Assembly (NCBI GenBank): GCA_035221665.1
Contig: CM069145.1
Location: 61,132,001 to 61,196,000, forward strand
Direction: 5' to 3'
Source of the DNA: Okamejei kenojei
Lineage: Eukaryota
Length of the DNA stretch: 64,000 nt
The notes beneath the pieces are model-generated. The model was not told the DNA's origin, made no database searches, and was given only the letters and a program-made list of their open reading frames with translations. The translations under genes were made by a program, and so were the position numbers. This document shows, one piece after another, positions 1 to 64,000 of this stretch (its first letter is position 1; every line of letters starts with the position of its first letter).

Positions 1-1480
1 TAATCTCGTCAGCCAATGTACGTATTTCATTTTGAGTTTGTTTTTTAATCCCGCAGAGTATGAAATAATTTGTCCACAAATATAAAGCATCCCAGACTAC
101 ACCATTGGATATTTCTTTAGTAGAATTTGTCAATAAGTAAAAAAGCAATCTGATTTTTAATAAAATTAACAAAATTTAGATCTGGAAGCAAAGTAGCATT
201 AAATCGCCATTGTTTAGCACTAAACGTGGAAGCAGGTAGTTTGACTGATAGTTTCAATAGTGCGTGATCAGAAATAGCAATTGCATCATATTCTCATGCA
301 GTGACCGATGGAACTAGCCGAGAATCTATTATAAAATAATCAATCCTAGAGTAACTATGATATACATGAGAGAAACAAGAACATTCTTTGTCATTTGGGT
401 GTAAGATTCTCCAGACGTCTAACATTCCAGAGTCAAGTAAAAAAGAATTGATAAAACTAGCTTATTTATTTGGAAACACATGATGAGATGCAGATTTGTC
501 CATCGAGGGGTTCAAACAACAGTTAAAATCCTCACCCATTATTAAAAAGTGTGAATTTGAATGAAACTGCTGTCCTCTCCAAAACTTGAAAAATCATTGA
601 TTGCCATCTTGCCTTACGTGAGTTTCCCGAACAAAGATAATCTGAGCATTTAGTCTACGAAGAACTTTAAACATTTTTTTCCTCTTAATGGGATGATTCA
701 AACCATTCACATTCCATGAAAGGAAGTTAATAACTTTATCCACATTGTTTGTAAAAATCATGTGGAAGGTAAAGGGTTAATTTCTTAAAGCATTTCTTAG
801 TTCATGATACTGGAAGAAGAAAAATCTAGGGCGGAGCCAGAAGTGGCGACATTTCAGACATTTTTGTAGTTCAGATTCTGCCCAGATTAAAAAAGCTAAG
901 CTAAAAGCAAAATACCCCTCCCCCCCCCCCCCCCATGCAAAGCCCGAAACCTACCAGTAGACAGTCAGTATGCTACCTAATCTCTCCCCTACCCCCATCT
1001 CTCCTAACAACAGCACCCAACATAAAAAGAAAGCATATTTGCCACTCAATAGCCAAAACAAAATTAATGTTATGGTTAAAAAAGTACATTTTAGCAGTGA
1101 AACACAAGAACTACTTCATATTATTTATCCAAGGTCAAAATATGAAAAACAAGAACTGCGTTCACTTAATTTGTCTAAATATAGGGGGGGAAAATTGTCC
1201 TTCAATTTTAAAAATAGAAAAACGAACATAGAAAATCTTAAAAATTAATATATATATATAGTACCATTACATTAAATTAACAGTATTTTAGAGAAGGTAA
1301 AAGTTGTTGATACTATCATACAAAATTCTAAAAAGTAAATTAAAAAAAGAAAAACAACTCATCCAGTTAAATTCTTAATCATTACAAAATGATATATTGT
1401 CAAAATAAGAACAGTAAATCTCAATTATAACTTAATCAGCTATCAATGCTCCCGGTCACAACTTCACCCTCATAAGCCTC
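1..1480 (-). mobile_element. L1-clade LINE fragment: ORF2 APE endonuclease N-terminus plus upstream inter-ORF spacer (degraded)
   Basis: Minus strand near 740-610 reads INFLSWNVNGLNHPIKRKKMFKVLRRLNAQIIFVRETHVR (SWNVNG and xETH endonuclease motifs). Stops and frameshifts are present. Right boundary is approximate. Confidence 0.85.
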
Positions 1481-1559
1481 CAGAAAGATGAATATTTTTT
1501 ATTATAGAAACATATGTATGAAAATTGCAATATTTTACATAAACAAAAATACATCATTA

Positions 1560-3030
1560 AATACTTTTATTACTAATATTGAGATTTAGGACTATATGCT
1601 TCTATACATTTTTTTAATTATTTTTTATAAAGTAAGAAAAGATAGAGATAAATAATGAAAAAAATATGAAAACGAATGGAGTATTAATCGTTATTCCATC
1701 ATTGGAGATATAGGCATAATTTATTATATTTCTTTCTTCATCCATTCTAATATTCAGGCCTCAGTCAAGCCCTCGTACCGAGCCATTATGACTCTGTAAA
1801 TATTCAATGTATGGAGACCATATCCCTCTGAAGAGATCTAAGCTGTCCATTAGGACAAGCCTCAATCTCTCCAGATGAAGAGTCTCCGACATTTCTGTAT
1901 TCCACATTTTGATTGTAGGGGATGTAGGGCCTTTACAAAATTTTAATATTAATTTTTTCCCAATTATTAACCCATAATCAATAAAAATTCTGTGGTTTGT
2001 TGTTACTATTTGTTCTGTTTCCAATATTCCTAGTATTATTAGCTTTGAATCGGGTGTCAAAGATATATTAACAACATTCGCAATTATCCTAAATATTTAA
2101 ATCCAGAATTTTGTAATTTTTATACAATTTGTAAATGAGTGTGTCAGATTGGCTTCTAAATGTTGACATTTATCACATATAGGAGATACCTTTGGGAACG
2201 TATTATGTAATTTGGTTTTTGAATAATATAATCTACGTAATATTTTAAACTGTATAAGAGAGTGTTTAGCATTTAGCGAACAATGATGTATATGTTGTAA
2301 ACTATCATCCCATATTTCTGGTCTAATAGTTTGACATAATTCATTTTCCCAAGATTGTCTATGTATTTCTGTTGATGGAACATCACCTTCCAATAAGATG
2401 TTATATATATATGAAATCATTTTTTCTGTATTCGGATGTTTATTCAAACATTCATCTAATATTTCTATCTTTCTATTTCTGAGTTCTTGCGTATTTGCTT
2501 TAACATAATCTCTAATTTGTAAGTATCTAAAGTACTCTTTAGATTGTAGTCCATAAATTTGTTGTATGTCTTGAAATGAAAGGAAGGAGTTTTCCCTATA
2601 GAGATCCCCAATCTTAATAATTCCATTATTTTTCCATTGTGAAAAAGCTTTATCCATCATTGAATGTTTAAATGTAACATTATTTACAATGCTAAGAGAT
2701 AGTGGTATAGATTTTAATTTTAATGTTTTCTTTATTTGTTTCCAAATACGTATTCCACTTCCTATTATTGGGTTATCACTATATATTTTCTTAGCTAAAT
2801 TAGTATTAGCGAATATTATAGAACTAATTTCAAAAGGAGAACAATCTTCTTTTTCCATATTTAACCAAGTTGGTTGATTATCTATTTCTTCTAACCAATA
2901 ATTCATATTTTTAATGTTAACTGCCCAGTAATAAAACATAAAATTTGGTAGAGCTAGACCTCCATTTATTTTTGGTTTACATAAATGTTTTTTATTTATT
3001 CTATGGCACTTATAATCCCAAATGAAGTTA
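1560..3030 (-). mobile_element. L1-clade LINE ORF2 C-terminal region and 3' end
   Basis: ORF 2097..2939 (FYYWAVN, YFRYLQIRDY, LIQFKILRRLYYSK, zinc knuckle CDKC...LTHSFTNC) and ORF 1761..2060 are typical of the fish L1 ORF2 C-terminus. Confidence 0.9.
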
Positions 3031-3039
3031 TATTTATTT

Positions 3040-3580
3040 TATAACTTTGCCCAATTCTTTTAGAATATTTCTGCTTCATTTGCATTAAATGTCTCGGTTT
3101 ATCTTGGGGACTTTCCTTAATCTGGAAGATTTCATAGTGCTCGATGTTGAAAGTCTTCATTTTAGAACATTATCTCCTTCTTGACCTTCCAGCAAACCAA
3201 CAACTCGCAAATTCAGTCGATGGCTTCTGTTTTCCAGATCCATATTTTTAATCTTGTATTGCTGGAGTGCCCGAGTATTTTCATTCATCCTCCGTTCCAG
3301 TTTTTCAATCTTCAAATCTCTCTCCTGGCCCAAGGTTTGCAAGTTATCAATTTGTTCCTTCTGTTCACGAGATTCATCTTGTAACATAATCAGCTTGTCT
3401 TGAACTTCCTTCAATTTGCTCGAAATTCCTTTAACCATTTCTTCCAAACTGCAAAATCTTGTTTTCATTTCATTTTTCAGTTCATTGTTCATTTTCGATA
3501 TTGCTTCTAAGATACTAGAGTCGGAAGCTGTGCCTTTCCCACGCTCCTTCCTTGGTTAAGCTCCTTTCCCTCTTGTCTCT
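3040..3580 (-). mobile_element. L1 ORF1 fragment (coiled coil plus start of Transposase_22/RRM region)
   Basis: ORF 3157..3492: coiled coil followed by DLENRSHRLNLRVVGLLEGQEG, the L1 ORF1 signature. Confidence 0.85.
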
Positions 3581-3734
3581 ATCCTTTACACAATTAAAGT
3601 GTGTAAAAGTGTTATCAACACTTTAAGAAAACTTAGACCGTGCCTTGAAGTCAAGTAATAACAAGTAACATTGAAAGAGTGGTCAGTAAAAGTTAACGAA
3701 TTTGCAACCTTTACAGCATGCTGCCACGAGGAGA

Positions 3735-4115
3735 GTCTCAATGGGGTTAGGTTAAGCAGGGGGGTGGGGGAGGTACAGCGAGACTTGGGTGTCCTTGTAC
3801 ACCAGTCACTGAAAGTTGGCGTGCAGGTACAGCAGGCAGTGAAGAAAGCTAATGGAATGTTGGCCTTCATAACAAGAGGATTTCAGTATAGGAGTAGAGA
3901 GGTTCTTCTACAGTTGTATAGGACTCTGGTGAGACCACATCTGGAGTATTGTGTCCAGTTTTGGTCTCCTAATTTGAGGAAGGACATCCTTGTGATTGAG
4001 GCAGTGCAGCGTAGGTTCACGAGATTGATCCCTGGGATGGCGCGACTGTGATGAGGAAAGATTGAAAAGACTGGGCTTGTATTCACTGGAGTTTAGAAGG
4101 GTGAGGGGCTATCTT
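3735..4115 (+). mobile_element. CR1 LINE ORF2 C-terminal fragment
   Basis: QRDLGVLVHQSLKV...LVRPHLEYCVQFWSP...VQRRFTRLIPG. Confidence 0.9.
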
Positions 4116-4306
4116 ATTTTTTTTTAATTTAATTTAATTTTATTTTTTAATTTGAAGTAATATACATTACAGTAGTATAAGCCAACAATAACATAATACA
4201 TTTCATGTACCACTTTTTGTTTTAAACTTTAAGAAGAAGAAAAATAGAGAAAGTTAGATAAAAGAGTAAGCGCGTGAAAAAGTGATAAGGAAAAACCCGT
4301 AGGAAC

Positions 4307-5064
4307 CAGGCACGTGCCGTCAGGGTAGGCAAGGTAGGCAGTGCCTACCCTGACTAAAATTATAAAATAGTAATTATTTTATATATAAATATAATATATA
4401 TAAAATATATATAAAATGGTCATAAATAGTAAAGGCACGTGAGAATGATGCCTCCCTAAGAGATCGATCTGTCGGGGAGGCATAATTCTCCGGTGCCTTT
4501 CACCAGCAGTACGTTTTAAACGCGGAGTATGAGGTACTCGCGTGCCGTCGCCGCTGCTTCCGGCCCTCAGTGGGAAGGGTCCGTAAAGGCAGCTGCAACT
4601 CTGCCTCTACACTGTCAACCAACTGCTCATGCGCGCCAGCCCACTGCGCATGCGTGTGCGCAAGTTTCTGAGCGGGATTTTCAAGGGTGGATAGTGATTA
4701 CCTGAAGCGTTTCACCAAGCAACCTTCCGGATACTTTTGCTGCAGAATGGATTTTGTGCACAAATACTATGGTAAGTACATTTTGTTGAGCTGTGTGTTT
4801 TAAATACTTTATTAAGAGATAGGACCTATTGAAAACAAATTACATGATAAAAGTCGAGGGAACAATCTGCGCATGCGCGGTTTCAAGATTTAAAAATAGC
4901 CGAATGACAGTTCACCGGGAGGGAAGAATGTGCGCACGCACGGTTTACAAGATTAAAAAACCGACTGGCAGCTCACCGGGGAGCGAAGAATCTGCGCATG
5001 CACGGTTTTCAAGATTTTTAAAAGCCACTGCCTACCCTGGCTGATTACTCACGGCACGTGCCTG
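4307..5064. mobile_element. Non-autonomous hAT-type DNA transposon (MITE), 758 bp, inserted in an L1 3' end
   Basis: Perfect 14-bp TIRs CAGGCACGTGCCGT / ACGGCACGTGCCTG. Degenerate 8-bp TSD gtaggaac (4299-4306) / atagaaac (5065-5072). L1-like sequence lies on both sides. Confidence 0.85.
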
Positions 5065-5434
5065 ATAGAAACATAGAACACGAGAAAGAATATATATATT
5101 TTTTTAATTTACAAAAAGGAAAGAGAAGAATAGAAAAAATAAAATATAAGAAAATAAGATAAGATAAAAGGGATGTACCTGCTTCGTATCTTTACAAACC
5201 CCTCACCAGGTCCTGAAACTGTTTATTTTCAAAGTTATGCTGCACCCTATGCTTGTAATAAGTCGATAAATGGAGATCAAATCTTTTGGAATTGGTCTGA
5301 TTTGCCTGCTAGGAGGAATCTCACATTTTCAAGGTGTAACATTTCGGACATATTTGAAATCCACGTTTTTACCGTTGGTGTGTGAGCGTTTTTCCAGAAT
5401 TTAAGTATGAGTTTTTTTGCCATTATTAAGCCGA

Positions 5435-7584
5435 GGGGGGTTAGAAACATATAAAATTATAAAAGGACTGGACAAGCTAGACGGAGGAAAAATGTTCCCA
5501 ATGTTGGGCGAGTTCAGAACCAGGGGCCACAGTCTTAGAATAAAGGGGAGGCCATTTAAGACTGAGAGAGAAAAAACTTTTTCACCCAAAAAGTTGTGAA
5601 TTTGTGGAATTCCCTGCCACAGAGGGCAGCGGAAGCCAAATCACTGGATGGATTTAAGAGAGCGTTAGATAGAGCTCTGGGGGCTAGTGGAGTCAAGGGA
5701 TATGGGGAGAAGGCAGGCACGGGTTATTGATTGGGGACGACCAGCCATGATCACAATGAATGGTGGTGCTGGCTCGAAGGGCTGAAAGGCCTCCTCCTGT
5801 ACCTATTTTCTAATCAGTACCCCGTTCCTGCCTTCTCCCCATATCGCCTGACTCCACTATCTTTAAGAGCTCTATCTAACTCTCTTGAAAGCATCCAGAG
5901 AACCGGCCTCCATTGCCCCCTGAGGCAGAGAATTCCACAGATTCACAACTCTCTGGGTGAAAACGTTTTTTCCTCATCTCCTTTCTAAATGGCCGACCCC
6001 TTATTCTTAAACTGTGGCCCCTGGTTCTGGACTCCCCCAACATCGGAAACATTTCCTGCCTCTAGCGTGTCCAAACCCTTAATAATCTTATATGTTTCAA
6101 TTAGATCCCCTCTCATTCTAAACTCCAGAGTGTACAAGCTCTGTACAACTGCAGAAGGACCTCTTTGCTCCACTATTCGACTCCTCTTGTTATAAAGGCC
6201 AACATGCTATTCGCTTTCTTGCTGTACCTGCATGCTTACTTTCATTGACTAATGTACAAGGTCCCCCAGATCCCGTTGTACTTCCCCTTTTCCCAACTTA
6301 ATGCCATTTAGATAGTAATCTGCCTTCCTGTTCTTGCCACCAGAAGTGGATAACCTCACATTTATCTGCATTAAGCTTCATCTGCCATGCATCTGCCCAC
6401 TCCCCCAACCTGTCCAAGTCACCCTGCATTCTCATAGCATCCTCCTCACAGTTCACACTGCCACCCAGCTGTGTGTCATCTGCAAATTTGCTAATGTTAC
6501 TTTGAATCCCTCATCCAAATCATTGATGTATATTGTAAATAGCTGCGGTCCCAGCACCGAGCCTTGCGGTACCCCACTAGTCACTGCCTACTGCCTGCCA
6601 TTCTGAAAGGGACCCGTTAATCCCTACTCTTTGTTTCCTGTCTGCCAACCACTTCTCTATCCATGTCAGCACTCTACCCCCAATACCCTATGCCCTAATT
6701 TTGCCCACTAATCTCCAATGTGGGACCTTATCAAATGCTTTCTGAAAGTCCAGGTACACTGCATCCACTGACTCTCCCATGTCCATTTTCCTAGTTACAT
6801 CTTCAAAAAATTCCAGAAGATTAGTCAAGCATGATTTCCTCTTCGTAAATCCATGCTGACTCGGACCGATTCTGTTACTGCTATCCTAATGTGCAGCTAT
6901 TTCATCTTTTATAATTGACTCCAGCATCTTCCCCACCATCGGGAACATGTTTTCTGCCTCTAGCGTGTCGAAACCCTTAATAATCTTATATGTTTCAATA
7001 AGATCCCCTTCTCATTCTAAACTCCAGAGTATACAAGCCCAGCCACTCCATTCTCTCAGCATACGACATTCCCACCATCCCGGGAATTAACCTGGTTAAC
7101 CTACACAGCACTCCCTCAATAGCAAGAATGTCCTTCAAATTTGGAGACCAAAACTGCACACAATACTCCAGGTGTGGTCTCACTAGGGGCCTGTACAACT
7201 GCAGACGGACCTCCTTGCTCCTAAACTCAAATCCTCTTGTTATGAAGGCCAACATGCCATTCGCTTTCTTCACTGCCTGCTGTACCTGCATGCTTACTTT
7301 CATTGACTGATGTACAAGGGCACCCAGATCCCGTTGTACTTCCCATTTTCCCAACTTGATGCCATTTAGATAGTAATCTGCCTTTCTGTTTTTGCCACCA
7401 AAGTGGATAACCTCACATTTATCCGCATTAAACTGCATCTGCCATGCATCTGCCCACTCCCCCAACCTGTCCAAGTCACCCTGCATTCTCATAGCATCCT
7501 CCTCACAGTTCACACTGCCACCCAGCTTTGTGTCAACTTTGAGTATGTGTGCATATAAATATATATGTGCGTGTACGTGAGCAC

Positions 7585-7645
<61 letters not shown>

Positions 7646-8060
7646 GAATTTAGAAGGATGAGACGGGATCTTATTGAAACATATAAGATTATTAAGGGTT
7701 TGGACACGCTAGAGGCAGGAAACATGTTCCCGATGTTGGGGGAGTCCAGAACCAGGGGCCACACACACAGTTTAAGAATAAGGGGTCGGCCATTTAGAAC
7801 GGAGATGAGGAAACACTTTTTCACTCAGAGAGTGGTGAGTCTGTGGAATTCTCTGCCTCAGAGGGCGGTGGAGGCAGGTTCTCTGGATACTTTCAAGAGA
7901 GAGCTAGATAGGGCTCTTAAAGATAGCGGAGTCAGGGGATATGGGGAGAAGGCAGGAACGGGGAACTGATTGTGGATGATCAGCCATTGATCACAGTGAA
8001 TGGTGGTGCTGGCTGGAAGGGCCGAATGGCCTCCTCCTGCACCTGTTGTCTGTTGTCTAT
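5435..8060. mobile_element. Cluster of CR1 fragments in both orientations (+5435-5810, -5810-6940, -6940-7545, +7645-8060) with a (TA)n microsatellite at ~7594-7632
   Basis: ORFs with ETYKIIKGLD, RTRGHSLRI, FFTQRVV, WQMQFNADKCEVIHFG and LEYCVQFWSP; CR1 3' UTR 'gatcagccatgatcac...gaagggccgaatggcc'. Confidence 0.9.
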
Positions 8061-8279
8061 TGGACTTTTTTTCTCTCTCCTCTATCATATTGTTTGCCGT
8101 GTATAATGTTTACATATTGTGTTGTGCTGCAGCAAGCAAGAATGTCATTGTCCTATCTGGGACACACGACAATAAAACTCTTGACTATAAACTGAATGAA
8201 AAGTCCAGGGGGAATTAGAAGCACCAAACGCACACACACACACTTACACGCAATTACTGGGCAGTTGCTGCTGGTGAAG

Positions 8280-8551
8280 CAGACTGGTGGCACTTTATTG
8301 TCACAGGTAGAGTGGTACAGAGCGCACACCAGTGTACACCAGAGTGTGGCCACAGGTCAGCGTGTGGGTCAGTGTCCGTGGGTCCATCCCCGGCTCCGGC
8401 GCTCCGCTGCCCAGGTCCTTCAGTCGGCCAGATGATGCCAGGACCTCGTGGCCAGAGTTCCCGGCGATCCCAGTCGTCCCGATGTTCCCAGCATTCCTGG
8501 TGATCCTGGCAGTCCTGACGGTGACAGTGGGCCGGACAGTCGGGCAGTTCG
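8280..8551 (-). other. Candidate terminal exon of an unidentified minus-strand gene
   Basis: Non-repetitive GC-rich island. Polypyrimidine tract plus cag acceptor (AG = 8553-8552). Phase-0 frame RTARLSGPLSPSGLPGSPGMLGTSGRLGSPGTLATRSWHHLAD* (stop 8420-8422). AATAAA at 8299-8294. Confidence 0.35.
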
Positions 8552-8849
8552 CTGACCGGTGGCGAGAGGGAGATAGAGAGAGGGGGGCAGACCCACAATC
8601 CCACCCGGGGCAGGGAACCACAGTCCGACCCATTCCTGCCAGCACCTCATCCCCCATCTGCTACCCCCCCACCCCCTTCAGCTACGCCCCCCCACCCCCA
8701 TCTGCTACCCCCCCCCCCACTCCTAATATTGTAGCCCACAACCCCCACCCCTCCATACACACATACAAGGGGGGGGGAGAGAGCAGAGGGCTGTGGACTT
8801 TACACTTGGGGTGTGGAGGGGAGGTCTCATGAGGGAGAAAGAGTGTTTA

Positions 8850-11800
8850 TTGGGGGGGGAGGTTGGGAAGAGATGATTTGGGAGGGTGGGGGAGGGGGGC
8901 AGTGGGTGAGGGGGAGTGGGTTAGGGGCGGGGTGTTGGTGAGGGGGAGGGGATGGGGGTGCAGTAAGGGGGAATGGGGGTTTGGGGTGGGGTTGGAGGGT
9001 GGAGGGGGTGGGTTTGGTGAGGGGGGCTGGGTTGGTGAGGGGTTGGGTTGTGGTGAGGGTGTGTGTATTTATGATGCAAGGGCTGAGTTTGGTGAGGGAG
9101 CTGGGTTTGATAATGGGGGGCTGGGTTTGGTGAGGGGGGGGTGGCGTTGGTGGATGAAGGGTGGTGTGTTTGGTGTGTGGGTGGTTTGTGGGGGGAGGGG
9201 ATTTGGTTGGATGGTTTTGGTTGGGTGGGCTGGATTGTGATGGATTGGCTGGGTTTGTTGTGGTGGTTTGAGGGGTTGGATTGGATTAGGATTTTGGATT
9301 TGGTGGATTGGTGGATGTGGTGGATTGGGTGATGGGGGTGGGTGGGTGGTTTGGATGGTGAGGGGGGACTGGGTTAGTGGATAGATTGGTTTGTGGGGGG
9401 ATTGGTGGTGGATTGGCTGGGTATTGGATTTGGATTGGGTGGTTGTGTTGGTGGTGGAGGTGAGGGGGCTGGGTTTTTGGTGAGGGGGGGCTGGGTTTGG
9501 TGAGGGGGGGCTGGGTTTGATAATGGGGGTCCTGGGTTTGGTGAGGGGGGGCTGGGTTTGGTGAGGGGGGCTGAGGGGGGCTGGGTTTGGTGAGGGGGGG
9601 CTGGGTTTAAGTGAGGGGGGGCTGGGTTTCTGAGGGGGCTGGGTTTGAGGGGGCTGGGTTTTGGTGTGGGCTGTTGGTTGGGTGGTTGGTTTGGTGAAGG
9701 GGCTGGGATTGGTTGAGGGGGGCTGGGTTTGGGGTGAGGGGGGCTGGTTTGGTGAGGGGGGCTGGGTTTAGTGAGGGGGGCTGGGGGGGGGGCTGGGTTT
9801 AGTGAGGGGGGGCTGGTTTGGTGAAGGGGGGTGGGTTTGGTGAGGGGGGTGGTTTGGTGAGGGGGCTGGGTTTGGTGAGGGGGGGGTTTAGGTGAGGGGG
9901 GGCTGGGTTTAGTGAGGGGGGGCTGGTTTTAGTGAGGGGGGCAGGGTGGGTTTGGAGGGGGGGTGGGTTTGGTGAGGGGGGTGGGTTTGGTGAGGGGTGG
10001 TGGGTTTGGTGATGGGGGGGTGGGTTTTGGTGAGGGGGCTGGGTTTTGGTGAGGGGGTGGGTTTTGGTGAGGGGGGCTGGGTTTGGGGGTGGTGTTAGGA
10101 GAGGGGGTGGGTGGGTTTGTGTGAGGGGTGGGTTTGGTGGGGTGGCTGGGTTTGATGAGGGGGGTGGGTGAGGGGTGGGTTTGTGCGGGGGGTGGGTTTT
10201 GGTGAGGGGGGGTGGGGTAATGGTGTGGATGAGGGGGGATGGGTTTGGAGGGGGGATGGGATTGGTGCGGGGCATGGGTTTGTGAGGGGCTGTGAGGGGG
10301 GCTGGTTTGAGGTGATAAAGGTGTGTGGGTTTGGTGAGGGGGTGGGTATGGTAGAGGGGGGCCAGGGTTTTTGGTGAGGGGGGGTGGTTTACTGTGGGTG
10401 TTATTTGGTGAGGGGGTGGGTTGGTGAGGGGTGTGAAGGGGAGGGGGGCTGGGTTTGGAGGGGGGGGTTAGGGGTGGTTTGGGTTTGGTGATCGGTGGGT
10501 TTAGGTTAGTGGGGTGGGTTTGGTGATGGGGTGGTTTGGAGAGGGGGGCAGGGTTTGGTGTGAAGGGGTGGTGCTGGGGTGGGTTGGTGATGGGGGCGGG
10601 TGAAGTAGCATTGGTGATGGTGAAAGTGAGGTTTTGGTGAGGGGGTGGGTTAGGGTGGTGATAAGGTGGTTTGGTGATGGGTAGGGTTTGGTGAGGGGGG
10701 TGGGTGATTGGGGGGTGGGTGGTGAGGGGTAAGATGGGGGGCTGGGTGGTGAGGGGGGGTTTGGTGAGGGTGGGTTTGAGGGTGGGTTTGGTGAGGGATG
10801 AGGGGGTTGGTGAGGGGGGTGGGTTGGTGAGGGGGTGGGTTTGGTGAGGGGGGGGTGGGTTTGGTGAGGGGGGGTGGGGATGGTGAGGGGTGGGTTTGGT
10901 GGTGAGGGGTGGGTATGCGAAGGTCTGGTGAGGGGGGGCTGGTGGTGAGGGGGGGTGAAGGTGGTGCGGGGGCTGGGTTTGGTGAGGGTGTTTGGTGAGG
11001 GAGTGGGTGGGTGAGGGGTGGGTGGGTTTGGTGAGGGGGGGTGGTTGAGTGATGGGGTGGGATAGAGATTGGTGAGGGGGGGTGGTTAGGTGAGGGACGG
11101 TTTGGGTGATGAGGGGGTTGGTAGTGGGGTGGAGGGGGGGAGGGTTTGGTGAGGGGTAGTGTTTTGGTGAGGAGGTTTGGAGGGGGGTTTGCGGAGGGGG
11201 TGGTGAGGGGGGGTTTATGGGGAGGTTTGTTTGTGAGGGGTTTTGGGTTTGGTGAGGGGGTGGGTATGGGGTGGGTTGGGAGGGGGGTGATTTGGTGAGG
11301 GGGCTGGGAGGGGGTTTGGTGGTATATAGGGGGGTGGGTATGGTGCAGAGGTGATGGGGTGGTGTGGGGGCTGGGTTTGGTGAGGGGTGGGTTTGGTGAG
11401 GGGGGGAGGGGGGGTGGGGGGGTGAGGGGGGGGTGGGTCTGGAGGGGGGGGTTTGGTGAGGGGGGGATTGGTGAGGGGGAGGCTGGGTTTCTGGGTTGGA
11501 GGGGGTGGTTTGGGTGAGGGGTGTGGGTTTGGTGAGAAGGGGGGGCGGGATGGAGGGGCTTTGTTTGGGGGTGTGGGGTTTGGTGAGGGGGGTGGGTTTG
11601 GTTGAGGGGGGGGGGGTTTTGGTGAGGGGGGTGGGATTGGTGAGGGGGGGGTTTTTAGGTGAGCGGGGTGGGTTTTGGTGAGGGGGGTGGTGAGGGGGTT
11701 TGAGAGGGGGGTGGGTGGGGGTGAGGGGGTGGGTTTGGTGAGGGGGTGGGTTTGAGTAGGGGGTGGGTTTGGTGATGGTGTGGCTGGGTTTGGTGGGGGG

Positions 11801-13490
11801 GGGGCTGGGTCTGGAGGGGGGTGGGTTTGAAGGGGGGGTTTGGTGAGGGGGGGTGGGTTGGTGAGGGGGGGTAGGTTTGGTGATGGTAGGGGAGGTTTGT
11901 TTGTGGGGGGGGTGAGGGGGGGTTTGGTGGAGGGTGGGGCTGGGTTTGGTGATGGGGTGGGTTGGTGATGGGGGAGGGTTTGTGAGGGGGTGGTTTGGTG
12001 AGGGGGTGGGTTTGGTGAGGGGGTGGTTTTGGGTGAGAGGTGGTGGTAGGGGGGTGGGTTTGGTGAAGGGGGGGGGCAGGGTTTGGTGTGGGGGGGTGGG
12101 TTTGGTGATGGGGAGGGGGGTAGGGGGTTCTGGTGAGGGGGGGGAATGGGACCAGGGTTTGGTGAGGGGGGTTTTTGGTGATGGGGGGTTTGGTGGGTGG
12201 ATTTTTGGTGAGGGGGTGGTTGGAGTGTTTTTACGTGAGGGGGGGGTGGTTTGGTGAGGGGGGGGCTGGGTTTGGTGAGGGGGGGCTGGGTGTGATGTGT
12301 TTGGTGAGGGGGTGGGTTTGGTGAGGGGGGGTGGTTTTTGGGGGTTTTGGTGAGGGATATTTTCGGGGGGTGGGTTTGGTGAGGGGTGGGGGGGGTGGGT
12401 TTGGTGAGGGGGGTGGGTTTGGTGGTGGGTGTTGTTGGTTTGTTAGGGAGGGTGGGTTTGGATGAGGGGGGGTTTTGGGTTTGGTAAGGGGGCTGGGTTT
12501 GGTGATGGGATAGGGGGCTATTTGGTTAAGGTGATGGGGGCTGGGTTTGTGAGGGGGGTGGGTTTGGTGAGGGGGTGGGTTTGGTGGAGGGAGTGGGTTG
12601 TGGCTGGGTTTGGTAAGAAGGGGGCTGGTTTGGTAAGGGGGGTGGGTTTGGTGAGGGGGGGCTGGGTTTGGTGAGGGGGGCTGGGTTTGGTGGGTGGGCT
12701 AGGGGGGCTGGGTTTGTTGGGGGTGGGGTTTGGTGATGGTGAGTTTGGTTAAGGAGGGGGGGGGCTGGGTTTTGGTGAGGGGGCTGGTTTGGAGAAGGGG
12801 GGCTGGGCTTTTTGGTGTTTGGTATGGGTAGTGGTGATGGGGTGGGTTTGGTGAGGGGGGGTTTTGGTGAGGGGGGTGGGTTTGGTGAGGGGGAGAAGTG
12901 GGTTTTGTTGAGGGGTGGGTTTTGGTGAGGGGGTATGGTGGGTTTGGTGATGGGGGGTGGTTTTGGAGAGGGGGTGTTTGGGGGGTTAGGTGGGGGTCTT
13001 GGTGAGGAGGGGGTGGGTTTGGTGAGGGGGGAGGGGATTGGTGAGGTGGGGGGGGGGGTGGGTTTGGTGAGGTGGTGGTTTGGTGAGGGGGGTGGGGTTG
13101 GTGAGGGGGGGTGGGTTGGGTTTGGTGAGGGGGGTGGGTTTGGGTTTGAGGTGGGGTGGGGCTTTAGGTGAGGGGGGTGGGTTTGGTGAGGGGGCTGGGT
13201 CTCAATACTGGTCTCTCTATGGTGAGGGGCTGGGTTTTGGTGAGGGGGCTGGTCTGGATGATGGTCATGGGTTTGGGTGAGGGGGCTGGGTTTGGTGGGT
13301 TTTGGTGAGGGGGCTGGTTTGGTGATGGGCTGGGTTTGGTGAGGGGGGGCTGGGTTTGTGATGGGCTGGGTTTGGTGATGGGCTGGGTTGGTGAGGGGCT
13401 GGGTTTAGTGAGTGGCTGGGTTTGGTGAGGGGGCTGGGGTTTGTGATGGGCTGGATTTGGTGATGGGCTGGTGTTTGGTGAGGGGGGTGG
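8850..13490 (+). repeat. G/T-rich degenerate minisatellite, ~18-20-bp unit GGGTTTGGTGAGGGGGG(CT)
   Basis: The motif is reiterated directly over ~4.6 kb with extreme G-strand skew. Confidence 0.95.
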
Positions 13491-13524
13491 TACACACTGA
13501 CTCTCCCCCTCTGTGTGCCCCCAG

Positions 13525-13953
13525 ATGTCGGGGTGCATGTCAGGCCCGCCCGGTGATGTCGGGGATCAGCAGGCCTGGGTGCTGCGGTGGTTTGGTGAGT
13601 GGGGGCTCGGTGAGCGTGAGGAGTTCCTGGCGGAGCTGCTTGACCGGGTGGTGCCGGGGAAGGTGACGCAGTTACCGGGGTCACTGGGGCGCTCAGCCTG
13701 ACTCCTACACGGGGGGGTACGGCGGATCCCGGAGAGGGAACCATCCAGCTCCACGCCCCGGTCCCCCTCCATCTTCCGCTGCCAGCTGCGCCTGTGGGAC
13801 GGATGGTTCCGGAACTGGAGCGTTGACCAGCGCAACCTGCTGCTGCACCGGCTGGAAGAGCGAGCACCGGACTTCACCGACCGCCTGTACCGGGAGGTGG
13901 CACAGACCGCTGACCCACCGCCGGGGTCTGCCACTGACCGCGGACCCCCGTGA
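13525..13953 (+). CDS. C14orf119: C14orf119 homolog (DUF4508), single coding exon; in-frame TGA at 13699-13701 as assembled
   Basis: QQAWVLRWFGEWGLGEREEFLAELLDRVVPGKV...PSIFRCQLRLWDGWFRNWSVDQRNLLLHRLEERAPDFTDRLYREVAQTA matches recalled human C14orf119 (CILHWFANWSGPQRERFLEDLVAKAVPEK...PPSIFECQLHLWDQWFRGWAEQERNEFVRQLE..EPDFVAKFYQAVAATA). ATG directly follows a polypyrimidine/cag acceptor (13522-13524). Stop at 13951-13953. Confidence 0.92.
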
Positions 13954-13984
13954 CTCCCCCGCGGGGTCTGGCCCACTGTCTGCT

Positions 13985-14440
13985 GGGGGGGGGGGATAAG
14001 TGTTTGGGGGTTGGGGTAGAGGTGTATGGGGGTGGGGGGTGAGGTGTTTGGGGGTGGGGGGGTGAGGTGTTTGGGGTGGGGGTGAGGTGAGGGGGGTGAG
14101 GTGTTTGGGAGTGGGGGTGAAGGTGGTTTTGGAGTTGAGGGGGGTGAGGTGAGGGGGTGAGGTGAGGGGTGAGGTGTTTGGGGGTGGGGGGGGTGAGGTG
14201 ATTGGGGGGTGGGGGTGAGGTGTTTGGGAGTGGGGGGGGGAGGTGTTTTGGGGTGAGGGTGTGAGGTGTTTTGGGAGTGGGGGGTGAGTGTTTTGGGGTG
14301 AGGGGGGTGAGGTGAGGGGGGTGAGGTGAGGGGTGAGGGGTGAAGGTGTTTTGGGGTGGGGGGTGACGTGTTTGGGGTGTGGAGGGTGAGGTGAGGGGGG
14401 TGAGGTTTTGGAGTGGGGAGGGTGTGTGTTTGGTGGGGGG
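13985..14440 (+). repeat. G-rich simple repeat (GGGGTGAGGTGTTTT-like) in the putative C14orf119 3' UTR
   Basis: Reiterated ggggtgaggtgttt motif. Confidence 0.85.
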
Positions 14441-14472
14441 TCTCGCACTGTCTTTGGCAGTTCCAGGTGCTG

Positions 14473-14478
14473 AATAAA
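14473..14478 (+). terminator. Polyadenylation signal for C14orf119
   Basis: AATAAA in unique sequence ~520 nt after the stop, followed by GT-rich sequence. Confidence 0.6.
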
Positions 14479-14903
14479 AACCGTCTGCTCTGAGCGAGTC
14501 TGGTCCTGTGTGGGGACTGATGGTGGGGGGGGGGAGAGGGTGATGTTGGATAGTGGGGGGGGAGGGGGGTAAGGCTAGTGGGGCTAAGTAGGGTAGTGGG
14601 GGGTAGAGGGGGGAGTGATGCCAGAGGTGACGTAGAGGGGGTGCAAGTGGGGGGGGGGGTCTAGTGCGTCGGAACAGAGTCTGATCAACATTTCCTGATT
14701 CCCCAACGCCTCTCCTGTGTTTCCCCCTCCCAACCGCACTAAACTAACCCCTTAACCCCTCCCTCTCCCTAACCCTCCCCCTCTCCCTTTCTCCCCTCTC
14801 CCCTCCCTCTCCCCATGCTCCCCCCCCCGCCCCAGAAGGCATGAAAATCCTCGCCCCCGCTCCCATCCCCCCCCCCCCCAGGCTGTGCCCCCTCCCCCCG
14901 CCA

Positions 14904-16787
14904 CTAGGGCCTGTGTTTAATTTTCTTTTCCTTTTTTTTTCCCCCTCCCCCCCCTCTGCCCTGCGTGGGGGTGACCCCCACGCCCTCGCCCCCCCCCCCC
15001 CCCCCCCCCCCGCCCCCCCCCCCCAGGTCCCAGCGGCGAAACCCCCCCACCAGTGCCCCCACCACTACCAGCAGCACCCCCACTCGAGCCCCCCACCCCC
15101 CCCGCCCCCCCCCCTCCACCCCCACCCCCCCCCACCGTGTAAAAGCCCCCCACCCCCGCACCCCACCGACACGCCCTGGTTCCCCACTGGCCGGTCCCGT
15201 CACTGCATCTGCCAAGCTGTGGGGGGCCAAGAGAGAGGGTGGGGTCAGCCTGGGATCAAGAGTGGGGGGGGGAGGGGTGCAAGAGAGAGGGGGGGGTCAA
15301 GAGCCTGGGTGCAATAGAGGGGGGGGTAGAGGGATGAGGGAGGGGGAGAGGGCGAGGAGTGGGGCGAGGAGGGAGGACTGGGGGAGGGGGTCTATTAGAC
15401 AGACAGGTCAGACCACGAATTGGGAATATTGTGAGCAGTTATTGATTCGGGCCTCGTATCTGAGGGAGCTGAGCCGGCTCTGGAGAGGTGTCCAGAGGAG
15501 GTTTACAAGAACTATCCCAGATGAGTGGGTTAACCTATGATGAGCGTTTGGTACGCACGTGGGCCAGTACTCTCCAACTCCGCTGGAGTTAGAGGGGAAT
15601 GAGGGGGGACGCCTCATTTAAACGATACAGAACACAGTGTGGCGGCCTGGATAGAGTGGAATTTGGAGAGGATGTTTCCTGTTTCCACAAAGTGGGAGAG
15701 TCTAGGACCAGAGGGCACAGCCTCAGAATTAAAGGGGACGTACTTCCATTATGAACGATGAGGAGGAATTAATCAGAGCCATAGGGGTGTGTGAATCTGT
15801 GGGATTCTATGCCACAGAGCGCGGAGGAGAGGCCACAAGTCGTGGATATAATTTTAAGACAGAATAGAGATATATAGTTTGTGTAAGCAGTAAACTGCAG
15901 ATGCCGGTTTTAAATTATCGAAATAGACATCAAGTGCTGGAGTAACTCGGAGGGAACAGGCAGCATCTGTGGAGCGACGGAATGGGGGAACGTTTCGGGT
16001 CGAGACCCTTCTTTCCAGGACTGATGTCGGGATGGGTGGACCAGCGATAGAATGCAAGCGGAGGACAGTGAGACTAGTGGTAGAACTGGGAAGGGGAGGG
16101 ATGGAGAGAGAGGGAAAGCAAAGACGGGAGGGAATGGAGAGAGAGGAAAGCGCAGGACAAGGTATAGAGGTCATTGATTCCTCACAGCTGGGTGTAACCT
16201 ACCCAATCTGGAATATGAGGTGCAGCTCCTCCTAATTATTAACACGGGACTCAACTCTGGGCCATGGATGAGGCCCAGGACATAAAGGTCGGATTGAGAA
16301 TGGGAGGGGTAGTTGAAAGTGCAAGCCCAACCTGGAGATTGGGGCCGAATGGCCTTATTGGGGGGGGGGGGGGGGGGTGGGGGGGGGGGGGCTGTTTCCG
16401 ATAACGCCGCTTGGGGGTGGGTGGTAATCGGTGTAAGGGGAGGTCCAGTTTGGGGACCAGGGGAGGGGCAAAGAGGAGGGGGTAATGATGTGGGGAGAGT
16501 CAGAGAGGGGGGGGTCGTCACGAGTGGAGGGGAGGGGGGTAGATGAAGCCCCCCCCCCCCCCCCAACACTGACCTGGCCACCAAGCAGGTGCATCTCCGG
16601 TCCGTGTAGCGGGGCCGCCCACCCCAGGTGAGGTGGTTTCCGGGTCCGCAGCTGAGCTGTTGCTGGAGGCCGCCCCCATCAAGAAGTGGGCACTCGCCCC
16701 CCCCCCACCTCGCCCCCCCACAGCTCGCACACGCACAGGTGTGTGGGGAGGTGGGATCCACAGAGCCCGCGCAACAACATTTGCTGT
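14904..16787 (-). CDS. Two candidate final exons (16787-16574 and 15216-14904) of a single-pass membrane protein convergent with C14orf119; possibly CIROP/LMLN2
   Basis: Exon A has a cccaacccag acceptor and gtcagt donor and is Cys-rich (...ECPLLDGGGLQQQLSCGPGNHLTWGGRPRYTDRRCTCLVA). It joins in phase 2 to exon B (ccccccacag acceptor) reading SLADAVTGP...RVGVLLVVVGALVGGF, a TM-like stretch. ATTAAA lies at 14921-14916, just before the assembled stop, so the true stop is probably earlier. Identity is inferred mainly from recalled human synteny, and the sequence is error-prone. Confidence 0.35.
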
Positions 16788-17280
16788 CTGGGTTGGGGGG
16801 AGAATCACCATAGTCACCCAGCAACGGAAACAGCCCCCATTTGGCCCCCCGGCCGCAACCCTCGCCCAACGGACCGCCCCACAAGCCCCCCCACCTCCTG
16901 GCAGCGTCGTTCCATACACCCGACCCCACCACCCTCTTGAGTGAAAACGTTACCGACCCTGTGATTCCTATAAAATCTTTTTCCCCTTCACCTCGTGTCC
17001 CTGTCCTCTCGATTTTTCCCCTCACTGGGCAGAGACTCTGTGCAACAAACCCGATCCTATTCCTCTCATTGATTTTATCACCTCTATAAATCTCCCCTCA
17101 TTCATCCTCCTGCGCTCCATGGAATAGAGACCCACCAGCCTGCTCAGCCTCTTACCCTGTAGCTACACACCCTCTAGTCCTCTGGCAACACCCGTTAAAT
17201 CTTCTCTGAACCCATTCACGTCTTGACCAATTATTTTCCAAACAGGGCGAACCAAAACTGAACACAATACTCTAAATGTT
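15400..17280. mobile_element. Degraded or error-rich CR1 fragments (+15400-15870, -17000-17280) and a Penelope-like 3' end (-15880-16360)
   Basis: CR1 motifs (VQRRFTR, 'ggagagtctaggaccagagggcacagcctcagaatt'). Penelope terminal block 'acgtttcgggtcgagaccctt' and a GIY-YIG remnant. Confidence 0.7.
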
Positions 17281-17587
17281 TCAGACGGAACTTCAGGATG
17301 CTGGAAAATCGAGGTAGATAAAAAAGCCGGAGAAAACTCAGCGGTGAGTCAGCATTTTATGGAGTGAAGAAATAGGCAACGTTTTCGGGCCGAAAACCTA
17401 AAAACCCTGAAGTTTATTCACTTTTTAAAGAATGCGGGAGAGAGAAAACAGGAATTATAAACCAGTTAGCCTGACATCGTGGTGGGGAAGATGCTGGATT
17501 CTATTATAAAAGATAGATAGCGTCCAATAGGATACAAGTGAAACAAGGATCGGATCCAGTCAGCATGGATCACGAAGGGGATAATCA

Positions 17588-18087
17588 NNNNNNNNNNNNN
17601 NNNNNNNNNNNNNNNNNNNNNNNNNNNNNNNNNNNNNNNNNNNNNNNNNNNNNNNNNNNNNNNNNNNNNNNNNNNNNNNNNNNNNNNNNNNNNNNNNNNN
17701 NNNNNNNNNNNNNNNNNNNNNNNNNNNNNNNNNNNNNNNNNNNNNNNNNNNNNNNNNNNNNNNNNNNNNNNNNNNNNNNNNNNNNNNNNNNNNNNNNNNN
17801 NNNNNNNNNNNNNNNNNNNNNNNNNNNNNNNNNNNNNNNNNNNNNNNNNNNNNNNNNNNNNNNNNNNNNNNNNNNNNNNNNNNNNNNNNNNNNNNNNNNN
17901 NNNNNNNNNNNNNNNNNNNNNNNNNNNNNNNNNNNNNNNNNNNNNNNNNNNNNNNNNNNNNNNNNNNNNNNNNNNNNNNNNNNNNNNNNNNNNNNNNNNN
18001 NNNNNNNNNNNNNNNNNNNNNNNNNNNNNNNNNNNNNNNNNNNNNNNNNNNNNNNNNNNNNNNNNNNNNNNNNNNNNNNNNNNNNNN
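17588..18087. other. Assembly gap (500 N)
   Basis: Run of N. Confidence 1.
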
Positions 18088-21000
18088 GTTTGTGGGCTAA
18101 CTCTACCTATACTTGCTTCGCATTCAATCAACGGAGTGATACTATCTTCTCCCTCTAACCTCTCTGTTTCCTGCCTTCTCCCCACAACCCCTGACACTCG
18201 CCCAGTCTAAATCAACAATCCTACCTCCCCCCATAATCTCTGCCTTAAATATATCCACTGACTTGTGGCCTCCTCCGCGTCATGTGCACCTGGTCAACGA
18301 ATCCCACAGTTCACCACCCCTGGACCCTAAAGAATTCTCTCCCACTCATCTCCTCCTTCTTAAAAGAACGTCCTTTAATTCTGCAGCCTGTGCCCCTCTG
18401 GGCGTCTAGACTCTCACTACTGGATGTGAAACATCCTGCTCCACATCACTCTATCCAGGCCGCCCACCTGTTCTGTACTGGTTCTCAATGATGGTCCCCC
18501 CCTCATTACTTCTAAACTCAGCGAAGTACACGACCAGACGTCCCTGACATAGACCGCCTCATCCATGGTTAACCCACTTCGTCATTGGGGGTGCATTCTT
18601 GTAAACTCTCCTCTGGACCCTCTCAGAACAGCACATCCTTCCTCAGCTACGGGGCCCAAACATAGTCACAAATGATCCTAATGCTGACAGCTAGGCAGCC
18701 CCTTTACTAGAGACCTCTGCAACATCCGGGTTTTTGTTACAAAAGCTCTCAATAGAATATAAGAAATGCCTAGCATTGAAAACATGACTGAAGTAGCAGC
18801 CTTCTCCTCGCGAGTCACCCCCCCCCCCGCCACCTAGCATTGTTATTGTGCGGGAGGAAGGAGTGCATCCTACACGCTGGCCCTTCTAGTCCTGCGTCAT
18901 CAACGCGCATTCTGCCACCTCAGCATGGGGCAGCTGCACAGGATGCGCGCGGGAGACTGTAGGATTGTGTCGGCACTTTGTAGTTATACTGCAGTATGAG
19001 CACAGGCATAAGCCAGTGCTGAAATCATTTAAGAAGGAATGCAGATGCTAGGAATAAATCAAAGCGTAGACAAAATATGCTGTGATGAACTCAGCGGGTG
19101 AGGCAGCATCGTATGCGAGCAAAGAGATCAGTGATGTTCTCGACGTTCGCAGACCCAGAAGGCGTCTGCAAAGCCGAAAATGTTCACCTATCTCCTGTTG
19201 CGCCTCCATAGATGCCTGCCCATCGCGGCTGAGTTTCCGGTAAGGGTTCTCGACCCTGAAACGTTATCTACCATAATTCCTCTCGCTCCATAGATCGCAT
19301 ATATTTCGCCGTCACCCACTTGAGATTTCTCAACCGTTTTTTGTCTACTTCTGAATTATATATTATACACCGGAAACCCATTTTAAATATCAAAGCCTGT
19401 AAATTGTCGGGAGAGTTATGGCGGATCGAAGGTAGAGAGATATGGAGCTTAGGACGGGCAGAGATTAGATAGATCAGCCTATGGGTTGATTAGGTGCAGT
19501 AGGCTTGATGGGCCGAGAGGCCCTTAAAAAATTCTGCACTTCCTATCACTATGATCTTTATGAAGCAGGATCACAAAACACTGATCAGTCTGCGCTTCTC
19601 GGGAGGTGGAACATGGATGTAAAATGGGCCGAAATTCAGTAGCGTAACACAGAAACTTTAAGACAACTGAGTGTAGCAAGGGAGGAGGCCATTCCAGGAC
19701 CATTCGCAGCCCAGCACCGCCATTCCACTGTGATCATCGGCTGGGCAACATCCCAAGCTTAGTACCCACCGTTCTGCTTATCTCCCCATAATCCCTTGAT
19801 TCCTTTAAGCCTAAGAGCTCCTCTCAAACTCTCTCTTGAAAACATCCAGTGAATTTTGCGCCTACCATATACTGCTTATTCTGCCCAGGCAGACGAATGC
19901 CACCAGATTCACAAATCTCTGGCGTGTAAAGCTGTTTAGTCCCCGTCTTTTCCTCATTGCTCAGTTCTAAATAAGCCTAAACCCCTTTATTCTTAATCTA
20001 GTATGCCCTGTCGTTCTGGTACTCCCCCAACATGCCTGCAATTCGTTTTTCTGCAGATTCTAACGTTGTCAGAATCTTTAAAAATTTGACATAGTTTTCT
20101 ATAAGATCGTTCTCCTCATCTTTCATAAATTTCATGAAGTATTTACAAGCAACAGGGCCAGACCTCCATTCCTTTGAACATATGACAGTCCCGACCATTC
20201 CCGGGAATTAACTTGGGTAGAACCTACTGCTGCCGGCGTCCACTCAATAGCAAGAATGTCCTTCCTCATATTAGGCGGGATCAGAACAGCAACACAAATA
20301 TCTCAGGTGTGGATCTCACCAGGGCCCCTGTACTAACAAGCCATTTAGTCCTGAAGAAGGGTCTATCTGACCCGAAATGTCCACCCAATCCTTCTCTCCG
20401 ACGATGTGCCCCTTTTGTCCGTTGAGTTACTCCAGCCTTTTTGTGTCATATCTGCAGGTAGGATCTCCTTGCTCCTAAGCTCAATCCTCTCTTCACTGCC
20501 CTGGTTACTGACGCTGTACCTGTTTTCTACTTTTCAGTGAACTGACGAGCAAGGCACAAGGCAGATCTCATTGTATCTTCTTTTCAGTAATCTCGACATC
20601 AATTCAGATAGTAATCTAGCCATTCCTGTTGCTTGCCACCAAAAGTTGGACAGCCTCACATTTTTATCCCAACATTTATACTGCATCTCTGCCATGCATT
20701 CCCATTCTTATTTTTTTTTTTTAACCCAACCTGTCCAATGGTCTACCTCTGTGCCATTCCTCATAGCATCTCTCTCCATCGTAAGCTCACACTAGCCCAC
20801 GCCAGCCTTTGTGTCATCTGCAAATTGGAGACGGATATTACATTTATTTCTCTCATCTATAATCATTAATATATATTGTAAACAACTAGGTTGGGTGTAC
20901 CAGCAACGAGCCTAATGTCGTTGGCTTCTCCACTCTAGGTCACTGCCTGCCATTCCCGAAAAAAGAGATCCTGTTAATTCAACAGTCCTACATTTCATTC

Positions 21001-21360
21001 TTGATAAATCTTATACTCTCGTTTCCCTTGATCCCTGACAGTCTGAAGTAGGGTCTCGACCCGAAACGTCGTCCTATCTCCATTCGCCCTCCTTAGATGC
21101 TGCTGCACCGCTGAGTTTCTCCAGCCCTTGCCTGTACCCCGTTAACACTTCCTACTCTCTTGCTATCTGTCCTGCCCAACCAGTTCCTTCAGTATCCAGT
21201 TATCATTATTAATTTCCAAATGACCGCTGCTCTAATGGAAATATCTTAATAATCGACTCCAGCATCTTGCCCCCCACTACCGAGTTAGTAAGGCTTAACT
21301 GGTTACTACAATTCATGTTTTGCTCTCTCGCCTTCATCTTTCATTAAAAAGGGGGATTAC
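18088..21360. mobile_element. Indel-riddled CR1 fragments (mostly minus strand) and Penelope/SINE termini
   Basis: Recognisable CR1 3' sequence and 'ccgctgagtttctccagc' blocks broken by many 1-2-nt indels. Confidence 0.7.
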
Positions 21361-23716
21361 ATATTTCGAGCCTACTTTCAGGGAATGTTGTGGGCCAAAG
21401 AGGTTTGGGAAGGAACACTGCAGTGCTGCGTTCACAATGAAGATAGGGCAACAGAGTGCTGTATCGTAACTCAGTGGGACGAGCAGCAATGCTCTGGAGA
21501 GAAGGAAATGGGTGACGTTTTTAAGATGGGCTCCGAAGACCCTTTTCTTAAGGACTATATTATGCCGTCCAAACAGCATCCAGGCAAACACTATTCAGGT
21601 CATAACTCAACAGTGGAAACATGTAGATGGTAATAGGATTTACAGTTTAGTTCAGAGACACCAGAACACCAACAGGCCTCTTCAAGCCCAACTGACCAGC
21701 TGATCACATGACCACATCTAGTTTTGTTACATTCACTTTTCACGTGCACTCGCCAGCCAAACGCATGTATGACTGCCGGAGGATGGTGGTCTCCGAATGG
21801 CCCTTATCGGTGCTGCTTCACCTTCTAGACAGGATATAACCCCAATGATCTGACCACTGAAACTCAGACAGCCCTGACCGTCCTTGATCCACCTAGCCCC
21901 TGTAACGCTGACACCACCCCATGTACACCATGCTCCCCTCCCCCACCTCCCTCGCATTTCCCCACCCCCCACTATGCCCTCCCTCCGGCCATCCCGGCAA
22001 GAAAGATACTGCCAGATGCGGTTAAAAATCAAAGGTAGAGACACAAAATGCTGGGTAGCATAACTCAGCGGTGTTGACAGGCAGCTAAGCATCTCTGGAG
22101 ATAAGGATTATGGCTACGCTTTCGCGGTTTAGAGACCCTTCTATCCCCTCGCCATCCCCTTTCACTTCCAGCTTAAGACTCCCCTACTGCCCTCCACTCG
22201 CCATACCTCCTAGCCCCCTCCCCCAAATGTACCACACACTCTTCCCGCATCATTGCCTGCTGCCGCCCCTCTACTCGCGCCCACCGCTCCCAAGCCCCCT
22301 ATTGCCCCCACAAAACTCCCTCGCTCACCTCTATAGCTGTGGCACCGTTCCATCTAGCAGGAATGCTGATTATGGCGGTGGCCGGATGTCACTGATGGTG
22401 GAGAGAGGAGTACAGACAGTTCGCATAGCGCACCGCCGGGGAATCTGCAGGGGAGAGAGACAGAGGGGGTGAAAGGGAATTTGGCCATGATACTAGCCCA
22501 CCAGGAACAGGACAGGGCCAGTGAGTCATATGTGTCGCTGTGCTGTGTGGGGCGTCACGAGGGGGGGGTGGCGCGAGGTGTCCAGAGCGTTCCATCCCAC
22601 CCCCAATCCGTTATGTTCCAAGGACCAGGCAGCAGACATGAGGCCATATCAGCAAGCCCATCACTTATGATCCATCTCTATCCCTCTAACCATCACATTC
22701 CCCTTGACCCTGAGATACCCACAGACGGCCAAAGCTCAATACCCAGCCCACGCCATGCTGTCGAAGACGAGAATGACAACCAATCAGAGCTCCATAGGTG
22801 ACTCCACTGCCCCCACTCCCAGTCTGTACAATCACAGCTCTCCCCCACCCCCAGGCCCCCGGGGTCTTGCTGCGCGGGCGACCGGGGATTGGGGTGGGAA
22901 CCCGGCCGGAAGCCGGGGAGTGAAGGGGGTCCAGGTAACCTAGGGCCGGTGGATTCGGCGCATGGATTACACGACGGGAGGTGGGGAACCGGCTGGCCGC
23001 GCATGGTGATAGCGGGGAATCCAGGCGGCGGTGAGGGGGTTAATTGTGGGGAACGGCGGGAGCGGGGCTGAGGGGGAGCGTGGTTGAGGGGGGAGCAGGT
23101 TGGGGAGCGGTGTAAGCCGGGGTTCTAACTCAGGGACGCGGGAGCGGGGCGTTAACCCGGGGGCCGGTGCCGGACGAGGGGGAGGGCCGAGTGGTGGAGG
23201 GGTGAGCAGGGGGTAAACATGGGGTGAGTCGGTTTGTATAACCGCTCTGCGTAACCAGGGCCAGGGCAGGGAGGCTCTCGGCCTCACTCCATCGCCGCGG
23301 CCCCGGCCTAGGCCGCCAGCGCGCCCCCGAAAAAGATAGGCATGCGCTCATCGCTGGCCAGAAGCGGAAGTCATCAGCTTGCCCCCACTGCCACAAAAGA
23401 TGCGCCTTGGCTCGGTAATGCGGCGCCCGAGGGGGGTAGGCTGTATGTAAGGGCGAGTCTGGGCTAGCGGATAAATCGTGTACAACGACGCTCCTCTGCG
23501 GCAAGCGACCGCTCGCGAGTCTCGCCCCCACATCCCTGCCCTTATGCTTGCCAGCAACGCGCTTGCCCGTCTAACCTAAGGGGGGCGGCGGGGGCGTGGA
23601 CACCAGGCGCGGAATCTGCGTCCGGTCTCCAGCCTCTTCCCCCTGGCCCCGAGCGACGGTTTCCATCCCGCGGCCAGTTCGACTGTTTGTCCCCTCACCC
23701 GCGGTGACGCGCCCGC

Positions 23717-25316
23717 TAACAAGATGGCCGCGCCGGGCGCCCCCCCCCCCCCCCGCCCCCCCCCCCCCCCCCCCCCCGCGCCCCCTCCCCGCGCCCCGCA
23801 ACACGATGCCCCCCCCCCCGCCCCCCCCCCCCGCCCGCAACACGGATGGCGCGCCCCACTGCCACGCGCCCCGCAACAAGATGGCCGCGCCGCTCGCCCC
23901 CTCCCGCGCCCCGCAACACGATGGCCGCGCCCCCTCCCCGCGCCCCGCAACACGATGGCCGCGCCCCCTACCCGCGCCGCAACAAGATGGCCGCGCAGCC
24001 CCGGCAACAAGATGGCCGCGCCTCCTCCCCGCGCCGCATCCTCCCCGCGAACAATAAACCCACACACAACAAAAATGGCCCCCCCGCTCCCTCACACCCC
24101 GCGCCCCGCAACAAGATGCCGCGCCCCCTCCCGGCCGCCAACTATCGATAGTGCCGCGACTCCCCTCCCGCCGGCCACCGCAACAAGATTGGCCGCGCCC
24201 TTCCCGCGCCCCGCCAACAAGATGGCCGCGCCCCCTTCACCCGCGTCCTTCCCCGCACCACACGATCGGCCGCCTCCCCGCGCGCGCAACAAGATGGCCT
24301 GCGCCCTCCTCCCGCCGCCCCGCAACAAGTGGATGCGCGCCTCCTCCACGCGCCGCCGCCCAACAAGATGGCCGCGCCCCGCAACAAGATGGCGCGCCTC
24401 CTCCCCGCGACCCCTTGCAACAAGATGCGCCGGCCTCCTTCCCGCGCCCCGCAACAAAAGTGGCCGCGCCTCCTCACCGCGCACGCACCCGCAACAAGAT
24501 GGCCGCCGCCTCCTCTCACGCGCCCCGCCCAGATGGCCGCAGACCCCCCTCCCCGCGTGGCCGCGCCCCCTCCCCCGCCCCCCCGCACAAGATGGCCGCG
24601 CCTCCTCCACGCTGCCCCAGCTAACAAGACGCCCCGCAAACAAGATGCCGCGCCGCAGCAAGATGGCCGCGCCCCGCCAACAAGATGGCCGCGCCTCCAC
24701 GCGCCCCGCCCTAAACAGGATGGCCGCCGCCCTACCTCACGCGCCCCGCGCGGCCAACATGGCCGCCGCCCCTCGCAAGATGGCCGCGCCTCCTCTCTAC
24801 GCCGGCCAGTTGGCCGCGACCCCGCAACAAGATTGGGCGGCGCCTCCCCCCCCGCAACAAGATCGCCCCGCCAGCAAACAGGCCGCGCCCTCCCCAAGAT
24901 TGCCGCGCCCCTCCACGCAACAAGATGGGCCCCCCCCGCCAACACGATTGGCCTCCTCCACGCGCCCCGCAGCAAAATGGCCGCCCCGCAACAAGATGGC
25001 CGCGCCTCCTCCCCGCGCTCCCGCAACAAGATCGGCAGCCGCCCGCCCCCGCAACAAGTATGGCCGCGCCTCCGCATCCACGCGCCCCCGGGCAGCAAGA
25101 TGGCCCGCGCCTACTCCACGCTCCCCGCAACAAGATGGCCGCGCCCCCCTCCCCGCGCCCCGCAACAAGATGGCCGCGGCCCCCGCCCCGCGCCCCCGCA
25201 ACAAAAAGGCCGCGCCTCCTCCCCGCGCCCCCGCAACATGATGGCCGCGCCTCTCCCCGCGCCCCGCAGCAAGATGGCGCCCCGCAGCAAGATGGCGCCT
25301 CCGCTGCCCGCGCCCA
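23717..25316 (+). repeat. CpG-rich minisatellite, ~30-35-bp unit CCCCGCAACAAGATGGCCGCGCC(T)CCTCCCCGCG, with a YY1 consensus in each unit
   Basis: Dozens of (C)AAGATGGCCGC copies, all in the same orientation. Confidence 0.9.
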
Positions 25317-25999
25317 GATTATAATCAAACACTTGGCCCATGTTGACCAACCTGGGTCTCACCTGCACACCGGGTTACTACTCTCTAACCCTGACTCCAG
25401 TTGCATACCTTCTCTCATTGCCTGTCCCTGAGTCCAGCCCTACACCTGGCCCCCTATTTTACCTGATCATAGCCCATGCTTACTTATTCTGCTTAGGTTC
25501 CACAGTGCTGCAAAACACACCCCTGGTCCCAGCTTTGACTGCACACCTAGTACTATTCCAGACCTTGACTCTGGATGCACACTTGGCCTTGCTCCTAGCC
25601 CCTTTGCACTGACAATATATCTGGCCCACACATAAAGCCCCATATCTGACCCCCTAGATTTAACCTATTACGTTCAAGTCCACAGGTGCTTATCTAATGC
25701 AGTGATCCTTTATGGGGCACTTCACAGACAAAATTATGGATAACAAAATTTACTACATCAATTAGCTTCCTAGTTATCTAACATGCTAGTAACTTTGTCA
25801 AAGAAGTCATCAATTGGTTGAACACAATTTCTCATGCATAAAATTATACGGGTTTAAATTGCACGGGTTATTGATAGCGGATTGATAGCGGACGATCAGC
25901 CATGATCACAATGAATGGCGGTGCTGGCTCGAAGGGCCGAATGGCCTCCTCCTGCACCTATTGTCTATGTTCTATACTCACTCAGCTGAATAAGTATTA

Positions 26000-27830
26000 T
26001 AACCATATAACAATTACAGCACGGAGACAGGCCATCTCGGACCTTCCAGTCCGTGCCGACCATTTGTTTTCCCCTAGTCCCATCTACCTGCACTCAGACC
26101 ATACCCCTCCATTCCCTTCACGTCCATATACCTATCCACTTTACTTTTAAATGTTAAAATCGATCCTGCCTCCACCACCTCTGCTGGAAGCTCATTCCAC
26201 ACAGCCACCACCCTCTGAGTAAAGAAGTTCCCCCTCACGTTACCCCTAAACTTCTGTCCCTTAATTCTCATGTCATGTCCTCTTGTTTGAATCTTCCCTA
26301 CCCTCAATGGGAAAAGCTTTATCCACGTCAACTCTGTCTATCCCTTTCATCATTTTTAAAGACCTCAATCAAGTACCCCCCTTAACCTTCTGCGCTCCAA
26401 AGAATAAAGACCTAACGTTGTTCAACTTTTCTCTGTAACATAGTTGCTACTGGAACCCTGGCGAAGAGTAGACGCGCGCATTCTAGTTAAATCTCCTCTG
26501 TACCCTCTCTATTGTTTTGTTGACATCCTTCCTATAAACTAGGCGACCAAAATTGTACACCATACTCCAGAATTGGTCTTACCAATGCCTTGTACAATTT
26601 TAACAATTAATTCCCTACTCCTATATTCAATGCTCTGATTTATAAAGGCCAGCACACCAAAGGCTTTCTTTACACCCTATCTACATGCGATTCACCTTCA
26701 GGGAACTATGCACAGTTATTCCTAGATCCCTCTGCTCCACAGCATTCCTCAATTCCCTACCATTTTTACCATGTACGTCCTATTTTGATTTGTCCTGCCA
26801 AGATGTAGCACTTCACACTTATCAGCATTAAACTCCATCTGCCATCTTTCAGCCCACTTTTCCAAATGGCCCAAATCTCTCTGTAGACTTTGAGAATCTA
26901 CTTCATTATCCCCAATACCACCTATCTTAGTATCATCTGCATACTTATCAATTTTTCCACCCCATCATCCAGATCATTGATGTACATGACAAACAACAGT
27001 GGATTTCCCAACACAGATCCCTGAGGCACCCCACTGGTCACCGCTTCCAACCTGACAAACAGCCATCCACCATTACTCTCTAGACATCTCCCTATTCAGC
27101 CACTGTTGAATTCCTTCTTGCTACTCCGCCATTAACACCCAAAGAATTGAACCTTCTGAAACAACCTTCCATGTGGGAACCTTGTCAAAGGCCTTACCTG
27201 ATATCCATTAGACAACATCCCACTGCCTTTACCCTCATCAATTTCCCTAGTTTACCGCTTCAAAAAATTCAAGAAGGTTTGTCAAACATGACCTTCCAGG
27301 CACAAATCCATGTTGACTGTTCCCTGATCAGACCCTTGTTTATCAGATGCTTATATATATTATCTCTAAGTATCCCTTTCCATTAAATTTGCCCACCACT
27401 GACGTCAAACTAATAGGTCTATAATTGCTAGGTTTATTCTTTGAACCCTTTTTAAACAATGGAACAACATGCGCAGTACGCCAATCCTCGGCACTCTTTC
27501 CCGTTCTAATGACATTTGAAATATTTCTGTCATAGCTCCTGCTATTTTACACTAACTTCCCTCAATGTCCTAGGGAATATCCTGTCAGGACCGGAGATCC
27601 TTATCCACCTTTATATTTTTCAAAAGTGTCAGTACTTCCTCCTCTTTGAATCTCATCGTTTCCATAGCTACTCTACTTTTTTCCCTTACCTCACAGAGTT
27701 CAATATCCTTCTCCTTGGTGAATACCGAAGAAAAGAAATTGTTCAATATCTCCCCCATCTCTTTTGGCTCTGCAGATAGCTGTCCATTCTGGTTCTCTAA
27801 TGGTCCAATTTTATCCCTCGTTATCCTTTG
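26000..27830 (-). mobile_element. Young CR1 subfamily copy (RT domain to 3' end)
   Basis: Near-identical to 34215-35935 and to the reverse complement of ~62560-64000. 3' tail (ataaccat)n. Confidence 0.95.
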
Positions 27831-28046
27831 ACAGGTTGATTATGTTACCATTTCCTTAATTTTCCTAACAAACTGTCCTAAAGTCATTTTCACCCCCAAT
27901 ATTTTCAGTGTTATGCTGTGTTTCTCTCAGCTGGGACTTTTCAGAAGTGCAAAGCCTAATAACTATGTATTTAGCAATATTATTCTATTAAATGTGTTAC
28001 TATGAGAGCACATAATATTTTCCCTGGTATTCATAACACAACAATG

Positions 28047-28960
28047 ATAAAAAAGATCTTTGTTTTGACAGTACCAGGTGTGCAGTGAGAACCAACATGC
28101 ATACATTATTATATTACAGTTAATACGTACCAAGGGCACATTTTTGTTCCAGTGCCCTCCATTCCCAATTACTTTTACATTGAAGTGATTGAAATCCAAG
28201 TCACGTTTAAATGGCATCAGAAAAATAAAACCTCCGGAATGGATGATATTCATTACATGGTTGGTTGGAGTCAGTATCAGCACAATTACTATATTAAGCT
28301 TTGAATCTTCAGATGTCCTGGTTCAAGCTAAAACTAAAGACAGATAATAACCTCTTCATACATTCCCCTGCAAGTATCTCTGTCACTCCTTTAAAATATG
28401 CCCTTTCTTTGAACAAGCTCTTAAATATTGCATCTGGATCAGTTTCCATCTGATTACACTCCTTGAGGATGTTCATCTACGTGTTCAATTAATAAAACAA
28501 TGAGATTAGGACATTTCTATTCAACCTGTCAAAGGAATTTGGGGGGGGGGGGTTAGAAATAGTCAGTGAGGTAAACAAACATAATAGTTGAGTGGCAGAT
28601 GACAATAGTGCTGCCTTCCCAATATTTTACTGAAGGAGATAATGGGTTATTGGGGCTGTATGTTGTGACAGACAGCCTGACACCTTGCATGACATTTTAA
28701 TATTACACTTATCCCATCCCCCTGGATATTCTGGTTTAATAAATTAAGATTTTGCCAACTAATTACAAATTAGGCTAATTACAAATCAATTTGAGCATTG
28801 GGATCCAGACATCACGGAGCACTGGCCTCAGTTTCCCGCTCACATCTGGCAGTGCTCTGTCTGAACCAGGGCCTCGGAGTGTTTTTGAAAGTGGGGGGGC
28901 TGAGCGATCACTGATCACTGGCCTTCGGGGTACCTGTGTGGGCAGTGGAACAACGAGTTA
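28047..28960 (+). repeat. Local segmental duplication, copy 1 (paralogous to 41893-42810)
   Basis: Colinear non-TE-looking sequence 'aaaagatctttgtttt...ccaacatgcatacattatt...caactaattacaaat' followed by the same 'cactgatcact.gcctt.ggggta' element. Copies differ by substitutions and small indels. Confidence 0.9.
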
Positions 28961-29259
28961 GTTCAGTCATAAGAAGGGTCTTGACCCGAAATGTCATACA
29001 TTCTTTCTCTCCAGAGTCACTGCCTGTCCCGCTGAGTTACTCCAGCAATTTGCGTCTACCTTCGGTCTAACCCAGCACCTGCAGTTCCTTCCTACACTGT
29101 TCCAGTAAATCTTGTCTGCGCTGTCCAGTGCAGTGTCCAATATCGCAGCCTTAATGAACCAATGTTTTAACGAAGTTCAGCACAGCCTCCTTGCCTTTGT
29201 GCCCGGCACCTTCAGTTACAGACCCGTGCACATGGTTGGCCTCATTCTGCATAGTGTAC

Positions 29260-29682
29260 AGTAGAGAGCTTGCTGACCAGTTTGGCCTGGTTCGGCAACT
29301 TGAGCGTCCAGGAGCGGGAAAGGCTGCAGAAAGTTGTGACCACTGCCCAGTCCATCATCGGCTCTGACCTCCCCACCATCGAGGGGATCTATCGCAGTCG
29401 CTGCCTCAAAAGGCTGGCAGCATCATCAAGGACCCACACCATCCTGGCCACACACTCATCCTTCAGGTAGAAGGTACAGGGGCTTGAAATCTGCAACATC
29501 CAGGTTCAGGATTAGCTGCTTCAGGCTATTAAACTCAACTCAAACATAACTCTGATCATTAATAGCCCCTTGCACTTTCTCTGTTTATTTATGTGTGTTC
29601 ATTACTCTGTTGTGCTGAAGCAAAGCAAGGATGTCATTGTCATATCTGGGACACGTGACAATAAACTCTCGTGAATCTTGAA
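29260..29682 (+). mobile_element. Rex1/Babar-type LINE 3' fragment
   Basis: AWFGNLSVQERERLQKVVTTAQSIIGSDLPTIEGIYRSRCLK; tail gacaataaactctc(ttgaatc)n. Confidence 0.8.
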
Positions 29683-29792
29683 TCCTGCATATTTTTTACA
29701 ATTTCCCCTATCACCCTGAGTGTATTTCCTATTGGCAATGCGGTTGATGCGGTCGATTAGATCAGACGAAAGTTGGTTCAGAAAGTTGGGAC

Positions 29793-30545
29793 CAAAGATC
29801 CTAGAGCGGAGCAAGATAGACCACTCCTTCTAACTGCAACGGGCTGAGGTGTCGTACATAACGGAGCCGAACGTGGCCTTTTATTCATCCATTTCAGTAA
29901 CCCGACCCGTCCCGACCCGTCCCGACCCGTCCCGACCCGACCCGTCCCGACCCGTCCCGTCCCGTCCCGACCCGTCCCGACCCGTCCCGTACCGACCGTC
30001 CCGACCCGTCCCGTCCCGACCCGACCCGACCCGTCCCGTCCCGGACCCGTCCCGACTCGTCCCGACCCGACCCGACCCGTCCCGACCCGTCCCGACCCGA
30101 CCCGTCCCGTCCCGTCCCGACCCGTCCCGACCCGACCCGACCCGTCCCGACCCGTCCCGTCCCGACCCGTCCCGACCCGTCCCGTCCCGTCCCGACCCGT
30201 CCCGACCCGTCCCGTCCCGACCCGTCCCCGACCCGTCCCGTCGACCCGACCCGACCCGTCCCGTCCCGACCCGTCCCGACCCGTCCCGTCCCGACCCGTC
30301 CCGACCCGTCCCGACCCGTCCCGTCCCTACTCGTCCCGACCCGTCCCGACCCGTCCCGACCCGTCCCGACCCGTCCCGACTCCGACCCGACCCGACCCGA
30401 CCCGTTCCCGACCCGTCCCGACCCGTCCCGACCCGTCCCGACCCGTCCCGACCCGTCCCGACTCGCAGTGTAATCAACATTGTGGGGACAGTTTGTGTTA
30501 ATAAATTATAATTCTGAAAATGAGACGATTTTTACCAAAGAACCT
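29793..30545 (+). mobile_element. Left end of a CAAAG-terminated DNA transposon containing a (CCCGA/CCCGT)n pentamer array (29901-30462)
   Basis: Begins caaagatcctagagcggagcaagatagaccact, matching the TIR of the 49938-53498 element. No right TIR was found. Confidence 0.7.
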
Positions 30546-30569
30546 TGATTTTTATGTGTTTAAAGTTTC

Positions 30570-31215
30570 TTTGTGTGCCTTGTGTGTGGGGGGGGGGGGG
30601 GGGGGGGGGTGGGTAAGTGGGAAACCGCTTTGGTCCCCTCCTCCACGGAAAGACAACTTTTTCCATGTCGCCTCCCACGTGGCCAAACAGCAAGGATCGG
30701 TGCGGCCCTTCCCAGAGACGCGCCCGGGGCTTCAGCGGAGCCCTTGCCGGAGGGCAGCGTCCGCAGCCTGGGATCCCTCGTTGGGGACCCCGGAGGAGAC
30801 CACGGGAGCGGGGGTCCCTCGCCAGGGATCCCTGGAGGGGAGCTCTGACCGCCGGCCCTGCAGTCTGCGGTGCTTCTGGCTGCGGCGGGGACTTTAGATC
30901 TTCGACCGCCGGCCGGCGGCCTACACCGTCTTGAAGCCGCAGTCTCCGGTGGGGAGGCACCGATTCACGACCTACCTGGACTTACCTTGTCTGCACATCT
31001 GGATGCCCACAGCGGCGACTGCAGACGGGTTGAGGTCCCGACCACAGGGGAAAATGGAGGAGGACTGGCCACATTTTAATGATGAATGCTGTGGTGGATG
31101 TTTGTGTTAATGTTTATGGTGTATTGTGTGTTCTCTTTTATTGTCTCACTGTTGGCAAACTCATTTCACTGCACTTATGTGCCCTGGTTATCTGCAAGTG
31201 ACGAATAAAACTTCA
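30570..31215 (+). mobile_element. Unclassified GC-rich interspersed element (related copies at -33660-34215, -38900-39090, +39950-40645, -50720-51565)
   Basis: Shared polyG/polyC head, CpG-rich body, and a related 3' region 'ctgtggtggatgtt...tgtgtt...atttcactgcac...gtgac(g)aataaa' seen in several copies. Confidence 0.6.
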
Positions 31216-32327
31216 CTGGTCAATTGATTGAGAAGGCAGGAACGGGGAACTGATTGTGGACGATCAGCCATGATCACAGTGAATGGCGGTGCTGGCTCAA
31301 TGGGCCGAATGGCCTCCTCCTGCACCTGTTGTCTATTGTGGGGAGAGCTAAAGAAGGAACTGCAGATGCTGGAGAATCGAGGGTTACACAAAAGGCTGGA
31401 GAAACTCAGCGGGTGCAGCAGCATCTAAGGAGCGAAGGAGATAGGCGACGTTTCGGGTGGAGACCCTTCTTCAGGACTGAAGAAGTCATAGGATGTCATA
31501 GGAGCAGATTTAGGCCATTCGGCCCATCGAGTCTACTCCACCATCCAGTCATGGCTGATCTATACATGCCATACGGTAAACGTTATTCATCCCGGCAGGG
31601 AAATTGGTCTGCCAACAGTCACAACCAAAGACCCCTGAGTCCTTCCTCACTTAGATTTTTGCCATGTTTTAGAAAAGGTTGCTCCAAGACTTCATACATT
31701 ACAGTGATATAGACTTGCCCTCCGACATCCACAGAAACATTGTGTACAGGGGCTCGCTGGCTGAGGTCAGAGTGAACCTGGTTCTGCAAGGAAGGTGGAG
31801 GAGGTTAAGGAATCTCCCCGTGCTCCACAGCAGTAGGAAACTCCAACCAATGTAATAACAGGACGAGCCAAGTGCCATTTGATTATTACAGGGATCTTAG
31901 TGATTTTTACAATTTTTATTCCTGCACCGAATGTTGGCATCGCTGCTCAGGCCAGCACTTTCCTTGTCCATCTCTAGTTCTCGAGCACCTGATGGAGCCA
32001 CGCAGTTCATTCAACAAATAGACTGATAAATTAGACCCAGGGAGAAAAGATGTTCGGATTGCCTTTACCAATGGCTTATCTGTACACTTCTCCAATAAAT
32101 AAGGAGTCTGTGTAGAGTTTCCATATTCTCCCTCAGGTTTCCTCCAACGCCCCAAAGGCGATATCGTTGCTACGTTAATTGGCTGCTGTAAATTGCACTT
32201 GGTGCCTACGTGAGGGGACGAAGCTGACGGTGGGAGTGAGGGGGTGGGGAGGGGGTGGGGGGTGAGTATACGAGAACATGGGGAATGGTGGTCAGCACAG
32301 ACTCAGTGGGATAAAGGGCATGTTGCT

Positions 32328-33234
32328 ATAGGGCGGTTTCACGGCAGTGGGGTCACGACCCATGACCCGTACTGTTGCCACGCTACGCCAAGTTACGTAC
32401 ACGCGATGAACTGCAGGTAAGCACTGACCATTGTTTCCAGCGTAGCGGGCCCGTTAAAACCCGACCGCCCAAATTGTCAATTTTTGCGCTGTAAATAATT
32501 ATGGAAATCGGGATATGCGTGAGAGACATTTATCCAACTTCAGAATTCCAAAAGTGAGGAGAAATGACGGTAGATAGAAGCGAGAGCTGAAGGGACAACA
32601 CCAGCCAGAGTGCTTGGCCAACATTGGCCGTTTGCTCTCTGCATTTCATCAACTAAGGCATTATTTGTGTTTTTCTTGATTCCTTTGGCATCTAAAAAGT
32701 TTCAGAAGTGATAAATCCGGCTGTAACATTTTAAAATCGCCCTTGGTTCTCAAGTGGGTTTTTACAGACAAAAAGAAAACACCTCTGAAGCAAAATTTAC
32801 AGCCAGATTTATCAGCTCTGAGACTTTTTAGATGCCAAAGGAATGAAGAAAAACCACAAATAATGCCTTACTGTTGATGAAACGCAGTGAGCAAACGCGA
32901 TCATTCCCAACATTTTCAATTCCGATATCTGCACGGCCAATGTTGGCCAAGCACTTTAGCTGCTGTCGTCCCTTCAGCTCCCGCTTCTCTTTACCTTCCT
33001 TTCGCTTCACGTTTGGAATTCTGAAGTTGGGTACATGTCCCTCACGCTGACCCCAATTTCCACAATTTTTTACAGCGCAAAAATTCAACATTTTGCCGGT
33101 TTTTAACAGGTAGGAAAGTAGGCATTTCTTGCATTAATAACATATACCGGAAGTTACGGGTGTCCTCCAGATGGATTGAGCGGCTCCGTGCGTCAAGCCC
33201 TCTGACCCAGTGACCTTACGTGCAACCCCCCTAT
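32328..33234. mobile_element. Non-autonomous TIR DNA element with a long internal foldback, inserted in a SINE tail
   Basis: Ends ATAGGGCGGTTTCACG...GTCAC / GTGACCTTACGTGCAACCCCCCTAT. Internal inverted arms at ~32450-32730 and ~32790-33110. Confidence 0.8.
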
Positions 33235-34214
33235 TCTGTATCTATGACCCTGTCTCCACAGGGAACAGTGCAGACAGAAGAGAAGACATTATAAGTGTCT
33301 GTGGCTATCAAAAGACAAGGGCATGACCCGTCTCAGAAGGACATTGGAGAGACATCAGAAGAGACTGGTATGGACAAATATTTAAAATCTTATTGCCTAG
33401 CCTAGGATACCCAGACATTGACACAGTCAAAGAGAATGCAATGAGTATATTTGTTCTGGGGAATTGTTTACTGTTGATGAGTACAGTTTATTAAGGGATA
33501 TTCTGATCACTGGAGAGTGGAGGTCACAGAGATGGAATGATTTTCTGCTCTTTGTTTTTAAATGAATAAGTCATCAAGTCCTGAAGGTCTGAAGAGAGTC
33601 TTTGACTTGCCATATCAGTCTGTTTCTCCCTCCACATTTGCTGCCAGTCTCATTTTTTTTTGTATTCAATTTATTGTCATTATCTCGTTTTAGAGACAAC
33701 GAAATGGATTTTCCTTACCGTCAAGTAACATATAATTAAATAATAAATAAATAAACATATTTTAAAAAGCACAAACACAGAAGTCCACACACAACATAAC
33801 CCCACAGCGGCACCAGCGTTAAGGAACGTACCATGGTCCAGCCGGCCTCACCTCCGATCTTCCCAGGTGTTCATCCGTGGTCGGGGCCTCCTGAGCACCC
33901 GCAGTCGCCGCCATGGGCGGCCCGATGCTCAGGCCCTCTCGCCGGGACCGATGGAACCCCGACACCGAACCCCGACGGAGAACACCCTCAGCGGCCCGGA
34001 CCTCCAGATCAGCCACCTCCCACCGGAGTCCATGGCTCCCGAAGTCCACAGGCCGAGCCGGGCGGAGTCGCAGGAAAGGCCGCACCAATCCAGTAGGTAG
34101 GCCTCGGGGGGGGGGGGGGGGGGGGGGGCGAGGACACAACTTGAATAATAGTCGCATCCTCTCCAGGAAGCGACTTAAGGACGGTATCCCCCTTACCGTA
34201 CCCTCTTCCCCTCA

Positions 34215-35935
34215 CATAACCATATAACCATATAACCATATAACAATTACAGCACGGAAACAGGCCCTCTCGGCCCTTCCAGTCCATGCCGACCATTTGT
34301 TTTCCCCTAGTCCCATCTACCTGCACTCAGACCATACCCCTCCATTCCCTTCCCGTCCATATACCTATTCACTTTACTTTTAAATGTTAAAATCGATCCT
34401 GCCTCCACCACTTCTGCTGGAAGCTCATTCCACACAGCCACCACCCTCTGAGTAAAGAGGTTCCCCCTCACGTTACCCCTAAACTTCTGTCCCTTAATTC
34501 TCATGTCATGCCCTCTTGTTTGAATCTTCCCTACCCACAATGGGAAAAACGTATCCATGTCAACTCTGTCTATCCCTTTCATCATTTTAAAGACCTCAAT
34601 CAAGTCCCCCCTTAACCTTCTGCGCTCCAAAGAATAAAGACCTAACTTGTTCAACCTTTCTCTGTAACATAGTTGCTGGAACCCTGGCAACATTCTAGTA
34701 AATCTCCTCTGTACTCTCTCTATTTTGTTGACATCCTTCCTATAACTAGGCGACCAAAATTGTACACCATACTCCAGAATTGGTCTTACCAATGCCTTGT
34801 ACAATTTTAACATTACTTCCCTGCTCCTATATTCAATGCTCTGATTTATAAAGGCCAGCACACCAAAGGCTTTCTTTACCACTCTATTTACATGCGATTC
34901 CACCTTCAGGGAACTATGCACAGTTATTCCTAGATCCCTCTGTTCCACAGCATTCCTCAATTCCCTACCATTTACCATGTACGTCCTATATTGATTTGTC
35001 CTGCCAAGATGTAGCACTTCACACTTAACAGCATTAAACTCCATCTGCCATCTTTCAGCCCACTTTTCCAAATGGCCCAAATCTCTCTGTAGACTTTGAA
35101 AATCTACTTCATTATCCACAACACCACCTATCTTAGTATCATCTGCATACTTACTTATCCAATTTTCCACCCCATCATCCAGATCATTGATGTACATGAC
35201 AAAACAACAGTGGACCCAACACAGATCCCTGAGGCACCCCACTGGTCACCGGCTTCCAACCTGACAAACAGCCATCCACCATTACTCTCTGACATCTCCC
35301 ATTCAGCCACTGTTGAATCCATCTTGCTACTCCGCCATTAACACCAAAGATTGAACCTTCTTAACCAACCTTCCATGGGGAACCTTGTCAAAGGCCTTAC
35401 TGAAATCCATATAGACAACATCCACTGCTTTACCCTCATCAATTTCCCTAGTTACCGCTTCAAAAAATTCAAGAAGGTTTGTCAAACATGACCTTCCAGG
35501 CACAAATCCATGTTGACTGTTCCTGATCAGACCCTGTTTATCTAAGTATCCTTTCCATTAATTTGCCCACCACTGACATCAAACTAATAGGTCTATAATT
35601 GCTAGGTTTCTTCTTTGAACCCTTTTTAAACAATGGAACAACATGCGCAGTACGCCAATCCTCCGGCACTATTCCCGTTTCTAATGACATTTGAAATATT
35701 TCTGTCATAGCTCCTGCTATTTCTACACTAACTTCCCTCAATGTCCTAGGGAATATCCTGTCAGGACCTGGAGACTTATCCACTTTTATATTTTTCAAAA
35801 GTGTCAGTACTTCCTCCTCTTTGAATCTCATAGTTTCCATAGCTACTCTACTTTTTCCCCTTAACTCACATAGTTCAATATCCTTCTCCTTGGTGAATAC
35901 CGAAGAAAAGAAATTGTTCAATTGAACAAAAGAAA
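34215..35935 (-). mobile_element. Young CR1 copy (ORF2 RT to 3' end); its 5'-truncated end abuts the Ig constant exon
   Basis: ORF 34307..35242 with KYADDTKIGG; ORF 35538..35921 with KSPGPDRIFPR...NYRPISL. Confidence 0.95.
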
Positions 35936-35949
35936 TTGTTCAATTGTTC

Positions 35950-36212
35950 AAGCGTAGCCACACAGCCACCCTCGAGTGTGTGCTCTCTGGTTTCTACCCG
36001 GACCTCATAAACCTCACTTGGGAGAAAGACGGAGCCCCGATCTCCTCCACTACCAGCGCTACACCGACTGCTCTGGAGCAGGGGGGGACTTTCAGTGCCA
36101 GCCACCACCTGACTGTGAGTTCAGAGGATTGGAAAAAAGGCTGTCTTCGGCTGTACAGTGTCCCATCCCCCCTCCAACACCAGTATCAGCCGGGAAGTGA
36201 AAAGCTTTCAAG
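35950..36212 (+). pseudogene. Immunoglobulin heavy-chain C1-set constant exon, IgW CH4 / IgNAR C3 type; 5'-truncated and frameshifted
   Basis: TATLECVLSGFYPDLINLTWEKDGAPISSTTSATPTALEQGGTFSASHHLTVSSEDWKK, then a shift near 36139, then AVFGCTVSHPPSNTSISREVKSFQ with a phase-1 donor G|gtacgg. Canonical Cys-Trp-Cys, GFYP and CxVxH motifs. PTALEQ and SHPPS are recalled from IgNAR C3 and IgW CH4. Strand A and the acceptor are replaced by CR1. Confidence 0.88.
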
Positions 36213-36339
36213 GTACGGTGCTGGCATTCACTCTAATGGTCACATCTTTTGCCCCGTCAGGGCCTGGCACGTTTAGCACTGAAGGACAGGTGTTGCAGTG
36301 TGTGAGTGAGTGAGTGATAAGCAAGAGGCCTGAACTAGG

Positions 36340-36760
36340 GTCAAGAATAGTCAAGTGTTTTATTGTCATATGAATATGTAAACATAGTGCATAATGGGGG
36401 AAGAGAAAAAAATAAAAAGTTCAATAAATAACAAATATAGTGCAATAATAATGTAGTATTTTGCAGCTGAGAGCTTATTCATTGTTGCGTTTAGTAACCT
36501 GATGGCTGCAGGGAAGAAGCTGTTCCTGAACCTGGACGTTGCTGTGTTCAGGCTCCTGTACCTTCTTCCTGATGGCAGTGGTGAGAGGATGGTGTGGGTC
36601 CTTGATGATTTTGGCTGCCTTTTTGAGGCAGAGACTGCGATAGATCCCTTCGACGGTGGGGCGGTCAGAGTCAGTGATGGACAGGGCAGTGGTCACAACT
36701 TTTTGTAGTCTTTTTCGCTGCTGGATGTTCAAGTTGCCGAACCAGGCCACGATGCGACCA
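36340..36760 (-). mobile_element. Rex1/Babar-type LINE 3' fragment
   Basis: AWFGNLNIQQRKRLQKVVTTA...CLKKAAKIIKDPHHP. Confidence 0.8.
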
Positions 36761-38015
36761 GGACTAGGCCACTATGCAATATATTTCTGTGCTTTCACAA
36801 CTTCAGTTTATTCCAAAACACCTCAGTGGCCAGGACACTGAGAAGACCAAGCCTGCTGTTCCTCAACATTAGTGTCACAGGGTCAGCCCACTCATTGTTG
36901 TCGGCTCTCTGTGTGTGGCATCTCAGACTAGTTGTCTTGCTGCTAATTGGAAGAGTGAGGTCGAGTATTTGTATTTGTACAATTGTTTGTCGATACTGGA
37001 CAAGAGGCCCATCAGAATGTCCATTGTGTGGATGGAGCTGGGTACAAGCATGTTGGCATTGGAATGATCATGGAGTCATAGATTTATACAGTACGGTAAC
37101 AGGCCCTTCGGCTCAGCTTGCCTACCAAGCTGCCCGATCTACACTAGTCACGTCTCCCTGTGTTTGGCCCAAATCACTGATCATCTCATGTTCATAAGTG
37201 ATAGGAGCAGAATTAGGCCATTCGGCCCATCAAGTCTACTCTGCCATTCAATCATGGCTGATCTATCTGTCCTTCCTAATCCCATTCTCCTGCCTTCTCC
37301 CCTTCACCAAGACTAATCAAGAATCTATCTATCTCTGCTATAAAATGTCCATTGAGTGGAGCTCCACAGCCTTCTGTGGCAATGAATTCCTCAGATTCAC
37401 TACCCTGTGATTAAAGAAATTCCTCCTCATCTTTCAAGAGGAACATCCTTTAATTCTGAGGCTCTGGTCCTGGACTCTCCCAACAGTGGAACCATCCTCT
37501 CGACATCCACTCTATCCAGGCCTTTCACTATTGGTCCTATCCATGTACCTGTCCAAATAACCTTTAAACATTGTTATAGTCTCTGCCTCAACTACCTCCT
37601 CCCGCAGCACATTCCATGTACCCAGTGCCCTCTGTGTGAAAAAGTTGCCCCTCAGATTCCCATTAAATCTGTCTCCCCTCACCTTAACCCCATGTCCTCT
37701 GCTTCTTGATTGCCCTACTCTGGGTAAAGGGGCCTGGTTGTACATCTGTGTGTATTACCATTGCACTCTGTCAAATGTGGTTATCTCCTCTTGTGAAATT
37801 GTGTCGATAGTAACAAGACTATGTTGCTGTTAGTTGAGCAGTTGCTACTCTTGAGGAAAGGGAATGTCTCTCCAGAAAGTCTATTGCTATTCAGTGTCTC
37901 GTGCGGACTGTTGTTCCACGGTTCACATTACTCAGCCAGGGAGAGAACGTCAACTGAAAATGAAAATGGATTCCAGTCCAAATCCATATCAAACATCACT
38001 TTTTGGTTAAACATA

Positions 38016-38451
38016 ACCGGCTGCATCGTGGCCTGGATCGGCAACTTGAGCGTCCAGGAGCGGAAAAGACTGCAGAAAGTTGTGAGCACTGCCCAGTCCA
38101 TCATCGGCTCTGACCTCTCCACCATCGAGGGAATCTATCGCAGTCGCTGCCTCAAAAAGGCTGCCAACATCACCAAGGACCCACACCATCCTGGCCGCAC
38201 ACTCATCTCTCCGTTGCCATCGGGAAGAAGGTACAGGAGCCTGAAATCTGCAACATCCAGGTTCAGGAACAGCATCTTCCCCACAGCCATCAGGCTATTA
38301 AACACAACATCAAACAAACTCTGAACAATAACAGCCTATTGCACTTTATCTGTCTATTTATTGTGTATATATATGGTCTATGGTATATAGACACACTGAA
38401 CTTTTATCTCCTGTTCTGTATTAAGTGACAATAAAACTCTCTTGACTCTTG
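38016..38451 (+). mobile_element. Rex1/Babar-type LINE 3' fragment with probable aaacat TSD
   Basis: GCIVAWIGN...PLPSGRRYRSLKSATSRFRNSIFPTAIRLLN; tail aataaaactctcttgactcttg. Confidence 0.85.
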
Positions 38452-38585
38452 AAACATCAATTACCAAAGTTTCAGAGAACCTGCAGTTGTATGAAAACGT
38501 CTGTCAGGTCTGATCCAGCTTGAAGCCTGCGGAGACCCCACAAGAGGCTCCGTGTGTGTTGTGTCAATGTAACCTATCAATGTTC

Positions 38586-38591
38586 AATAAA
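38586..38591 (+). terminator. Candidate polyA signal between Ig CH and TM exons (possible secretory-form 3' end)
   Basis: AATAAA in unique sequence, followed by GT-rich 'gtgtggtgttggagttggtgtt'. Confidence 0.35.
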
Positions 38592-39199
38592 GAATATACG
38601 TGTGGTGTTGGAGTTGGTGTTCCCTGTTGGTGCGTTTTGCGAGGTGTTGCCAAGTTGGTGGGGAACAGGTGACCTGGATCTAAGATTACACATTGTCTTT
38701 CACTATATACATTTCTACAGATTATGTAAATATACATGTATTAGTCTCCTCCGTCCAAAGAATAGAACATTCTGAAGGAAGGTCTCGACCAGAAACATCA
38801 CCCATTCCTTCTATCTAGAGATGCTGCCTGTTCTAGTTAATCCAGCATTTTGTGTCTATCTTTGGTGTAAACCAGCATCTGCAGTTCCTTCCCACCCGCT
38901 CAAAGTCAATTTTATTCGTCACATACTCCCGAAGGTGCAGTGAAATGAATTTGCCAGCAGCGATACACTTAAAAAGAACACACAATACACAATAAGATTT
39001 AACACAAACATCCACCACGGAATTCTTCACTGTGGTGGAAGGCACAAAGTTCAGCCAGTCCTCCTTGTTCACCCGTGGTCGTGGCCATGAACGGTCGAAC
39101 ACACTCTTGGAGAGGAGGAATGGGTGATGTTTCGGGTCAAGACCCATCTTCAGATGCCTTGAAGTGCCCGAATCGGCACTTTCCTACCGGAGTACGCGG

Positions 39200-39515
39200 C
39201 CTCAGGATGTTGTAGGCCACAGGCTGGCGGTCCGAGCTCTTCAGGATGTTGTAGGCCACAGGCTGGCGGTCCGAGCTCTTCAGGATGTTGTAGGCCACAG
39301 GCTGGCGGTCCGAGCTCTTCAGGATGTTGTAGGCACAGGCTGGCGGTCCGAGCTCTTCAGGATGTTGTAGGCCACAGGCTGGCGGTCCGAGATCTTCAGG
39401 ATGTTGTAGGCCACAGGCTGGCGGTCCGAGCTCTTCAGGATGTTGTAGGCCACAGGCTGGCGGTCCGAGCTCTTCAGGATGTTGTAGGCCGCAGGCTGGC
39501 GGTCCGAGCTCTTCT
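39200..39515 (+). repeat. 39-bp tandem repeat, about 8 copies (caggatgttgtaggccacaggctggcggtccgagctctt)
   Basis: Near-perfect direct copies. A single related unit occurs in reverse at ~50370-50415. Confidence 0.95.
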
Positions 39516-40917
39516 CCGGCGAGGGTTCCCAGGCTCCGGATGGTAACTTTGAACCTGGTTCCTGATTAACCTTTCTGGTCTTTAAAATATTCAAAGCTAA
39601 TGAAGAGGGAAATCAGTTTTGACCATCTTTGTGAATGCATTTGATAAACTCATTCAGAAAGTGGAAAGATACAGAAGGAAGAGCCAGTGATGAGCTTTGC
39701 CTGTGGCAATGTGTTCAGGGCTGAAGCTGTTCACTATATTTATTGATAGTTGCGATGTCGGATAGAAAGCCACACGACCACGTTTGCCGTTCACACAAGG
39801 CAAGCAGACGTGTCAACAGAACATCTGGATGGTGGCATTGTTGAGATGAGGATGCATGAAGTGAATGGGCAAATCTGTGGCAAGAACCGGCTCTTTAAAT
39901 GTGTGTGGACCACACCCAGAGGAGACACTGGCTGGCAGGGAGGGTTGAACAGGGGGGGGGGGGGGGGGGAGAAACGTTCTTAGTCTCTTCCTTTTGGGGG
40001 GACGCGACTTTTCTTGTCGTATCCCCTGTCTCCGTCTCCGTTTGCGCTGAGGCCTATCGCGGAGCTGGCAGCCTCCAACTTTAACTGCGACCGACCCGAG
40101 GCTCCGGAGGCAGAGCCAGCCAGGACTTACCAGCGCGGGGCTGGCCGACCTCGGGGCTGCAGCGGGTTCAGGCGTTCCGCCGGCCCGACTCGGAGCTGTG
40201 GCGGCTTTCCGGTGGTGGTGGCAGTGACTTCAGAGGCCCGGCCGCGGGCCCAGTGGACGACATCGTCGGGAGCTCGCAGGTCACAGGTTGGTGACCTGTT
40301 TTTCCGGAGCTCCCGCGGCGGCAGCTGCGTCCGCTGGACTGGAAGGCGGCAGCTTCGACCGCCCCGGGCCGCGGAGTTGGACCGGCCCGCTCGCGGAGCG
40401 CGGTTCACCAACGGGACTTATTTACATCACCCGGTGCGGTCACAACATCGGAGGCCCGGGTCACCTCAGCGCAGAGGAAGAGGAAGAAGGGAAGAGACAA
40501 AGACAAGATTTTTGCCTTCCACCACAGTGAGGAGGTGTCTGGTGAACTCACTGTGGTGGATGTTAAATATGTGTTTATTGTGTGTTCTGTTATTTACTAT
40601 ATGTATGACTGCAGGCAACGAATGACAATAAAGTTTTCCAAGTTTTCCAAGTTCCAAGTTCCAAGTTCCAACAGACCTGGACTCGCCAGGATCAATTACA
40701 AAGTGAGAAGATGCTAAATAATGATGTTAATGGATGTGGGGGAAACGTCAGCTCTGTGGAGCTGGTGATAGATCTCCACAGTATCATTGAACGGTGGAAC
40801 TGACCCGAGCCTCCTGTCTTCCTGTCCTCCTGTTAGCTTCATTTTATTCACATGTTGTTGATCTTCACAAAACATCCGTGGCAAACTAACTGTCTCACCT
40901 TCGCGTTTGTCCTGAAG

Positions 40918-41057
40918 CTGACACAGACTGGACAGGAGAGGAAGGGAAGGAGGAGCCGGGGGACTTGGATGGAGATGAAAATGTGTTCGCAGTTGCTGCC
41001 TTCGCCATCCTGTTCATTATCAGTTTCCTCTACAGTGCCTACGTCACCGTGGTCAAG
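40918..41057 (+). CDS. Immunoglobulin heavy-chain transmembrane exon TM1 (IgW-like), intact
   Basis: Branch point actaac, pyrimidine tract and aag acceptor. Phase-1 frame (A)DTDWTGEEGKEEPGDLDGDENVFAVAAFAILFIISFLYSAYVTVVK ending at a gtaacg donor. Acidic spacer plus CART motif FxxLFxxSxxYSxxVTxxK. Phase matches the CH exon donor. Confidence 0.92.
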
Positions 41058-41179
41058 GTAACGATGACCAAGGACAGAGATACTTTGTGACCCCCCCACA
41101 CTGTGACTGTCCATTCCTCACTACACTGTGTTCTCTGACTGTCCAATCCTCACCACACTACGGCCCACAGATGATGCAG

Positions 41180-41890
41180 TTAAAGTATTGTGTTCAGTTC
41201 TGGGCACATTGTTATTAGGAAGATGTCAACAAGCTGGAAAGGGTACAGAGAAGATTTATATGTTGCCAGGTTATCAGGGTCTGCTATAGGGAGAGGTTGA
41301 GTAGGCTGGGACTCTAATCCTTGGAGCGCAGGAGGATGAGGGGTGACCTTATGGGGGTGTATATAATCATGAGAGGAATAGATCGGGTAGATGCACAGAG
41401 TCTCTTGCCCAGAGTAGGGGAATCGAGGACCAGAGGACACGGGTTCAAGGTGAAGGGGAAAAAATGTAATAGGAATCTGAGGGGTAACTTTTTCACACAA
41501 AGGGTGGTGGGTGTTTGGAACAAGCTGCCGGAGGAGGTAGTTGAGGCTGGGACTATCCCAATATTTAAGAAACAGTTAGACAGGTGCATGGATAGGACTG
41601 GGTTGGAAGGCTGTGGGCCAAACACAGGCAGGTGAGACTAGTGTAGCTGGGACATGGAAACAATTCATGAAATCAATATTCATACTGCTGGGTTGTAAGC
41701 TGTCCAAGCAAAATATGAGATGCTATTCCTCCAATTTGTGTTTAGTCTCACTCTGACAATGGAGGAGACCTGGTCTGTGGGAATGGGAAGGAGAATTAGT
41801 GGTTGGCAACCGGGAGATCAGGTAGGTCCTGGCGGGCTGAGTGACGGTGCTCAGCGAAACGATCGCCCAGCAGGACAGGCAGCATCTCTG
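41180..41890. mobile_element. CR1 3' fragment (+41180-41655) and Penelope GIY-YIG end (-41660-41890)
   Basis: LERRRMRGDL...RTRGHGFKV...FFTQRVVGVWNKLP; minus strand KLEE*HLIFCLDSLQPSSMNIDF. Confidence 0.85.
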
Positions 41891-41892
41891 GA

Positions 41893-42810
41893 TAAAAAGA
41901 TCTTTGTTTTGTTTGCACCTACCAACATGCATACATTATTGCATTACAGTTAATATGTACCAAGGGCAAATTTTTGTTCCAATGCTCCCCATTCCCAATT
42001 GAAGTGATTGAAATCCAAGTCATGGCATCAGAAAAATAAACCCTCCGGAATGGATGATATTCATTACGTGGTTGGTTGGGTCAGTAGCAGCACAATTACT
42101 ATATTAAACTTTGAATCATCAGATGTCCTGGTTCAAGCTAAAACTAAAGACAAATAATAATCTCCTCACACATTCCCCTGCAAGTATCTCTGTCGCTCCT
42201 TTAAAATATGCCCCTTCTTTGAACAAGCTCTTAAATATTGCATCTGAATCAGTTTCCATCTGATTACACTCCTTGAGGATGTTCATCTACATGTTCAATT
42301 AATAAAACAATGAGATTGGGGACATTTCTATTCAACCTGTCCAAGGAATTTGGGGGGGATTAGAAATAGTCAGTGAGGTAAACAAACATGATAGTTGAGA
42401 GGCAAATGACAATAGTGCTACCTTCCCAATATTGAACTGAAGGAAACAATGTGTTATCGGGGCTGTATGTTGTATCAGACAGCCTGACACCTTGCATGTT
42501 GTTTTAATATTACACTTATCCCATCCCCCTGGATATTCCGGATTAATAAATTAAGGTTTTGTCAACTAATTACAAATCGGGCTAATTACATCGGGTGTGG
42601 GAGGGGGTGTCCCAGCTTGAAATTGTGCAATCTGGTGCATACTGTAGCCAGTCCTTTAACTTACGCTTGAATGCAATGTTTATGCTTTAAATTGGATTAG
42701 CTATGAATATGGTTAGGCTAAATTACATTCCTAATTACATTCCTCAGTAGAGCCAGGCACTGATCACTCGCCTTAGGGGTATCCGGTGAGGGAGTGGAGC
42801 AACCAAGTGG
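41893..42810 (+). repeat. Local segmental duplication, copy 2
   Basis: See 28047-28960. Confidence 0.9.
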
Positions 42811-43650
42811 GGGGAGGGCGTGGGAGGGGGTGTCATGTTTTAGTGCATTGTAGAAGTATGATTTCAATGTTTTTAGTTTGAAGTATTTTTAAGAGGTAAC
42901 TTTTTAAGGGGTAACTTTATCCACACAAAGGGTGGTGGGTGTATGGAACAAGCTGCCAGAGGAGGTATTGACGCAGGGAGCATCCCAACATTTAAGAAGC
43001 AGTTCGACTGATACATGGATAGGACAGGTTTGGAGGTATGGACCAAAAGCAGGTAGCGTAGCTGGGACATGTTGGCGGGTGTGGGCAAGTTGTGCCGAAG
43101 GGCCTGTTTTCACACTGTATCACTCTATGACTACATTATACCTCCACCATGCATGGATGCTTCAAAATCAAGTGATCGAGTTTTATTGCCATATACTCAA
43201 GCATAGAAACAGAGAAAGCAGGTGCAGGAATAGGCCATCGGCCCTTCGAGCCAGCACTGCCATTCGATATGATTACGGCTGTCCATCTAAAATCTGTACC
43301 TCTTTCCTGTTTTTCCCCATATCCCTTGATTTCACTACCCCCAAGAGCTAAATGTAACGCTCTCTTGAGTTGGTGAATTCAAGTGACTTGGCCTGCACTG
43401 CCTTCTGTGGCAGAGAATTCCACAGATTCACAACTCTCTGCGTGAAGAAGCTTTGTCCTCATCTCAGTCCTAACTGACCTACCCTTTATTCTTAAACTGT
43501 GACCCCGGTTCTGAACTCCCACAACATCAGTAACATTTTTCCTGCAGTTACGTAAGTGAACATCTAGCAGGCAAGCAGGATGCTTTCTCCAACCACCCCC
43601 GTTTGAAGGCCACTATCTTCCACCGTTTCTACCCAGCGCCTGGTACTTAC

Positions 43651-43836
43651 TTCCAGCAGCCACTGGTTGTCCTCCAGGATGCACCGAGCCGCAGCCTGAT
43701 CCATGCCGGTCACCTGGGCGAATTTGGTGCAGAGACTCTCACGGCAGTGACGCAACATTTCCAATGTCTCCGACGGCCCGGGACTCTTGCACTGAGGCTG
43801 CTCCATGGCCGGAGCTGCAGCGAGCAACTCGCCAAC
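43651..43836 (-). CDS. TDP2-like N-terminal UBA-domain exon (ATG at 43806); no further TDP2 exons recognised in the window
   Basis: MEQPQCKSPGPSETLEMLRHCRESLCTKFAQVTGMDQAAARCILEDNQWLLE versus recalled human TDP2 RRLLCVEFASVASCDAAVAQCFLAENDWEME. Strong Kozak GCCATGG, perfect phase-0 gtaagt donor right after WLLE, and an upstream tttgacag acceptor (AG at 43838-43837). Confidence 0.75.
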
Positions 43837-43845
43837 CTGTCAAAC

Positions 43846-44146
43846 GCTCGCCAGCCCGGCAAATACTCACCAGCCCGGCAAACACTCGCCAGCCCGGCAA
43901 ACACTCACCAGCCTGGCGAATACTCACCAGCCCGGCAAACACTCGCCAGCCCGGCAAACACTCGCCAGCCCGGCAAACACTCACCAGCCTGGCGAATACT
44001 CACCAGCCCGGCAAACACTCGCCAGCCTGGCGAATACTCACCAGCCCGGCAAACACTCGCCAGCCCGGCAAACACTCGCCAGCCCCGGCAAACACTCGCC
44101 AGCCCGGCAAATACTCACCAGCCCAGCAAACACTCGCCAGCCCCGG
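43846..44146 (+). repeat. 20-bp tandem repeat, about 15 copies (ctc(g/a)ccagcc(c/t)ggc(a/g)aa(c/t)a)
   Basis: Direct reiteration immediately next to the TDP2-like acceptor. Confidence 0.95.
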
Positions 44147-44439
44147 CTTCCCATCCACATCTGTCCCCTGCTTCTGCTTGTGCTTCCATCCCACCCTCAG
44201 CCCTGGCTCTCCAACACCCGCGGCCCATGCAGCTGATATGAGTTTTGACATTCTCGTTGATCACAGAATTTCTCACTACAGAGCGTGAGAATTTGGCGAA
44301 ATGCGTGAGAATTGGCAGCCCTCGATAGAGACTGTATCAGGGACCTGCCTCCCCCATCCTTGCTCTCCGACCCATCTAACTGCACTCCTGATTAAAGTTT
44401 ATATTATATGCCTCGTGTCACTTTCCCCAAGCTTCTAAA

Positions 44440-45162
44440 GATAGGCACAAAAAACTGGAGTAACACAGCGGGCCAGGCAGCATTTCTGGAGAAAAGAAAT
44501 GGGTGATGTTTCTGGTCGAGACTCTTCTACAGACCGCCAGGCCTGCTCTATTCTACATTGTCCCTGACCCCCATCCCCTTTGATCTATTTTTTTCACACC
44601 ATATCCTTCCCTATCTCTGACTCCCTCTCCCCTGACCTTCACTCTGAAGAAGGGTCTCAACCCAGAATATCACCCATTCCTTCTCTCCACAGATGCTGCC
44701 TGGCCCGCTGAGTTACTCCAGCACTCTGTGAAACGTCACCTATCCATGTTCCCCACAGATGCTGCCTGACCCGCTGAGTTACTCCAGCACTCTGTGAAAC
44801 GTCACCTATCCATGTTCTCCACAGATGCTGCCTGACCCGCTGAGTTACTCCAGCACTCTGTGAAACGTCACCTATCCATGTTCCCCACAGATGCTGCCTG
44901 ACCCGCTGAGTTACTCCAGCACTCTGTGAAACGTCACCTATCCAATATTCTCCACAGATGCTGCCTGACCCGCTGAGTTACTCCAGCACTCTGTGAAACG
45001 TCACCTATCCGTGTTCTCCACAGATGCTGCCTGACCCGCTGAGTTACTCCAGCACTCTGTGAAACGTCACCTATCCATGTTCTCCACAGATGCTGCCTGA
45101 CCCGCTGAGTTACTCCAGCACTCTGTGAAACGTCACCTATCCATGTTCTCCACAGATGCTGC
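44440..45162 (+). repeat. Penelope-type terminal sequence expanded into a 59-bp tandem repeat, about 8 copies (second array at 48085-48455)
   Basis: Unit ctctgtgaaacgtcacctatccatgttctccacagatgctgcctgacccgctgagttactccagca. Confidence 0.9.
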
Positions 45163-45169
45163 TGTGTTA

Positions 45170-45942
45170 CAGAGTCAAGAGTCAAGAGAGTTTATTGTCG
45201 TGTGTCCCAGATAGGACAATGACATTCTTGCTTGCTGCAGCACAACACAATATGCAAACATAATACAGAACAGATCAGTCTATATACCATAGACCATATA
45301 TATACACAATAAATAAACAGATAAAATGCAATAGGCTGTTATTGTTCAGAGTTTGTTTGATGTCGTGTTTAATAGCCTGATGGCTGTGGGGAAGATGCTG
45401 TTCCTGAACCTGGATGTTGCCAGATTTCATGGACTGGGCAGTGGTCACAACTTTCTGCATTATTTTCCGCTCCTGGGCGCTCAAGTTGCCGAACCAGGCC
45501 ACGATGCAACCAGTCAGCAAGCTCTCTACTGTGCACCTGTAGAAGCTCGAGAGAGTCCTCCTTGACACACCGACTCTCCGTAATCTTCTCAGGAAGTAGA
45601 GGCGCTGATGTGCCTTCTTTATAATTGCATCAGTGTGCTGGGACCAGGAAAGATCTTCGGAAATATGCACGCCCAGGAATTTGAAGTTCTTGACCCTTTC
45701 CACCATCGTCTGTTGATATAAACGGGATTGTGGGTCCCCATCCTACTCCTTCCAAAGTCCACAAATCCTTGGTTTTGCTGGTGTTGAGGGCCAGGTTATT
45801 GTGCTGGCACCATTTGGTCAGTCGGGCGATCTCACTTCTATACTCTGACTCAACCCGTCAGTGATTCATCCCACAACAGTGGTGACGTTGGCGAACTTGA
45901 TGATGGAGTTCGCGCTGTGTCCGGCTACACAGTCATGAGTAT
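45170..45942 (-). mobile_element. Rex1/Babar-type LINE, RT C-terminus to 3' end
   Basis: VERVKNFKFLGVHISEDLSWSQHTDAIIKKAHQRLYFLRRLRR...CTVESLLTGCIVAWFGN. Confidence 0.9.
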
Positions 45943-45944
45943 AC

Positions 45945-47770
45945 ACAGCACATTTGGAAAGCAGTGACAGGATCGGTCAAAGTCAGCATGCATTTATGAA
46001 AGGGAAATCACGCCTGACTAATCTTCTGGAATGTTTTGAGGATGTAACAAGTAGAATGGATAAGGGGGAGCCAGTGGATGTGGTGTATCTGGACTTTCAA
46101 AAAGCCTTTGACAAGGTTCCACACAAGAGATTAGTGTGCAAAATTAGAGCACATGGTATTGGGGGTAGGGTATTGACATGGATAGAGAACTGGTTGGCAG
46201 ACAGGAAGCAAAGAATAGGAATTAACGGATCCTTTTCAGAATGGCAGGCAGTCACTAGTGGGGTACTGCAAGGCTCGGTGCTGGGACTCCAGTTGTTTAC
46301 AATATATATTAACGATTTAGATGAGAGAATTAAATGTGACATCTTCAAGTTTGTGGATGACACAAAGCTGCGTGGCAGTGTGAGCTGCGGGGAGGATGCT
46401 ATGAGGCTGTAGGGTGACTTGGGCAGGTTGGGTGAGCAGGTGGATGCATGGCAGATGCAGTATAATGTGGATAAATGTGAGGTCATCCACTTTGGTGGCA
46501 AAAACAGGAAGGCAGATTACTACCAGACTGATTCCTGGGATGGCACGACTTCCATATGAAGAAAGACTGGATAGACTTGGCTTGTACTCGCTGGAATTTA
46601 GAAGATTGAGGGGGGATCTCATAGAGACTTACAAAATTCTTAAGGGGTTGGACAGGCTAGATGCAGGAAGATTGTTCCCGATGTTGGGGAAGTCCAGGAC
46701 AAGGGGTCACAGTTTAAGGATAAGGGGGAAGTCTTTTAGGACCGAGATGAGAAAATCATTTTTCACACAGAGAGTTGTGAATCTGTGGAATTCTCTGCCA
46801 CAGAAGGTAGTTGAGGCCAGTTTGTTGGCCATATTTAAGAGGGAGTTGGATGTGGCCCTTGTGGCTGAAGGGATCAGGGGGTATGGAGAGAAGGCAGGTA
46901 CAGGATACAGAGTTGGATGATCAGCCATGATCATATTGAATGGCGGTGCAGGCTCGAAGGGCCGAATGGCCTGCTCCTGCACCTAATTTCTATGTTTCTA
47001 TGTTTCTATCTGAATTGTGTCAGATTATGAAAAGAGGAAGTACAATGAGACCTGGATGTCCTTGTACATCAGTCATTCAAAGTAAGCATGTAGGTACAGC
47101 AGGCAGTAAAGAAAGCGAATGGCATGTTACAAGGTACAAGATATGTGCCAGGCTGCACAGGGCGGAGATTCTCGCCTTCATTGCGAGAGGATTTGAGTTT
47201 AGGAGCAAGGAAGTCCTACTGCAGTTGTACTGGGCCCTGGTGAGACAGCACCTGGAGTATTGGGTGCAGTTCTGGTCTCCTAATTTGAGGAAGGACATTC
47301 TTGCTATTGAGGGAGTGCAGCGTAGGTTCACCAGGTTAATTCCCGGGATGGCAGGACTGACATATCTTGAAAGAATTGGTCGACTTGGCTTGTATTTGAT
47401 GGAATTTAGAAGGATGAGAGGGGATCTTATAGAAACATGTAAAATTCTTAAAGGATTGGACAGGCTAGATGCAGGAAAAATGTTCCCGATGTTAAGGGAG
47501 TCCAGAACCAGGGGTCACAGTTGAAGAATAAGGGGTCGGCCATTTAGGACTGAGATGAGGAAAAACGTTTTCACCCAGAGAGTTGTGAATCTGTGGAATT
47601 CTCTGCCACAGAAGGCAGTGGAGGCCAATTCACTGGATGTTTTCAAGAGAAAGTTCGATTTAGCTGTTGGGGCTAACGGAATCAATGGATATGGGGAAAC
47701 AGCAGGAACGGGGTACTGGTTGTGGATGATCAGCCATGATCATATTAAATGGGGGTGCTGGCTGGAAGGG
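45945..47770 (+). mobile_element. Two CR1 fragments (RT with internal deletion; 3' ends)
   Basis: [38 protein letters not shown]; LEYWVQFWSP. Confidence 0.92.
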
Positions 47771-49429
47771 CTTCTTCTTCTTTCATGTCCATCATCGATG
47801 TTTCAAATGTTGGGCCAGGCTCTTGCACAGTGGACAGCCTTCATGTCTGGCAGCACTAGATCTCCCAGGCAGCATTGATCACCAAGAAGTGGGCATCTTA
47901 GCCGGTGTGGCATGGATTGTACAGATGTTCCACATTCTGTGTCTGACACATCTGCATCGCCCCATTTGCTCACATTGGTCTTGCATCGGCCCATCCCGGT
48001 ATGAAGCCTTTTGAGGGACTTCCAGTCACACCTGTGACCAGGTGGTAAGGACTGAATGGCCTACTGCTGCACCTATTTGCTATGTCCCGCTGAGTTACTC
48101 CAGCACTCTGTGAAACATCACCCATCCATGTTCTCCAGAGATGCTGCCTGACCCACTGAGTTGCTCCAGCACTCTGTGAAACGTCACCTATCCGTGTTCT
48201 CCACAGATGCTGCCTGACCCGCTGAGTTACTCCAGCACTCTGTGAAACGTCACCTATCCATGTTCTCCACAGATGCTGCCTGACCCGCTGAGTTACTCCA
48301 GCACTCTGTGAAACGTCACCTATCCATGTTCTCCACAGATGCTGCCTGACCCGCTGAGTGAAAGTACTATCCGTGTTCTCCCAGATGCACTCTGTGAAAC
48401 GTCACCTATCCGTGTTCTCCACAGATGCTGCCTGACCCGCTGAGTTACTCCAGCACCTGCAGTTCCATCCCAAACATGCCTAGCTAACAATGATCCACTC
48501 CACCCTGGCCACTCCTTTTGCGAAGTAGGTACAGGAACCTGAAAACTGTAACGTCCAGGTTCAGGAACAGCTACTTCCCCACAGCCATCAGGCTATTAAA
48601 CACGACCTCAAATAAGCTCTGAACTGCATAAACTATTATTGTTACTATTGCACTATGATGTTTGTTTTTTATGTGTCCATATGCGTGTACGTGTGCGTGT
48701 ACATATACACGCACTGAAGGTTTTTTCTACTTTATTATATTTTTCACAGTGTTACATATTGTGTCGTGCTGCAGCAAGTAAGAATGACATTGTTCTCACT
48801 GGGACACTCTTCACCCAAGTACATTTTCCTACGGTGGACACAAAATGCTGGAGGAACTCAGCGGGTGAGGCAGCATCTATGGAGAGAAGGAATAGATGAC
48901 GTTTTGGGTCAAGACACTTCTTCAGATGCGTGCCCTGTCATCAATCAGCACCAGGGTCCCGCCTCCGCCGTCATCCCGTCCTGGGGGGGGGGGGGGATTA
49001 CTAGAGATGAGCAAGGATGAGGTATGAAAATGAAAGATCAAAGGGGATGTGAAAAAAAATGGAGAAAACCTTTGATTTTTCCAGCATCTGCAATTCTTTC
49101 TCAAACAAGAGTCTGAAGAAAGGTTTCGGCCCAAAACGTTGCCTATTCCTTCGCTCAATAGATGCTGCCTCACCGTGTCGGCCAGAAACGTTGCCTATTC
49201 CTTCGCCCCACAGAAGCCGCCTCACCCGCTGAGTTTCCCGAAACGTCGCCTATCTCCTTCGCTCCATAGAAGCTGCCTCACCTGCTGAGTTTCTCCAGCA
49301 TTTTTGTCTACCTTCGATTTTCCAGCATCTGCAGTTCCTTCTTAAATATTTCATTGTCAAGTGTCTCAGATAGAACAATGACATACTTCCTTGCTGCAGC
49401 ACAATAGAATCTGTAAACATAGTGCACTG

Positions 49430-49937
49430 TAGAACATAGAAAATAGGTGCAGGAGGAGGCCATTCGGCCCTTCGAGCCAGCACCGCCATTCATTGTGATC
49501 ATGGCCGATCGTCCGCAATCAATAACCCGTGCCTGCCTTCTCCCATATCCCTTGACTCCACTAGCCCCTAGAGCTCTATCTAACTCTCTCTTAAATCCAT
49601 CCAGTGATTTGGCCTCCACTGCCCTCTGTGGCAGGGAATTCCATAAATTCACAACTCTCTGGGTGAAAAAGTTTTTTCTCACCTCAGTCTTAAATGACCT
49701 CCCCTTTATTCTAAGACTGTGGCCCCTGGTTCTGGACTCGCCCAACATTGGCAACATTTTTCCTGCATCTAACTTGTCCAGTCCTTTTATAATGTTATAT
49801 GTTTCTATAAGATCTCCCCTCATCCTTCTAAACTCCAGTGAATACAAGCCCAGTCTTTTCAATCTTTCCTCATATGACAGTCCCGCCATCCCAGGGGTCA
49901 GTCTGGTGAACCTACGCTGCACTGCCTCAATCACGAC
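49430..49937 (-). mobile_element. CR1 3' fragment split by a DNA transposon (continues at 53499-53550)
   Basis: ORF 49308..49994 has CR1 motifs. The sequence 'gcctcaatcac|aaggatgtcc' resumes after 53498. Confidence 0.9.
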
Positions 49938-52900
49938 CAAAGATACTAGAGGAGCAAGATAGACCACTTGACGAAAAAGTGGTAGTGCGGTCATGGGCTC
50001 GTGGGTAATTTATTTTGTGCCATTTTGGGAATCAAATATATGAGGGTTTGTTTTAAAATGTGCTTCTGTCATGGTGACCGCATCTACCAGCGTAGCGAGC
50101 CGCTCTGCTATAGCGCTCGAATCGCCAATGTAAGGGATTCAAGCACTTTAATGCCGTCTCTCTTCAGGTTCCTCACTAAAGACGAAAGGTAAGAAAAAAA
50201 CTATCTTTTTGTCATGTGGCCTGCCCGATCTCTTCCTATAGCTGAGATCGTGGAGCCGGGGGTCGCCAGGAGGCCATGGACCATAACATCCTGAATCCGT
50301 GGCCTGCTGAGCTTCTAACCGCGGGCGCAGCGTGGACTTTCCCTCGCGGAGTATGGGATTCCAGGCCGGAGAAGAGCTCCGACCGCCGGCCCGCAGCCTA
50401 TAACATCGTGAAGCCCCGGTCTCCGATAGGAAGCGGCCGATTCGGGACCTCCAAGCCACGGAGATCCCGAATTGGCTTGTATTTAAGCTGGTTTGAAATG
50501 GTGTTTAAAATACCGTATAAATGGTGTTAAAAACACACAATGTACAGGGATCAGTGGTGTTTAAAATACATGATAAATAGTGTTACAGGGAACAACGACA
50601 TGCCACAAGGCGCACACATTAAAGCCTTAATTTCCTTCCCAATGTATGATGACTGTAACATATATAATTCTATTCTTATGATCCCAACAAAGTATTGGAC
50701 AAAGGACACTGGACAAAGGACATTTATTATCACATACACCAATTGGTGCAGTGAAATTTGACTTGCCATGCAGCACACAAATAAAGATAAAACACAACAT
50801 TAAAGAATTTAACAGTGAACATAAAAGCACCCCCCCACAATGGTTCCCACTGTGTGGGAAGGCAGCAAAGTCCAGTCCCATCCACAGTTCATCCATAGTC
50901 GGGCCTATTGAGGCCTCTGCAGCCGCCGTTACGGCAGCCCGATGTTTCAGGCCCTCTCGCTGGATGATGAAGTTCTGGCGTCAGTTGAACACTCTCAGCG
51001 GCCCGGAGCGTCTGGAGCGGCCACTTCCTCCCCGGAGTTTGCAGCTCCCGAAGTCCCCGGGCTGCGCCAGTCGGAGCTCCGACTCTGGCGACCTCCGTGG
51101 GATCCCAGGCTCCGCGTTTTTTTTAAAGCTCAGCACCGCCCGCCCGCGGCTGGAAGCTCCACAGACTGCAGACCGCAGCTCCACGATGTTGGAGTCGGTG
51201 GTCCAGGCCCTCCGGAGCTCCACCGCACGGCGACCCAGGCAAGGCATCGCCCGCTCCACGATGGCGCCCCAGCGCTGTGTACCGCCGCCGAGGCTAAAGT
51301 CCCGGCCGGTCCTGGCAGGAAACGCCGCTCCAGACTGCCGGTAGGCCGCGAGGAAGGGGCGAAGATACGGCCCGGAGACAAGACGCATCTCCAACCAGGT
51401 AGGTACTGAGAAAATAGATTCCCCCTCCCCCCCCCTCACCCCCCACATAAAAAACTAAAATACCTCCAAAAACAAACACTTTAACTAACTAAAAATTAAA
51501 AAAAGAGTGAAAAGACTAACAGCTGCTGGCAGGGCAGCCATACTCGACGGCGCCCCCTACAGAGGGGCGTAATTATATTACATCACATGTTTCGGTACAT
51601 GAGCAAGTTATTAGAAAGTCTTCTTTTATAGATCGAGACTTACCACAATAATAAATGTAGACAAAAATGCTGGAGAATTTCTCCAGCATTTTTGTCTACC
51701 TTTGATTATCCAGCATCTGCAGTTCCTTCTTAAACAATAATAAAGGTATCCATTTTAACTCTGCTGTACATTTTTGGTTTTGTTCTTGTGTAAGGATGCA
51801 TGGTATTGTAAGCTCTTCTACATTTAAGATAAATTTAACTATTAGAGGAAAAATGCAGCTGCAATATACATGTCTCTCCCCACCCCTGAAAACAGTTGCA
51901 TTTAAGTGACAAATCATCCATTCTGCAGGTATGTAGTTATAATCAGATTTGTTCTTATAAGTTAATTCTATATGATATTTTACTGTAATTTCAGATGTTG
52001 ACAGTGGGTCCAGAATACTCGTTGACATGATCTCCTACACCAAACTACGGAGTACTTGTCAAAGAACTGCCGTCTTTGTTCTGAACACCCTGTATATCTC
52101 ACACATAAAACAATGTAAATTATGTAAATCTTACCATAAAGTGACAGAAATAAAAAGTGTTATCCTTTTTTATGAATCTTGATGTAGAATTATTTAAAAT
52201 TGAATGGATTGATGCAATATACTGCGAACCCACAAATGTTTAGTTATGAGATATTCATATTTAAAAACTCACTCAGTCGCTCGAGTGGCTGTGAGCGACC
52301 GCTGGGACCTGACAATGGAACCACAGCTAGACCCGGGGCTCGCAGGTAACCTGGGAACTGCAAGTAGTCCCGGAGGGTCCTGGCCCCTATGTAAAAAAGG
52401 CTGCGGGTCCCTGCACTAAACCATCCTTTTTTTCAAAATTTAGCAACTCAAATGGTGGTGCGTCTTCATTGCCGGGAAATATGGTAACTCATTTCCCTCA
52501 AATATATGTTAGATTTTCCTCAAATATATGTTAAATTAAAAATTAAACTATGGTAGCAATGCACAGTATTCATGTCTAAAGCTCGCACTTCTGCATCAAT
52601 GTAGGTATGTATACACTATATTTCTTTACACTAATATAGAATGAAAAAATACCTTGGCATGTGTTCATTGATATTTTATTCACAATATTAGGATTTTAGA
52701 GAGAGAGGTTGAATGAAAGAAAAATTCAACAAAATTAGAGATCACAAGAAAGAAACTAGAGAAATATACATATGTGTGTTATATATTTATATACATATAT
52801 ATCACACATATATGCACATCATATATATATATATATATAATTAATATATGTGTTTATATATATATGTATAAGAAACTAGAGAAATATGTATGTATATAAT

Positions 52901-53498
52901 TATATTTATCAATATCACATGTATATATGTGTGTATCATATATAATATATGTATGTGTTTATAATATATAAATATAGGCAAATAAATTGGCTTATGGCTT
53001 ATGTTCCTTATATCTTATAGGCATCATGAGAATGGCTCATGTACATCATGAGTTGCTTTAATTCAAAGTTGCTTCTGATCCATGAGGAACTTTGAAATAT
53101 ATTATCTCTATCTTGCCTCTCACGCACAGAAACACACACATACTGTTCCCCCACATCAATGATTAAACCAGAGATCATAGAATGCAAATGGTCCAGAGAC
53201 CTTTCATTGCACATTGTCACCCATTTTATACGCAGTTTCCCTTAAACATTTTATTTTTTTAAAGCAGCACATTATTATAAACAAAGATCATAATGGTCTA
53301 ACATAGAAGGCTAAAATAGACCAAGATAAACTGCAAAATTGAATGGACTGTCGTGGATTAAACTGCGAGAGACATAATGGGGATCGGGTCTTATTCCTAA
53401 ATTGGCGGAGGTGACGTTCCGTTGCGTTTCGTTATGTACTACACGTCAGTCCATTGGATTTCGTAGGAGTGGACTATCTTGCTCCTTGAGTATCTTTG
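49938..53498. mobile_element. 3.56-kb TIR DNA transposon with CAAAG termini and 8-bp TSD (P-like or hAT; apparently non-autonomous), with nested insertions
   Basis: Left caaagatactagaggagcaagatagaccact; right (reverse complement) caaagatactcaaggagcaagatagtccact. Flanks atcacgac / aacacaag both derive from the CR1 target atcacaag. Confidence 0.85.
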
Positions 53499-53599
53499 AA
53501 CACAAGGATGTCCTTTAGGAGACCAAAACTGTACACAATACTCCAGATGTCGTTACATCACCTTTGATCTCTCATTTTCACACCTCATCCTTGCTCATC

Positions 53600-54330
53600 T
53601 CTAGTCACTCCCCTCTCCATCCGGGGCGGGATGACGATGGAGGCGGGACCTGGCGCTGATTGACGGCAGGACCAGCCAGTGGCATTTATGCGGAAGGAGC
53701 GAAGGACCAATCACATGAGGGGGCCACTGATGGACAGCCACAGCACCCAATGGAGAACGCGATTTCCGCGGGAGGGGCGGTACACAGTGGAAGGGCGGGA
53801 CCAGGTCGGGGCGGCCAATGGGAGTGTGGGCGGGACATCGGCCGGACCGGAACCGGATTCGGTCTACTGATGGGCGTGGGAGTGATCCAATGGGGAGCGG
53901 GAGCGGGTGGGCGGACGGAGCAGCCAATGGGAGATGCGAGGTGAGTGGGCGGGGACTGCAGACTGACCGGAGCCGGAAACGGAACGGTGACGGGCGGGCG
54001 GCGCTGCCAATGGGAGGGGCGGGTGCGGGGCGCGGCGCCCAATGGCGGGCCGAGAGGGCGGGACTTTGCTGGTGTTGTTGTTGGCGATCTCAAAATGGCG
54101 GCGGCGGCGGCGGCGTCGGAGCGGCGGCAGCAGCAGCAGCAGCGCGGTGAGGGGGGGGCAGAGGGAGCAGCGCGGTGAGGGGGGGGGTGGGGGGGGGGGG
54201 AGGGCAGCAGCTGCGGTGAGGGGTGGGGGGGGGGGGAACGGTGAGGTGAGGGGGGGAGGAGCGGTGAAGGGGGAGTGGTGAGGTGAGGGGGGGAGGAGGA
54301 GCGGCAGCAGCGCGGTGAGGGGGGAGGAGC
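53600..54330 (+). promoter_or_regulatory. CpG-island promoter with 7 CCAAT boxes, several GC boxes and a YY1 motif
   Basis: CCAAT at 53707, 53747, 53815, 53887, 53924, 54007 and 54039. Repeated GGGCGG. AAAATGGCGG at 54092-54101. High CpG density. Confidence 0.85.
54095..54146 (+). CDS. Candidate first exon of an unidentified gene (MAAAAAASERRQQQQQR; may be 5' UTR)
   Basis: Kozak aaaATGG within the YY1 motif, GCG and CAG triplet runs, and a donor G|gtgagg at 54147. Confidence 0.45.
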
Positions 54331-54394
54331 GGTGAGGTGAGGGGGGGCTTAACAGGGTGGAGCTAAAGGGGGGGCTTTGATTAAAGGATCATTT

Positions 54395-55210
54395 ACCAGC
54401 CCCTTTAAATCAGGGGGTTAATATTCCTGCCCCTCTGTTTCAAGGGGTTGATATCTGCCTCATTTCCTGCCGTTTTGAATTCAAGGGTCATTATTTGCCT
54501 CAATTCCTGATCTTTTAATTCAAAAGGCCATTATTTGCCTCAATTGCCGCCCCTTTAATTCAGGGTGGTTGATATTTGCCTCAATTTCTGCCCCTTTAAT
54601 TCAAGGAATTACTATTTGTCCCAATTCCTGCCCCTTTAATTCAAGGGGTTGATGTTTGCCTCAATTCTTGCCCATTTAATGTGTGTATTACTATTTGCCT
54701 CTATTCCTGCCCCTTTAATTCAAGGGGTTGATATTTACCTCAGTTCCTGCCTCTTTAATTCAAGGGATTACTATTTACCCCAATTCCTGCCCCTTTAATT
54801 CAAGGGATTACTATTTACCCCAATTCCTGCTCCTTTAATTCAAGGTGTTGATATTTGCTTCAATTCCTGCCCCTTTGATTCAAGGGATTACGATTTGGCC
54901 CATTTCCTGCCCCTTTAATTCAGAAGGTTTGATATTTGTCCCATTTTCTGCCCTTTTAATCGAGGGGGTTGTATATTTGTCTAAATTTCCAATCCTTTAT
55001 CTTTGGGATTTGCATTATTTGCCCCCAATGTAATTTGAAGTGTTTTGTGTATTTGCTTGAGTTCCCAAACCTTTATTTAAAGGGGTTGACTTTTGCCCCA
55101 AACTGTGCCTTTAATTTAGGGGGTTGATATTTGTCCCAAGTCCAAGCACTTATTATTCATGCTTGGAGTATTTGCCCCAATGTCTGCCCTTTAATGCTGG
55201 GGATTGATAT
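54395..55210 (+). repeat. ~39-bp degenerate tandem repeat, about 20 copies (aattcctgcccctttaattcaaggggttgatatttgcctc)
   Basis: Direct reiteration; each unit holds a small cccctt/aagggg hairpin. Confidence 0.9.
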
Positions 55211-55791
55211 ATTCTGGTGGGGGAGGTGGAGGGTGACAGAGTGGGGGAGGTGGGGTGAGGGAGGGGGGGTGAATGATGTTGTGGATGATCAGCCATGATC
55301 ACATTAAATGGCGGTGCTGACTCAAAGGGCCGAATGGCCTACTCCTGCACCTGTTGCCTATTGACAGGGTGAGAGGTGTGTGACATGGTGGGTGGTGAGT
55401 GAGGGGATGACAGGGTGGATGTGGTAGAGTAGGTGGGGAGAGGGTGGGTGAGAAAGGGGAGTGACAGGTTGGGCGGGTGTTAAAGTGTGGGAGGGAGGTG
55501 TGTGATGGGGAGGGGTGTGACCAGGTTGTGTGGGGGGGGAGGTGGGGGGGGTGAGTTTGTGAGGGGTGTGACAGCGTGGGTGGTTGGTGTGACAGGTTGG
55601 GGGGGGGTGTGTCAGGATGGGTAGGTGGCCCACCAGGTACGAGGGTCAGGTGGGGGTGGGACAATTTCAGAATGGGGTGTGACAGCAGGATCTGGATCTC
55701 TGGGGACGCGGGCAAAGGGAAGGCAGATGGAGTTTTGCGGCAGCTCCTCATAGACTACCTCACGGAACTGGAACTGCAGCTGGGTAACGTT

Positions 55792-55838
55792 AGGATGAGT
55801 CTGAAGAAGGGTCTCGACCCGAAACGTCACCCATTCCT
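55792..55838 (+). ncRNA. Minimal Penelope-type hammerhead ribozyme motif (other copies at +58186-58222, -31443-31476, -61240-61276, and degenerate ones)
   Basis: CTGAAGA (55801-55807), stem II gggtc/gaccc, GAAAC-GTC with palindromic ACGT helix III. Stem I ggatgagt / acccattc pairs 7 of 8 including one G-U. Confidence 0.65.
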
Positions 55839-57189
55839 TCTCTCCAGAGATGCTGCCTCACATACTGAGTTTCTCCAGCATTTTTGTCTACAGCAGAAAG
55901 AGAGGAGATGGCGAGGCAGGAGTCCCCCATCATTCCTCTCCCAAACTGGCCAGCTGCTTCGGGTTGTGTTGAGGAGGGAGTGATGGGTCAGGGGAGGGCA
56001 GCACCAGCCAGGGGTGTGGCACAGGTTCCTGACTGTGAGGCACAGCAGGCGGGGAAGGGTGTCCGGCACGGCCTCCGTGACAGGAGACTCCTCAGGTGAG
56101 TGTAGTTTGTTGTCACGTGAAAAGCTTTTGTTGTGTGCTAACCAGTCAGCAGGAAGACAATACATAATTACAATCGAGCCGTCCACAGTGTACAGATACA
56201 AGATAAAGGGAATAACATGAATGACGTTTAGTGCAAGTTAGAGTCCGGTAATGTCCAATCAAAGATGGCCTGTGGGTCTCCAATGGGGTAGATGGGACGT
56301 CAGGACTGCGAGAGGATGGTTCAGTTATAGACAATAGCCAATAGGTGCAGGACTAGGCCATTCGGCCCTTCGAGCCAGCACTGCCATTCAATGTGATCAT
56401 GGCTGATCACCCCAATCAGTACCCTGTTCCTGCCTTCTCCCCATAACCCCTGACTCCGCTATTTTTAAGAGCTCTATCTAGCTCTCTCTTGAAAGTGTCC
56501 AGAGAACTGGCCTCCACTGAGGCAAAGAATTCCACAGACTCACAACTCCCTGGGTGAAAAAGTGTTTCCTCATCTCCGTTCTAAATGGCTTACCCCTTAT
56601 TCTTAAACTGTGGCCCCTGGTTCTGGACTCCCCCAACATCGGGAACATTTTTCTGCCTCTAGTGTGTCCAATCCCTTAATAATCTTACATGTTTCTACAA
56701 GATTCCCTCTCATCCTTCTAAACTCCAGATTATACAAGCCCAGCCGCTCCATTCTCTCAACATATGACAGTCCCACCATCCCAGGAATTAACCTGGTGAA
56801 CCTACGCTGCACTCCCTCAATAGCAAGAATGTCCTTCCTCAAATTTAGAGACCATAACTGCACACAGTACTCCAGGTGTGGTCTCACTAGGGCCCTGTAC
56901 AACTGCAGAAGGACCTCTTTGCTCCTGTACTCAACTCCTCTCGTTATGAGTCCTTGTGGACTTCGGCACAAATAACAATAGAGATGAGTTCCTGTGGCGT
57001 GAACAGAGGGAGTTAGGCAGGACCTCCAGCGTGGTGATCTCCGGATTACTGCCAGTGCCACGTGCTAGTGAGGGTAGGGACAGAAAGATAGCTCAGGTGA
57101 ATGTGTGGCTGAGGAGTTGGTGCAGGGGGCAGGGATTCCGATTTCTGGACCATTCTACGGCAAAGGTGACGTACACAGGGATTGGTTTT

Positions 57190-57476
57190 GGGCAGTCACG
57201 GTGGCGCAGCGCTAGAATTGCTGCCTTACAGCGCTTGCAGTGCCGGAGACACAGGTTCCATCCGGACTACGGGTGCTGTCTTTACGGAGTTTGCACGTTC
57301 TCCCCATGACCTGCATGGGTATTCCCTGAGATCTTCGGTTTCCTGGTTAATTGGCTTGGTGAATGTAAAAATTGTCCCTAGTTGGTGTAGGATCATGTTA
57401 ATGTGTGGGGATCGCTGGTCGGCCTGGAGGGCCGAAGGGCCTGTTTCCACGCTGCATCTCTAAACTAAACTAAACT
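57190..57476 (+). mobile_element. tRNA-derived V-SINE
   Basis: A box tggcgcagcg, B-box-like ggttccatcc, V-domain 'ggagtttgcacgttctcccc', tail (taaac)n. Confidence 0.85.
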
Positions 57477-57999
57477 TGAACTGGAGAGGGGATCAGAATC
57501 CTGGCAGGCAGGTTTGCATGTGCTGCACTGGTGGGGTTAAACTTGGTTTGGAGGGAGGGAGGGATGGGGAGGGGGAGGGAGAGAGGGAGGGATGGGGAGA
57601 GGGATCCAATGCAGGACTGAGTCAGTCACCTTTGAGAACCATCTTCACTATCGACAAATACCAGTTTCCATTTAGTTTATTGTTACATGTACCAAGGTAC
57701 TGTGAAAAGCTTTTGTTGCGTGCTCTCCAGTCAGCAGGACAATTCCAAAGACATACAGGTATGTAGGTTAATTGGCTTGGTGCATGTGTAAATTGCCCCG
57801 AGTGTGTGTGGGATAGTGTTAATATGCGGGGATTGCTGGTCGCCGTGGACTCTTTCCACACTGTGTCTCTAAACTACACTAATACGTGATTCCAATCGAG
57901 CCATTTACAGAGTGTAGACATAGACAATAGACTATAGATATAGAGAGAGAAAGCAAGGGCTATCTTGTTAGGGAAGTCAATGTTCATACCGCTGGGTGT

Positions 58000-58285
58000 C
58001 AGAGTCAGGCCCAGCGCAAATTGGAAGAACACCACCTCATATTTTGCTTGGGTAGTTTACACCCCAGCGGTATGAACATTGACTTCCCTAACTTCAGATA
58101 GCCCCTGCTTTCTCTCTCCATCCCTTTCCCCATCCCAGTTCCACCACCAGTCTTACTGTCTTTGTCCCGCCCTCTCCCCTGACATCAGTCTGAAGAAGGG
58201 TCTCGACCCGAAACGTCGCCCACTCCTTCTTTCCAGAGATGCTGTCTGTCTCACTGAGTGACTCCAACATTTTGTGTCTACCTGT
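58000..58285 (+). mobile_element. Penelope-like element 3' end (GIY-YIG C-terminus plus hammerhead-bearing terminal repeat)
   Basis: AQRKLEEHHLIFCLGSLHPSGMNIDF followed by ctgaagaagggtctcgacccgaaacgtc. Confidence 0.85.
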
Positions 58286-58344
58286 GATGAGAATAACGTT
58301 TAGTGCAAGGTATCACCCACTATCGTGTCAAATGTATTCACTAG

Positions 58345-61200
58345 ACAATAGGTGCAGGAGGAGGCCATTCGGCCCTTCGAGCCAGCACTTCCATTCCATG
58401 TGATCATGGCAGATCATCCCCAATCAGTACTCCTTTCCTGTCTTTCCCCATATCCACTGACTCTGTTATTTTTAAGAGCCCTATCTAATTCTCTCTTGAA
58501 AGCATCCAGAGAACCAGCCTCCACCGCCCACTGAGGCAGAGAATTCCACACTCACAACTCTCTGTGTGAAAAAGTGATTCCGTGTCTCCTTTCTAAATGG
58601 CCGACCCCTTATTCTTAAACTGTGGCCCCGGTTCTGGACGCCCACAACATCGGGAGTTTCAGAAATAGTTTGCTCATACAATAGTAGAGGGGGCAACAAG
58701 GGAGAGGGCAAAGCTTGATCTCTTTTGGGAACATAGAAACATAGAAACATAGAAATTAGGTGCAGGAGTAGGCCATTCAGCCCTTCGAGCCTGCACCGCC
58801 ATTCAATATGATCATGGCTGATCATCCAACTCGGTATCCCGTACCTGCCTTCTCTCCATACCCTCTGATCCCCTTAGCCACAAGGGCCACATCCAACTCA
58901 CTCTTAAATATAGCCAATGAACTGGCCTCAACTACCCTCTGTGGCAGAGAGTTCCAGAGACTCACCACTCTCTGTGTGAAGAAAGTCTTTTCTCATCTCG
59001 GTCTTAAAGGATTTCCCCCTTATCCTTAAGCTGTGACCCCTTGTCCTGGACTTCCCCAACATCGGGAACAATCTTCCTGCATCTAGCCTGTCCAACCCCT
59101 TAAGAATTTTGTAAGTTTCTATAAGATCCCCTCTTAATCTCCTAAATTCCAGAGAGTATAAACCGAGTCTATCCAGTCTTTCTTCATAAGACAGTCCTGA
59201 CATCCCAGGAATCAGTCTGGTGAACCTTCTCTGCACTCCCTCTATGGCAATAATGTCCTTCCTCAGATTTGGAGACCAAAAACTGCACGCAATACTCCAG
59301 GTGTGGTCTCACCAAGACCCTGTACAACTGAAGTAGAACCTCCCCTGCTCCTGTACTCAAATCCTTTTGCTATGAAAGCTAACATACCATTCGCTTTTTT
59401 CACTGCCTGCTGCACCTGCATGCCTACTTTCAATGACTGGTGTACCATGACACCCAGGTCTCGCTGCATCTCCCCTTTTCCTAATCGGCCACCATTTAAA
59501 TAATAGTCTGCTTTCCTGTTTTTGCCACCAAAGTGGATAACCTCACATTTTATCCACATTATACTGCATCTGCCAAACATTTGCCCACTCACCCAGCCTA
59601 TCCAAGTCACCTTGCAGTCTCCTAGCATCCTCCTCACAGCGAAACACTGCCCCCCAGCTTAGTGTCATCCGCAAACTTGGAGATATTGCCTTCAATTCCC
59701 TCATCCAGATCATTAATATATATTGTAAATAGCTGGGGTCCCAGCACTGAGCCCTGCGGTACCCCACTAGTTACTGCCTGCCATTGTGAAAAGGACCCGT
59801 TTACTCCTACTCTTTGCTTCCTGTTTGCCAGCCAGTTCTCTATCCACATCAATACTGAACCCCTAATACCGTATGCTTTAAGTTTGTATACTAATCTCTT
59901 ATGTGGACCTTGTCGAAAGCCTTCTGGAAGTCCAGATATACCACATCCACTAGTTCTCCCTTATCCACGCTACTAGTTACATCCTCGAAAAATTCCACAA
60001 GATTCGTCAGACATGATTTACCTTTTGTAAATCCATGCTGACTTTGTCCAATGATTGGGAAGGGCAAGTGACTGAAGTATCTGTGGCTGAGCCCTCTGGG
60101 ACGAGTAACCACATCCGATTGGATTTAAAAGAGTTCTGGATAATGACAGGGCGGGCCCATAATCCCCGGGTCAGACCCGCCAGCATGGAGTAAGGAAGCA
60201 GGGATGACAAGAGAAATTAATACATACATACATACAAAGTAGGTGCAGGAGTAGTCCATTCAGCCCTTCGAGCCAGCACTGCCATTCAATGTGATCATGG
60301 CTGATCTTCCTCAATCAGTACCCCGTTCCTGCCTTCTCCCCATATCCCCTGACTCCGCTATTTTTAAGAGCTCTATCTAGCTCTCTCTTGAAAGCATCCA
60401 GAAACCGGCCTCCACCGTCCTCTGAGGCAGAGAATTCCACAGACTCACCACTCTCTGTGAGAAAAAGTGTTTCCTCGTCTCTGTTCTAAATGCCTTACTC
60501 CTTATTCTTAAACAGTGGCCCCTGGTTCTGGACTCCCCCAACATCGGGAACATGTTTCCTGCCTCTGACCAAACCTTTAACAATCTTATATGTTTCAATG
60601 AGATATCCTCTCATCCTTCTAAACTCCAGAGTATACAAGCCCCGCTGCTCCATTCTCTCAGCATATGACAGTCCCGCCATCCCGGGAATTAACCTTGTAA
60701 ACCTATGCTGCACTCCCTCAATAGCAAGAATGTCCTTCCTCAAATTAGGAGACCAAAACTGCACACAATACTCCAGGTGTGGTCTCACAAGGGCTCAGTC
60801 CAACTGCAGAAGGATCTCTTTGCTCCTATACTCGATTCCTCTTGTTATGAAGGCCAACATGCCATTCACTTTCTTCACTGCCTGCAGAACCTGCATGCTT
60901 ACTTTCATTTTATTCAGTTTAAGAATAAGGCGTAAGCCATTTAGAACGGAGATGAGGAAACACTTTTTCACCCAGAGAGTTGTGAATCTGTGGAATTCTC
61001 TGCCTCATAGGGCGGTGGAGGCCAATTCTCTGGATGCTTTCAAGAGAGAGCTAGATAGGGCTCTTAAAGATAGCGGAGTCAGGGGATATGGGGAGAAGGC
61101 AGGAACGGGGTACTGATTGGGGATGATCTGCCATGATCACAGTGAATGACGGTGCTGGCTCGAAGGGCCGAATGGCCTACTCCTGCACCTATTGTCTATT
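58345..61200. mobile_element. Stacked CR1 fragments (-58345-58655, -58730-60055, -60235-60905, +60915-61200)
   Basis: [30 protein letters not shown]; (atagaaac)n tails. Confidence 0.92.
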
Positions 61201-61279
61201 GTAACTCAGCGGGTGAGACAGCATCTCTGGAGAGAAGGAATGGGCGATGTTTCGGGTCGAGACCCTTCTTCAGACTGAG

Positions 61280-64000
61280 TATAGAAGTTGGGACGTTATG
61301 GCATGGAGATTTGCAAAGGCTACTGGGGAGACTTTAAACTAGAAAGGCTGGGGGGAGGGACTCAGGTAGAGGGGGCTAGGGGACAGGGTGTGGGGCAAGA
61401 GGCAGAGAAGGGAAGCACTCGGACCCAAAATGTAGGCGAGAAAGAGGAAAAAGATAATTGACAGAGAATAAGGGATGGTGGGTTTCTAAAATGTGTATAT
61501 TTTAATGCTAGGAGCATTGTAAGAAAGGTGGATGAACCTGGAAATATGATGTTGTGGCAATCAGTAAAACATGGTTGCAGGAGGGCTGTGATTGGAAACT
61601 AAATATTCCAGGATTTCATTGCTTCAGGTGTGAGAGAATTGGAGGTGTTGCATTGCTTGTCAGAGAGGATATTACAGCAGTGCTTTGGCAGGATAGATTA
61701 GAGGGCTCGTCTAGGGAGGCTATTTGGGTGGAACTGAGAAGTGGGAACGGTGTAGCAACACTTTTAGGGGTGTATTATAGACCGCCAAATGGGGAGCGAG
61801 AATTGGAAGAGCAAATGTGCAAGGAGATAGCAGATATTAGTAGTAAGCACAAGGTAGTGATTGTGGGAGATTTCAATTTTCCAAAAATAGACTGGGAAAC
61901 ACATTCTGTAAATGGGCTGGATGGTTTGGAGTTTGTAAAATGTGTGCAGGATAGTTGTTTGCAGCAGTACATAGAGGTATCGACCAGAGAAGGGGCAGTG
62001 TTGGACCTCCCGTTAGGAAATGAGGCAGGGTCAGGTGATGGAGGTATGCGTTGGTGAGCACTTCGGGACCAGTGATCACAATACCATTAGTTTCAATATA
62101 ATTATGGAGAGAGTCAGAACTGGACCTAGGGTGGAGATTTTTGATTGGAGAAAGGCTAACTTTGAGGGAATGCGTAAGGATTTAAAAGGACACTTTGTTT
62201 TATGGGAAGGATGTAGAAGAGAAATGGAGGACATTTAAAGGGGAAATTGTAAGAGTACAGAATCTTTATGTTCCTGTTAGGTTGAAAGGAAATAGTAAAA
62301 ATTGGAAAGAGCCATGGTTTTCAAGGGAAATTGGACTTGTTTCGAAAAAAAGAGAAATATCTACAATAATTATAGGAGGCATGGAGTAAATGAGGTGCTA
62401 GAGGAGTATAAAGAATGTAAAAAGAATCTTAAGAAAAAAATTAGGAAGGCTAAAAGAAGATATGAGGTTGCTTTGGCATGAAAGGTGAAAGTAAATCCAA
62501 AGGGTTTCTACAGCTATATTAATAGCAAAAGGATAACGAGGGATAAAATTGGACCATTAGAGAGCCAGAATGGACAGCTATCTGCAGAGCCAAAAGAGAT
62601 GGGGGAGATATTGAACAATTTCTTTTCTTTGGTATTCACCAAGGAGAATAATATTGAACTCTGTGAGGTATGGGGAAAAAAGTAGAGTTGCTATGGAAAC
62701 AATGAGATTCAAAGAGGAGGAAGTACTGACACTTTTGAAAAATATAAAAGTGGATAAGTCTCCAGGTCCTGACAGGATATTCCCTAGGACATTGAGGGAA
62801 GTTAGTGTAGAAATAGCAGGAGCTACGACAGAAATATTTCAAATGTCATTAGAAACGGGAATAGTGCCTGAGGATTGGCGTACTGCGCATGTTGTTCCAT
62901 TGTTTAAAAAGGGGTCAAAGAATAAACCTAGCAATTATAGACCTGTTAGTTTGATGTCAGTGTGTGGCAAATTAATGGAAAGGATACTTAGAGATAATAT
63001 ATATAAGCATCTGGATAAATAGGTCTGATCAGGAACAGTCAACATGGATTTGTGCCTGGAAGGTCATGTTTGACAAACCTTCTTGAATTTTTTGAAGCGG
63101 TTACTAGGGAAATTGATGAGGGTAAAGCAGTGGATGTTGTCTATATGGATTTTAGTAAGGCCTTTGACAAGGTTCCCCATGGAAGGTTGGTTTAAGAAGG
63201 TTCAATCTTTGGGTGTTAATGGCAGAGTAGCAAGATGGATTCAACAGTGGCTGAATGGGAGATGTCAGAGAGTAATGGTGGATGGCTGTTTGTCAGGTTG
63301 GAAGCCGGTGACCAGTGGGGTGCCTCAGGGATCTGTGTTGGGTCCACTGTTGTTTGTCACGTACATCAATGATCTGGATGATGGGATGGAAAATTGGATA
63401 AGTAAGTATGCAGATGATACTAAGATAGGTGGTGTTGTGGATAATGAAGTAGATTTTCAAAGTCTACAGAGAGATTTGGGCCATTTGGAAAAGTGGGCTG
63501 GAAAATGGCAGATCGAGTTTAATGCTGATAAGTGTGAAGTGCTACACCTTGGCAGGACAAATCAAAATAGGACGTACATGGTAAATGGTAGGGAATTGAG
63601 GAATGCTGTGGAACAGAGAGATCTAGGAATAACTGTGCATAGTTCCCTGAAGGTGGAATCGCATGTAGATAGGGTGGTAAAGAAAGCCTTTGGTGTGCTG
63701 GCCTTTATAAATCAGAGCATTGAATATAGGAGTAGGGAAGTAATGTTTAAAATTGTACAAGGCATTGGTTAAGACCAATTCTGGAGTATGGTGTATAATT
63801 TTGGTCGCCTAATTATAGGAAGGATGTCAACAAAATAGAGAGAGTACAGAGGAGATTTACTAGAATGTTGCCTGGGTTCCAGCAACTATGTTACAGAGAA
63901 AGGTTGAACAAGTTAGGTCTTTATTCTTTGGAGAGCGCAGAAGGTTAATGGGGACATGATTGAGGTCTTTAAAATGATGAAAGGGATAGACAGAGTTGAT
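61280..64000 (+). mobile_element. Long young CR1 copy: end of ORF1 and ORF2 endonuclease plus RT, disrupted by stops and frameshifts; runs off the window
   Basis: [62 protein letters not shown]. Confidence 0.95.

Follow-up and report, generated by a model that had tools for sequence, protein, structure and literature searches.

In the skate Okamejei kenojei, a 64,000-nucleotide stretch of DNA (contig CM069145.1, positions 61,132,001 to 61,196,000, forward strand; hereafter the window) carries what is very probably a DNA copy of an IgW cluster's 3′ end, dead and isolated. Its adjacency of CH4 and TM exons would have been inherited from intact clusters, in which a duplicated exon pair, CH3′-CH4′, is likely spliced into the membrane form. 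The identity of the fragment, its colinearity with intact clusters, the layout of the clusters on contig C10 and four separate disabling lesions are established. Among the ancient antibody classes, IgW/IgD is the one least understood.

The fragment starts within a CH4′ exon, a post-CH6 duplicate, of which the 3′ part remains (35949..36212, plus strand); the acceptor and the initial 52 bases are missing. An earlier note, made from the letters of the window alone, had recognized a C1-set exon with a phase-1 donor. Pfam matches the C1-set over 35926-36276 (E=1e-13), the exon ends at 36212 and the phase-1 donor GT occupies 36213-36214. Over 266 aligned bases, the exon differs from three CH4′ exons by 13-15 substitutions and from canonical CH4 by 55, equal to DNA identities of 95% and 79%. 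At the protein level, 81 of 87 residues (93%) agree with CH4′′ of an intact cluster, 60 of 87 with CH4 of the Squalus IgW TM cDNA and 37 of 81 (46%) with an IgNAR-like C3. The assignment to CH4 in the earlier note was right for the domain type; judged by sequence, the exon is not the canonical CH4 but CH4′, the duplicate downstream of CH5 and the CH6-secretory exon in the intact C10 clusters. IgW C domains are closest, and the class call stands. The tree places the exon with CH4′ (86/85) and not within the pre-CH5 clade (100/100), while IgNAR-like rows form their own branch. An identity as IgNAR was rejected (46% to IgNAR-like C3 versus 93% to IgW CH4′).

The CH4′-TM1 intron (36213..40917, plus strand) is colinear with C10 clusters 1-3 and the C376 cluster and contains no CH5 or CH6. 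It differs from these paralogs by 7.6-8.9% substitutions, while the C10 copies differ by 1-2% among themselves, and it holds private insertions, one of them at 38896-39558, which includes a 39-bp array (39202-39514). A tblastn search (E<=1) for CH5 and CH6 in 36300-40900 gave no match, as the earlier note had read from the letters; the sole hit in this interval, to CH4 on the minus strand (26 residues, 42%, E=0.011), was taken as chance. The IgW TM1 exon follows (40918..41057, plus strand). Its identity is 91-93% in DNA to four paralogs; values of 84% were obtained to Pristis and Rhinoraja models and of 62-65% to a piece of the Squalus IgW TM cDNA (P0017). The IgW fragment extends beyond TM1 to 41870. 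Its distal colinear piece (41181..41870, plus strand) consists of two fused repeats and recurs downstream of TM1 in two C10 clusters, at 5.7 kb in cluster 2 and at 7.3 kb in cluster 3. Among 40 scored of 6292 candidates, only the window and these two C10 loci matched in full length across the repeat fusion. Positions 35949-41870 are colinear with the 3′ end of a C10 cluster, intron included, and therefore no CH5 or CH6 has been lost from the interval. Codon changes give a mixed picture of selection, with 5 replacement and 7 silent changes in CH4′ and 9 and 1 in TM1.

A 5′-truncated CR1 retroposon (34216..35922, minus strand; RVT_1 Pfam hit) abuts the fragment with its truncated end. It is young, as had been supposed: other copies are 98-99% identical. 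The family sequence goes on past 35922 with other letters in loose contig ends. Between CR1 and exon lies a 26-bp filler (35923..35948), a fold-back and re-copy of the CR1 end with a 22-bp tandem, and filler and exon share 3 bases at the join. The junction appears to be of the repair type. A frameshift suspected near 36139 is real. Two bases were deleted between 36142 and 36143 (plus strand; alignment with four paralogous exons), outside a homopolymer; a gain or loss of A in the run at 36133-36138 is not the cause. Because of this deletion, the exon and TM are out of frame with the 5′ part of the exon. TM1 keeps its AG/GT ends and an open frame, as described before, yet splicing the exon to it now yields a stop at the junction. 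In contigs of four sequencing runs on 35890-36330, the two extra bases at 36142/36143 were present, only C10-type letters occurred at the deletion and none of the listed contigs bridged the CR1 join. Contigs drop rare variants, so these data are uninformative either way.

The TM2 exon (VQQ-stop), found in all four paralogous loci, is absent from the window; a 5.5-kb internal deletion with its junction at 41180..41181 removed it. A strict TM2 pattern matched nothing and a looser one found the exon; a TM2 search gave six matches, none on C15, the contig of the window. A search for CH3′ found none on C15 either, and neither CH3′ nor the 5′ part of CH4′ was found in the window beyond the CR1. In 264 kb (the window and 100 kb on either side; D segments not used as separate queries), tblastn (E<=1) detected no V, CH1-3, CH5, CH6 or CH3′ beyond chance-level scraps. 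The observation that V, J and CH1-3 do not accompany the copy was thereby extended to this region. The copy lacks V/D/J, CH1-CH3, an open frame, an acceptor and TM2; of the IgW features, a C domain closest to those of IgW and the TM1 exon are present. With the acceptor lost, the 2-bp deletion, the stop on splicing and TM2 deleted, it is an IgW-derived pseudogene fragment and not a gene. The suspicion of a dead copy was correct, given the 5′ truncation, the 2-bp deletion, the loss of TM2 and the lack of any other IgW exon in 264 kb. It was considered whether the window is the lost tail of a cluster at C10:5.07 Mb, which was also hit by the CR1 family of the window. This was rejected, the cluster being 3-8% (mostly 3-5%) from cluster 2 and the window 8-9%. 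One CR1 insertion common to both was rejected as well, since the 5′ ends differ.

Intact C10 clusters have the layout V-D-J-CH1..CH6sec-(CH3′-CH4′)x1-2-TM1-TM2. Exon maps of clusters 1 and 2 revealed split V-D-J with recombination-signal heptamers and nonamers. Cluster 2 contains leader, V, recombination signals, J, CH1-CH6 with the secretory tail, TM1 and TM2. All its listed C and TM exons have open frames and compatible phases, and polyA signals come after the stop of CH6; the V has a possible frame break. In cluster 1, CH3′ and TM1 carry indels of 1-3 bp, and cluster 3 is noisy, so that only cluster 2 reads clean. In three of the four other TM1-bearing loci of the genome, the series of C exons ends with a CH4′, and TM1 follows at a distance of 5.7-5.9 kb. 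CH5 and CH6 lie upstream of CH3′-CH4′ in two of these three, and in the third the region is behind an assembly gap. The layout mirrors live paralogs, as the earlier note had thought possible, and is ordinary in the sense it had named, with a TM exon directly after a CH4-type exon. The C376 cluster retained TM1 and TM2 without CH3′ and CH4′.

The initial proposal was a cluster from which CH5 and CH6 had been deleted, or one hard-wired for a membrane antibody of four domains (CH4-TM). It drew on the absence of CH5 and CH6 between the two exons, and shark membrane forms with 2 or 4 C domains, made by alternative splicing, are described (PMC4279169). Both versions are practically negligible and, on the sequences compared, already refuted: the exon is a CH4′, 5% from the post-CH6 copies and 21% from canonical CH4; the whole interval aligns with an intron that never holds CH5 or CH6; and these exons are located upstream in C10 clusters 1 and 2. 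It is very improbable that the fragment is a C10 cluster end which the assembly misplaced or joined into a chimera. Gaps are frequent around the site (6 in 264 kb), which is 0.6 Mb short of the end of C15, and the Ig clusters of the assembly show indel noise. Yet the closest gaps are at distances of 18 kb and 33 kb, and the intron has private insertions and diverges by 8-9% from the C10 copies, against 1-2% between those copies. A variant of the preferred reading, differing only in history, regards the fragment as the last remnant of a complete IgW cluster once present at the C15 site and not copied alone. It is a possible, though not the favored, history. The fragment is as divergent as the complete C376 cluster, C15 carries IgNAR-like clusters at a distance of 4.1 Mb, and the same CR1 family struck the C10:5.07 Mb cluster. 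The young CR1 join cuts mid-exon; therefore more lay upstream, in the donor or at the C15 site. Yet no trace of V, CH1-CH6 or CH3′ was left in the 264 kb, and this history would require the complete loss of at least 23 kb. Under the preferred reading, an old paralog lineage, 8-9% divergent in the intron like C376, would have been duplicated at the DNA level, as the retained introns indicate, and would have eroded afterwards, with the last erosion at the young CR1 junction.

Post-CH6 pairs in live clusters may be unused duplicates or parts of further secreted forms, the membrane form being spliced from CH2 or CH4 to TM as in sharks; this is rather unlikely. It would suit the C376 cluster, two Mobula models (P0026, P0005) with ordinary CH4 spliced to TM, and Narcine models that stop after CH4b without TM. 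The first two observations make the CH3′-CH4′ pair dispensable. On the other side, the pair of cluster 2 retains open frames and splice sites, and the post-CH6 CH4 of the window is 86% identical to that of a Rhinoraja model and 80% to that of Pristis. Among 14 automatic gene models of one Mobula birostris cluster, 10 end CH4-CH3b-CH4b-TM, 3 end CH5-CH6 and 1 joins CH4 directly to TM; the pair is thus included in 10 of 11 TM models. In three pairs of a TM and a secreted model, the two sequences do not differ before the branch point, and the manta models use the post-secretory pair only in membrane isoforms. The Mobula models alone point to duplicated exons in the membrane transcript; membrane use of CH3′-CH4′ in O. 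kenojei is proposed from its exons. Contigs of four runs on C10 cluster 2 were repeat-swamped, the runs look like DNA, and the tables held no exon-exon joint. A protein search for short TM-bearing skate transcripts returned two stingray models only.

In live clusters with membrane-spliced pairs, secreted mRNA would end at CH6. Membrane mRNA would skip CH5-CH6 through a junction of CH4 with CH3′, both in phase 1, and would end CH4′-TM1-TM2, giving six or eight C domains. The post-secretory pair occurs in the same order in Rhinoraja (P0037) and Pristis (P0003) models, automatic read-throughs that show exon order and not use. In Rhinoraja P0011 and Pristis P0003/P0006, pairs of the 'b' type also precede CH5. 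A tree of batoid CH3-CH4 pairs separated a membrane-side (98/94) from a secretory-side lineage (93/87), each with rows of skate, sawfish, devil ray and electric ray (four orders). A 9-row 'b' clade was rejected by the AU test (p=0.028); the reason is a pre-CH5 pair of Pristis that falls inside it. It seems somewhat favored that the skate/ray ancestor duplicated CH3-CH4 once and that one of the two copies came to lie after the secretory exon, forming a membrane-side module, of which the window holds a fossil. The window copy itself does nothing. If the module is real, receptor and secreted antibody of one gene differ in their last two domains (CH3′-CH4′ versus CH5-CH6), and tandem repeats can make the receptor stalk longer while the secreted form stays unchanged. 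Ray membrane IgW may then be built by adding a separate exon pair and not only by skipping CH5-CH6. The membrane-side exons would offer unique primers or epitopes separating IgW-bearing B cells from secreting cells.

Shark IgW, as described for nurse shark and spiny dogfish (PMC4279169, PMC5192425, PMC6795676), shares with skate IgW the domain types, TM1, a short TM2 tail, six to eight C exons per cluster and CH3-CH4 duplications. Skate clusters differ in the extra pair behind the CH6-secretory exon. In Chiloscyllium punctatum models, each of the four TM isoforms tested is identical to the start of a longer isoform that carries CH5, so no membrane-side pair is seen. Coelacanth IgW1 is described with secretory exons, then tandem duplicates of C3-C4-C5, then two TM exons (PMC5192425). 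Duplicated C exons between secretory and TM exons are likewise present in C10 clusters 1 and 2 and in the Pristis and Rhinoraja models. The membrane-side module, absent from the shark models examined, would parallel IgW1 and be a second case, after coelacanth, of receptor and antibody evolving separately from one gene. Coelacanth has four triplet repeats in a translocon-like locus, and batoids have one or two CH3-CH4 pairs in miniclusters. An independent origin of the batoid pair is likely, because batoid pairs nest among elasmobranch domains (trees without coelacanth rows). No published description of the batoid layout was found; figures or supplements of the primary IgW papers may already show the exon order of skates or sharks. 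UrIg2 also has two-exon tandem duplications, described with gene conversion (PMC12227049), as in the IgW case. It is the top PDB hit of the window exon but remote, with a best stretch of 33 bits versus 93% identity to IgW CH4′.

Cartilaginous-fish Ig clusters and pseudogenes are dispersed over chromosomes, and copies are born and lost (PMC5192425, section 6.1). The window resembles these dispersed pseudogenes, but only a 5.9-kb 3′ fragment survives. Further stray IgW tails were observed on C602 and C154. Such stray Ig copies are termed Ig 'orphons'.

The window (G000:C15:61,132,001-61,196,000) lies some 0.6 Mb short of the end of its contig, and protein identity with IgW models of Leucoraja and Rhinoraja assigns the species to the skates. 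The immunoglobulin fragment of the window comprises a 3′ part of a C exon (35949-36212), an intron, a TM exon (TM1, 40918-41057) and a distal piece to 41870. The C exon is of the C1-set (E=1e-13) and ends at 36212 with a phase 1 GT donor, while TM1 has AG/GT ends, confirming both exons described in the earlier note. CH5 and CH6 were searched for between them and not found. The frameshift reported near 36139 exists, but the A run is not its site: two bases are deleted between 36142 and 36143. Because indel noise affects the assembly in clusters 1 and 3 of contig C10, this 2-bp deletion on its own is uncertain. Splicing of the C exon to TM1 creates a stop at the junction.

When the genome was searched with the window exon, 10 matches emerged. 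One is the exon itself, three stand at 94%, two are noisy (87-88%) and four fall at 78-81%. Mapping of the fetched DNA identified the 94% matches as CH4′ exons behind CH6, part of a CH3-CH4 duplicate (CH3′-CH4′; second copy CH4″), and the 78-81% matches as canonical CH4. The exon differs from CH4′ in 13-15 of 266 bases and from canonical CH4 in 55 of 266. Its protein shares 81/87 residues with CH4″, 60/87 with CH4, 60/87 with a Squalus IgW membrane cDNA and 37/81 with the IgNAR-like C3 of C15. In a 50-row tree it joins CH4′ (86/85), outside the skate pre-CH5 clade (100/100). Residue identities and tree argue for the IgW class as first assigned, which stands. The assignment to CH4 holds for the domain type, the base differences pointing to CH4′ rather than the canonical exon.

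TM1 has four further copies in the genome. C10 cluster 1 (3.003-3.034 Mb) has the order leader-V-J-CH1-CH2-CH3-CH4-CH5-CH6 (secretory tail)-CH3′-CH4′-TM1, and cluster 2 (3.050-3.084 Mb) differs in having two CH3′-CH4′ pairs. V and J are split in both, with recombination-signal heptamers and nonamers in between. None of the C and TM exons listed for cluster 2 has an interrupted frame; its C junctions are all phase 1, and the stop in CH6 is followed by polyA signals. CH4′ is the last C exon ahead of TM1 in three of the four loci, at a distance of 5.7-5.9 kb from it, and CH5-CH6 lie upstream in two of these three. The third (C10:3,203,365-3,219,735, L026-L028) carries two CH3′-CH4′ pairs, TM1 and TM2 directly behind an assembly gap, with many indels; CH1-CH6 are absent from the 93 kb before. 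It is possibly a badly assembled third cluster. The fourth locus, on contig C376, is a germline-joined cluster with CH6 followed by TM1, which retains most of the CH4′-TM1 intron despite missing CH3′/CH4′. Two IgW clusters there have an in-frame germline-joined VDJ (C376:222,202-222,549, L049; C376:26,762-27,109, L086). The L049 cluster comprises CH1-CH6 without CH3′/CH4′, a +1 shift at the end of CH4 and a TM1 with a 6-bp deletion.

Apart from repeat insertions, window 35949-41180 is colinear with the CH4′-TM1 intron of C10 clusters 1, 2 and 3, so CH5 and CH6 were never present in this interval. Their loss by deletion, one of two explanations in the earlier note, is wrong. The comparison of paralogous clusters suggested there also went against an unusual layout, since CH4′ stands behind CH6 and before TM1 in C10 clusters 1 and 2.

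At its 5′ end the fragment lacks the first 52 bases of the exon. It is joined to a minus-strand CR1, whose closest copies are 98-99% identical, by 26 bp of filler derived from the end of that CR1; filler of this kind is reminiscent of polymerase-theta end joining. TM2 (VQQ-stop, a tail that shark models have too) occurs in 4/4 paralogous loci and was not found in the window. At 41180 the window skips to sequence located 5.7 kb downstream of TM1 in cluster 2. This sequence holds a fused-repeat marker; among 40 scored of 6292 candidates, the window and two C10 loci alone match it over its whole length. The skip marks a 5.5-kb deletion in the window copy that removed TM2. A search of 264 kb spanning the window for V, CH1-3, CH5, CH6 and CH3′ came up empty, as did one for CH3′ on C15. 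The 5′ cut, the TM2 deletion and the stop on splicing bear out the earlier suspicion of a dead copy; for this status the lesions other than the 2-bp deletion are enough. The window holds an isolated dead copy, an ordinary pseudogene fragment.

The window intron diverges by 7.6% from C376 and by 8-9% from the C10 copies, although the latter are within 1-2% of one another. These values indicate an old paralog lineage, broken later. The fragment may have been copied to the C15 site as such, or may have eroded from a whole cluster there. Another IgW cluster (C10:5,049,000-5,078,000, L036-L039) has a CR1 of the window's young family (1.8 kb) at the CH4 3′ end and a stop within the CH6 tail, and its homology stops just ahead of CH3′. 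Stray IgW tails at C602:36,058-39,490 and C154:368,260-370,000 consist of TM2 and downstream DNA, with no TM1 or C exon in the 40 kb covered for each.

CH6 contains a stop, and the secreted form needs no in-frame donor. Exons behind CH6 are therefore reachable only by skipping it. The exon order suggests a membrane path via CH3′-CH4′ in the skate clusters. In the simplest case, CH4 would be spliced to CH3′, and CH4′ to TM1 and TM2, so that the membrane form would carry six or eight C domains. Models from other species are in agreement with this path and contain a corresponding pair type, 'b'; apart from the shark cDNAs and an assembled contig of a skate, all comparative rows from outside this genome are automatic models. 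The order is CH5-CH6-CH3b-CH4b-TM in Rhinoraja (P0037) and CH5-CH6-(CH3b-CH4b)x2-TM in Pristis (P0003). Among 14 Mobula birostris models of one 90% cluster, 10 end in CH4-CH3b-CH4b-TM, three in CH5-CH6 and one in CH4-TM; three TM/secreted pairs have an identical prefix. In Chiloscyllium punctatum the classical skip is seen, as each of the four TM models tested equals the first part of a longer isoform with CH5.

A tree of 27 CH3-CH4 pairs, selected from the models collected here, set sharks apart from batoids (100/99). Within batoids, secretory-side pairs (93/87) and membrane-side pairs (98/94) formed separate groups, both of which include rows from skate, sawfish, devil ray and electric ray. 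An AU test rejected the 9-row named membrane-side 'b' clade (p=0.028), owing to a Pristis pre-CH5 pair that resembles a CH3b-CH4a mosaic and nests within it. A 'b' pair can likewise precede CH5 (Rhinoraja P0011, Pristis P0003 and P0006), and the pair is missing from C376 and from two of the Mobula models. Rays are not alone in having long membrane forms, as Chiloscyllium models reach ten C domains. What the fragment brings to light is a genuine trait of IgW clusters in batoids, a spare membrane-side CH3-CH4 pair. IgW models from sawfish, devil ray and bamboo shark (P0001-P0005, P0035, P0041-P0052) in which 3-7 CH3-CH4 pairs stand in tandem are filed as 'titin-like' or 'uncharacterized'.

Published work describes nurse shark IgW clusters of six to eight C exons each, IgW membrane forms with two and four C domains, and clusters dispersed across chromosomes (PMC5192425, PMC4279169, PMC6795676, bioRxiv 2022.06.22.497154, PMC12227049). 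In coelacanth IgW1 the secretory exons precede a tandem array of four C triplets, which is followed by two TM exons (PMC5192425). With duplicated C exons between secretory exons and TM, it is the nearest parallel to the batoid layout in this literature. The literature search found no description of a post-secretory CH3-CH4 pair in batoids, though primary papers may contain one.

Two five-domain IgNAR-like clusters are located on C15 (56.94-56.95 Mb and 57.05-57.06 Mb), 4.1 Mb from the window, with IgW on C10. IgH isotypes are linked in four other elasmobranchs, according to PMC12227049. The separation in the skate may reflect real dispersal or scaffolding. Weaker CH6-like matches occur on contigs C2, C3, C8 and C24.

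The window also contains a G+C-rich satellite (23,740-25,300; unit 34-36 bp) with all 14 window copies of AAGATGGC(G/C)G, a motif which resembles a YY1 site. Positions 9,459-14,400 hold about 5 kb of a degenerate G-rich tandem repeat of 17-18 bp with strong strand skew.
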